From assembly GCA_046563655.1 (NCBI GenBank), contig CM102290.1, positions 14,198,001-14,262,000 on the forward strand: a stretch of 64,000 bases of DNA. The letters are read 5' to 3'. The number at the start of each line of letters is the position of its first letter. Positions within the stretch are counted from its first letter, which is position 1. The translations under genes and the position numbers were made by a program. This document shows positions 1 through 64,000 of this stretch, piece after piece. A model generated the notes under the pieces. The model was not told the origin of the DNA. It did not search any database and was given only the letters and a program-made list of their open reading frames with translations. The DNA comes from Yuukianura sp. NJ FZ-2021 (lineage: Eukaryota).

Positions 1-2439
1 AGAAGAGAGATTTCACTTGTTCAGATTTTGTGTGTTACGCACGAGGGGATGGAGTTGAGGTGCTCTTGAGTTGTTGAGAAGATGTCATCGCTAACATAAA
101 AAATAAGTTGATTTTAGAATATAATAGAGAGAGTATAGGAGATGATCTTGGTTAAACTTACGATTAGTAATCGCCTCATTCATAACAACAAATAGACACT
201 CCATTGTTGGTGTAGTGGTGGGCCAGAGTGGAGCAGAGACCTACTTCCTACTTTTTTCTTCTTCTGTGATGATGATGATGATGAAGTGAATTGATGATGA
301 TGCTGGTGGTGGACGAGATATGTAGGAAAGTGGGTCAGTGTCTCTCCTTCTCTTTGCTAACTATTAAGCACACAGATTGAAAGTAACTGAGCGGAAGATA
401 CTGGCAGTAGTGGAATCCGGGTTAGGATGTTGCCCGAGGGCTGTTCAAGGTCTAGATCACAACAATGCTATTTGCCCATTGTTGTGATTGCCCAAGGGAA
501 CGAATCCACTTCCTCCGTAGTTACTCCTTCAACATCATCATCCCAAAGAAGAATACTGCGGAGTGTTCCTTGTACTTGAGCAGCATCTTGTACTTGGTCA
601 CTGGCAGTTAGTTGCAGAGGCAGCTTCTTGTCCTACAACTCACAAAGTGACGCCGTTACATCAGTCAATCAGACTCACTCTCAACGGTGGCCGTGGTGAA
701 GGCGGAGTTAGTCGTCATCTCTCATCTATCACACGATTTTAAACCGTGGCTCATCACCGCTGGCTCATCCTGAGACTTAGTAGTGAACTTGAGAAGTTGA
801 GACTAAAAACCATTGTCAAGTTGGTGCTCCCTCATCAGTAGTTGATTGTCACGTTGGCTGGATAGGAGTCCATGGCAGCACCAACATCAGTATCGACATC
901 AGTATCGTCATCAGGATTATCTCTTCTGGAACTTCCCTAAACAGTTTAGAAAGTGGATTAATTGAGGTGTATTACGGTAACATCAGTTAATTGAGAGCGT
1001 ATGGGGACAGTGCTTTGACAATTGAAGTGTTTAGTGTATTTACACTGGGAACTTTACCTCTGAATGCGCCAGTCCCGAATCCGCTCCATCCCAGGACATA
1101 ACCAGAAGAAGTGTTGAAACATAGTGAAAATCTCTCATACGGTATTCATACCCCTTCCAGAAAAGACTGCTGTGGCTCATCTCCGGTAAATCGCTTTACA
1201 GTAGCCATCCACCTTTCAATAAGTCAATAACAGAAACAGAGTCAATTGAAAAGTACAGTTGGATCCACAAAACCCAAAACTAATTCAACAATTAACACAG
1301 TTAATTAAAAGTGAACACAAGTGTTGTTACCTGGTTACACAGTTGACAATTGAGTCATCATAATGCACACGGGCGGACTCCTACTTCTTCAGTCTCGTCC
1401 AGGTAAAAACGTTTCTCCTCATTTTTCAAACGTTTGACTCTTTTTCTAAAAAAAGGAAAAAATTGGCAATTTTTTGGAAACTGGAAATTAGAGGAACGAA
1501 AACGAACTTTTCTAAAAAAAAATTCAAAATGGCCCTCGAGATTCAAATTTCTTCCGGCCAAAACCGCCTATTGTTTCTCACAAATTTTTCCGCCGTGACT
1601 AATCCTCAGATATGTCGGAAACTCGGCTTTTCGCATCTTCTTTTCCTGTTGTCATTGGTAGGCTATTGTGTCCACATTTTGTTTTATGTAGGATCAACTA
1701 ATCCAGGAATTTGGAGTTTAGTTCCTCATCGTCACCATTTTTTGGTCAAATCAGGGTCACTTCCCTCTCCACATAATTAGACAATTAATTGGAGGTTTAG
1801 AGGAATTCAAGGTTTCACTTCCGGGGAGATATTTTATAACAAATGGGTTCCATCAGTCGACAACATTATTGTCATACCCAATACAAATTGTTCAATGTAC
1901 GGTTACCGTAGATTTCCAAATAGTGCCCCTATTCCAAACAACTCCTTATCTCTCTTGTAGTACCCCTCCAAAGGTACAACAATTAGTACCCCGGGGTACT
2001 TATTTGGAACTCTACGGTAAGCATGGCTCATCCTGAATACTAAATCTTAACAAGGTAACTGTCATATTGCCAGTCATTTCAGTATCCGAATGTATCTAAA
2101 AATAGACTGCGGTGCGGTTGGGTGAACGGTATTCACGTTAATCGAACATTGCACATCAATCCTAACCTTACCGGTGGATCCTAAAAACTGGGACAGAGTT
2201 GCCATTGCTCAAGTTCACGGTGAGGTTCCTCCCTTAGATTACAAATTAGTAAACAATTGACTTTGACATGTGCAATTTTTTATATATACGGACTAATTTG
2301 AACTTAAGTTGTTCCATTCATTCTCCCAAACAAGGATAAAAGATGACATCAACTGTATTGTTACAAAGTCACACAAGCATACCAACCTGTTGCAAAACTA
2401 CTGGAATATCTGTGAATCAATCGACGATTGAAAGTATTC

Positions 2440-2526
2440 TGCATATACCTCTTTTTATGCAAAATCGAAAAAAAAACATTAGGTATTACTCAACCTGTTA
2501 AAGAAAATCAAAGTCAACAAACCTTG
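2440..2526. mobile_element. Truncated MITE right end
   Basis: GGTATTACTCAACCTGTTAAAGAAAATCAAAGTCAACAAACCTTG closely matches the family terminus. Confidence 0.7.
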
Positions 2527-5432
2527 GAACACTATTTGGAAATTTACGGTACTTGAAGATACCAATAAAGTTAGTGAATTTAACCGAATTGAACTCTGGC
2601 TCTGATTCGCGTGATAACGTAGTAGTGACCTTTACTCTGAGCGATCTAATTATACAACAGGTAATCTGTTAACGTAACCAAATTGAACTTCTGGACAAGT
2701 ACAAAACAATTGTACTGCCAGCACAAAATTCCCCAACGTCACAGATAAGTTGATCAACATGGCGTGACCTTTGGCCCAATAGTCACCTTCATGTCAATCC
2801 GACCATGACATGGACATAAGTTGACATTGCTAAACCAGAGATTGAATCGTTAATCGAGTTAATCTCACTTTTGTGTCTTGAGTGATTCACTGCTCTAATT
2901 GTTAATTGTTGTTAAGTTCAACAATCAACTTGTTCAAGTTGTTAAACTTTCGGAAGTTGTCGTTCTACATTTTTTGAAAAAGAAACCTGGCAAAATGGCA
3001 TCTTGTGCCCCAGCCCCCTTGTGGTGCATCCCATAGCCTAGTCTTAACGTAACACTTATTTTATTGTTGTGTGCTCAGATTTGACCAAGCTTAACACACA
3101 GAAAGAGAGATGCCTTTTCTTTTCAAAAATTGAGGTCACGTCACCACCATAACTTTTAAAAAGTATTCCACACCAACGTTTCGAAAAAAAAATACAGCCA
3201 ATTTTTGAATCTGAATACCGGAAATTTCCGGGCGCGACGCGAAACGCGACGCAAAAAATTTCTTGTTTGAATTTTAGCTGATTTAAATCAGCTAAATCAC
3301 CTAAAATTCAAAAAAGAATTTTTTTTAGGTTTTTTTTTCTCAAAACGGTGCTGTTTCCAAGTACAAAGTTTTTAGCACTGCAGCAGGTGATGTTGCAATT
3401 AAAAACAAGATAATATTGAAATGCTGGAATTTGGAGATAAGTGACGAATTCCAAGTACTTTTGTGTGCCGATCACTTGTGTCACTCCTGTCACATCCCAA
3501 ATTAGTGTTCAATTAACACATTCTCAGTAATCCACTACTTCAACGTTACCTAAATTTAAAGTTATTACGCAAACCAACACTTTTTATCTAGTGGAAACTT
3601 TGTTGTTAACGCACTACGTCAAAAAAACTATTTTTCAACTGCTGCGGTCCCTTTCGTTATGCAATGCCCTTCATAAAATATCATTTTAAAAATTACCGCC
3701 CCAGCTGAAGGAAAAATCCATTACACACTGTAAACTCCATTAAAGTTAACATAATGTTAATGTTAAGTTAACATCAATGTTAACTTTAAAACTTAAACCA
3801 CAAACTAACCCTCAAACATTCATGAAGTGACCTCCATGAATTCGTTTCGTGCTTGGCTCAAAAAAAAAGTTTTCATGAGGGGTTTTAGGACAAACTGCGC
3901 AAAAAGCAGATTTTAAATATTCAAAAATTAATATTTAAGAAATTCAATATTTAAAAAGCATTTCGGTTCGGAAAAACTTAACTAATTTAGTATTCATTCA
4001 GTAAAGTTTGTCTAAACAAAAATTTTATGTGCTGAAGAGTTTATATAAATTTCATAAGAGAGTTGATCAAATGAGGCATGACTTTCGTCACATGAGATGA
4101 AAATGTGCTGCCAGTATTATTACAAAACATGAAGTTGGAAGTGCGGAAGTATTCCAAAGTCTATGTAATTCTGGTGAGTGAGTGAGGAGAAGAGGTGAGG
4201 CGAGGTCGTGGCCAAGGTCACCAAATGCAATTTTACAACATGAAATGAATTGAGCAATTCTTTTTAAAGTATAGTGAGGTATTTTGTGACATCCCCCGCC
4301 CCTATTACAGCTAAACAAACCCCCCCCCCCTCATAAGAATAGGCAAAATGTACCTAATCATCTCTGGAAATTGTGTATACTCAAGAGACCTTGAAATCCT
4401 TTTTTTTATAGACTTATAGACTTTTAGTACTAAAAATTTTAGTGCTACTAGTTTTTTTTATATATTAGTTTCATAATTTTATAACTTGGTTGCATGACTA
4501 GGAAACTATAAAGTAGTTCCTGATTTTTTTGGTTCCTAAATTGGTTTATGTCATGTGACTAAAAAACCGCCTTTGATTCCACTTCCTCAATTTCAAATCA
4601 AAAGCAACATTTATATAACAATTCTTTTTTAATTTTTTTGAAACTTTTTTAAAAGATATTTTCTTACCACGAAGAATTGTATTTTTATGCAACACTTACT
4701 TTCCCCCCTCATAGTTTGTCAATTTTGATTTTCCCGCTTAATCCCCAGCAGGCGGGAACTAAAATTTCAAAATTTGAATTTCGAAATAAATGGAATTTCA
4801 ATTTCCCAAACTTTTTTTAAGAGTAAAAGTGAAACTAGACGTCGGTGGGAAAGTAAATGACGCATAAGCAGTATAATTTTTAATTGGTTTTTTAAAACTA
4901 GGACACAATCGTAGCGTGTGAAAGTTTTGTCTAGATTAGTCCCATAGTTTGCTAACAAGTACTGGACACTCGTCCCACGATTATACTTGGACACTATTGG
5001 AAGTGTCATGTTACAGGCATGCCAAAAATATTTACTAAAAACCAGCCAAATATTTAAATATCTACAATATTTAATTAAAAAGCTCGAAATATTTACTAAG
5101 TTAACATTAAAGACATGGGGAAATAAATAATATTTCGAAACAAGAATGCCCAAGATATTGATTTTGTTAGCATTGTAGGCAATTTGAACTAAATATTTTT
5201 GGCATGTCTGGTGACATGATGTGACACTTTCCAGTAGAACCCAATGTGTCCAAGTCAATGCAAATTCCACCGGCGCCTGTACAGTGACGTTCGTACTTTT
5301 GCAAACTTTTTGCGAACTGGAGTTCCTTGAACTCTTGTTTTGAATTATTCTGCTGTTTTTGCAAGGATTTTTGCAAATGTGGAGAGTGGCAAAGTGCCAA
5401 GCGGAGAGAGAGGAGAGTCCATCGGACGAAGT

Positions 5433-5500
5433 TGCAAAAAAGTTTGGCTATTGCAAAAAAAGTTTGGCTATTGCAAAAAAAGTTAGGCTATTGCAAAAAA
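5433..5500. repeat. 20-bp tandem repeat, about 3.4 copies (TGCAAAAAAAGTTTGGCTAT)
   Basis: Direct inspection. Confidence 0.85.
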
Positions 5501-5539
5501 GTTGTGCTTAGACTTGGATAAGCTGAGCATGTGAATGGA

Positions 5540-5549
5540 ATTACGTAAT
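5540..5549. promoter_or_regulatory. Perfect PAR-bZIP/NFIL3 (D-box) site ATTACGTAAT upstream of vrille
   Basis: Matches the RTTAYGTAAY consensus; function not shown. Confidence 0.45.
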
Positions 5550-6039
5550 GAAGGTGACCTAGGGATGAGTCGGGGTTTTCGGCCGCACAAAAAAAAGTTG
5601 TTTTTTGGCAAAAAGGAGAGAAGATGAGCCAGGAAGACAAGATTTGAGGAACATTCTGCCTCGTGGAACTGTTTGCAAAAAAAAAATTTGCACAAAACGT
5701 TTTTTTTTGCACTATTTTTTTTACAATTTCGCAATCCAGTACGTACAAAACGTTACGTTGTTACTCCCTATTCTTTGCGCCAATTTTACATTCACTTTAA
5801 TGCCACAACTCAAAATCGTTATCTAGAATCCGTGTTTCAAAATTTTGAAAAAAAAAACGGATGGGAAAATTTAAAAGCAATTGAACAGGACGTTTGGATT
5901 CCAAGAAATTGACGAGGAACTTCAAGGTCAAGCAAGGTCAAGGTCATCCACCTTTGTATATCAAGTTAAAACTCTTGGGATTGGCTCAGCGTCTTTTTGC
6001 GTCCTTCTGATTGGTTGAAGTTTTTGAGTCGTTTTTAAG

Positions 6040-6279
6040 CAAGGTTTGTTGACTGGTGTTCTTTAACCGATTGAGTAATACCTCATGTTTTTTTTCGATT
6101 TTGCATAAAAAGAGTATGTTTCATTTCATGGTATCGGAGTCATAACAAATACAGCCGAATTTTTTAAATTTTACATACGAATTGGTACCAATTTTTGTTG
6201 TCATTTTTTTGTCAACAAGGAATAAGGTAGTATTCAACCTGTTAAAGAAAATTCAGTTTTCGTTGTCAAGGAACCTTTG
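6040..6279. mobile_element. hAT-like MITE, subfamily A
   Basis: CAAGGTTTGTTGACT...GTCAAGGAACCTTTG; near-perfect TSD TTTTTAAG/TTGTTAAG; homologous to the 51596 copy. Confidence 0.8.
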
Positions 6280-6348
6280 TTGTTAAGGAAATTTAAAGAA
6301 AGTGGAGAAAACGGGATATGCTTTGCCGGTTCTGATAAATTCGGGAAC

Positions 6349-6436
6349 AAAAAAAAAGTGGTGTCCTTGAAGCGGTGGGGAATCGATCCGCGTCCTCGCA
6401 CTTCCACGTCCAGCTCTCCCACCACCAGGCCTATTT
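6349..6436 (-). pseudogene. Degenerate tRNA-derived element with oligo-T terminator
   Basis: Minus strand reads TAGGCCTGGTGGT (A-box-like) ... GCGGATCGATTCCCC (B-box-like) ... followed by a long T-run. Confidence 0.45.
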
Positions 6437-7047
6437 TTTACTAGGGTTGGAGTTACTGTGAAAGTGAAGGGCTTCACTCCATGACCTTTCCTCTCTCTCT
6501 CTCCAAGGTTACGTTGAGGTGGGTTACGGTAGAAACAGAAACTTTTACACTCAATTCCATACTTACCCTTTGCACGTCACAAAAAAATTGGCACTTTTTT
6601 GGAAATTTGACATTTTTCAAAGAGTTTAATTTTGTGGACAAAAAATTTACAAGAAAATTTATTGTTCAACCTTTTCTTTCATTATATTTGACAATAACAT
6701 AACTTTTTTTTAGGTGTGACTTCAAACTTGAGTTTTTTTTGGAGTGATTTGATTGGTCAATTTCATTACAGATTTAAAAGGAAAGGTTAATGGTAAACCT
6801 TTGATGTTGACAGTGTCAATGCCATTGATGACTCTAAATTTCGAAATCACGACTTTGCCAACCACTTTTCTAAGTACCAATTTTGTTCCGTTTTTGAAAT
6901 TTTCCTTTTTGTCATTTATTTTGAAAATTTTGATGAAAAGAGGAAATTTGAGGGTAATGAATAGGGTGACCTCTGACCTGACCTCTGGTTGAATGTATGA
7001 AAAGTAAACGTGACGACAGAAATTGTTAGGGTGATTAGGTTATGTTT

Positions 7048-7278
7048 CACGTGATGAGCACTGGAGCTGCTTGTGCTTGTGATGCATCAGGGCTCCAGCG
7101 ATTTGCGAATCGCTGGAGCGCTGATGACAGAAGCGGTCGATAAAGTGAAGAGTGCAAGTTATTTTGGGAATGACTTTCACCTGTAGCCTGCATCCTCCAT
7201 GTCTCTTTACCTAGAACAACTTTTCTTTTCAAAATTTTGAAAAAAAAGGAACGTGGGTTATGTAAAAGTTTTATGTAA
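7048..7278. promoter_or_regulatory. Canonical E-box CACGTG (7048-7053) plus tandem TTATGTAA D-box cores (7258-7265, 7271-7278)
   Basis: Motif matches within about 2.5 kb upstream of the vrille coding exon. Confidence 0.45.
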
Positions 7279-8554
7279 ATTTCAAAAATTTGGATTATTA
7301 TATAAAATTTTTAAGCATTTAGTGCACTGACACGAAAAAATATGAAGTCAAGGAATTGGAAAGTTTTTCAATTTTTTATGAGCGACATAACTTATCGCTG
7401 TTGTAGTTTTTTGAAATTTTCAATTACGGTAAGTAGTTGCACAATATTTGGGAAATTTTGAAATTTTTAAAAAAATTTATGTGTTGTAGGTTTGAAAATT
7501 TTCAAAACAGGGTTCAGGGTTTGATTTTGTGGATTTCTTTTGCGAATGGCTGCAAAGTGGGACTTTAAAATTTAAAAATGGGTAAACTTTTTATTGGGCT
7601 TATTATGTTATATTTATTTATTTATTTTTACATGTTTATTTATTATATATATTATATTATTTGTATTTATTATTTATTATATATTTATGTTAGTTTGTTA
7701 GGTGTTGGTAGAATGTAGGTCAATCGATGTAAAGTTTTGTGATGATGACGTGAGTCGTCTAAAAAGGAGAAAGTGGACATGCTTCACCGTCCACGTAAGC
7801 AGAAGGATATGATGGCGGGTTATTCAAAATATTGATCCACCATGTCCGGTGGATTCGTGGAGCCACCATGGTGGGTCCGATGGATTCGCGGAGCCACCAT
7901 GGTGGGTTCCTGGAGCATGGTGGATCAATAACTTTGCGTTGTTGACGTTTTTGTAAATAGAAGGGTTGCGAAGGTCAGGATTTTTCCACTTTAAATTTTT
8001 AATGAACAGCTCTCTGCGTTGTTTGAAAAAAAAAACACTCAACTGTGTTTCCAATTTCCAAACTCCCGCCTCCTTTTGTTTTCGGTTTTTCTCCTTGAAA
8101 GGGTTTCTTAACTTTTAACTTTTACTTTTAAATTTTGAAGTGTTTTTTTTAGTTTGGAAATTGTGAGGGTTTAACAAGGAAGTTTTTGTGGTTCTTCCGG
8201 TTTTTGGCTCAAGATCAAATGTTTTGAGAGGATGATGATGTAAGAATGGATTGATTGTTGGGTGAAGGAGTTACAATGGCAGTGGAGGTTAGGTGGGACC
8301 TTGACAATGGAATCCAGACGTGGAAGAGGAAGTGAGTGTCAATGGGAATCTGCGCATGCGCAGTGGGTGTGCGCATGCGTGTCCCCCAACTGCATTTGTA
8401 CTTGTCATGTCTCTAGGTCACAACATTTAGGAACTTCAAATTCAATTTGGAATGTGGAAACACAGGAAATTGGGCTTAAATTTTGTAAAAGTTGCACCAA
8501 ATCGGGGAAAGGTGAATTTATTGTAAGAATTATAGCAGCGAATCGCAGTAAGCA

Positions 8555-8790
8555 AAAATTATTATAGCAAATCCCGGAAGGCAGAAATTATTGCATAAAT
8601 TATTGTAGCAAATTGCAGAATTTATGGCAGAAATGTTTACAGCAAATTAAGAAAGCAGAATTTATTGGAAATTTTTTGCAGCAAATCGCAGAAAGCAGAA
8701 ATTATTGCAGAAAATCGGAGAAAGCAGAAATTGTTGCAGAGAAAGCAGACATTATTTAATCACAGAAAGCAGAAATAATTGCAGAAATGA
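8555..8790. repeat. Degenerate GCAGAAA(TTATT) minisatellite upstream of the vrille coding exon
   Basis: Repeated GCAGAAATTATT / GCAGAAAGCAGAA units. Confidence 0.65.
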
Positions 8791-9590
8791 TTGGATTCAC
8801 CTACTTTAAAAAATGGGGCGGGCGGAGTTATGGCTATCGTATGTGGGTGATTAGGTTATGTTTAGTTATGTTCTTCCTGATTTTTGTTGTGTCGTTTGTT
8901 CCGACATTAAGTTAGGCTAACATAACCTAACTGTTGCCCTCGTTCCGTCAGAAACGTGACGACTTCTCAGAATTGGACAATTGAAGTCGTTCAAATGGCC
9001 TAAAATGTTTACGTTTAGAAAATTAAACGATGCTGAGGATACCGCTTTGTAAAAAGTTAGTTGCATAGGAACTAGTACTGCGTGAGGTTCAGTTAACCTA
9101 ATCTCCTCCTCTGGTTAGGTTAAACTTTAGCCTAATTAGGCTAAAAACCTAATCTCAGGAGATCCTGCAATGCTATTTTCAGGGTACTTCAGTTGTGCCA
9201 CAGTTCAAAAGGGCAGTAAAGGTTGGTTTCACCAAGGTTGTTTCGGCACCAAATTTTGAAAATTCGAAATTTTGAAAAAAAAAGCGCCAAATTTGAACCG
9301 AAGGGTCAATGACCTTTGGGAAGAGCAGAGATGAGTTAATGTGCTACTTACCTTTGGATGATAATTGTTGTGGACACATTTGACACAATTTATGGATGAT
9401 GAGAGGCTCCAGACTGTTTGCCAATTTGCAAATTTTGTTGCCAAATTGCAAATTTTGACTCTGTTTCACAAATCTGCCAATTTTTTCTTCGTATTCCTTG
9501 TGTTTCATCGTCCGTTTTTTCTGGTTTTTGTCCAAGTTCATTGACCTAATCTTATTTTTTTCAATTCCAGATGCTCATCTGAGACGCCAA

Positions 9591-11051
9591 ATGATGGTGG
9601 CACGCGGACAGGAGTCACCGAACGGAGATTCCTGTGGCAACGGTGGTCCACTGCCTCCGGGCATTCTGAATCAAGGGCCCCCTGGCCCCCCACTCTTCGG
9701 GGGTGGCATGCACTCCCCCCCACTTCCGCCCCCCAACGGGGGGTTCCCCCTCCCGGTCACGCCCTTTGACCTCACCGGCAGTTTGAAGCGTAAAGAGCTG
9801 TTCAATCAGAGGAAACAACGTGAATTTATCCCCGATAACAAAAAAGATGACAGTTATTGGGACAGGCGGCGCCGGAACAACGAAGCAGCGAAGCGGTCGC
9901 GAGAAAAACGCAGATTCAATGACATGATTCTCGAGACGCGTGTGATTGAGTTGACAAAGGAAAATCACATTCTGAAGGCTCAGCTGATTGCGATCAAGGA
10001 CAAGTTCGGGATTAACGGAGACAACATGATCAGTTTGGACCAAGTTTTGTCCACATTGCCAACAAATGATCAAGTTCTCAGTCTCACTAAGCGCGCCAAA
10101 GTTTTGGGCGGGAACTTTTTGAAAAGTCCCGGGTATCCTGGTTCTCCATCTGAATCAACCACGCAAGATAATTGTCACATTGACATTGAAGATGAGGATG
10201 ACAGGAGCTACGACAGGCATGGAATGGACGAAAGGTCACGCAGTCCCCAGGCAGCACATCATCAGCATCATCAGCATCTTCATCAGCACATCAGTCGAGC
10301 AGGTCACATGATCCATCCGCCACATATTGACATTGAGAAGCCCAATGATCATCACTTTGCCTACTCTCCACAAGCACTTCACGGAAACTTGAGCAGTGGG
10401 CGCAGCAGTCTCTCTCCATCTGATGACATTCTCAACCTCAGCATCACTTGTAACGTACCGACATCCGAATCATCGCAGTCTGATGAGCGCCAGACGTCCG
10501 ATTCCGATCACAGTCCGCGCGGACTCAAAAGTCCGGAAGGAAAACCGGACAAGTTGAAGCAGGCCAAGGATCAAACCGGTACGGTTTCATCAGCTGTCGG
10601 ATCAGCTGGAACCAATCAGCAACTGCCGCACAAACTTCGGCACAAGACACTTATCGACGGACCGTTCGGCATCATGAAACCGGATCTTCACGGTACCGGT
10701 ACCAGCCCAACACATCACTGGGACCATGACGAGTCGACGAACAGCGGTTCGGGCAGTTCCGACGAACGGGATTCCGGTATTTCAATTAACGGAGAAGCAC
10801 TGGACAAGTTTTCGGCTTCACGACAACCCTCTCCGCTTTCTTCGTTCAAACAGCTGAGCGGCAGACCGCTCGAGAGCAGTTCCGGACAAGATCAGAGTAC
10901 GGTTCAGCAGCGCAAGCGAGCCAAGAAGCGATTCAGCGATGACAGTTCGCTGGAATCCGAAAATTTGAAACTCAAATCCGAATTGGTTCGACTCGCCACT
11001 GAAGTGGCTTGTCTCAAAAACTATCTCACTGCTGGCTGCACACCGCCATAA
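9591..11051 (+). CDS. vri: vrille / NFIL3 (E4BP4) bZIP transcriptional repressor; single large coding exon after a splice acceptor at 9569-9570 (an upstream exon may add a few N-terminal residues)
   Basis: ORF has RKQREFIPDNKKDDSYWDRRRRNNEAAKRSREKRRFND, the PAR/NFIL3-type basic region, followed by a leucine zipper. It also has the LPHKLRHK motif and a C-terminal coiled-coil segment (ENLKLKSELVRLATEVACLK). Confidence 0.93.
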   Translation: MMVARGQESPNGDSCGNGGPLPPGILNQGPPGPPLFGGGMHSPPLPPPNGGFPLPVTPFDLTGSLKRKELFNQRKQREFIPDNKKDDSYWDRRRRNNEAAKRSREKRRFNDMILETRVIELTKENHILKAQLIAIKDKFGINGDNMISLDQVLSTLPTNDQVLSLTKRAKVLGGNFLKSPGYPGSPSESTTQDNCHIDIEDEDDRSYDRHGMDERSRSPQAAHHQHHQHLHQHISRAGHMIHPPHIDIEKPNDHHFAYSPQALHGNLSSGRSSLSPSDDILNLSITCNVPTSESSQSDERQTSDSDHSPRGLKSPEGKPDKLKQAKDQTGTVSSAVGSAGTNQQLPHKLRHKTLIDGPFGIMKPDLHGTGTSPTHHWDHDESTNSGSGSSDERDSGISINGEALDKFSASRQPSPLSSFKQLSGRPLESSSGQDQSTVQQRKRAKKRFSDDSSLESENLKLKSELVRLATEVACLKNYLTAGCTPP

Positions 11052-12779
11052 ATTAAAAAAAAATGTGAAAACGTTGCCAAAACGTAATCGCTTGCAGCGA
11101 TTTTGCGATTGAAGCTTAGCGTTAGACGCTTGAAGCGATTGAGAAACTTTACAACTTTTTGACGTTTCGTGGCAGCAACAGGAGTTGATACAACAAAAAT
11201 CTATGTTTGATAAAGAAAAAATTTGTTAGTATAGTTTTTAACATTAAGTTTTTAGTTTTAAGCGAATCAGTAAGGAAAAGAGGTGCTAAAATTTATAAAA
11301 AAAACGACAATCATTTATTCTAGTTTTTAAAAAGACGCCAAACGCGTTTTTTTGTCTAAATTTTCTGTTTGATTTCAAAATTTAATTTATTGAAACTAAT
11401 GAATTTTTTCATGCGATTTTTGAAATTTGGATTCTACTTTTTTGAAAACTTGTATTTTTGTAAAAATATTTCACAGACCTTGTCCAACTTTTTTTTGTAA
11501 AGAGGGGAAGCATATTTGATACAAAAAAAAACTTATTTTCTTTACACCCTCCAAAATGAATCGTCCTACACAGAAGTTGAATGTAAATGGAATTATATAT
11601 TATAAAATATAAAGTTATATATAAAGTTATATATTTATTATATATTTTTTGTTAACTACTAAGCTTAACTTGTTACGGTACCCTAAAAATTAAAGTTTAG
11701 AGGACAATTTGTAAAAATGTTAATAGAAAAAAGTTGTAAAAAAAATCTGTTCTACCGTTTTTATGAAATTTGATTTCGTCCAAACGTTAAATTAACTAAT
11801 TTATTTTTTGTTTTTCTGAATTTGAACAGATTTTTGCAATCTTTTCGAATTTTTAAAAGTTCCCGGTTTTTAAAACTTTAAATACAACTAAGTTTTTTAG
11901 CCTTATTTGTTGTAAATAGTTAAATTATTTAATTAAATTATAATGTTATATGGATAAAAAAGTTAAATTTCAAAGAAGAAAGAAGAAGAAATTTCAACAA
12001 AGAAGAAGTTTTAACTTATCCTCCCCACCCCACGTTTTCACAACTTCGTTTTCACATTTAACCTTTGACACTTTTGAGTGAAAAGTTTTCACTTTACGAA
12101 ACTTACTACGACCTTGACCTTCCCTTTTGAATTTTTCGCGCCAACTTTGAATTAAAATTCAAAATTTGTAATTTCCCTCCACTTTTCTCCTTGACTTATT
12201 TGTAGTCGCTACTTGTGTAAACCCAAAAGATGTAAAAGCTGTGAGGGACGTATACTTTTCGTATTAAACATTTTGTTAATCAACTCCTATTTTTGTTAAC
12301 TAATTGTGAAGGTATTTAATTATAAGTTAATTAACTTAACTTAATTAAAGTGTTAATTGTTGTGACTATTGATGTGATGAGAGTAACTCTGTAACATTAC
12401 AAGTGATATGATTCGTGTCTAAAAGGTAAACATTGGTGCGACCAAAGAGAGCGAAGACCAGAATTTGTCATCCTCCTTTTCAAAAAAAAAATTTCTTTCG
12501 AAAAAAAAGTATTTTTAAAAAAAATTGAAAATTCTTATTACTAATTTTTTTTAAATTTTAAGACATCAAACCCCTGTGTCCTGGAATCACTTAAGTGAAA
12601 AAAATTAATTTGTGAAAATAAATCTAGTTTTGTTGAAGATAGGCATCACCAATTATTTCATTTTTTTTGTCATAAAAAGTTTTTCAAATTTTTCATGAAA
12701 ATTTTTTAACTCACAGATTTTCAAAATTAATATTCAAATTTTCAAGTGAGGTGAATAATTTTTTGTAGAGATTTTCAAA

Positions 12780-24836: not shown

Positions 24837-25985
24837 GGTTTCTGGCTTTCGCAGTATCAAATACCTGCAAACAAAAATAATCATAGGATGACTCATGATT
24901 TGACTCCATGAGATAAGAAAACACTCGTGAGAATGCATTTCAGAGAGGCATTTGGACCAGGAACTGAAACTCATGTCATTCAGTCTGTCAGTGTGTCAAT
25001 GTCAATCAGAACATAAGAATTGTATCAAAAGTTTAACATGTCAAATGTCACTGATCGCGACGGTTACAGACTGAACACATTGGGTGCTAAGTCTATTGAT
25101 GTCGTGACACTGACAATTGACATGTCCCAGGTTCCAGTAGACAGTTTTGACTTTCGGTCAAGTTGGTCCAGCTGTTACTTACAACTTTCAAGAATACAAC
25201 CGATATGGTATGAGTCGACTTAAGATAAGTCCTCTAGTAGTTCCTTCAGAATTGACACGTCGTCGTCACTGTTCTCTAGTACTGGCACTGTTACTGGAAC
25301 GAAAGAAAGCAAAACATGTGTCAATTGTCCCATTTAAGTTAAACTTAAGACAGTTAATTACCGAGTTACTGCGTCGTGGTTTCTCAAGATGTCGTTAACT
25401 GGAACCTGATGGTGGCTGGATAGGATACATTTTGTAGAAGTTCGGTCTTGCTTGGAGATAGACACGGGAGTTATGCTGTTGCGGTTATTTTTTGCCCGGA
25501 AACGATGACGTGTATATCCTGTGTAGCTCTTCTGGAGGATCCCTAATTAGAATACAACATCCAAAATGCTTTAATCGCCTTCTGTTAGTCCTAATCTTAA
25601 CCAAAACCAACTTTATGCACTACTCCTCCCCTCTCGTCATCCTCTCTCTACTATTTTCCGGCGACTGACTCACTTACCGTGGACACCTCAAGTATTCCAG
25701 TACTGAGAACCTAATGCGATAGAGTATGACAAGAGTCCTCTTAGGCTATACTTGAGCAACACTTACCCGCTAATGCCCGTTACAACCAAATGAGGAGGTT
25801 TTTCCAAAGATTCGGGAGCGGGACTCGCTCTCGGTGGGCCGGAGGCAGTCTGCGCCTAGCTGCTTTATCATAGTCCCTCAAATGCAGGCAGTCTACGCCT
25901 ACACGAACTATTTGGCCTTCATGGACGGACATGGACGACATACGTCCATACGTCCACACGTTAGCAATGATCTGTCCATGAATCC

Positions 25986-26078
25986 CAAGGTTGCTATAGC
26001 GAACATTTATACAAATTCTCTAACAGGTTATGTCATAACTCCGAAAAAATAAACAAAATTCCGAGTTAAACAAGCTTG
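25986..26078. mobile_element. 93-bp minimal MITE derivative (subfamily C-like)
   Basis: CAAGGTTGCTATAGC...CAAGCTTG flanked by perfect 8-bp TSD ATGAATCC. Confidence 0.75.
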
Positions 26079-26313
26079 ATGAATCCTAAACGCTCTGGTA
26101 AATGTTTAGCTTAATTAACTTAACGTTTCACTTACTTTTTAATGTAATTAGAAGTCAAGGTTTTAACTTAATCAAATAAATAATTAACAGCCCTAAAAAT
26201 CTTTAACACTTTTTTTAATTATATTATTTTTTATGAACAAATTTACACATTTTGTGTTTTTTGTGTTAACTATTGTTTTTGAGATAGAACTATTTAGTGA
26301 TTTTTTGTTTCGT

Positions 26314-27713
26314 TTAGTCTTCTGCGCTGTCCCAGTCCCATTCCCAGCTGTCGTCGCTGGACAACGTTTCTGCCTGGACTGGAACATCGTCGACCAGAAC
26401 CCAGGACCAGCACTCGTTGGCTGCAGCTTCGTTTTCGACAGAGGTCAAAGATGCTGATCGTTTCAAAGTCGATTCCGAAGAATTCTCTGCAGTAACATCA
26501 ATGGCTCCAGCTCCGATAAGATCCGTCAAATCTGCCTTCTCTTCTTCGACATCATCTAAACAAAAACCAGGGTTACAATTACTAATTACTTTTGTTGATT
26601 TACAATTGTAATTTCTTGGTCGTTACCTTTGGTTGTATCAGTAACTTCGTCTACATAGACGTCCTCATCGATAAACTCCAGCATTCGAGACGCCTTGGCT
26701 ATCGCGAACAAGAACCAGATGATAACCGAGAAGATGATAAAGGCATACTGGCGCCGAATTGCTGCCACCATTCTCTTCCGATTGGCTTTGTACACCAGGA
26801 ATGTCGTTTCCGTATCGCCCGGCCAAGGATCAGAAAACTTATGACCAAAACCATACAGTCTCCCGCGGTACCTCGACTCCATGATGTTGTTATTGAAATA
26901 CGTCTCCTTCATCCGGAAAAATACAGAGCCAGTCACAAGCGAATCGCTGCCAGCCTGATGCTGGATTCCAACTCGTCTGATGTTCAATTGACCAGCGATC
27001 CCTTGCAGTCCACCGTGCATGCCGCAGTCCAACATCAAAAACTTGAGGTCATACACCTTTGGAAAAAGGGCCCAAAGGGTTTCAAAAAACTGGACTTCCG
27101 TCTCCGGAAGTTTCCGATTCATCAAGATCTTCCAGAGATATCCAAAATCATAGCAAGAATGGAACGTAATCCAAGTGATTCTTTCTTCAAACAAAAGTCC
27201 AGAAGTGTAGAAGAATTCAGCGAATTCTCTTGGTTCCAGCCCATCGCTGTACAACTGCTCAAAGTCAATTCCAGCCTTGAGCAGTAGAGTAATACTTTCG
27301 TCGATGTAAGCATCCTCGGCCAGGTCAAACTTGAAGTTAAACTGCCAACAGGAGATGCCCGGAGGAGTTCGGCCATACTCGTCCATAAACGTGAGTCCAA
27401 GTTGAATGAGAACCAGAATGTCGACGTTGGCTCGCAGAGTGTTGTACAGGTACGTGGGACTCTGCTGTGTCTCGTTCACTAGGCTAGCAACGACTCCTGG
27501 AAACTCCGTGTCCATGGCAACGTAGCAGTACTGTTTCGGTAGAGTTCGGATGATATGGAACTCTTCGGCAGCATTGTACTTCCACACGTTACGAATCCGA
27601 CTGGGTTCGGCTGAGATAATTCGTGGTGGTGCGTCGTGCTCGCTAAGCGGCTTGAACTTTGATTGTTCATGGGACCTGGACGGACCGGCTCGAGGAAGCT
27701 TCCGCTTGTGCAT
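26314..27713 (-). CDS. CAF1: CAF1/POP2 (CNOT7/8-family) DEDDh deadenylase paralogue with a C-terminal TM helix and acidic tail; exons 27713-26627 and 26555-26314
   Basis: Catalytic motifs AMDTEFPG, FHSCYDFGYL and HQAGSDS are intact. Hydrophobic YAFIIFSVIIWFLFAIA follows the nuclease domain. A phase-1 GT-AG intron (26626-26556) joins the acidic exon in frame. Confidence 0.85.
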
Positions 27714-28394
27714 GGTAGATGAATCTGAAAAAAAACAAAACAAAGATATTGTTTAAGATTCAACTAATTAATTGATTAACGTAAATGATTGATTACTCTT
27801 GGTAACTCGCGGATGTACCAGGAGAAACTTAGGTCAAGAATCCGAAATTCCGGAAGAACTGATGGCCTTGTCTAGAAGCTAAAATGACAAGAGTTTAATT
27901 AATTTTTGAACGAATTAATTAAAAGTTAAGGTTGATTAATTGAATTCCGTACCTGATCCAATTTATATCGAGGGAGCAATTAGCTATGCGACTGACTCCG
28001 ACGACAGCTGGAGAGCGACTGACAGTTTTGCCAATTTTTTAAACTCGTTGTTAAACATTGGCTAACGATTGGTCGCCATAGCAACAATATCACAAGAAAC
28101 AAAAAAAAATTAGGAAAATGAAAAAAAAATGTATTTTTTTTTTCATTTTCCAGAATGATTTTGTTCAATCTTAAGTTTAGTTAAATGCCTTTTAATTTTA
28201 GATTTCCTTTTGGAGAGAACGAGAACGAGAATCTTGAAATTCTAGAAGATTCTCGGACAGGAATCGCAGTTTTTAAACTAATGTTTTAAACCAAGTTTTT
28301 AAAACTAGTTTTTTTAAAACTTAGTTTGAATTCAGCCTTCGGCTCTACCAACTACTCCGTAGTACCGAGTTGGGACCTCTCTTGAATTCCGATT

Positions 28395-30470
28395 TTAAGC
28401 ATCAGATAAAGCTGCCACTCCTGGAAGAACTTTGCCTAAATTCAGAAAAAAAGTTAGGTTAAAACTAATTCTTAATATAATTAATTGAATTAATGAAATT
28501 AAAACGAATACAATTAAAGTCACCTTCTAGTAACTCCAAACTGGCTCCGCCTCCAGTGCTCACGTGACTCACTAATTTCTCAGTGTTCCACTTAGCACAG
28601 CAAGTGGCAGTGTCTCCACCTCCGATTATTGTCAGGGCGCCATTCTTCGTGGCTTCAACAACTCCGTCCATCAGGGCTTTCGTTCCATTGGCAAAGTTCG
28701 GAAACTCAAAAACACCCATGGGCCTGCAATCACAAAGTAATCGATTACTTAAACTGATGGATCACTTATGCTATAGAGAGTAATCAATTAATTAAAAGTA
28801 ATCGATTACTCAGAAACAAGTGGATCACTTATGCTATAGAAAGTCGTCGATTATTATGAGTGTCACCTACCCGTTCCAGATGATTACTTTAGCAGATTTG
28901 ATTGGTTCCAAGAATTTGGTGGTTGAGGCTGGACCGATGTCAAGGCCTAACCAACCAGCTGGAATTCCAGATTCAATCGTTGCACTTCCAACCTTTGAAA
29001 AATTGAAAAACATTATTTTTGAAAAAAAAAGTTGTGGAATTTCGAAAATTCAAGCTTTGTTACCTCTGCATCTTCAGCAAACTTGCTTGCGGTGATAGCA
29101 TCCGTTGGAAGATGAACTTTGACTCCTTTCTGGGCAGCCTTTTCCATTAACTTTTCAACAATCTTGGATCCGGCTTCATCAAATAACGAATTTCCAATCT
29201 AAGAAAATGAAAACATGTTAAAAATGAAAAAGTTACACAAAAGGCGCCAAATTCAAAATTATTTAAACTAACCTCCATTCCGTTCAAAACTTTCAAGAAG
29301 GTGAAGGCCATGCCACCTCCAATGATCATCTCATCTACCTTGTCCAGCAAGTTTTCAATTAGTTGAATCTTGTCCGAAACTTTGGCTCCTCCCAGGATGG
29401 CCAACACCGGTCTAAAAAGAGAAATCGATTATCAAAATTTCGAAATTTATACTTTTCAAAATTTCGAACCATATGACTTACCGTTCCGGATTATCCAGAG
29501 CCTTTGCAAAGTACTCCAGTTCAGCTTTGAGTAAAAGTCCAGAAGCCCTTTGCTCAAATCCTTCGCCCATCATGGAACTGTGAGCACGATGGGCCGTCCC
29601 AAAGGCATCGTTCACATAAACGTCGCCCAACTTCCGCAGAGACTCTCGAAAGGATTTGACTTTGTCAGCAGATGCTTTGACCTGTGAAAAACGAGTAAGA
29701 ATTCATGATGCGTACACTCTGATTACTAATCGTTAGTGACCAATTGTGTTTTATGACATAATCTTACCTTGTTCCCACTCTGGTCAATTCCTTTTCCCTC
29801 TTCTTCCAAGTAGAATCGAAGATTTTCCAGGAGAATGATACTGCCCTCGGCTGGATTCGAACACGCAGCTTCCACTTCTGGACCAACACAGTCCGGTAGG
29901 AATGTAACGTCTTTGCCCAGCAGTTCCTTTACTTTGGTAGCCACGGGAGCCAAAGTGTACTTTGGATTCGGTAGGCCATCAGGTCTGCCCAGATGAGACA
30001 TGAGCACGACACTCTTGGCTCCTTCGGACAGGGCATACTTGATTGTATCCAGAGCTGCTACAATTCGCTGATCGTTGGTAATCACACCGTTCTTCAGTGG
30101 TACATTGAAATCGACTCTGAAATAATCAATGACTAATTAGCTTAATCACTCAAAAATTACTCATGAAAGATGATTTTAAGCCTTAAAGTTTAAGGTGTTC
30201 GGTGACGAGCGAATTCTTGATGTCACGAAGACATCAAAAACTGTTTGGTCACTAACGATTTCTGTTGCACTCTGACCGTCAACTTTCAATTAACTTGATA
30301 ATCGACATAGAACTTGACCGAGTGCTTCCTGGACCTGACGTTCTAGAATCTTTAAATTGTAATCATTGCATGATTAATCTAAAATGATGTTAATTGGTAA
30401 GGTACCTCATGAGTACTCGTTGTCCCTTCAAGGGTACGCTGGTAATGCTAAGCTTCTTGAGTGACGACAT
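28395..30470 (-). CDS. PGK: Phosphoglycerate kinase, multi-exon
   Basis: [96 protein letters not shown] and [12 protein letters not shown]. Confidence 0.97.
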
Positions 30471-33400
30471 CCTTCTGACGAGTATTCTTGGTAGTAGATG
30501 GATTATTTTAGACGATTAGGCCCTGTTTTCAAAACAAATCAATTGATTAGCAATGACACATTAACAGTGACACCCGACACATACACTTCTTGACTCTTCC
30601 TAGGATTCGTTATATCCAGCACCTCTTCTTGATCAGCAAGATTACGAAAGCAATTAATAAGCAATCAGCATGACATTGGAATTAACAGAAGAGGATTACG
30701 TCAGCTGACAGACGTAAGGATTAGGGAATTTGGGAAAGACAAACAAACCTGAGGTGACCTTGACCTTTGTATTGCGTTGTGGATTTAGAATGTGCGGAAC
30801 ACACGACGATGACACGTCTGGTAACGACGATTAATCACAATTCACAAACTGATCGTGGAGCCTCAATTACCCAACAACGCCGGCAAAAATCCACGAACTG
30901 TCCTGTTTCGGCCGCTCCTCTTTATCCAACCACGTACTCTCTCACATGTTCCAGAAATGCTATGGAAGGGCATAGGAAGGTTGTGTCCAAGTCATTACAT
31001 CAACATAAATTACATACGCATGCTATTATGTCATCAACGTTAATTCAACATCTAGAAAATGCTCATTTTAAACGTCCAAGTTTTACCAACTAACCACAGT
31101 ATTGTCAAATGGATGAAATGTTTCTTCCACCTAGTACATCAAATTAGGGGGAAGTATCCAATTTCTATCCATTTTATCCCTCCATTTCTGCCGGATGAAA
31201 TCTATTATCCACTGGACGAAACGTCAAAAAAGTGGATATCCAGCAACACTGCAAGTTACATATGTAACCTAGTTACATAAGCTTAACCTTTGAAAATACT
31301 CACAGTATTAAAATCCAAGTTACCTAAAACCTGTGTACATAACTGCAGATGATATAACTGTACGTGTAAGGTACACGGTGTACCGTATACCGTATTCATG
31401 TAAACGTTAAGTAAACGTTTACAATGATGCTTTACATAAACACGGTTTCTGTACGTCTTTCACGGATTTACCGATACCGGTAAATTATACCGGTCTCATT
31501 GTTACCGGTAAAACTCTTTTTAAATTTACCGGTAATTACAGCTATGCCGTTTTAATTAGCACGCTGTACAGCATCACCGATACCGTTTTCAAGACTCGTG
31601 CACCCCAATACCAGTGCACGCGTGCATCTGACGTTGTTTCCTTTGGTTGGAGACGTAAAGGTCAAAGGTCAAAGAGGTTCGTTAGGTCGTTTGAACTGAA
31701 TTTTAGTCCTCCTTTGTTCATCCCTGTGTCGTAAAGTTACATTTGCTCAACGATGCACGACGGTAGCGGGAAATTTCAAAGTTAAAAGGAATCATTTTAT
31801 GAGAGTCAAAAGGAGTTCCAGGAAAGCCAACTTTCTCTTTGGGGAAATGACTTTCTCCGCAATATTCTTTTTACTTTAACCAACGACTTTTAAGTGGAAT
31901 GCTCAAAGGAAACGTATTATATTATATAACTTTTTACAAATAAATAATATAATAAATTAAACATGTATTAATATAATGTAAAACTTTCTTTGTCTCACTC
32001 TGCCCCAATTCTCAATAACTCTAAAAACCATATGGGTTTTTCTTCGAAATCATTGAATACAATTTTACATAATCTTTGCATATGACAAAAATCTTTTTAT
32101 ATTTAAAAAAAAATTCTTCTAAAAATGGGTTTTCAAAGAAAATTTTTGAAAAGCTATGCATAGATGCCCTTGAGCCTTCAGAACAAATATGTGTTATTGA
32201 TGTGGATTGTTAAAAGGAGGCTTTGAACATTATTGGTTCTTTCTGCAGGGCTAAAATCGTTTTTTCTAAAAAAAATCTTCTTTTTCAAAATTTTCGTTTT
32301 TTTTTAAATTGATGAGAAACTATTGTAGGGGTTGAGTTTCTTTTGTGGGAATTCATTCCAGTCCAGAGACATTTTCCGATTAGATGTTACGACGTCAATA
32401 AAGTATTTTCAAAGGAAAACAAAAGTCTTTTGTTCCTCCATTGTCATTTCACAATAACCCACTAAAATTTACAAACTCAATCAACTTTACCTTTTTGGTA
32501 CAAAATTTCAAAAAAAAATCAATTTGGGAGTTTTCAAAAAAAAAAAAAAAAAATTTCGTTCGCTGGTTTTGTGGTTTACAAAATTTTCCAACAATTTGAA
32601 TTCTCATAGCGTTCTAAGAATTAAAATAAAATTTCAAAAAAAAATTGTAAAAATTCCAATCAGGAAGTTGTAAAAATTGGGTTTGAAAGGATGTTACTAT
32701 TTTGCATAAGGCGTTTTGCTTTTAGTGCTAATAAATAAAAACTTGACTTTTTTCGCGGGAAAATTCAAAATTGGCCCCAAAAAGTCTTGATTTCGTTATT
32801 AGTTACCTAGGAAAACTTTCTTTTTTAAGGAAATAGGAATGTGGTCGCCTTAATTCTATGCATCCGTATTCTGTCTTCGACGAATCAAAAAAATGGCCAA
32901 CATCTAAAGTGCATTTTTTCAAAATTTTATTTGTTTTTTGTTTCAAACTGACTTTGACTTTGCATAAAATAATTTGGAAGCCCAGGCAGTTTTTAGATAG
33001 AAAAAACTCAGTTCCTCTTTTTTTTTGAAAATTTGAACTGCTTCTAAACTTCTTTATTGGTTCCTGTAAACTTTCCGGGCACTTTTCAAATTTTGGTTGA
33101 CATCCTTCTTAAATCCAAAACTCAATTCCTTCAAACACTTTCAAAATTTCACTTTTAAATTCAATTCTTCCCGCCCGTGCACAACGCCCGCTTCTTCATT
33201 TTTCATTTTTATTGAATGTCATTCCAAAAAAAAACACAAGCAAAGTATGGATTTCCATTTTTTTTCTGTTTATAGAGTACCAGTGCCAGGAAAATGAAAA
33301 ATGAATTACAATCTTTTTTATGAAGTTTCAAAATTTTGAAAATCTGCTCAAAAGTAAAATTTTTGAGCGGTATACAATATTCCTTGCAAATTTTTGAGCA

Positions 33401-35921
33401 GTATACAATATTTCTTGAAAATTTTTGTTGTTTCGAGGCTTGCATGGGGCGATTTAACAAAAAGGCGAAAAAAAAGTGGGAAAATTTTCAAAACTTTTGA
33501 ACAATCGGAGCTGATTTATGACTTTTGAGCAGGATTTTTAAAAAAAAGTTGGTTTTTCAAAAAATGTTGTGAGCAAGGGAGTGCTATATCACCTACACTA
33601 GACATTTTTTACATTAATTTTGAATTTGGCAGTTTTCAGTGAAAACAGAAACTGTAGAATTGTTAGACACAAAAACCAAAACGTGTTCAAACGGCAGCAA
33701 AACCAACTTTTCAACTAAAACTAAATTTCTATTGACTAAATTTTAAAAAAAACGAACAAGGAGAAGGAAATTTTAAAAAATTTGGAGTTGTGCAAACAGG
33801 TTAAAATCAAGGAAATTTTGGAACATGCATCTCCTTGCTGCACCCGTGTTCTAAACAAATCTAAGTTCAAACAAGTTTAGAAAATGCAATTTTCAAACTT
33901 TTCTAAACAAGTGAGAAAAAGTTTAAGTTTTTGCGTTTTTTTTTTGTTTACAAACATGAATCCTCAAGGCTCACGGTGGATCTCGATCTCATTCACATGC
34001 ATAGCGTGTCAGTGGTCCTACCTTGTTGAAACTTTGTTATTAGATTAAACGGTGGGTTCATGGTGGGTTCGTGGTGGGTTCATGGTGGGGCATGGTGGGT
34101 TCACCCTGGATTACGTGAGGCATCCTCCAGATTTTATTCCTCAGTTTGAACAAACAAAGTTTGCTTTCTCGTGTCCAAATTCTTTTCTCAAAAGATCAAA
34201 AACCTAAAAACCTTCGTCTTGCTATCGTTACTCACTCAGATATTCAAAAAAACGCCTTTCAAAAAAATAATGTTAGGAAAATTCCTCGAAATAAAAAAAA
34301 ATTTGACTTTTCAATTTCTTTGTCTTCACCACAAACTGTCTATTTCTCCTTTTAGTTTTTTATTTTTTTTTTCTTCTTGCTTCTGAAATTTGAAACAATT
34401 TTGAAATTTTGTGAGCTTGAAACACTACTTTAACAAAAAAAGAAGCACAGAAATGAAAACGTAAACTCTAAAATGAAACAAAAGTTAAAACTGAGAAAAA
34501 TTGTTTTTAGAAATTTTTGAAATTCGGAAATTTTTTGCTTAAATCTAGCTATGAAAAGGCAGGAAACCTTTTTTAGAACAAGGATTTTTGAGAACAAAAT
34601 CCAATTCCAAGTGTTGTTTTATTTCCCATTTTCAATTTAAATTTGGAAGTGTTCAAGTGTTTTTCGAAAACTCAAAAAACTTTTTTTTGAAAAGAAAGTT
34701 TGGCACAAAGCTATTAAATTTTATGGTCTCCCAGTTTCAATTGACTGTACTGCGGTGTAAAAACTTTTTCTTTAAAAGTCCAACAACGACCAAATGCGGT
34801 CATAAAATTTTAAAGTGGTTGCCGAACTAGAATGTTCAGTTTTTAAAAAACCGTTTAAAAAGCGATACTTAAAAATAGCGCCAATTTCAATAAAGTTCTT
34901 TCATTTTGGTTTTTCACGGATGCTGATTTGATAACAGATTAAGCTTTACCAAATTTGAAATTCAAAAAACTGAATTTTGAAAATTTTGAATTTTCCCTCC
35001 ACCCTTTCTGGTCCTTGTAACTTTTGAAATGAATGAATAAATAAAGAACCACTCAGACAGCATTTGCGAAAATGAAAGAAAAGCTGCTTTCTCTCGTTTT
35101 TTAAAAATTCCTTTTGAAACGGGAATCTCCAAGGCCCTATCGTAAAAAAAAAAAAGTCGTTTAGAATTTTCTTTTAAAGAAATTTTGAATTTAGAATACA
35201 CCAAAATTTCAAACAAAAAGAAAAGTGCATTACAAAGTAAAAATTCATTTTTCAAAGTAAACAAAATTTCTATTATCTACCTACTCTCTGATCTCACATT
35301 CAAAACCAAAATTCAAATCAAAAACAGTTTTTTTGCCAATTTCAAAATTTTGAAGTTTTTCACTGTTGATGTAATTGGTGTTTAACTAATGAAAAATTTT
35401 CCATTGACTGTCTCCTGTTGCGTCGTAATTTTGAAAAACTGACCAGCGAGAGTGTGATCAGCGTGTGATCGGATTTCAATTCAATCGAATTTCAACTGGA
35501 AATGTTTCCAAAATGTGTCAATTAAAATTATAGTCAGTTTCAAAATTTTGGTTTTTCAAAAGGCGGAGCTAATTCCCTCACTCTTCTATGCCTCTCATCA
35601 GGTTACGTCACTTGACTAAACTTTAGGCTCCGCCCCCTCTGTAACTAAATATAAAAAACATACTGTACTTTAAGTTAATCCCTACTTTTTAGTTAAAACT
35701 TTAGTTAATCTCCTAATTAAGTCGCAAGTGTTTTACAATCCAAAGATCTAAAAAGTGCCTTTTGTCTCGTATGACGTCCGGATAAAAATGAATAAAAGTT
35801 TTGCTCTGTCTCTTTTCGACTCCATTTGAGTCGTCCGAGACGAAAAAGCTTACTAAAATTTTACAAACAGTTTTTGAAACTTTTTTTTTGTTCAAAATTT
35901 TGAAATTGTGTTTAAAAAAGG

Positions 35922-38285
35922 ATGAGTAGGGTTGAGGTGGAGAAGTCGTACCTTCCGCAGTACATTCAACTTTCTGGCCATGGAGACGTCAATAAACTGG
36001 AAAGTGGAGGATACGAGGATCCGAATAAACCGGAAGTGCTAGTCTACGGTGGCAAAGGAGTTGACTACGCCAATCAAAATTTGTATCCGAGTCTTCTTCC
36101 CGCCAAAAACCCGGATTCAAAAACCCCGCTTATTTCAAAACCCAAGAAACATGCGCCGACCAAAGCCAATTGGTTTGGAATCTTCCTGGCATTCATGTCC
36201 GGAGTATTCTTCACCCTTTGCTCAGGAACTGTCAAGTATCTCACGGACATTGACCCCATGGAACTACTCATCTTCAGGTCACTTTTTCAGGTAACGCAAA
36301 CAATCAACTGCGCAGAAGCTGCGATTTCTTCTGGTCAGAAGATTTTGTTTCTACTACGCAGAAGCTGCGATTTCTACTGCGCAGAAGGTTTTTTTTAAGG
36401 TCAACGACCTCCAATAATGTTTGTTGTATAAATGGGGCGAAGGTTCCTTGACAACCAAATTATATTTCCTACAACAGGTTGTCCAATATATCAGAGTTTC
36501 GAAAAATGTTACTTGAAACAAACTTCTGAACTAATTCCTATTACATTACATACAAATCATTACCATAGAAAGGCACTGTGAAGCAAATTTTGCAAATTAT
36601 TTAACAAAATTCAAAAGTCGAGTTATTGGACAACCTGGTGTAGAAAAATCAAAGTCAACAAACCTTGGTTTGGTTTCTACTGCGCAGAAGCTTTGGTTTT
36701 TAGTTCGCAGAAGGCTTTCTAAGGTCAATGACCTCCAATATTGTTCGTTGTATAAGTTGTGCTATTGAAGATAGGCAAAGCACTGAATCGTTTGTGGCAA
36801 GGATGAGTCAAGGAGTCATAACCTTGACTCATTGACTCAATATTCATTGACTCATGACTCATTTTGACTCTGTAGGTAGCCCTTACTTTACCAATTGCGT
36901 TGTACAAGCGTCAGAATGTGCTTGGTCCAGAGGGGTCACGACTGCTGCTGTTTGCCCAAGGCCTCGTCGGAGGCACGACGCTCGTCCTGCTCTTCTACTC
37001 CTTCCGACTTCTACCGCTAGGAGATGCTGCCACTATCATTTTTAGGTACGAAATTCAAAATTTCAAAAAAAAAATGTCAAAATTTCAAAAAATTGAACAT
37101 TTTGGAAACTTATAGCTCGCCCGTGTTCGTGATGGTGATGTCCCACATTTGTTTGCACGAACCGTGCGGTTTTTACCGTACATTTATCGTGACGCTGCTC
37201 GTGACTGGAGTCGTGATGATCACGAAACCGCCGTTCCTCTTTTCAAGCAATAGTGGGCAAGAGACGTACAACATCCTGGGCTACATCTGCGCCCTCTGCG
37301 GTACGCTTTTTACTGCGATCAACATTGTCGTGATGCGGAAGTTGAAGGATGTCCACTTCTCGGTCGTCGTGTTCCAGTTCTCGTTCTATTCACTCATCAT
37401 CAGTTCAATCATCTTGGCTCTATCGGGAGACTGGGAAGTGCCAAACAACACTCCGCAGGAATGGATTCTGTGTGTACTCGTCGCAGTGTTCGGAGTGTCT
37501 GGACAGATTCTGGTGGCCATAGCACTGGGACACGAGGGGGCTGGAAGAGTCGCAGTCACAAGGTCACTCGACATTGTCTTGGCATACGTCCTACAGGTGA
37601 GCTCAGTTGAAAATTTAACTCACTTCGACTTTAGTTTGTTACTTAAGTAACAAATGAGGTCAAATTTGACCTCATTTTGACCAGTTTTGACTTGTTTGGA
37701 ATTTATCTTGACTTATTTTGACCAGTTTCAGCCAAGGTTCCTTGCACCGAATTGTAATTTCCAGAACAGGTTGTCCAATAACTCAGGGTTTCCAAAAATC
37801 TTACCTCAAAAAAAATTTCTGCTGCACCAATCCCATTTACATTACCTGCGAAAAATCACAATAGAAAGGCTGATTTGCTATTTCAAACAAATTTAAAATC
37901 TTCCAGTTATTGAACAACCTGGTGCAGAAACAGTTTTTTTTTTGTTTACGAACCTTGACTTTCAGCAGTTTTGGTTTGTGTTGCCTTTATCTTGACTTCG
38001 TTTTGACCACACTTTGACCAGTTTTACTTTGACTTTATCTTAAGTTCGTTTTGACTTGATTTTGACCAGTTGTGGTACATTTTGAGTTCAGTTTTAGCAG
38101 TTTGACTTCGTTTTGATGTTACTTTGACCTCATTTGACCTTTGTATTTTGACGTTGTTTCAGGTCATAATCTTTGGAGATGTTCCGGAGTGGGAGTCAAT
38201 GCTCGGAGCGTTTATGGTGATGATTTGTGTGATTGGCATGGGCTTGGAGGATGTCATTCACCGTCTCTTCACATCAGTCCCTTAA
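35922..38285 (+). CDS. SLC35G-like (EamA/DMT superfamily) multi-pass transporter; exons 35922-36290, 36876-37045, 37116-37596, 38163-38285
   Basis: About 10 hydrophobic segments; EamA-type motifs LPLGDAATIIFSSPVFV, EGAGRVAVTRSLDIVLAY and QVIIFGDVPEWESMLGA; splice junctions stay in frame. Confidence 0.85.
36439..36667. mobile_element. hAT-like MITE, subfamily B, in transporter intron 1
   Basis: AAGGTTCCTTGACAACC...GGACAACCTGGTGTAGAAAA...AAACCTTG; internal ACCATAGAAAGGC shared with the 40573 copy and, with one change, the 37733 copy. Confidence 0.8.
37733..37957. mobile_element. hAT-like MITE, subfamily B, in transporter intron 3
   Basis: CAAGGTTCC...GAACCTTG; flanks AGTTTCAGC/ACTTTCAGC. Confidence 0.8.
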
Positions 38286-40572
38286 ATCTAACCTTTGACC
38301 TACAAAATTTAACTACCTTTTTAAAACATTTAAAATTTATTTACAGCATAACATATACAACTTTTGATAAGCTTAATCACTCAAAAGTGAGCCTCTTGGA
38401 CACCGTTTATTAAAAAGTTCAAATAAAACTTGTCAAAAAATTGTCATCTTTTGCTCTAAGGAGTTGTAGCATAAATATTAATTTTTCTGCTTTTATAATT
38501 TTGAAACCCATTTGGAATTTCCTTTCGCTGTTTGTTTAAGTATTCCCACTGCGCAGGCGCTTTGTGCGTGCGTAATCTGCTTTGCCTTGTATCCATTGTT
38601 TTGTTTTTTTCAAACACTTTTGTTTTATCCGGATCAAAAGATGCAAAATTTCCAGAAGATTCTCAATTGAGTCTACAGATCTTGCAGATGACGATGAAGA
38701 TTAAAGTGGAGATTAAATAAGGCACATGTGGTCTGCATGTTAAGTCACGAAGAGGTCAAAGGTCATCTCGTCACTTAATCTTAAACAGATTCGCAAAGCA
38801 CAAAGAAAAGTTAAGTTTTCAGGTCATGTGAAGATCAAGACATTTCGTACACAGCAATTACATCAACATCAATTTAAAAAAAAAGGAGAAAAAAAATTAT
38901 TTTTTTTTGAGGTAAAAATACTATTTTTAACAAAAATCAAGAAACACATGGCGTCTGATTAAAAAAAAAATTTGACCTTTCAGCTTTTTAACTTCAAATT
39001 GCACCCAAAATTTGAAATTCTTGGACTCGAAATGCATTTCTTAAAAAAAATGCTGCAAAAATTGAAGTAAAAAACTTCAGCTGTAGAAATTTTTGAAATG
39101 TAAGCGTCCAAAATTACATCTCGTTTATGTTTTTTCATTTTCTGAAATTTTGAAAACCAGTTTGAAAGAAAAAACGAAGTTGATGAAATTATTCCTTATT
39201 ACTCCGCTGTGCAAAACTTTTATGTTCCCACTCTGCGACATGACATGAATTTTTTTAAACGTTTGAATGAACCCGCGCAGCACTTTACTCCCATCTTAAA
39301 GCCCGGCAGTTTTTTTGCGGGAGTTTTTGAATTTAATAACTGGCGCTAAAATGGAAAGTGCCGTATTTTGTGTGCCATTGTGAAGACTCTCATCCGTTTT
39401 ACTGCTCCACGGAAAACAATCCATTTGCATCCCATTCCTTAACCTCCAAAAAACCATTAAAGGAATCAAGGGTGTTCTCAATTCAGACTTTTTTCAAAAA
39501 AAAATCTTAAATGCCCGCCTAAAAACCATGAAAAATAAAACTCTCTTGTTATCACCTCGTTACTCGAAGTTTACGGACGGAAACGACCGCACTGACGACG
39601 GTTACTTACCTTACTCTTGAGAAATCCAAGGTTGCTATAGCAACGAAATAGTTTTCCTTTAACAGGTTAGACAATAAGTCCTGTTTTCGACAAAATGTTG
39701 AGATCTTTGAGTCTGGAGGACCCAAAATTTTTCGTAGCCGGGAGAATTTTGTCAAATTTTTTGATTTTTTTTTCTTTTTTTTAACGTTTTACGACGTTTC
39801 AAGCCTAGAATGTTAAGGAAGTAAAATGTGCGTAATGCAGCGCCCTGTAATGTTTTTGAAGTTTAGATTTCCGCGAAAACTTAAACTAACTACACTCTGT
39901 TGCGTTTTCCACTCTTTTGGGGCAAAGTGAGTCATAACTATTTTGAAAATGTAGCATCACACTCTCTCCTCACTACGCAATGACAATCAGTCTCAATCAC
40001 TTTTCCGCAACAGTTTTCAAAAAATTTCCACTTTTTTAGAACAAAGAACTAAAAAAGAAACGGTGGAAGTCATTTGAAAGTGAGTTGCAGGAGAGTCGTT
40101 ATATCCAAAGTAGGCGTCTTTCCATGGCACGTTTTATGGCCAAATCCTCTGCTTTTGGGGTATAACGACCTCTGGATTAATTGAGCACTTCTGCTTTTTT
40201 TTTCAAAAACTCCCGCTTTTTTGTTTTTTGAAAAAGTCTGAGTTTTTCTTCTCCCTAAGATGAGCTCATAATCGTAACTATTAAGCTCTGCCTACCATGC
40301 TCCTGCTTTTGGATTTAAATTATGGATTTAACTTGGTTAATTAAATTTTCAAAAGTGAAAGAAACGGAATCCCGCCACTTTTGAAAAAAAAGTTCAACCA
40401 ATACTAAAATTAGCAGCGGGAAAAGGAAAAGACTAATTAAGTTTAAAATTTCCGCGACAAAATGCAGTATCAAATTACCCTAAACAGAAAATTAACAATT
40501 AAAATTAAGAATTATCAAAATTAAATTTCAAACGCTGTTTACCGCCAAAATAGTACATTCAACAGCTTTATT

Positions 40573-40796
40573 CAAGGTTCCTTGACAACCGAATTGTATT
40601 TCCTGCAGTAGGTTGTCCAATAACTAAGGGGTTTCAAAAATCTTGCTTCAAACAACTTTTAGTACCTATCCCATTTAGATTACATGAAAAAAATTACCAT
40701 AGAAAGGCAGATTGGCTAATTTCAAACAAATATTAAAACTTCGAGTTGTTGGACAACCTGGTGTAGAAAAAGTTTTCTTTTTGTTTATGAACCTTG
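40573..40796. mobile_element. hAT-like MITE, subfamily B
   Basis: CAAGGTTCC...GAACCTTG; TSD GCTTTATT/GCTTAATT (7 of 8 match). Confidence 0.82.
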
Positions 40797-42918
40797 GCTT
40801 AATTTCAAATGATTTCAACTAATAAAATAAATTCGCGGGAGTTTTTAAAATTGGTGGGTACAAGTGAACTGGCGTCGTCCTTGCTTCAACCAACCAAACT
40901 TTTAATCATAAAAGAAGAATTTTGAAATTTTTGAATGACCCGCCCAAAAGTTTTGGTATGAAAAGTGCAGTGGAGCGCGTAGTGTCTGGAAGACTAAATT
41001 TGGACAATTTAAGGTTCCCTAATTGTGTAGATATGAGCGTTGTTCCTCAAGTTCTGAATGGACCAAATTGTTTGGAGTTTGTGGAGAGACGGGTTGAAAA
41101 TGGGCGGGAAACGTAGGACCGCTTTTAATTTTCCCGCCACAAAAGACTCATCTTTGCTCCACTTTCTCCAGACTTTCCAGGACGACTGACTGGGGTCCTA
41201 TGAATAAAAATGTCCCTACTTCAAATGAGCAGCATCAGCAAGAACCAGGCTGGAGAGTCACCGGGTACTCGTGGACGGAAGTTTATGGACGGATGATAGA
41301 CATCCACTTCCGTCCATGTTTCCGTCCATGGACGTCGTGAAACTGGAGAAGCAGTGGATGCTGTCTGGAGCTACCCGCAGCACACTGGAAGCAGGAAAAG
41401 GAAGTTATTACAATTTGCATTTACAATCATTCTGTTCCAACAAGAAATTCAGCACAAGAGCTCCATAATTAAATCCAAATGAGCCACAGAAACAGTCGAA
41501 TTTTTACTGCTACTTTTTTACTTTTACTTTTTTACTTTTACTTTTTTACTTCTACTTTTTATTTAAATGTATTATTTAAAAGTAGCTAAAGCCATGCTTA
41601 CACTCCAGAAACAAATTCAAAACGTGCAAACTTTGATGTACACTCAAAAAGTTGCAAATTCCAGTTAAATTCTGTGTGGAATGTGCAATTTTCAGTAAAA
41701 TTTTGAATGGAATGTGCAAAATTGAGTAAAATGTTCCGGAAAATGTGAAATTTCAGCTCTTTTTCAGCATTTTCTAGCAATTTGACTTAAGCCAAGCACG
41801 CACAATTACGGCTTGCCAAAAATCACGTTTTGTGGCAACTTTTAAATTCAAAATCTTTAACTGGCATCGTTTACATTAAAAGTTTTGAATATTATGGTGT
41901 TTCCTTTGGTGTTACAGTGTTTTCTTGGGTGTTATGGTGTTTTCTAGGGTGTTACAGTGTTTTTGTGAATGTGTTTTATTTAGCCAGAGTGCTACTTGAC
42001 TGCCAGTGTCTATTAGTTGATCCACAACTATCAGCAGCCCATCTCCACTCACTCTCATCTATTCAAATGACTCTGCTCCTACTATAAAATTCTAGTCCCG
42101 CCTGGAATTCAACCAACTTTTCTTGCAGCTTCCTGGGATCGATCGACCGCCTCCTATCACAAAAAACTGGATTCCGCTAACACCATCTCGCTACTCCACT
42201 TTCACCAAACGAGAGAACCAGCAGACTATGCACTCTCGCTCTCCTTTTCTATCCTCTACAATACAAATTGCTCCAAACTTTCCACATTTCCAAAATGACT
42301 TTGATGAAATTTTTTTTCTTTAAAAATGATTTTTTTTTGTTCAAAAATTGTAACGTTTCTCTCTCAGGCTTTTTAATATCATGATCATTCTCCTGTTAAA
42401 CTGACTTTTGGTTGTATCAATCATGAGACTCTTGAATAATTGAATAGCGGAGACACACTGGCATCTCTCCTCTGTCGTTAAATATATCTCTTCAATTAAA
42501 TAAAGTTAACCAGGTAGTTAATTAATTAATTAAGTCTTAACACTTAAGCCCACTTCACACCTCCACTTTTTGTTAAGCCCTGTCTCCACTCACTGCGGAT
42601 TCACTTTTAACTTAAGTCTAATTTAACTAATTAGTTCAAGTTAACAATTAAATTAAGTAGCAATATAGTATATGTTAGCGTTCTAAAATTTTCTAAACAT
42701 TCTAAAGTTTTTTTTCTCTTTTCTTAACTGATTTTAGACAATAAATAACTGTTGCGTTTCTGATTTTTTTGAATTTTTTAAAAGTCTATTTTTTCCCGCG
42801 CTTTTCAAAGCGCCGCTCTACCCCACCCACTCTTTTCCGTTGTTAGGATGGGCTATGTACACTGTGTCAAGGGAGGCGTGTACAAACAGTTGTAGCACAA
42901 AAGCAACAAATTTGTACA

Positions 42919-43066
42919 AGGTTTCACGGTTTTTCGGATTTTTCAGGAGAATTTTAACGGTTTTCACGGTTTTTCCGATTTTTCAGAGGAATTTAAACGG
43001 TTTTCACGATTTTTTGGATTTTTCAGAGTTTTATCGGTTTTCGCGATTTTTCGGATTTTGCTGAGG
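42919..43066. repeat. About 40-bp tandem repeat (GGTTTTCACGGTTTTTCGGATTTTTCAGAGGA...), about 4 copies
   Basis: Direct inspection. Confidence 0.8.
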
Positions 43067-44571
43067 AAAAGTGTGCACCTAGCTTAAGTTTGGGTATGGG
43101 GTGGGGTGTTACAAGGAGTTTTGTTAAATGTTGTATATAATAATACTTATACTAAGTATATTATTCAATAATATATATTAATATATTACTTTCTTACTAA
43201 ATTATGCAAATTAGGAAGGACTCTCTCTTAAGTCTCCATGTAGAGACGACTACTTTAGATGTATTACATATGGACCCTACGTTGTAAACAATAAAGGGAT
43301 AGCAAACGAGCGTAGTAAATTTGCGTAGGCGTTGAATAGTTAGTCACTTTTTGCCGCAACATCACAAGAGAATAAACTTGGCGCCAAAAAATTTTCCTCT
43401 TCTAACAAAAATTTAGCTTTAGTAACTCGACATTTTTCGGATCTGTTCGTGTTTTAAACCAACCTTTAACAAAAATTTGAAATTTGGAGATAGTACCTCT
43501 GCTTCTCAAAGTTTTCGAAAAACGGGAAATTTCAAACTTAAGTTTTACAAATTTTTCGTATTTTGCAACACTGTCACAAAATTTTCACTGCTTTAAATAC
43601 TGTTGAGCCTTGATTTAGAATTTACTTGACAGTTTACAAGAATAGAAGGAAAAAAGCTCAGCGTTGCGTTTAGCGTTTTGTTTGCTCTCAAATTTGCATT
43701 TTTCTCATACCTTTTTTAGTTCTATTCTCTAAGACATCTCAACGACAACAATATGAGCGACAAACTAAATTTGCGACACTTCAATACGTCGACTTTTGTT
43801 TAAGTGAAAACGTTTTGAAGATGTATGACGTCATCGTTGACCGGAAAACTGTTGAAAACGTGTCACTCCGCAGCCAACTGTTTCAGCGAAACGCAAAATC
43901 AGCGAAATTCAAATCAGCGACTAATCGTAGGTCAAAGGTCAGCCGATAGTAGATTCATGGCGTCAGAGATGGTAGTAATTAACGTAGAGCTGGATCCAAT
44001 TTCCTGTTTTTCCTTTGTCATTCGATCTCTGTGTAAAGCGACTGACGGTCGTACAAAAGCCAGGATGTCGTTAAGGCGACATCACCAAAGTGTCGCCTTT
44101 CCCTTCATCCTTCTACTGTTTGTTGTCACCAATACCAAGTCTGAGCTAGGTCAATCCATCCTGGAACAAACCAGAAAACAATACCATTGTGAAAACACTT
44201 CATATTCTCCCGCGCCTTTGTTTAAATTTCGCTCCTCCCGCGCACCAAACCTAAACTTTCCAAGCTTTTGATCTCCTTTGCTTCTTGAAAACAATGGAAT
44301 CCAGGTTTGCTTTTCAAAGTCCATTGTTCTCTTCATTCAAAATTTTGGCGCCAAAAACAAAACTAACAAGATCGAAAGAGAGATTATCACCTGAGAGATC
44401 ATCATTAATAGAAAACAAAAGAGAAACCAACTCACTTTCACTCTGATTTCGCCACTCAAGCGCGAAGGCAGAAATTTAAACAAATTTTCGCGCCTTCGAT
44501 TTGCTAGGTGTTTTCATCTTGAGTCGTTTCAGCGAGTTTCGTTATAGTTTTCGCTCGAAATGAAACGGAAT

Positions 44572-44827
44572 CAAGGTTCCTTGGCACTGAAAAATTAAGT
44601 TTCTTTAACAGGTTGGGTACTACCTCTCTTGTTGACAAAAAAAAATTGTACCAATCTTAGTACCAATCCAAAAACTTGGTACCAATTTGAATGCACAATG
44701 TAAAAAATTTGGGTGTATTGTTATGACTACGATGCCCTGAAATGAAAGGACACTTTTTTTTGCAAAATGAAAAAAAACGTGAGGTATTACCCAACCTGTT
44801 ACAGAGAATCAAAGTCATCAAACCTTG
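44572..44827. mobile_element. hAT-like MITE, subfamily A
   Basis: CAAGGTTCC...AAACCTTG; flanked by direct repeat (A)AACGGAAT; internal sequence shared with the 13526, 51596 and 57051 copies. Confidence 0.85.
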
Positions 44828-46372
44828 AAACGGAATAGTGGAGAATACAGACTGTACATTTGAAAAAAAAATTTCTTTCGGCACGAAATACGATTTTCGC
44901 GGTATTGTGTGTACAAGTAGCTGGTTTTGCTTATACGGGTGGATTTTGAATTGTTTTGAAATTTTTTACAAACGCATGAAATATTTTTCAAAATTTAGTG
45001 TAATATTATGCGGATTTTCTCATTCTTTTTTTTTTCATGTTGTAAGTGATCGAACTTTTGTTTAAGTTTACGACACACAAACTTTCAAAAAATTTGGTGA
45101 AACTTTGAATTATGGCGGGAAATCCTGGTGTGACTGGATCCCGGGGATCCTAAATCTGAATTAGTCCAATTTCAATTGTGACGGGTCGGTTTCAAACAAC
45201 TATAAAAGTGAAAGTATCTCTTTTTACAAAGTGTTTCAAAATGTTAGAACAAAGTTTTGGAAGGATCGAACTGTGCAAAAAATGTGGAGCTGTGTGTACG
45301 GAAACTAAAAAAAAATGTGACTGTTCGGAACAGAAGAAAAAAACGGGGAAATTTCGGAAAAAAAAAATTGTTTGAAACTTTTTGCTTTTTGTTACGATCG
45401 GATTGTAACACTTTTCCTTTGTTACAAGAACACGAACAGCACAAGATGTAAGTATGATGGTGTCTGGGACTTACTTTTTTGAAAATAAAAAATAAAACAA
45501 AGTTTTTGTTTGGAGAAAGTTTCACTTTTTTTTTGAAAAAAGTTTTCTTGGAATCATTTTTTTCTCTTTGTTCTCTGTTGCAGCTAATCATCCATAACCA
45601 GAAGAAGAATGTCTGCAACAACTCGAATTTCGAAAAAAACAAACTTTCTTCATGTTCAAAGACTTTTCATATTGTGTAAAAAAAACATAATAAGATCATT
45701 CAGTATTGTACACGAGTGAGAAATGTTTTTTTGTATAACACGCATGCGCAGTATGTGTTTTGAACACAACAGGAAATAAGAGCAAACGAATCGTATAACA
45801 CGCAGAAGCTGCATTCCTTAAAATTCACTTTTAAGGAATGGAAAGTGAATTCGTAAATTTGTTGAAAAAAAAAAACTCTGTGAAATGCTTTCTTTAGTGT
45901 CAAATTTTTCAAACTGAACTTTCCCTTTCAAGATTTTAGGTTCTGCTTAACAAAAATCCGAATTCTTGAGTAAGTTAAAAATTTTTTTTTGGGGTTATTT
46001 GCAAAAATTCTTTTTAATGTAAAAAGTTTTTTAAAGAAGGCATTTTAGTTTGTAACGTTTGAGAGAGTGGTTTTAGCTCAGTTTAAAAATCCTATTTTTT
46101 TTTAAAAACTTGAAAGGAATCTAGTTTTTTAAAAACCTTGAAAATCTTGGTCCTCCGGTTTTTCAAAAAAGTTTTTGCGTGCGGAGGGATAGTGTAAGAG
46201 ACTTTGGTTTACGAAAGAATTAGGAAGAGAAAGTTGACTTTCTCCGTAACGTCTTTTCCTCCAGCACCCAAACTTCTGGCACGTGCCTAACCCATAATTT
46301 TCACCAAGTGCACAATTCGTTGACACAAGAAAGCGCGAAACCAAAAAAGTTACCTTGTTTTTCTCCAAAAAG

Positions 46373-46677
46373 CAAGGTTCCTATAGCAACGAAATAGTTA
46401 TCTTTAACAGGTTAGGCAATAAGTCCCGTTTTCCAAAAATGTCACTGCAAACATTTTTTTTTATTCTGATTTTACCCTGAACTTGTTGATCACTTTATTT
46501 GAGTTAAAAATTTGCATCCAACTACAGAATAAAAATATATCGGAGCTAAAATCACCACGGAAGCTAGATCTGCAGTGATATCATTTCAGTTTTTTTAATT
46601 TTGGGGGGAAAACAATAAAACTTGACTTATTGCCTAACCTGTTAAAGAAAAAACTGTTTTCTTGTTTACTAACCTTG
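46373..46677. mobile_element. hAT-like MITE, subfamily C
   Basis: CAAGGTTCCTATAGCAACG...AACCTTG; perfect 8-bp TSD CCAAAAAG. Its left end matches a truncated copy at about 39627-39690. Confidence 0.85.
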
Positions 46678-48004
46678 CCAAAAAGTTTCCGTGCTCTCCA
46701 GGGAATTAAAATGCAGCAACGTTTGGGTTCCACGCCTTGCGTCTTTGTTCCAACGACGACAAGAAAAGACTTTTTCAAAAACACAACTTTCTCCCGCGTC
46801 GCTTTTTTCCCTGGAGAAATCCCGGCCTGTCTTCACACCCAAATCGGATGCTGTTGAACCACTTTTCGCCGATTTGGCGCGAAAGAGTTTTTTTCAAATT
46901 TAAGAACGTTAAAGATTTTTCTTGAGTCAGCGCCGTAACAGATTTAAAACATTTCGTGGTTTTTTAACATAAGTCGTAGTAGAATCTGCTTTGGAAGTAC
47001 ACAGAAGAAGCTCTTAAACCAATTTCGGGGTTTTCATTTTTTTTTGAAGTTCCGCGCCATAGGAGCGAAGTTGGGTGCGGTTTTTGGTTAAGAAGACGAG
47101 ACACCGTGTCACTGTCAGTGACAAGGAAGGCGGCGTGTCACAAAGTGTCACTGGGGACTGTCACCAAGGTCACACATTTTCAATTCCACTTTCACTTTCC
47201 CGGAGACCACGAAAGTGGCGGTAAATTTCAAATTCAAAATTTGAAATCTGAGCGCGCCACTTTCTCCAACTGTTGAAGTGTTTGAATTTGAATGTAAACG
47301 GAGAGTCACTAAAAGTTGTTGTTGCTTTGAGCTGTTTTTGTGGTGAACAAGAACCTGCTTGCGTTTTTTTGCAACAGTTCCAGAAAACCAGGGAGCGGAA
47401 AACTGGAAAATGTCAAATTTGAAATTTCCGCTAAAGTGAGAAGGGGGAGGGGGTTGCGGCAGAGGGGGGGGGGGTAGGATGTTGCACGTACACTTAACTT
47501 GAAGCAGGGAAAAAAAGTAGTTTCGTTGACACTGGAGGCATGAGAAAACTAAATGGTTTATTTCCAGGAGCATCAGGTAGATTCATATCACACGAAAACA
47601 CTTTGTTGTGAAGAAGAAAATTTTTTCGCCCCTGAGGCGCAAACAACCAATGCAAAGCAACGGAAACACTTTTTGAAGTTTCCCACGTCGGAAAAATTGA
47701 AATTTTTGGAGTAATCTGGAAGAAAACAGAAAAATACATTTTATGTAACCTGAAATTTAAAAAAAAAAATTAAATTCTCAAGTTAGAACTACAAATTTCT
47801 TGCCTCGAGGTGCACCATATTCAAAATTGTGGTACAAAATTTAAAAAGAAAAACTTTTTTTTAAATCAATACTTTCGTAATTTTCTGCCTTCGACATATT
47901 TGAGTAGTTACTTCTTCTATCTTGTAATTCAGACTATGTAGTTATGTAAATTATGTGGTTACATAATCACGTAGTTACTTTGAAGTTGTGTAGTTACCCC
48001 TATG

Positions 48005-48072
48005 CAAGGTTTGTTGACTGCGATTTTCTTTAACAGCTTGTATAATACCTCATGGTTTTTCCATTTTGCAAG
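48005..48072. mobile_element. Truncated MITE end
   Basis: CAAGGTTTGTTGACTGCGATTTTCTTTAACAGCTTG...AATACCTCATG matches the family terminus. Confidence 0.65.
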
Positions 48073-50201
48073 AAACTTCGCATCGAGTGCGCATGTTTTG
48101 TGACGTGACTGTGTTGAGCCTGGACTTACGTTAGTTTGATTCCATTTTGGTTGAGTCTTGACATTTGGTGGGGTTTATGATAATCAATAGAGTGAGTGAT
48201 GGACTCATAAATTATTTAAAGGACTCTCTCCTTACTCCCTTTGTCTTTTCACCCTCTCAGACCCAATTTTTCAAATTTCCCGCTCCTCTGTACAACGACA
48301 TAACAGACCTGCATTAGCAACGTAACACAGTCATATCTCTCTTCCACCCAATGCGCACAGGAATCGTTTACTCAAACCATTAAAGCTTCACGAACAAAGA
48401 AAAATAACCTTTGACCTCATCCCTCAAAAACTCCTGACATTTGACCATTTTGACTCTCTAATCCTGACCTTTGACCCTGCAAACGTGACCTTTGACCTTG
48501 CAAACGTGACCTTTGCCCCAAATCTGACGTCTGACCTTCTAAACCTGACTTTTGACCTTTGACCTTTCAAATCCGTTGAGAACTGATCACAACGCCTCTT
48601 TTGAAATTCAAAACAAGTTAAAAGGAATAAAATCGAAATAGTGACTATGGGGGGATAATCGCCTCAAAAGTTTTCTACTAAAACTTTTTTTTTTTTTATA
48701 AAAAACGGCAAATGGTTTTTGTAGATGAAAATTCAAAAAAAATGGAAAAGAAAATGATTGTTCATTATTTGTGTGTGTGTGTGTGCGGTAATGGTCTGAA
48801 ACTTTTTTAAGAAATAGTTGTCTAAGGGAGTGTTTGAATTTGGCGGAGGTTAATAAATAAGAGAAAGTGGAGAGAGAGAGAGAGAAAGGAGAAGATAAAA
48901 GGTTGACTAATAGAAAAGTTCATCCCAAATCCCAAATCGATTTTGAATCTATGGCGGCAAAAGAGTTTGAAAAGGAAAACAGAAAGAAAAGTGTTCGTTC
49001 GATGGAGGGAGTAACTAATAATGGATGGACTCAAGGAGAGGAAGGAGGCGGAGAACGTAGAAAGCCTTAATGTACTTTCACTTTCACCCAAACAACAAAT
49101 GTTAAGAAATCCAGTTCAAAATGAACTGCCATTTTCCACTTTCAAAAAAAAAGTTTTCGAAATTTCAAAGTTTTTCAACTTCAAGAGAGTGTCGGTAGTA
49201 GCAAAGTAGCGACAGTCTGGAATGTGCATTTGTCGAAAATCCGCAGACACCGATTTTTTTTTAAAGTCTAAGGAAATTCCACATCCTTGAACTTCACTTT
49301 TTGAAAGTTCACATAAAATTTTGTTGTTCTGTTCTTTTTAAAGTTTGTGAAATTTTGAATTGGGTCAAGTTCACTGTCAGTAGAAAGAAAGTTTGAATTC
49401 TTGCATCCAAAAAAGTTTGGCACGCTTTTTGTCTGTTTGATTGAAAAAGATTGTGTTTGTTTTTTTTTAAGTTGTTCCCGCCTTTTCTAATTTAAGTTCG
49501 CGGTTCTTTTTTTAAAAAGTGACTACATTTTTTTGAAATTGAAAAAGTAGGACCCAGTTTTCCGTAGGACAGGATTACGTCGTAACGTAATTTAAGACTC
49601 GCATTATGATTATAAGGATGAGACGAAGATTAAAAATTAATTTTTTTTTCGGGAAAATTAGAAAAGGCGGGAGCCGGGTTTAAAAAGAAATTCAAAATTA
49701 AATCCTTCTCGCGCCGTAATACTCCCAGCCTACACTCTACTCATTCTTATTTCACTTTTCTAAGATTAGGTGAATAACATTACTTGACCTAACGTAGTTT
49801 AATGAAAAAACTAAAGAAATGGATTCTGGAGTCTGATTGATTATTGAGGCTCTAAGGGTCCATGGGCCCTTTGCTCTTGTGAACTTCAAGGCCATTTTGG
49901 AAGTAATTGAAAAAAAATTCAAAGTAAACATTCCTGCTTTGAGTCAAGTTGGGGCAAGATGAGACGAAAACTAAGAAAATATTGAAACAGTGAAAAAATG
50001 TCAAACTTACCAAAAACAAATAAAGGAAGATGGTGAATTTGAGACTGCGTGGAGAAGTGGAACAGAGCTGCCATGTAGGAGTAACACAAATTGCGGGAAC
50101 TGAAATTTTGAAATTTTGAGAATGACGGAGGAGAGGCCTATTTGAACAACTAGAGCACAAAAATAGAGAAGCGAATGGATGCGTGAGGTGGAGCAATTCG
50201 T

Positions 50202-53200
50202 TCACTCTGGCTTGAGTCGATGCCACTGAACTACGGTTTGCCTTGGTTTTGTGATCATATCTTGCCAGTGCTTTGTTTCCGATGCTCCGGTACCATTCTT
50301 ACCTACAAAATTTAACAAAAAACAAACATTATTTTACGAAATTTTAACTGTAACTGAAATTTTAACTGAAAAAAGGACTTTGAGCCGGAATACTGAATTC
50401 GGTTTAAAAAAAAACTCCCCTGCCTGACTAGGACTGATAGCTGAATGGTGTAGAGAGCATCTTGTGAATGAATAGGTATTGGTTCGAATCCCACTCAGTT
50501 ACTTTATTTTTTTGGCTTGTTCCCTCCCTGCTCCTCACAAACTGACTTTGTTTGAAGTGACCTTTGACCTTGAGCCACGTGACCTTTGACCTCGAGACTT
50601 ACCAGCTAGTAGAATTCTGCCAATGAGCTCATTTCTGCCGATGTTGTCAAAGTCCATGACGAGGACGTCCAGAGAGCACTCTCGTATCTTCTCCCATGGC
50701 ACATTGAAAGTAAACGTTTCATTAAAGACAGGATTTAAAGTGCACTTATAAACCGGTGTCTTCCGCTTCTCAATCCGCTTGTCTCCAAACTGCAGCCATA
50801 CTTTCACATACGGATCTGAAATGGCGGGAATTTCAAAATTTCAAAAACTGCTTTCTCTTTTTCCAGCCATAAAATTTATTCCTGAAAGTACCGCATGTTC
50901 CAAAGTATTCTAAGAGTTAATCAAGTCGACAAGGAGATGATTCTCCCCCAATCACAAATTCAAATTTCAAAAAGTACTGAAACTTGTGGAACACGCGGTA
51001 CAAAAGTTAGAATTGTGACTCAAACCTGATTTAAACTTAAACTTAAGTTCTTACCTGACTTTCCATTAATATCTTTGGCTTTCAAATTCCTTGCTTTGAG
51101 GAGCGTGAGCGTGAGTGTGCTGTTCGTCGGATGGTAGCAGAGAGACACGAGCAGTTCTCCGCACTTGTCCTTGGCAGGCGGCTTCAGGGCCTTCCAAAAC
51201 GTAGGTTTTTCAGAAAAATCAACCTGTTCAAACCAAAAAAGTGTTTTTTTTGAAAATTTAAAACTTTTCTAACAAGAAAAAAACGACTTTGGTACAAGGA
51301 ACTCCACTTTCAACTTCAGAAGACACTCAAAAAAAAATAAAAAAAAAGTTTAAACTTTTCCAGCCTAACTTCAAACGCTCGCAGCGTTTCATTATATTTA
51401 ACCATGTATAACGCCCGCGTTTTATGCAAAATTCAAAATTTCGAACTTTGGCAACGCCGAAGGTTAGATAGAATTTTTTTTTGAAGATTATGTTAGGATA
51501 AGTCATTGTTTTTTTGAAATCTTCAATTTTTTTTAGAATTCAATTGATCTCGTTGAAAAATTTTTATTCCAGTGTGAAATTGCAGTGACCTGGATCAAGG
51601 TTTGTTGACTTTAATTTTCTTTAACAGGTTGGGTAATACCTCATATGCTTTTGATTTTGCAAAAAGAAAAGTAACCTTTCATTTCAGCGCCTTGTACAGT
51701 CATATCAATACAGCCGAATTTTTTAAATTTTGCACAAGAATTGCCACCATTTTTTGGATTGGTCCTAAAATTGGTACCAATTTTTGTTTTTTTTTCTTTT
51801 GTTTTTTTTTTGTCAACAAGCGAGGAAGTCAAATTTTGTTTTTTTTCTTTAACACAACCTGTTAAAGAAAATTCGCTTTTCGTTGTCAAGGAGCCTTGAC
51901 CTGGATATAGATTTGCAATAACATGGAATCTGAGGGTTTTCGTATTCCGATCTTACCTTAAACCCAGTAAAACTAACACTCTTTCACTTTCGGTTCATTA
52001 CACTCCCCATTTCGAAGAGGATTCAAATCTTGGCGCTTCACTTTCCAAAATGGACTTTTTTCATTCCAAGGTCACCGGATCAAGAGAGCGCGAAAATGGA
52101 ATGGCTCTTCTCATAGTTTTAAATCGACGCGCCTTTTTGAACTTCCAAGTCTTTTTTTCAAAATTTGGTGCTTTATTTTCAACTAACCGCCATTTCATTT
52201 CTGCTTCAGTGAGTTTCGTTTTCTGAAGTTTTCACTTAAACGAACTGAACTTGGTTGAAAAAAAATCTTGGATTTAGAAACATGAAGTTCCATGTCGGAA
52301 GCTATTTGCAGTTTTTAAAGCAAAATGGCGCGAGAATTTAATTTAATTTAAATTTCCTTTCCCTCCATTTTTTTTGAATTTGGAGTCATGTGACCAAGGT
52401 TTGTTGCTTTGATTATCTTTAATAGGTTGGGTAATACCTCATGTTTTTTTTTTTGATTTTGCAAAAAAGGTGCTAAATCGAGATTGGTATTAAATCGGTT
52501 CCAATTTTGTTTGTTTCTTTGTCTACAAGCGAGGTAGTACCCAACCTGTTAAAGAAAATTAATTTTTTGTTGTCAAGGAACCTTGCATGTGACTTACCTG
52601 ACAGAGCGGTAAAAAGATTTCTCCAATGGAGTCATCTCGTGAAAATCGGTCGTAGTCAAACACATGGAGATGGAGGACACGGCTCTGAAGTTTTTGAATT
52701 GGAAAACCTGAAAAATGAAATCAAATGATAAAATTTCGAACTTTTTTTTTTGAAATTTTGTGGGAAAAATTTGTGTAATAAACTTTGAGGTCTGTTTCCA
52801 GTGACTATGAAGCCAAATTTATACACTTGTGGAAAAGCGACTCAACTTTTGGAGACAAAGCCACCAAAAGTTAAAACTTTTTTAAAAAATGGTATTTAAA
52901 AAAAAAGTTTTTAAACAAGAAATATGGAGTTCCACAAGGAAGATTAAGTTGAGAAAAAGATTCAGCGAAGGAAGAAAAGTAGAAAAGTAAATCAAAAGAA
53001 TAATTTCTACTCTACAACTTTTTGTGTGGTTCATTTTGAAAGACAAAAAAATCTAAAACAAAATTAGCTAAAAGCAAAAGTCTCGAAACGGCGAAAAAGG
53101 CAAAAAGTAAACAAACAAAACAAAGATTTACATCTGCACCGGAATTGTGTTTTCGTACCTTTTGGTGTAGGCAATTTCCTTTCGGTAATGTAGAAAAGGA

Positions 53201-56200
53201 ATAATTTTTAACCATGGTGTACATTTTTTACATTTTTTTTCCACTTCGGGCCATTTTTTTAAAAGTATTTAAAAGCCTTTACACGTTTTCCTTTTTTCAC
53301 AATCTTTTTTTCACTCTTTTTTTTAAATTTCCGTTTTTTTTTCAAGTTTTGTTTCTCTTGTGTGCTTTCCAACTTTGAGAAAGTCACTTTTTCTTAGCAA
53401 AAAATAAGTTTTACATTTCAAAAAAATTGGAACAAAAAGTTCTGCATTTTCAATTTGTTTCCGATTCCCTTATTTCAAAAAGTTTCAAAATTTTATTTTT
53501 CATGTTGAGCTATACATTATGCTCCATCCGTTTCGTTCAAAACAAATTGCTGTTGAATCCAGTTTTTAGAATTTTTGAATGTTGTTTGCATTTTTTTTTT
53601 GAAAATTCCAACAACATGAAAAATCGAGCCAGACCAATAAATTGTTGTCTAGAAAAACTTTTTTTTTCTCGATTTTTTTTTTTCGAAATTTCCGCTTCTA
53701 TGCTCATCGCCCATTTCCATTTTTTTGGTGTTCACGCGCTTTAAATCTAATGGAAATTTTATTTTTTTTAGTTCAGCATAAAAAGAACGAAAAATGGGTT
53801 GAATGGGTTTCCAAGCGTGTGTTTTCTGCACTGAATGAGAAAAAGTGTTAAAAATTTACATGGGTAATGATTCCCGCTTTTCTTCTTTTCAAAAAAAAAC
53901 TCTTACAAAAACGATTTTAAATATAAAAAAAAAGTTTCCCATCCTCTTTTTGCATGCTGTTCTAAAGAATCTTAGAATTTTGAAACTTTGGCGCTCGTGT
54001 CATTAGCAAAATAAAAATTTTCAACAATTTTGGAACCAAAAATAAGCCTTCTCTTAGGATTTTCTTTGTCACATACAAAAGAAAACAAATCCTAACTTAA
54101 ATTTTTTCTAAAACTTAAAAATTTTGAATTTTGAAACTTTTTAACAGCTTGAGGTCAGTGAAACGGAATTGCAAAAAATGGTAAGCGTTTTGTTTTAAAA
54201 CAGGAAAAAGAGAGAAAAAAGTGAAAGTTTTTTCTCCTTTTAAGAACAAATGGATATTCTATGTCTTCGCGAAAGTGAAGCAAAAAACCAGGAAAGAGAA
54301 AGCAGAGGCGGGATTTTTTTAAAATTCAAAATTCAAAAGAGCTCAAAAAAGTAAAAGGAAGAGAGAAAGCAGGAGTGGGAAGGAAGTGTACTTAATCCAA
54401 TTTAGTTTTTATCAAGACCAGAACTTCCTTAGGTACAAAGCAGGTAGTTCTTTCATCAAAACCCAAATGAAAAAAAATGAAATTTTTTTGAAAACTTTTT
54501 AAATTTTGAGAAGCATAATCCATGTAGTACTATGGTTGAACATACAATTTTAAATTAACAAGAAACCACGAGCAAAAGGCACCATCTTACACCATTATTT
54601 CAAGAGGAATGCGTACAAAACGTGCTTTTTTTGAAAAACGGAAAAAAGGCTGCGGAACGTAAAAAAGTCTAATTTGAGTGCATTCTAACAAATTCAATCT
54701 TGTCTCGTATTGAATCTTTTTGACTTTCCCGCTCTCGTTACTTTCCTTCTATCGAGGAAATCCTTTCGGATTGGATCAACTTTTCAAATCTCCCGCTGCT
54801 TCAATTCTTTAAGACTTTTTTTTATCTTGGCGGGAGAAAGCAAGATCGTGCAATTCAAAAAAAATCGGTGCATGGGAGTTTATATAAGCCTTTCCAATTC
54901 CAATAAACCACACAGCGGTTTTACCATGGTTTTCGGAACAAGATTTTTTTTCACAAAAAACGGACTCGAAGAAAAAAAAAACAAAAAAAAACGAGAAACG
55001 GCACTACACACCTGTAGCAATGAAAAAAAAAATTTGAAATGAAAGTAAAAAAAAAAACGCTGGTAGAAACTTCAAAAATTAGCACAAAACTGTTTACAAA
55101 TTTGGACTCCAAAACTATACACAAATCGTGCCCGGAACGTTATGCACAAAATAGGCATTAAAATCTATGCGTAAGACACAAAAATAACATGAAAAATTAA
55201 AAACTTGGACACAATTTTTGTCAAAATTTCAAGATCAAAAACAGCAGTGAACCAAAGTTATTTGTCAGGTTAGAGTTGTGCACTAAAATAATTTGTCAAG
55301 TTAGAGTTGTGCACCAACATACATAAGATCTCAAATTTAATCGTGCACAAAATGTGACCAAATTGTGTCATTTGTGCACATGCCAGTCACACTTTACCTT
55401 CACATCAGTCACACTTTGGTGCACACCAGTCACGGTGGTTGCGTATCAATCTGTTTACTAAATTGCTCAGACACTCAACCGTGAAAGTTTTTACGTTAGT
55501 ATAGAACACAAGCAAGGTTATTGCACAAAACAGCAGAAAAGTTCAAATTTCTTAATTTCAGTTTTTCACGATTAAAAAAAAAACAAGAAAATTTTCACAT
55601 TTTCTGCAAACATGAAATTGAAAAACTGCAGTTTGAAAGTAAAGAGAAACTAAAATGTATGTGATGTGCATAAAACGAAAACGGGAAAGGCATAAGCAAA
55701 AAAAGAAGTGCCAAAAATTGCAGAGTGGCGGTATTTTTTTTTGAAAAAGTGCAGATGAAGCAAACTGGTGGAATTGTAGTTATTAGCCGTTGAGAAACTT
55801 TGTTCAAAGTGGAAGAGAAGACGCAGCAGGGAGGAAGGGGAAAATGACATAATAAAAGAGAGAAGAAAAGTGCGGGAAAAGCAGAATCGTGAGAGATGAA
55901 AGTGCAGAAAAGAGAAAGTGTCCAGAAGTGCCTTGGCCTAAATAAGTTAGGTTAGCCTAAAATGGAGTTTGGGGAAAAAGTAGATTTTACCTTCAAAGTA
56001 CAAGGTTTCATTCCAGCGAGGATTGAGCGTCCGTCGCTTGATCTTCGTCTCGAGGCGATGTTTTTTGTCAGGGAGGAGAGTGACGCGGACATAGGGATCA
56101 GAAGTCCCGGAAATGTCTTTTGCAGGTAAATCCTTTCCCTGAAAAAAAAACGAGGATGGAGTTAATAACTTCGAAATTTCATTTTTTCAAAATTTAGTTT

Positions 56201-58497
56201 TCCAAATTACATCTTCTACTTCTTCCGTTTTTAGAAAGATTTCCACCGTAGCAACAAACACTTACGCTCAATCACTGAACGAAGACAAAAAGTAGAGCAA
56301 ATCCTGGTTGTTTTTAATAGAAATTTCAAAAAATTCCTAAAACTTGGACAACAAAATTTTTAAAAATTTGAGTCAAAGTTGTATTAAATATTACAAACAA
56401 AATGATTTTTTTTTAAAAGAGAAACTTTCACCAGATTTCAGTTTGTGTTTACTGCTTTCTGAGCGATTCATGAGGTTTGAGGTTAAGTAAAATTTTAAAA
56501 TTTTTCCAAAAAAATGTTAGAATTTTAAAAATTTTGAAAGTGTTACCTGGATGATACGGAGAATGAGCGTTGTACTGTCAAAGTCGTACTCGAGGCTGAA
56601 GTTGATTTGTCCCACAGAGTCTGTAGACTCTGTGTTGTCAATGTACATGTCCACCAGGGATATTGATCTGTTTTGCCAAAATGCCATCTGAAACAAGGAG
56701 TGGACCGAAAACATTATGAAGCCCAATTACAAACTGAAACAAACTAACTACACTTCCGGAAATGTTTTTTGAAAAGACAATTTTGAAAAGACAAGTTTTG
56801 CCGCTTCGTCCAATTTCATCATTCAGAGCATGATCTTCAATTAAAGGATTCTTCCGCTCCGCCCGGTTCAGAGAGAAGCTCAAAGATCATTGTCATGACA
56901 ACAGCACAGCACCAGACACACAAATGTAATCCACCCAACGACGCTGTCTCTTTGTGGGGGCGGGGAGTGATGTAATCCCTTACGGATGGAGGGGAGGGGG
57001 GTGAAGATTCTACTTCTTGGGCGGGGGAGAAGTAGAGGCATGGATGCTTTCAAGGTTGCTTGACAACGAAAAGCGATTTTTTTTAACAGGTTGGGTGCTA
57101 CCTTGCTTGTTGACAAAAAAAAAAGAAAAAAAAACAAATGAAAAATTGGTACTGGAATTGGAAGCTGGAAATGAAATGATACTTTTTTTTTGCAAAATCA
57201 AAGAAACATGAGGTATTACCCAACCTGTTAAAGAAAATCAAAGTCCAAAAATCTTGAGGTGCTACATTCGTTGAGGGGGAATATGTAACGCTCTACTGCT
57301 AGGGGGAGGGTGGTAGGGGATGCTCTTGGGCCTGAGCTTGCGGTGAGCTTGAAAAACAACAAAGCTGACTGTGTTCCCAGGATTTAGAAAAACCGCAGAA
57401 TGAAGTTTGAGGATCGTCTTGGGCTTGACCAGAGAAAAGAGCGGGAAGGCGGTGGAGGGACTTTTGAAATTATTCATCAAAGTGCACGAAAGCTGGGTGA
57501 ATGGAGTCCCTCGACATTCCCTCAAAAGTGAATCTAATTTGATTAATTTCCGCTAAATCTTAGTTAAGGAAGAGCCCACGAGACGGTTCAAATTGGAACG
57601 GGGAGTAGGGAGCGGAAGGAATAAATTGAGAGAATACGTTCTAATTCAACCATCAAACAAAGTGGAAGTTTCACAATGATTGGCAGGGTTCCGCACCCCT
57701 CTGCCACCCACAGAGTGGCTTAAATTTAGTCACAATTATTCAAAAGGCAGTCAAATTTTGCCAAAATTGCAACAATGCAAAATATAAAACATCCTAACTT
57801 CCTTTTGTGTAAATTTTTCACATTTTCAAAATTTCACGAACCGTGTTTCAAAAATTTCAGTTCTGGAACTCGATTTAGCTCACAATTTTGTTTAGAAAGT
57901 GCAGTGAGCGAAAAGTGAAAAGTTACACATTTTGGTTTGACTCTTTTGTTCAAATCTATAAACTGTGCAACTATTTTGCCCACCACTGCACATTTTCCGT
58001 TCAAATTTAGCATAAACTTTTGCTCAAATTTCAAAACTTTTTTTTAACTTTTGTTTCAAATTTTGGAAGGTCTGTCGCCATTTCTGCTTCCGCGTATTAC
58101 GTCATCAAATTGAACCCCCCCCAACTAGCAGTACTAAAATTCAAATTTTCCACCCCTCCCCCCATCTCGTGATGACGTAACATGTGAAGCTGTCGGGTAA
58201 TGTTTTCGCATCACAAAAGCTTTCTCTCTGCCTTTTGGCTGTAGCCCCCTCATTCCCTAACAACTTTACATCAAATTCATGTAAAATGTAAAACGTCTAA
58301 TGTAAATTTCAGTTCTGTTCAAATACAAAGTTGTCTCTGATTGGCCAGAATGAAAAGTGAAAGTTCGTACCGCTGGATGTTGATCTTGCTTGACATTTTG
58401 CAGGGACTTGTTTTGAACTGGTGGCGTTTTACAGTCTGGTGTGGCTGCAGCCGAACTTCCGGGGGAACCCACTTGGGTTTTACTCGAACCTGCAGTC
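50202..58497 (-). CDS. Syt7: Synaptotagmin-7, 3' portion (linker, C2A, C2B); exons approx. 58497-58372, 56687-56547, 56138-55992, 52707-52598, 51223-51055, 50815-50602, 50302-50202; the TM exon was not identified and probably lies beyond the window
   Basis: C2[12 protein letters not shown]...[53 protein letters not shown]2[27 protein letters not shown]...[13 protein letters not shown]. The C-terminus ends QWHRLKPE*. Confidence 0.92.
50431..50502 (+). pseudogene. Degenerate tRNA-like element (tRNA pseudogene or SINE head), antisense within the last Syt7 intron
   Basis: A-box TAGCTGAATGG and B-box GGTTCGAATCC; acceptor-like stem GACTGA/TCAGTT; loop TTGTGAA; downstream T-run. Anticodon and T stems pair poorly. 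Confidence 0.5.
51596..51898. mobile_element. hAT-like MITE, subfamily A, in a Syt7 intron
   Basis: Ends CAAGG...CCTTG with subterminal inverted TTAACAGGTT/AACCTGTTAA; perfect 8-bp TSD ACCTGGAT on both sides. Confidence 0.88.
52395..52585. mobile_element. hAT-like MITE, subfamily A (internally deleted), beside a Syt7 splice donor
   Basis: CAAGGTT...AACCTTG ends; perfect 8-bp TSD CATGTGAC. Confidence 0.88.
57051..57256. mobile_element. hAT-like MITE, subfamily A, older copy
   Basis: CAAGGTTGCTTGACAACGAAA...AACCTGTTAAAGAAAATCAAAGTC; no clear TSD. Confidence 0.75.
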
Positions 58498-60097
58498 CTG
58501 AAATCACACCCACCAAAATCTTAAATTTTGAAACTTTGAAAATGAAATTTTGAAAAAAAGTAAAAAAAAGAGAGGTGTAGTACTAGAAAGTGTTTTTTAG
58601 AAAACACTGTTCGAGGCATGCATCACTTCTAGGTCACACTAAAAAGCTGCAACGACGGACGACATGAAAACAACACTAATTAACACGACAATAACGCACA
58701 CGGGGCCACTCTGACCAAAAAAAAAAAACAGGACAGTAGACATGAAAACACAAAACACACGAAAGTTTTTTTTTTTTTGGATTCCAGAAAAACCGGGAAA
58801 TTTTGAATTCTAAAAAGGTTTGTGTTTTCCTTTGATGTGGTAGTGCCTTTTACGACTATGTTAGACTCAACTTCTGACTGTTCCGAGTAATTGTCACACC
58901 CTCCACCCAGTTCGTGTTAGGCACAAGTTGACCTTTGACCTCCATTTTCTTTTTAGTACGCGAGAATTGTCAACGTTATTTGAAATTTGAATAATGTACT
59001 GGCGCCGTACAATTCAAAATCTGTCGCTCCTTGCCCCAATCTGCTCAAATCATGGCGACATGAGAACCACTTCTGTCACAGCCAGAAACCCTTGATGTCG
59101 CCGGGCGACATTGAGTTCTTAGTTAGGTTATGCTTTATGTTAAGGATGTTAAGTTAAGGATTAGGTTAATCTCAGGATTAGGTTAGCCTAACAGTGGTAA
59201 TTAAAGTAAAGTGGCCTTGGAGTGACAGAAGTTAGTCCTGGGGCGTGGTCGAGGTCACTTCCATTTGAGCAGGAAGTCATAACTACTACCGGTATGAGAA
59301 ATCCCCACTTAAGGGTACGGGGTGACCTTGGACGGAAGTTGGCGCTAAAAGTTGAAAAAATGAGAAATATTGGAGGAAGAGTGAAGAGGGTGACACTGCC
59401 TTAACACTTAAGGTCGCATGAGTTATGATTGGTTGGTCGTTTCCTATTTGGTCCTAGAATCCATTTAAGTTGGGCATAAACATTATATTACACTTCTCCA
59501 CTCCACTGACTACCACAGAGGAAGTCAGGGTTCGACCGGATCACCGAAACCCGGAACGAAACGAACTCAGACCGCAACCGGTTCCGGTATCAGAAAAATG
59601 CTTTTTTTTAATAGAAAAAAGTCAATTTGAAAAACACTATGGATTGTGTATCGATTAAAGCAGCTGTGACAAGATTTTGGCTGGAATTTAGTTATGGTTT
59701 CGAAAAGAAGCGACTTTACTAGTCTGATCAAGCAAGAATCAAACTACAAAAAATTCTCAAAAAAAGTTGGAGTTTCCATATTGAAAAAAAAACTAATTTT
59801 TTTAAATAAAAAATGAATTATTATATTATATGTAATTATATGTATTATTATTATTTTGAAAATCCAAAAAATGAACCGGTGAGTTGGTCAACTCCGAAAG
59901 CCAACATGCCAACATTACAAAAAAAGATCGGAAAATTTGAAATTCTGAAATTTCAGCGGTTTATTGAATCGATACGGAGTTCGTTTCATTCCGTCCAGTT
60001 TCAACCTATGTTTTTCTGTATTGCAGATAGGAAAAGGATGATCTCTGGCCTACGGAAGGAAGAGAGTGGGTGGAAAACAGTATTTTCGGAAAAGAAG

Positions 60098-60134
60098 AAG
60101 ATTGTCCAGAACTTTTCCATTGTCTTGGAAGACT
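60098..60134. repeat. (GAT)n-(CAT)n inverted microsatellite
   Basis: A GAT run directly abuts its reverse complement, centred on GATC. Confidence 0.85.
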
Positions 60135-63100
60135 TCTACACAACACTTTTTGTAAGGTGATGATGATGATGATGATGATCATCATCATCATCATACAGGC
60201 GGTGGTGCTGCAACACGTAGGTGGGAAATTATGAAAAGAGAGGGAATGGGGTGGTGAAAGTGAAAACATTCCGCATTCCACAAAAATGAAGGGACAACTC
60301 ACACTAAAAACTATGAAAGTCGCTTACTCGAGTTGAGCCCTACAGCGAGCGGTGGATGAAGCGGTTCGAGCGGTAGTTGAAGAAGTCGTTGATGTTTTTT
60401 AGTAAAGTGGAAATGAAAATGGAAAATGGAAATTGATCCGACAGCAGAAAGCAGCACAAAATATAAATGAGACACAGAGGCCTTTTAGTATATTGACAAC
60501 ACTAAACCTCCCTACTTTTCATAACGTTGCTTTAAAAGCTTTTCAAATTCATTTTTTTAAATTTAAAAACTTAAAATTTCAAAAGAAATTTTTGCTTTGT
60601 GTAAGATACGTAATCCTCTTACTAATAAAAGGTAAGTTAAAAATAGTCAACCACGAAATTCAAAAAAAGAATCAATTTCAACTGCTGTTCTTTCAGGTTT
60701 TGTGTTAAACTTTTTCGAAATTTTCAAAATTCTTTCATTTTTCAGAGATTTTTTCATGTTCAGATTTTTCCAGAAACATTTCTTTAGAACAGTACCAAAT
60801 TTCGAAGAGACTTTTCAAATTTTGTAAATCGGAAATATAACTATAAATTGTTGTATTGTCAACACAATTTTAGAAATTGTGCAGCTGAAATTCAGTAATT
60901 TGCATAGTTTTACAAAATTTGTAGTACACATAGTTAATGCTATGAAATGAAATTTTGATGGCGCCAATTTTTAAAATTTTGAATAGAACTAGAACGTGTT
61001 AATCACAGGATTGTGATTACTGAATAGCAAGGTTCCAATTTCCCGCTTCCTTTTGAAGTTTAATATTTCAAAAAAAGCGGCGGGTTTTCCGTTCTTTTTA
61101 ATTAATCTTCCACCACAAACCTATGAACCTTAATTAAAAAGTGCTAAAATTGAAATTACTACTATCAAAAGACCTCAAATCAAATTTTGACAACATTTTC
61201 AGAAAACAAAGTTCTACGAATTGTCAGAACTAAAAAGTAAAAGTGATAAGACAAATTAGTCAACTTTGGAAGAAAATATTTGCACAGCACCGCTGTTCTT
61301 AAGAAATTAGACAATAGCTCTTATCAAATTAAGATTTTGTTCAAACAGGTCCCCCCTCTGTTCAAACAAGTTTTTTTTTCTAAAATGTGACAGAATGTCT
61401 CTTTTAAAAAACGAAATTAGATTGAAAGTGTCTAAAAAGTGAGCAACTTTTCAAATGAAACAAAATTTTCGTCCTTTTGACATTCCCTTGTCAGTTTGAA
61501 TCTAGAGACGCAGTACATGTCCCTTGACACGCCTCAATCAACCAACTTCAAAAAAATGTTCAAATAAAATTTTAGAAAAGTTAGTTTTTTAAAAAACGGA
61601 CTTTTTACAAAGCACTGAAATTTTGAAACCTCTTACATGCTCTGAGAAAGGAACTTGGACAGGGCCAGTTTCGACAAGTTGTGGCTCTTAAGGCCTCCAA
61701 ACATTGTGGTGGGTTGGGTGGTGGAGGTGGTGGGGCGCGGTGGGGCAAGATTTGGTGGGGACACTTTGACCTTTGACCCACTTTCACACCATAACTAAAA
61801 TTGACCCACCACAGGCTAGGTTAATCCTAACCTTGACGAGCCTTTAGAGGTCACAAACTTTCAAAATCCCACTTGTTGGTGTCTGTTCTAAAACTAAACC
61901 GTAAATTTTTAAAACTTGTTCAAAATTGTGTTCAAACAGAAGTTCCAAGTGGAAGTGAAGAGCTATTGTAAAGTGAAAGTTGGTCGTTCCTAGTCCAAAT
62001 CAATACTAAAAACTACACGGCACAAACCAGCCCTTTAATTCTCCAATTCCGATAAGAGTTGGACCAAGACCCAGGCGTTTGGCAAGGTTATTGACCTTGA
62101 CCTCGTGACCTCTCCGGATAAACCGAACTTCCGACACGACCGAACCGAATCGTCACGCGGTCCGACTCCATCAACGTTCGACTCGATACTGAACAGTCAC
62201 TTGTGTTTGGTGGTCCATGTTCTGGAACTCCTGGAAAAGGGAGCCTCCAAGACGCACACTCTGACAAGGCAAAGATGTGTTTGTGTACTACAAGAACAGC
62301 AGACTCATCCCTTCAACCACAACGTTCAATTTTTTTTTGAATTTGGAGCCTCGGAGATTTGAAGACACGGACATTTTTGGGGGCGGGGCTTAAGGGAGCC
62401 CTGAGAAATGGAGTAGTGTCAAAGGTTCCCTGCCTCGTGGCTATTAATTACAACAACGCAAAGAGCGTTTTGCTCAAGGCCGTTCCTGTCTTTTCAAAAA
62501 TTTAAATGGCGGGAGAATTTGAAAAGTTTGAAAAGATTATCTCCCGTGTTATGCTAAGCTGGCCGGGAATGTGGGCGAAAGCGCGGGAGATTTAAACATG
62601 ACATTTGCCCTTTTCCTGCTCTTCGGTTGTGGGAAGAACTAAGAAGCCCTCGGGCTATTAACATTCCTTTGGTTTTTCCAAAAATTTCTTCCTGTCTTTT
62701 CAAAATTCTTGAAAAGTTGTGTCTAAAAACTGTTTTTCCAAAAAGTCAAAAGTGTAACAATGACTACGAGGCCTTAAATTTCGATGGTACCAGATCTAGT
62801 AAACGTGTTGCGTTACGAAATTTTCTTCTTGATGCAATCTAGCTAAGTCTCAGGAATACCAAAAATTTCATCTTGATGCAATCTACTTAAGTCTCAGGAG
62901 CTTTTAATTTTGATATTGCGCAAATTTACTTTATTTACTTTAATGTTGCACAAAATTGCGCAAAGTTGAGCTTTTCATTTTGATGTTGTTGTTGAGCCTC
63001 TCGTGTTTGTTTCATTTCCCTCGACTAGTACTGGAACGTAGCAGGGATAGAGCCATTTCCTGGCACTACAGCGTTCGTTACCATAGGATTTTGGGCCTAC

Positions 63101-64000
63101 CCGCCATTTCTATTGTGCACAAAACCTAACAAAAGTTGAGAGCGGGAACAAAAGAGTGCTACCATTTACAAAATATAATGCCTCTGGAAATGGCCTGGTT
63201 CAAATACACAACAAGGCTAAAGAGCCTTATCACCTCAGTCACATTCTTCCCGCTTCTGCACAGACGCAAACATTCAAACATATCAACAGTTGAGACTGGT
63301 GCCAACTCTTCACCACAAAAAAACAAACAACAGTGCCAGAATTTTTGAAAAAAATTGATGCCTTTTGAACTGAAGATGAGTTTTGAGGGGAATTGTGTTT
63401 GAATTTTTTAGAAGATAGGCGCTGGAAAAACATTTGCGTTTCGATCCACCATATTTCATAAAACATATCCGTTTTTTCAGCTTTTTTGAAGAAAAAAGTT
63501 GGCAGAGCTGAGTGTTACATAACAGCGTGTCGTTCGGTATAATTTCATGTTCCAAACACGTTATTTGAAGAGACTGCCATTGACACCTTCCAATATCTAA
63601 CTACCAGATCCAATTTCCGTCACTTTCACTCCTGCCCTTTGCTTATTCCACCCAGGGTTAGTCATTTCCCCGGACATAAACGGGGAGAGGAGGAAATTTA
63701 TACAAATAAATTCAAAAATAATAAATTTGATATATCACGCTTGTGTTTTTTGTTTTAGGTAAGCACCAACTTTTCAAATTTTTGAATTTTCCGCCCCTAT
63801 ACTTAACCAAATGTGAGGTTTGTGTAGTTTCAGAGGTCGAAAGAACAGTGCTTTTGCGGGTCAAATCAAATTAAAATTGCTTTTTGAAAAATTTTGAATT
63901 TCGGAAATCGTTACATACCAATAACAAGTTATCAGTAAGTATGATAAGTACACATTGACTACAGTAAACGTGTTGGTGTAAAAATTTCAAAAATTGAACA

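What the first reader, a model, noticed from the sequence alone, without database searches (positions are those of the whole stretch)
26314..27713. CAF1 deadenylase paralogue with an acquired transmembrane anchor
Seen in the sequence: a complete DEDDh active site (D-T-E, YD, H...D) is followed in the same exon by a basic stretch (KANRKR...IRRQ) and a 17-aa hydrophobic helix, YAFIIFSVIIWFLFAIA (about 26698-26747). Known: canonical CAF1/CNOT7 is a soluble subunit of CCR4-NOT. A membrane-anchored DEDD nuclease precedent exists in the PARN-like piRNA trimmer PNLDC1, but I know of none in the CNOT7 branch. By eye, segments that contact partners have diverged from the human protein: LRCNVDLL reads LRANVDIL here (CCR4 contact), and LLMTSG reads FFYTSG (NOT1 contact). 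Inference: an organelle-tethered 3'-5' RNase, possibly CCR4-NOT-independent and germline-specific, acting on ER- or mitochondria-bound mRNAs or small RNAs.
Basis: partly seen in the sequence, partly recalled or inferred. Interest (0 to 1): 0.78.

Follow-up and report, generated by a model that had tools for sequence, protein, structure and literature searches.

The report
Divergent CAF1 deadenylase with membrane helix
An invertebrate gene encodes a strongly diverged copy of the CAF1/CNOT7 poly(A)-removing enzyme that keeps its active site, has changed the surfaces that normally dock it into the CCR4-NOT complex, and has gained a membrane-type helix and an acidic tail found in no other family member examined.

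Summary
A two-exon gene lies on the minus strand (27713..26627 and 26555..26314, with a 71-nt intron) and encodes 442 aa. Residues 40-292 are a CNOT7-type DEDDh domain with all five catalytic residues intact. They match human CNOT7 at E 2e-86, and the model fits it at TM 0.94-0.97.

After the domain come a basic stretch, a 17-aa hydrophobic helix (26697-26747; Kyte-Doolittle 2.24 over 19 aa) and a 103-aa tail of net charge -24. None of 270 retrieved homologues has a TM-grade segment after the domain. Four searches found no relative of the tail.

The protein is 51-57% identical to 120 canonical arthropod CNOT7s, which are about 85% identical to each other. Contact positions for NOT1 and the CCR4 LRR are replaced preferentially (Fisher p 0.004), including M141Y. 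The Tob/BTG helix is rewritten, and K203 is lost.

Listed polymorphisms are 14 synonymous to 1 non-synonymous. One RNA contig covers exon 2.

Best reading (0.55): a lineage-restricted CNOT7 paralogue working as a membrane-tethered 3'-5' RNase outside CCR4-NOT. Membrane insertion, organelle, tissue, substrates and a separate canonical copy are untested. It is a new variant of a known kind.

The parts
26627..27713 (-). Coding exon 1 (residues 1-362 plus the first base of codon 363). It holds the N-terminal extension, the whole CAF1 domain, the basic stretch, the hydrophobic helix and the start of the acidic tail.
   Evidence: It is an open frame from the first in-frame ATG. The donor AAAG|GTAACG lies at 26627/26626. 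tblastn with P0004 aligns without interruption over 27614-26832, so the domain has no intron.
27597..27713 (-). N-terminal extension, residues 1-39. It is basic (MHKRKLPR...), not conserved, and predicted disordered.
   Evidence: AF2 pLDDT is below 50 for residues 1-7, 9-18 and 31-34. Homologue alignments begin at about residue 35.
26838..27596 (-). CAF1/CNOT7-type DEDDh 3'-5' exoribonuclease domain, residues 40-292. The catalytic residues are D68, E70, D189, H252 and D257.
   Evidence: Pfam PF04857 scores 78.6 bits against a cut-off of 24.2. Human CNOT7 matches at E 2.1e-86. AF2 pLDDT block means are 83-98, mostly 93-98. Foldseek gives TMt 0.94-0.97 and rmsd 1.0-1.3 A to most CNOT7 chains. 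The catalytic columns are invariant in 120 of 120 homologues and kept here.
26748..26837 (-). Linker, residues 293-322. Residues 293-315 still resemble the C-terminal tail of the nearest canonical sequences. Residues 309-322 are the basic stretch KANRKRMVAAIRRQ (six K/R).
   Evidence: Tail comparison; coordinates; flank charges.
26697..26747 (-). Hydrophobic helix YAFIIFSVIIWFLFAIA, residues 323-339: the putative single transmembrane segment.
   Evidence: KD19 is 2.24. It is part of one long predicted helix, residues 301-348, with block-mean pLDDT 67-90. GC3 over residues 293-345 is 0.64, against 0.25-0.32 in the intron and flanks. No homologue aligns here.
26556..26626 (-). Predicted 71-nt intron (GT..AG, phase 1).
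   Evidence: Splice consensus and frame continuity. GC is 0.28 against about 0.50 in the flanking exons. No RNA junction was seen.
26314..26555 (-). Coding exon 2, the rest of the acidic tail, with the stop at 26316-26314. It contains ECWSWVLVDD (26386-26415) and the C-terminal DDSWEWDWDSAED (26317-26355).
   Evidence: The frame stays open after splicing. The tail after the helix is 103 aa with net charge -24 and 5 W. A 171-nt contig of an RNA library lies on 26322-26492 with 3 differences. Pfam finds no family.
27009..27038 (-). Rewritten Tob/BTG-contact helix. The canonical LMKSCKNLKGG reads LMLDC-GMHGG, and K203 (human numbering) is deleted.
   Evidence: the column is K or R in 119 of 120 homologues and a gap here. 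The role of K203 comes from passages of PMC4656213.
27198..27215 (-). NOT1-contact helix alpha5. Canonical LLMTSG reads FFYTSG, so human M141 is Y169 here.
   Evidence: the column is M 107, I 9, L 3, T 1 and Y 0 of 120. M141R abolishes NOT1 binding (PMC3510486, passages).

Best explanation
This is a real, intact and selectively maintained gene of an unidentified invertebrate. A neighbouring gene's nearest named relative is a springtail protein at only 37% identity.

The gene descends from the canonical CNOT7/CAF1 of its own lineage and has evolved very fast. Its RNase D-like fold and DEDDh centre are kept, so it most likely still removes nucleotides 3'-5' from RNA, with poly(A) by default. Activity is inferred, not shown.

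The surfaces that dock CAF1 onto the NOT1 MIF4G domain, the CCR4 LRR and Tob/BTG proteins have been rewritten. It therefore probably works outside the CCR4-NOT complex (inferred).

After the domain, the ancestral short tail gives way to a new 127-aa region (residues 316-442). This holds a basic stretch, a 17-aa hydrophobic helix and a 103-aa acidic, tryptophan-bearing tail. Six K/R lie before the helix, and the 15 residues after it have a net charge of -3. The positive-inside rule (established knowledge) therefore puts the nuclease on the cytosolic face of an internal membrane and the acidic tail on the far side.

The working model is a membrane-tethered exoribonuclease acting on RNAs at an organelle surface. 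By convergence it is analogous to PNLDC1 and EXD2. The organelle, substrates and tissue are unknown.
For: Family and fold:
- Pfam CAF1 scores 78.6 bits.
- Human CNOT7 matches at E 2e-86 over residues 35-292.
- AF2 block-mean pLDDT is 83-98 across the domain.
- Foldseek gives TMt 0.94-0.97 to CNOT7 chains, against 0.49-0.59 and 12-18% identity for PARN.
- All 5 catalytic residues are kept.

Divergence:
- Identity to 120 canonical homologues is 51-57%, while sampled canonical pairs have a median of 85%.
- The end branch is 4.45 against a median of 0.084.

Origin within a lineage:
- The protein groups at SH-aLRT 100 with four unnamed sequences.
- Those four share LYGFG and a tail motif with it, but are near-canonical at the interface positions.

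Interfaces:
- At columns at least 90% conserved, 8 of 11 contact positions differ, against 46 of 164 other positions (Fisher p 0.004).
- M141Y, R49S, P50L, C67A and M107A each occur in 0 of 120 homologues.
- K203 is deleted.
- Contact lists come from passages of PMC3510486, PMC8216464 and PMC4656213.

Helix:
- KD19 is 2.24. 0 of 270 homologues have a TM-grade segment after the domain.
- It lies in a long helix, residues 301-348.
- Codon composition is coding-like.

Selection:
- 14 synonymous and 1 non-synonymous among the 15 listed coding variants; binomial p 7e-9.
- Contigs labelled organism B cover 26347-26860 with 11 differences and no gap.

Expression hint: one RNA-library contig lies on exon 2, and another lies on the neighbouring PGK exon.
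Against: - No RNA read spans the TM segment or the splice junction, so an isoform without the helix is not excluded.
- No dedicated TM or targeting predictor was available. The only other measure, a Hessa-type sum with values recalled from memory, is just -0.17 kcal/mol for the best 19-aa window. That is borderline because of the flanking K.
- Hydrophobic windows of this grade occur in 14 of 321 six-frame ORFs of this AT-rich window.
- No orthologue carrying the helix or tail was found anywhere. Conservation of the new part therefore rests on one near-identical second source.
- None of the listed variants falls in residues 293-442. Purifying selection is thus shown for the domain, not for the helix or tail.
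- The variant table was truncated; 23 rows were not shown.
- 103 residues follow the helix, which is too many for a classical tail anchor.
- The tail holds W-acidic and LIR-like motifs, which in known proteins act in the cytosol (W-acidic from PMC6214655 passages; LIR recalled). This conflicts with the predicted topology.
- E138, R28, A137, T142, E149 and N171 of the NOT1 interface are kept, and A/I at positions 67/71 are tolerated in yeast. Residual CCR4-NOT binding is therefore possible.
- A separate canonical CAF1 in this genome was not shown.
Confidence: 0.55

Rival explanations
1. The nuclease paralogue is real, but the hydrophobic segment is not a working membrane anchor. It could be removed in the main isoform by an alternative splice. 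It could also be a recently acquired read-through of former 3' flank that serves as a degron or an oligomerisation helix. In that case the protein is soluble.
For: - Hydrophobic windows arise easily in this AT-rich genome: 14 of 321 ORFs.
- No orthologue keeps the segment.
- No RNA covers it.
- AF2 draws one continuous helix over residues 301-348 rather than a separate anchor.
- The cytosol-type W-acidic motif in the tail would make sense if both ends were cytosolic (PMC6214655, passages).
Against: - The segment has no charged or strongly polar residue; its only polar ones are Y323 and S330. It is bracketed by K/R on both sides.
- GC3 of 0.64 matches the coding domain, not the flanks.
- The frame is kept without gaps in the second source.
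- No non-synonymous variant is listed there.
Confidence: 0.22
2. It is the organism's only CAF1: a fast-evolving orthologue that still sits in CCR4-NOT. The whole complex, or a share of it, would then be membrane-tethered in this lineage.
For: - No second CAF1 lies in the 64-kb window, and no genome could be searched.
- Six of 11 NOT1 contacts, including E138, are kept.
- A and I at positions 67 and 71 keep the hydrophobic character of the CCR4 contact (PMC8216464, passages).
Against: - Canonical CNOT7 is about 85% identical across arthropods.
- The four nearest unnamed sequences, which share derived residues with this protein, are canonical at the interfaces. A canonical gene therefore exists in the lineage.
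- M141, P50, R49, M107 and K203 are all replaced or lost.
Confidence: 0.1
3. It is a decaying duplicate or retrocopy (a pseudogene in the making), and the tail is meaningless read-through.
For: - The branch is very long.
- The domain has no intron, as a retrocopy would.
- The C-terminal region is an orphan.
Against: - The frame is 442 codons long and intact.
- All catalytic residues and 27 alignment-wide invariant columns are kept.
- Listed variants are 14 synonymous to 1 non-synonymous, p 7e-9.
- The domain is modelled at pLDDT 93-98 over most of its length.
- An RNA contig lies on exon 2.
- Neighbouring genes such as Pex3 also lack introns, so the absence of introns is not telling.
Confidence: 0.05

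Closest known systems
CNOT7/CNOT8 (CAF1, POP2), the DEDDh deadenylase subunit of CCR4-NOT
   Same: The domain, fold and five catalytic residues are the same. Identity to human CNOT7 is 53%, TMt is 0.94-0.97, and rmsd is 1.0-1.3 A for most chains.
   Different: - It is 51-57% identical to canonical arthropod proteins, which are about 85% identical to each other.
- The NOT1, CCR4-LRR and Tob/BTG contact positions are replaced: M141Y, L147F, I184T, L187A, F188L, R49S, P50L, C67A, M107A, and K203 deleted.
- It carries a basic stretch, a TM-grade helix and a 103-aa acidic tail that none of the 270 homologues examined has.
PNLDC1 (PARN-like pre-piRNA trimmer)
   Same: The architecture is alike: a CAF1-family (PF04857) DEDD nuclease followed by a putative C-terminal transmembrane segment, residues 506-525 in human PNLDC1. 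BmPNLDC1 is reported to be anchored with Papi at the mitochondrial surface (PMC5062988, passages).
   Different: - It is a different branch. PARN structures match at TMt 0.49-0.59 and 12-18% identity only, and no PARN chain reached E 0.001 by sequence.
- Here 103 residues follow the helix rather than a few.
- No link to piRNAs or Papi/TDRKH was tested.
EXD2 (DEDDy exonuclease of the mitochondrial outer membrane)
   Same: It is a DEDD-superfamily 3'-5' exonuclease held on an organelle surface by a single TM helix, with the nuclease facing the cytosol (PMC6648332, abstract and passages).
   Different: EXD2 is anchored by an N-terminal signal anchor, belongs to the DnaQ/DEDDy group and has an HNH-like domain. 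There is no sequence relationship beyond the superfamily.

Membership tests
CAF1/CNOT7-POP2 branch of DEDDh nucleases (Pfam PF04857) | Profile or sequence match above the curated threshold | tested here: met
   PF04857 scores 78.6 bits against a cut-off of 24.2. All 9 PDB sequence hits are CNOT7, CNOT8, Caf1 or Pop2, the best at E 2.1e-86.
CAF1/CNOT7-POP2 branch of DEDDh nucleases (Pfam PF04857) | RNase D-like fold that superposes on CNOT7 | tested here: met
   The AF2 model has block-mean pLDDT 83-98 over residues 40-290. Foldseek gives TMt 0.94-0.97 to 9e7t_C, 4gmj and 7ax1_B; rmsd is 1.0-1.3 A, apart from 3.0 A for 4gmj_D.
CAF1/CNOT7-POP2 branch of DEDDh nucleases (Pfam PF04857) | DEDDh catalytic residues (human D40, E42, D161, H225, D230) | tested here: met
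   D68, E70, D189, H252 and D257 are present, and each column is invariant in 120 of 120 homologues. Enzyme activity itself could not be tested.
CCR4-NOT nuclease-module subunit | Conserved NOT1 MIF4G contact residues (R28, A137, E138, M141, T142, L147, E149, N171, I184, L187, F188; PMC3510486 passages) | tested here: not met
   6 of 11 are kept and 5 are replaced. M141Y occurs in 0 of 120 homologues, L187A in 0 of 120, L147F in 3 of 120 and F188L in 1 of 120. I184T is absent from the five commonest residues of its column, which cover 116 of 120. Binding itself was not tested.
CCR4-NOT nuclease-module subunit | Conserved CCR4 LRR contact residues (A48-P50, C67, L71, M107; PMC8216464 passages) | tested here: not met
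   R49S, P50L, C67A and M107A each occur in 0 of 120 homologues, and L71I in 6 of 120; A48 is kept. Yeast has A, F and I at positions 67, 71 and 107, so the hydrophobic character partly remains. Binding was not tested.
CCR4-NOT nuclease-module subunit | Tob/BTG-binding helix with K203 (PMC4656213 passages) | tested here: not met
   The changes are K200L, S201D, K203 deleted, N204G, L205M, K206H and E211G. The K203 column is K or R in 119 of 120 homologues.
PNLDC1/PARN branch | Closer similarity to PARN or PNLDC1 than to CNOT7 | tested here: not met
   PARN chains reach TMt 0.49-0.59 and 12-18% identity. None reached E 0.001 by sequence.
PNLDC1/PARN branch | Transmembrane segment C-terminal to the nuclease | tested here: met
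   A hydrophobic helix spans residues 323-339 with KD19 2.24. This is a likeness of architecture only. Insertion into a membrane was not tested.
PNLDC1/PARN branch | Pre-piRNA trimming with Papi/TDRKH | not testable with these tools
   No genome, no expression data by tissue, and no partner sequences were available.
Tail-anchored membrane proteins | A single TM within roughly the last 30-40 residues (definition recalled) | tested here: not met
   103 residues follow the helix.

The most novel reading that the evidence does not exclude
A CNOT7-derived nuclease has left the CCR4-NOT complex and become an integral membrane protein. Its anchor and acidic, tryptophan-bearing tail were built from sequence with no detectable ancestry, possibly former 3' flank. 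The result recreates, by convergence, the PNLDC1/EXD2 design of an organelle-surface 3'-5' RNase. It would trim or deadenylate RNAs at a membrane independently of NOT1, CCR4 and BTG/Tob.
Probability: 0.3. Interest if true: 0.75.

Novelty: new variant of a known kind. Interest (0 to 1): 0.55.

Why it matters
CAF1/CNOT7 is treated as an obligate soluble subunit of CCR4-NOT and is among the most conserved proteins of mRNA decay.

This copy keeps the catalytic centre under purifying selection, loses the three mapped partner surfaces and gains a membrane helix. It would be a natural separation-of-function variant, showing what the nuclease can do alone and at a membrane.

It would also be a second, independent origin of the nuclease-plus-anchor design known from PNLDC1 and EXD2. 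In addition, it may be a traceable case of a transmembrane segment arising from non-homologous sequence at the end of an old gene.

The case is limited by its narrow known distribution: one organism plus one near-identical second source.

Tried and rejected
- Whole-genome search: no genome is held. The tests for a separate canonical CAF1, PNLDC1 or PARN could not be run.
- Earlier findings of the scan: nothing by place or by sequence.
- Tail orthologues:
  - The word-indexed search restricted to residues 290-361 gave 6 candidates, and none scored E <= 10.
  - In the exhaustive search of 50% representatives, none of the 150 best hits aligned beyond query residue 310.
  - The Atlas gave no usable hit for residues 293-361.
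  - The metagenome scan with the tail matched 304 stretches, of which 1 passed tblastn (L001, 32% over 56 aa). I rejected it. It is a GC-rich 2147-base contig with no CAF1-like ORF, and the match lies in an off-frame stretch opposite a 269-aa ORF.
  - No second metagenome scan was allowed.
- RNA cover: the one RNA library (X6) covers only 26322-26492 of this gene. Exon 1, the helix and the junction have no cover. That says nothing either way.
- A joint 26064->28280 appears in one X2 contig, with only 22 letters on one side. The piece at 28280-28322 has 8 differences in 43. I read it as a dispersed repeat elsewhere in the genome, not a deletion allele. No second copy of either flank lies in the window.
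- Retrogene origin: the domain has no intron, but neither does the neighbouring Pex3 gene. The absence of introns was therefore rejected as evidence.
- An upstream coding exon was considered. The only plausible donor (about 27954) is preceded by an in-frame TAA four codons before it, by my reading. The ATG at 27713 was therefore kept as the start.
- The antisense ORF 26586-27287 (+, 233 aa) was read as a shadow of the coding strand.
- Literature: searches for CAF1 + deadenylase + transmembrane + paralog (33 papers, 15 listed), deadenylase + tail-anchored (15 papers, 12 listed) and CNOT7 + retrogene (3 papers, 2 listed) showed no membrane-anchored CNOT7-branch protein in the titles and abstract beginnings listed. 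I did not open those papers. Subscription journals are not covered.
Full report
**What is in the sequence**

The finding lies on the minus strand. An open frame starts at the first in-frame ATG (27713) and runs to 26627. There a donor AAAG|GTAACG is followed 71 nt later by TTTGTTTAG|A. Splicing 26627 to 26555 keeps the frame, which then runs to a stop at 26316-26314 and gives 442 codons. I used the unspliced exon 1 translation (P0001, 361 aa) for all searches.

**Family**

- Pfam finds only CAF1 (PF04857), at 78.6 bits against a cut-off of 24.2.
- Against PDB sequences, all nine hits are CNOT7, CNOT8, Caf1 or Pop2. The best is human CNOT7 at E 2.1e-86 over residues 35-292.
- An AlphaFold2 model built on a 70-sequence alignment has block-mean pLDDT of 83-98 over residues 40-290.
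- The model superposes on CNOT7 chains at TMt 0.94-0.97, with rmsd 1.0-1.3 A for most chains. PARN reaches only TMt 0.49-0.59 at 12-18% identity.
- The protein therefore belongs to the CNOT7 branch, not the PARN/PNLDC1 branch.
- The five DEDDh residues (D68, E70, D189, H252, D257) are present. Each column is invariant in the 120 best homologues.

**The added C-terminal region**

- Similarity to canonical proteins can be followed to about residue 315. The query reads LYGFGHKFSDPWPGDTETTFLVY, and the four nearest sequences read LYGFG(S/T)SF..(D/N)..(Y/F)Y (three of them DLT(V/L)(Y/F)Y) and stop 0-25 residues later.
- Then come KANRKRMVAAIRRQ (residues 309-322), YAFIIFSVIIWFLFAIA (323-339, 26697-26747) and a 103-aa tail with 30 D/E, 6 K/R and 5 W.
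- The helix scores Kyte-Doolittle 2.24 over 19 aa.
- Among 270 homologues (the 120 best 90% clusters and the 150 best 50% representatives), only three have windows of 2.0 or more. All three lie N-terminal to the CAF1 match, so they look like fused gene models. None lies after the domain.
- AF2 draws one long helix over residues 301-348, with block-mean pLDDT 67-90.
- Third-position GC is 0.64 for the linker plus helix and 0.50 for the tail. It is 0.57 in the domain, 0.28 in the intron and 0.25-0.32 in the flanks. The added region therefore has coding composition.
- A caution: in this AT-rich window, 14 of 321 six-frame ORFs of 60 aa or more reach the same hydrophobicity. The helix alone is not beyond chance.
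- A Hessa-type sum, with scale values recalled from memory, is -0.17 kcal/mol for the best 19-aa window. That is borderline.

**No relative of the new region was found**

- The 150 best of 3479 hits in the exhaustive search end at query residue 310 or earlier.
- The word-indexed search restricted to residues 290-361 gave nothing.
- The Atlas gave nothing for residues 293-361.
- The metagenome scan gave one hit, which I rejected as an off-frame match on a bacterial-type contig.
- The window's own protein is also absent from the collection. The organism is evidently poorly sampled.
- The neighbouring single-exon Pex3 gene finds unnamed proteins at up to 61% identity. Its best named hit is a springtail protein at 37%.

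**Divergence and origin**

- The domain is 51-57% identical to the 120 canonical homologues (median 54%). A sample of 1500 pairs among those homologues has a median of 85%.
- In a quick maximum-likelihood tree of 58 rows, its end branch is 4.45 against a median of 0.084.
- It sits in a group with SH-aLRT 100 alongside four unnamed sequences: P0003, P0004, P0059 and P0029. With so long a branch the placement is unsure.
- Those four share the derived LYGFG and the tail motif with the query. They are 66-76% identical to other arthropod CNOT7s.
- They are near-canonical at the partner interfaces.
- I infer that the lineage has a canonical CNOT7 and that this gene is a fast-evolving duplicate. No genome was available to show the second copy. 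The window holds only this one CAF1 locus.

**Partner surfaces**

I took contact residues from passages of three papers and converted numbering with the alignment.

NOT1 MIF4G (PMC3510486):
- R28, A137, E138, T142, E149 and N171 are kept.
- M141 is Y (0 of 120 homologues), L147 is F (3 of 120), I184 is T, L187 is A (0 of 120) and F188 is L (1 of 120).
- The paper reports that M141R alone abolishes NOT1 binding.

CCR4 LRR (PMC8216464):
- A48 is kept.
- R49S, P50L, C67A and M107A each occur in 0 of 120 homologues, and L71I in 6 of 120.
- Yeast has A, F and I at positions 67, 71 and 107, so C67A and L71I are weak evidence.

Tob/BTG (PMC4656213, citing Horiuchi 2009 for K203A):
- The nearly invariant LMKSCKNLKGGLQEVA reads LMLDC-GMHGGLQGIA.
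- K203 is deleted.

The enrichment test covers the NOT1 and CCR4 LRR contact positions only. At columns at least 90% conserved, 8 of 11 contact positions differ, against 46 of 164 other positions (Fisher p 0.004). The p-values are 0.014 and 0.024 at thresholds of 85% and 95%. Loss of binding is inferred, not shown.

**Selection and expression**

- DNA contigs of two runs from one sample (X1, X2) differ from the window at 15 listed coding positions.
- 14 of these are synonymous and 1 is not (E163V).
- With 290 synonymous and 1036 non-synonymous sites, the binomial probability of at most one non-synonymous change is 7e-9.
- All 15 lie in codons 17-253, so the result speaks for the domain only.
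- The table was truncated, with 23 rows not shown.
- Contigs labelled as a second organism (X5) cover 26347-26860, which includes the helix, intron and tail. They show 11 differences and no gap. They also cover 27566-27724.
- A 171-nt contig of an environmental RNA library lies on 26322-26492 in exon 2, with 3 differences. A 285-nt contig of the same library lies on a PGK exon.
- This is a hint of transcription, not proof. It does not cover the helix or the junction.

**Mechanism**

Shown:
- an intact CNOT7-type catalytic domain under purifying selection;
- rewritten partner surfaces;
- a unique hydrophobic helix with basic flanks and an acidic tail.

Inferred:
- The protein is a 3'-5' exoribonuclease.
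- It acts outside CCR4-NOT.
- It is held on a membrane. The nuclease would be cytosolic, because there are six K/R before the helix against a net -3 in the 15 residues after it.

A tension remains. The tail ends in DDSWEWDWDSAED, which resembles the W-acidic kinesin-light-chain motif (EWD; SKIP TNLEWDDSAI; PMC6214655 passages). It also contains ECWSWVLVDD, which fits a W-x-x-V/L LIR core (recalled). Both motifs work in the cytosol in known proteins. The predicted topology puts the tail on the far side of the membrane.

With 103 residues after the helix, this is not a classical tail anchor.

**Comparison and novelty**

The nuclease-plus-anchor design is known from two proteins:
- PNLDC1 has a putative TM at residues 506-525 (PMC5062988, passages).
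- EXD2 has an N-terminal anchor in the mitochondrial outer membrane (PMC6648332, abstract and passages).

I found no such protein in the CNOT7 branch, either among 270 homologues or in the listings of three literature searches.

I rate it a new variant of a known kind. It is of moderate to good interest and is limited by single-lineage evidence.

Noticed in passing
window 26000-26146: Depth in the DNA runs is far above the surroundings (X1 10548 against about 180-200). Many loose ends fall at 26004, 26043 and 26078. This looks like a high-copy dispersed repeat directly 3' of the gene. No second copy lies in the window.
   Followed up: partly
window 26064 / 28280: One X2 contig joins these two places, skipping 2215 bases that hold the whole CAF1 gene. 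The shorter side has only 22 letters, and the 28280-28322 piece has 8 differences in 43. I read it as a repeat elsewhere, but a presence/absence allele was not excluded.
   Followed up: partly
window 21626-22843 (+): A single-exon peroxin-3 gene (406 aa). Its best matches are unnamed metagenome-derived proteins at 44-61% identity, and its best named hit is the springtail Allacma fusca at 37%. The source organism appears to belong to a poorly sampled invertebrate lineage.
   Followed up: partly
window 13757-14575 (-): An ORF with one Ion_trans domain (PF00520, E 1e-33) and an S4-like R-x-x-R run. This is a single-repeat cation-channel exon. Its type (CatSper-like or other) was not determined.
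   Followed up: no
window 9459-11051 (+): A long exon encoding a bZIP_2 protein (E 6e-17). Its basic region looks like vrille/NFIL3 to me (recalled likeness).
   Followed up: no
window 26317-26415 (-): The acidic tail carries ECWSWVLVDD (LIR-like core) and the C-terminal DDSWEWDWDSAED (W-acidic-like; compare SKIP TNLEWDDSAI). Both are likenesses by eye and conflict with the predicted topology.
   Followed up: partly
window 27690-27713 (-): The N-terminal MHKRKLPR is NLS-like by eye. Together with a TM helix it could suggest the inner nuclear membrane. No predictor was available.
   Followed up: no
window 18727-20448 (+), 28465-30136 (-), 35916-37650 (+): The neighbours are ordinary housekeeping genes: TRM1 tRNA methyltransferase exons, phosphoglycerate kinase with introns, and an EamA/SLC35-type transporter.
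   Followed up: partly
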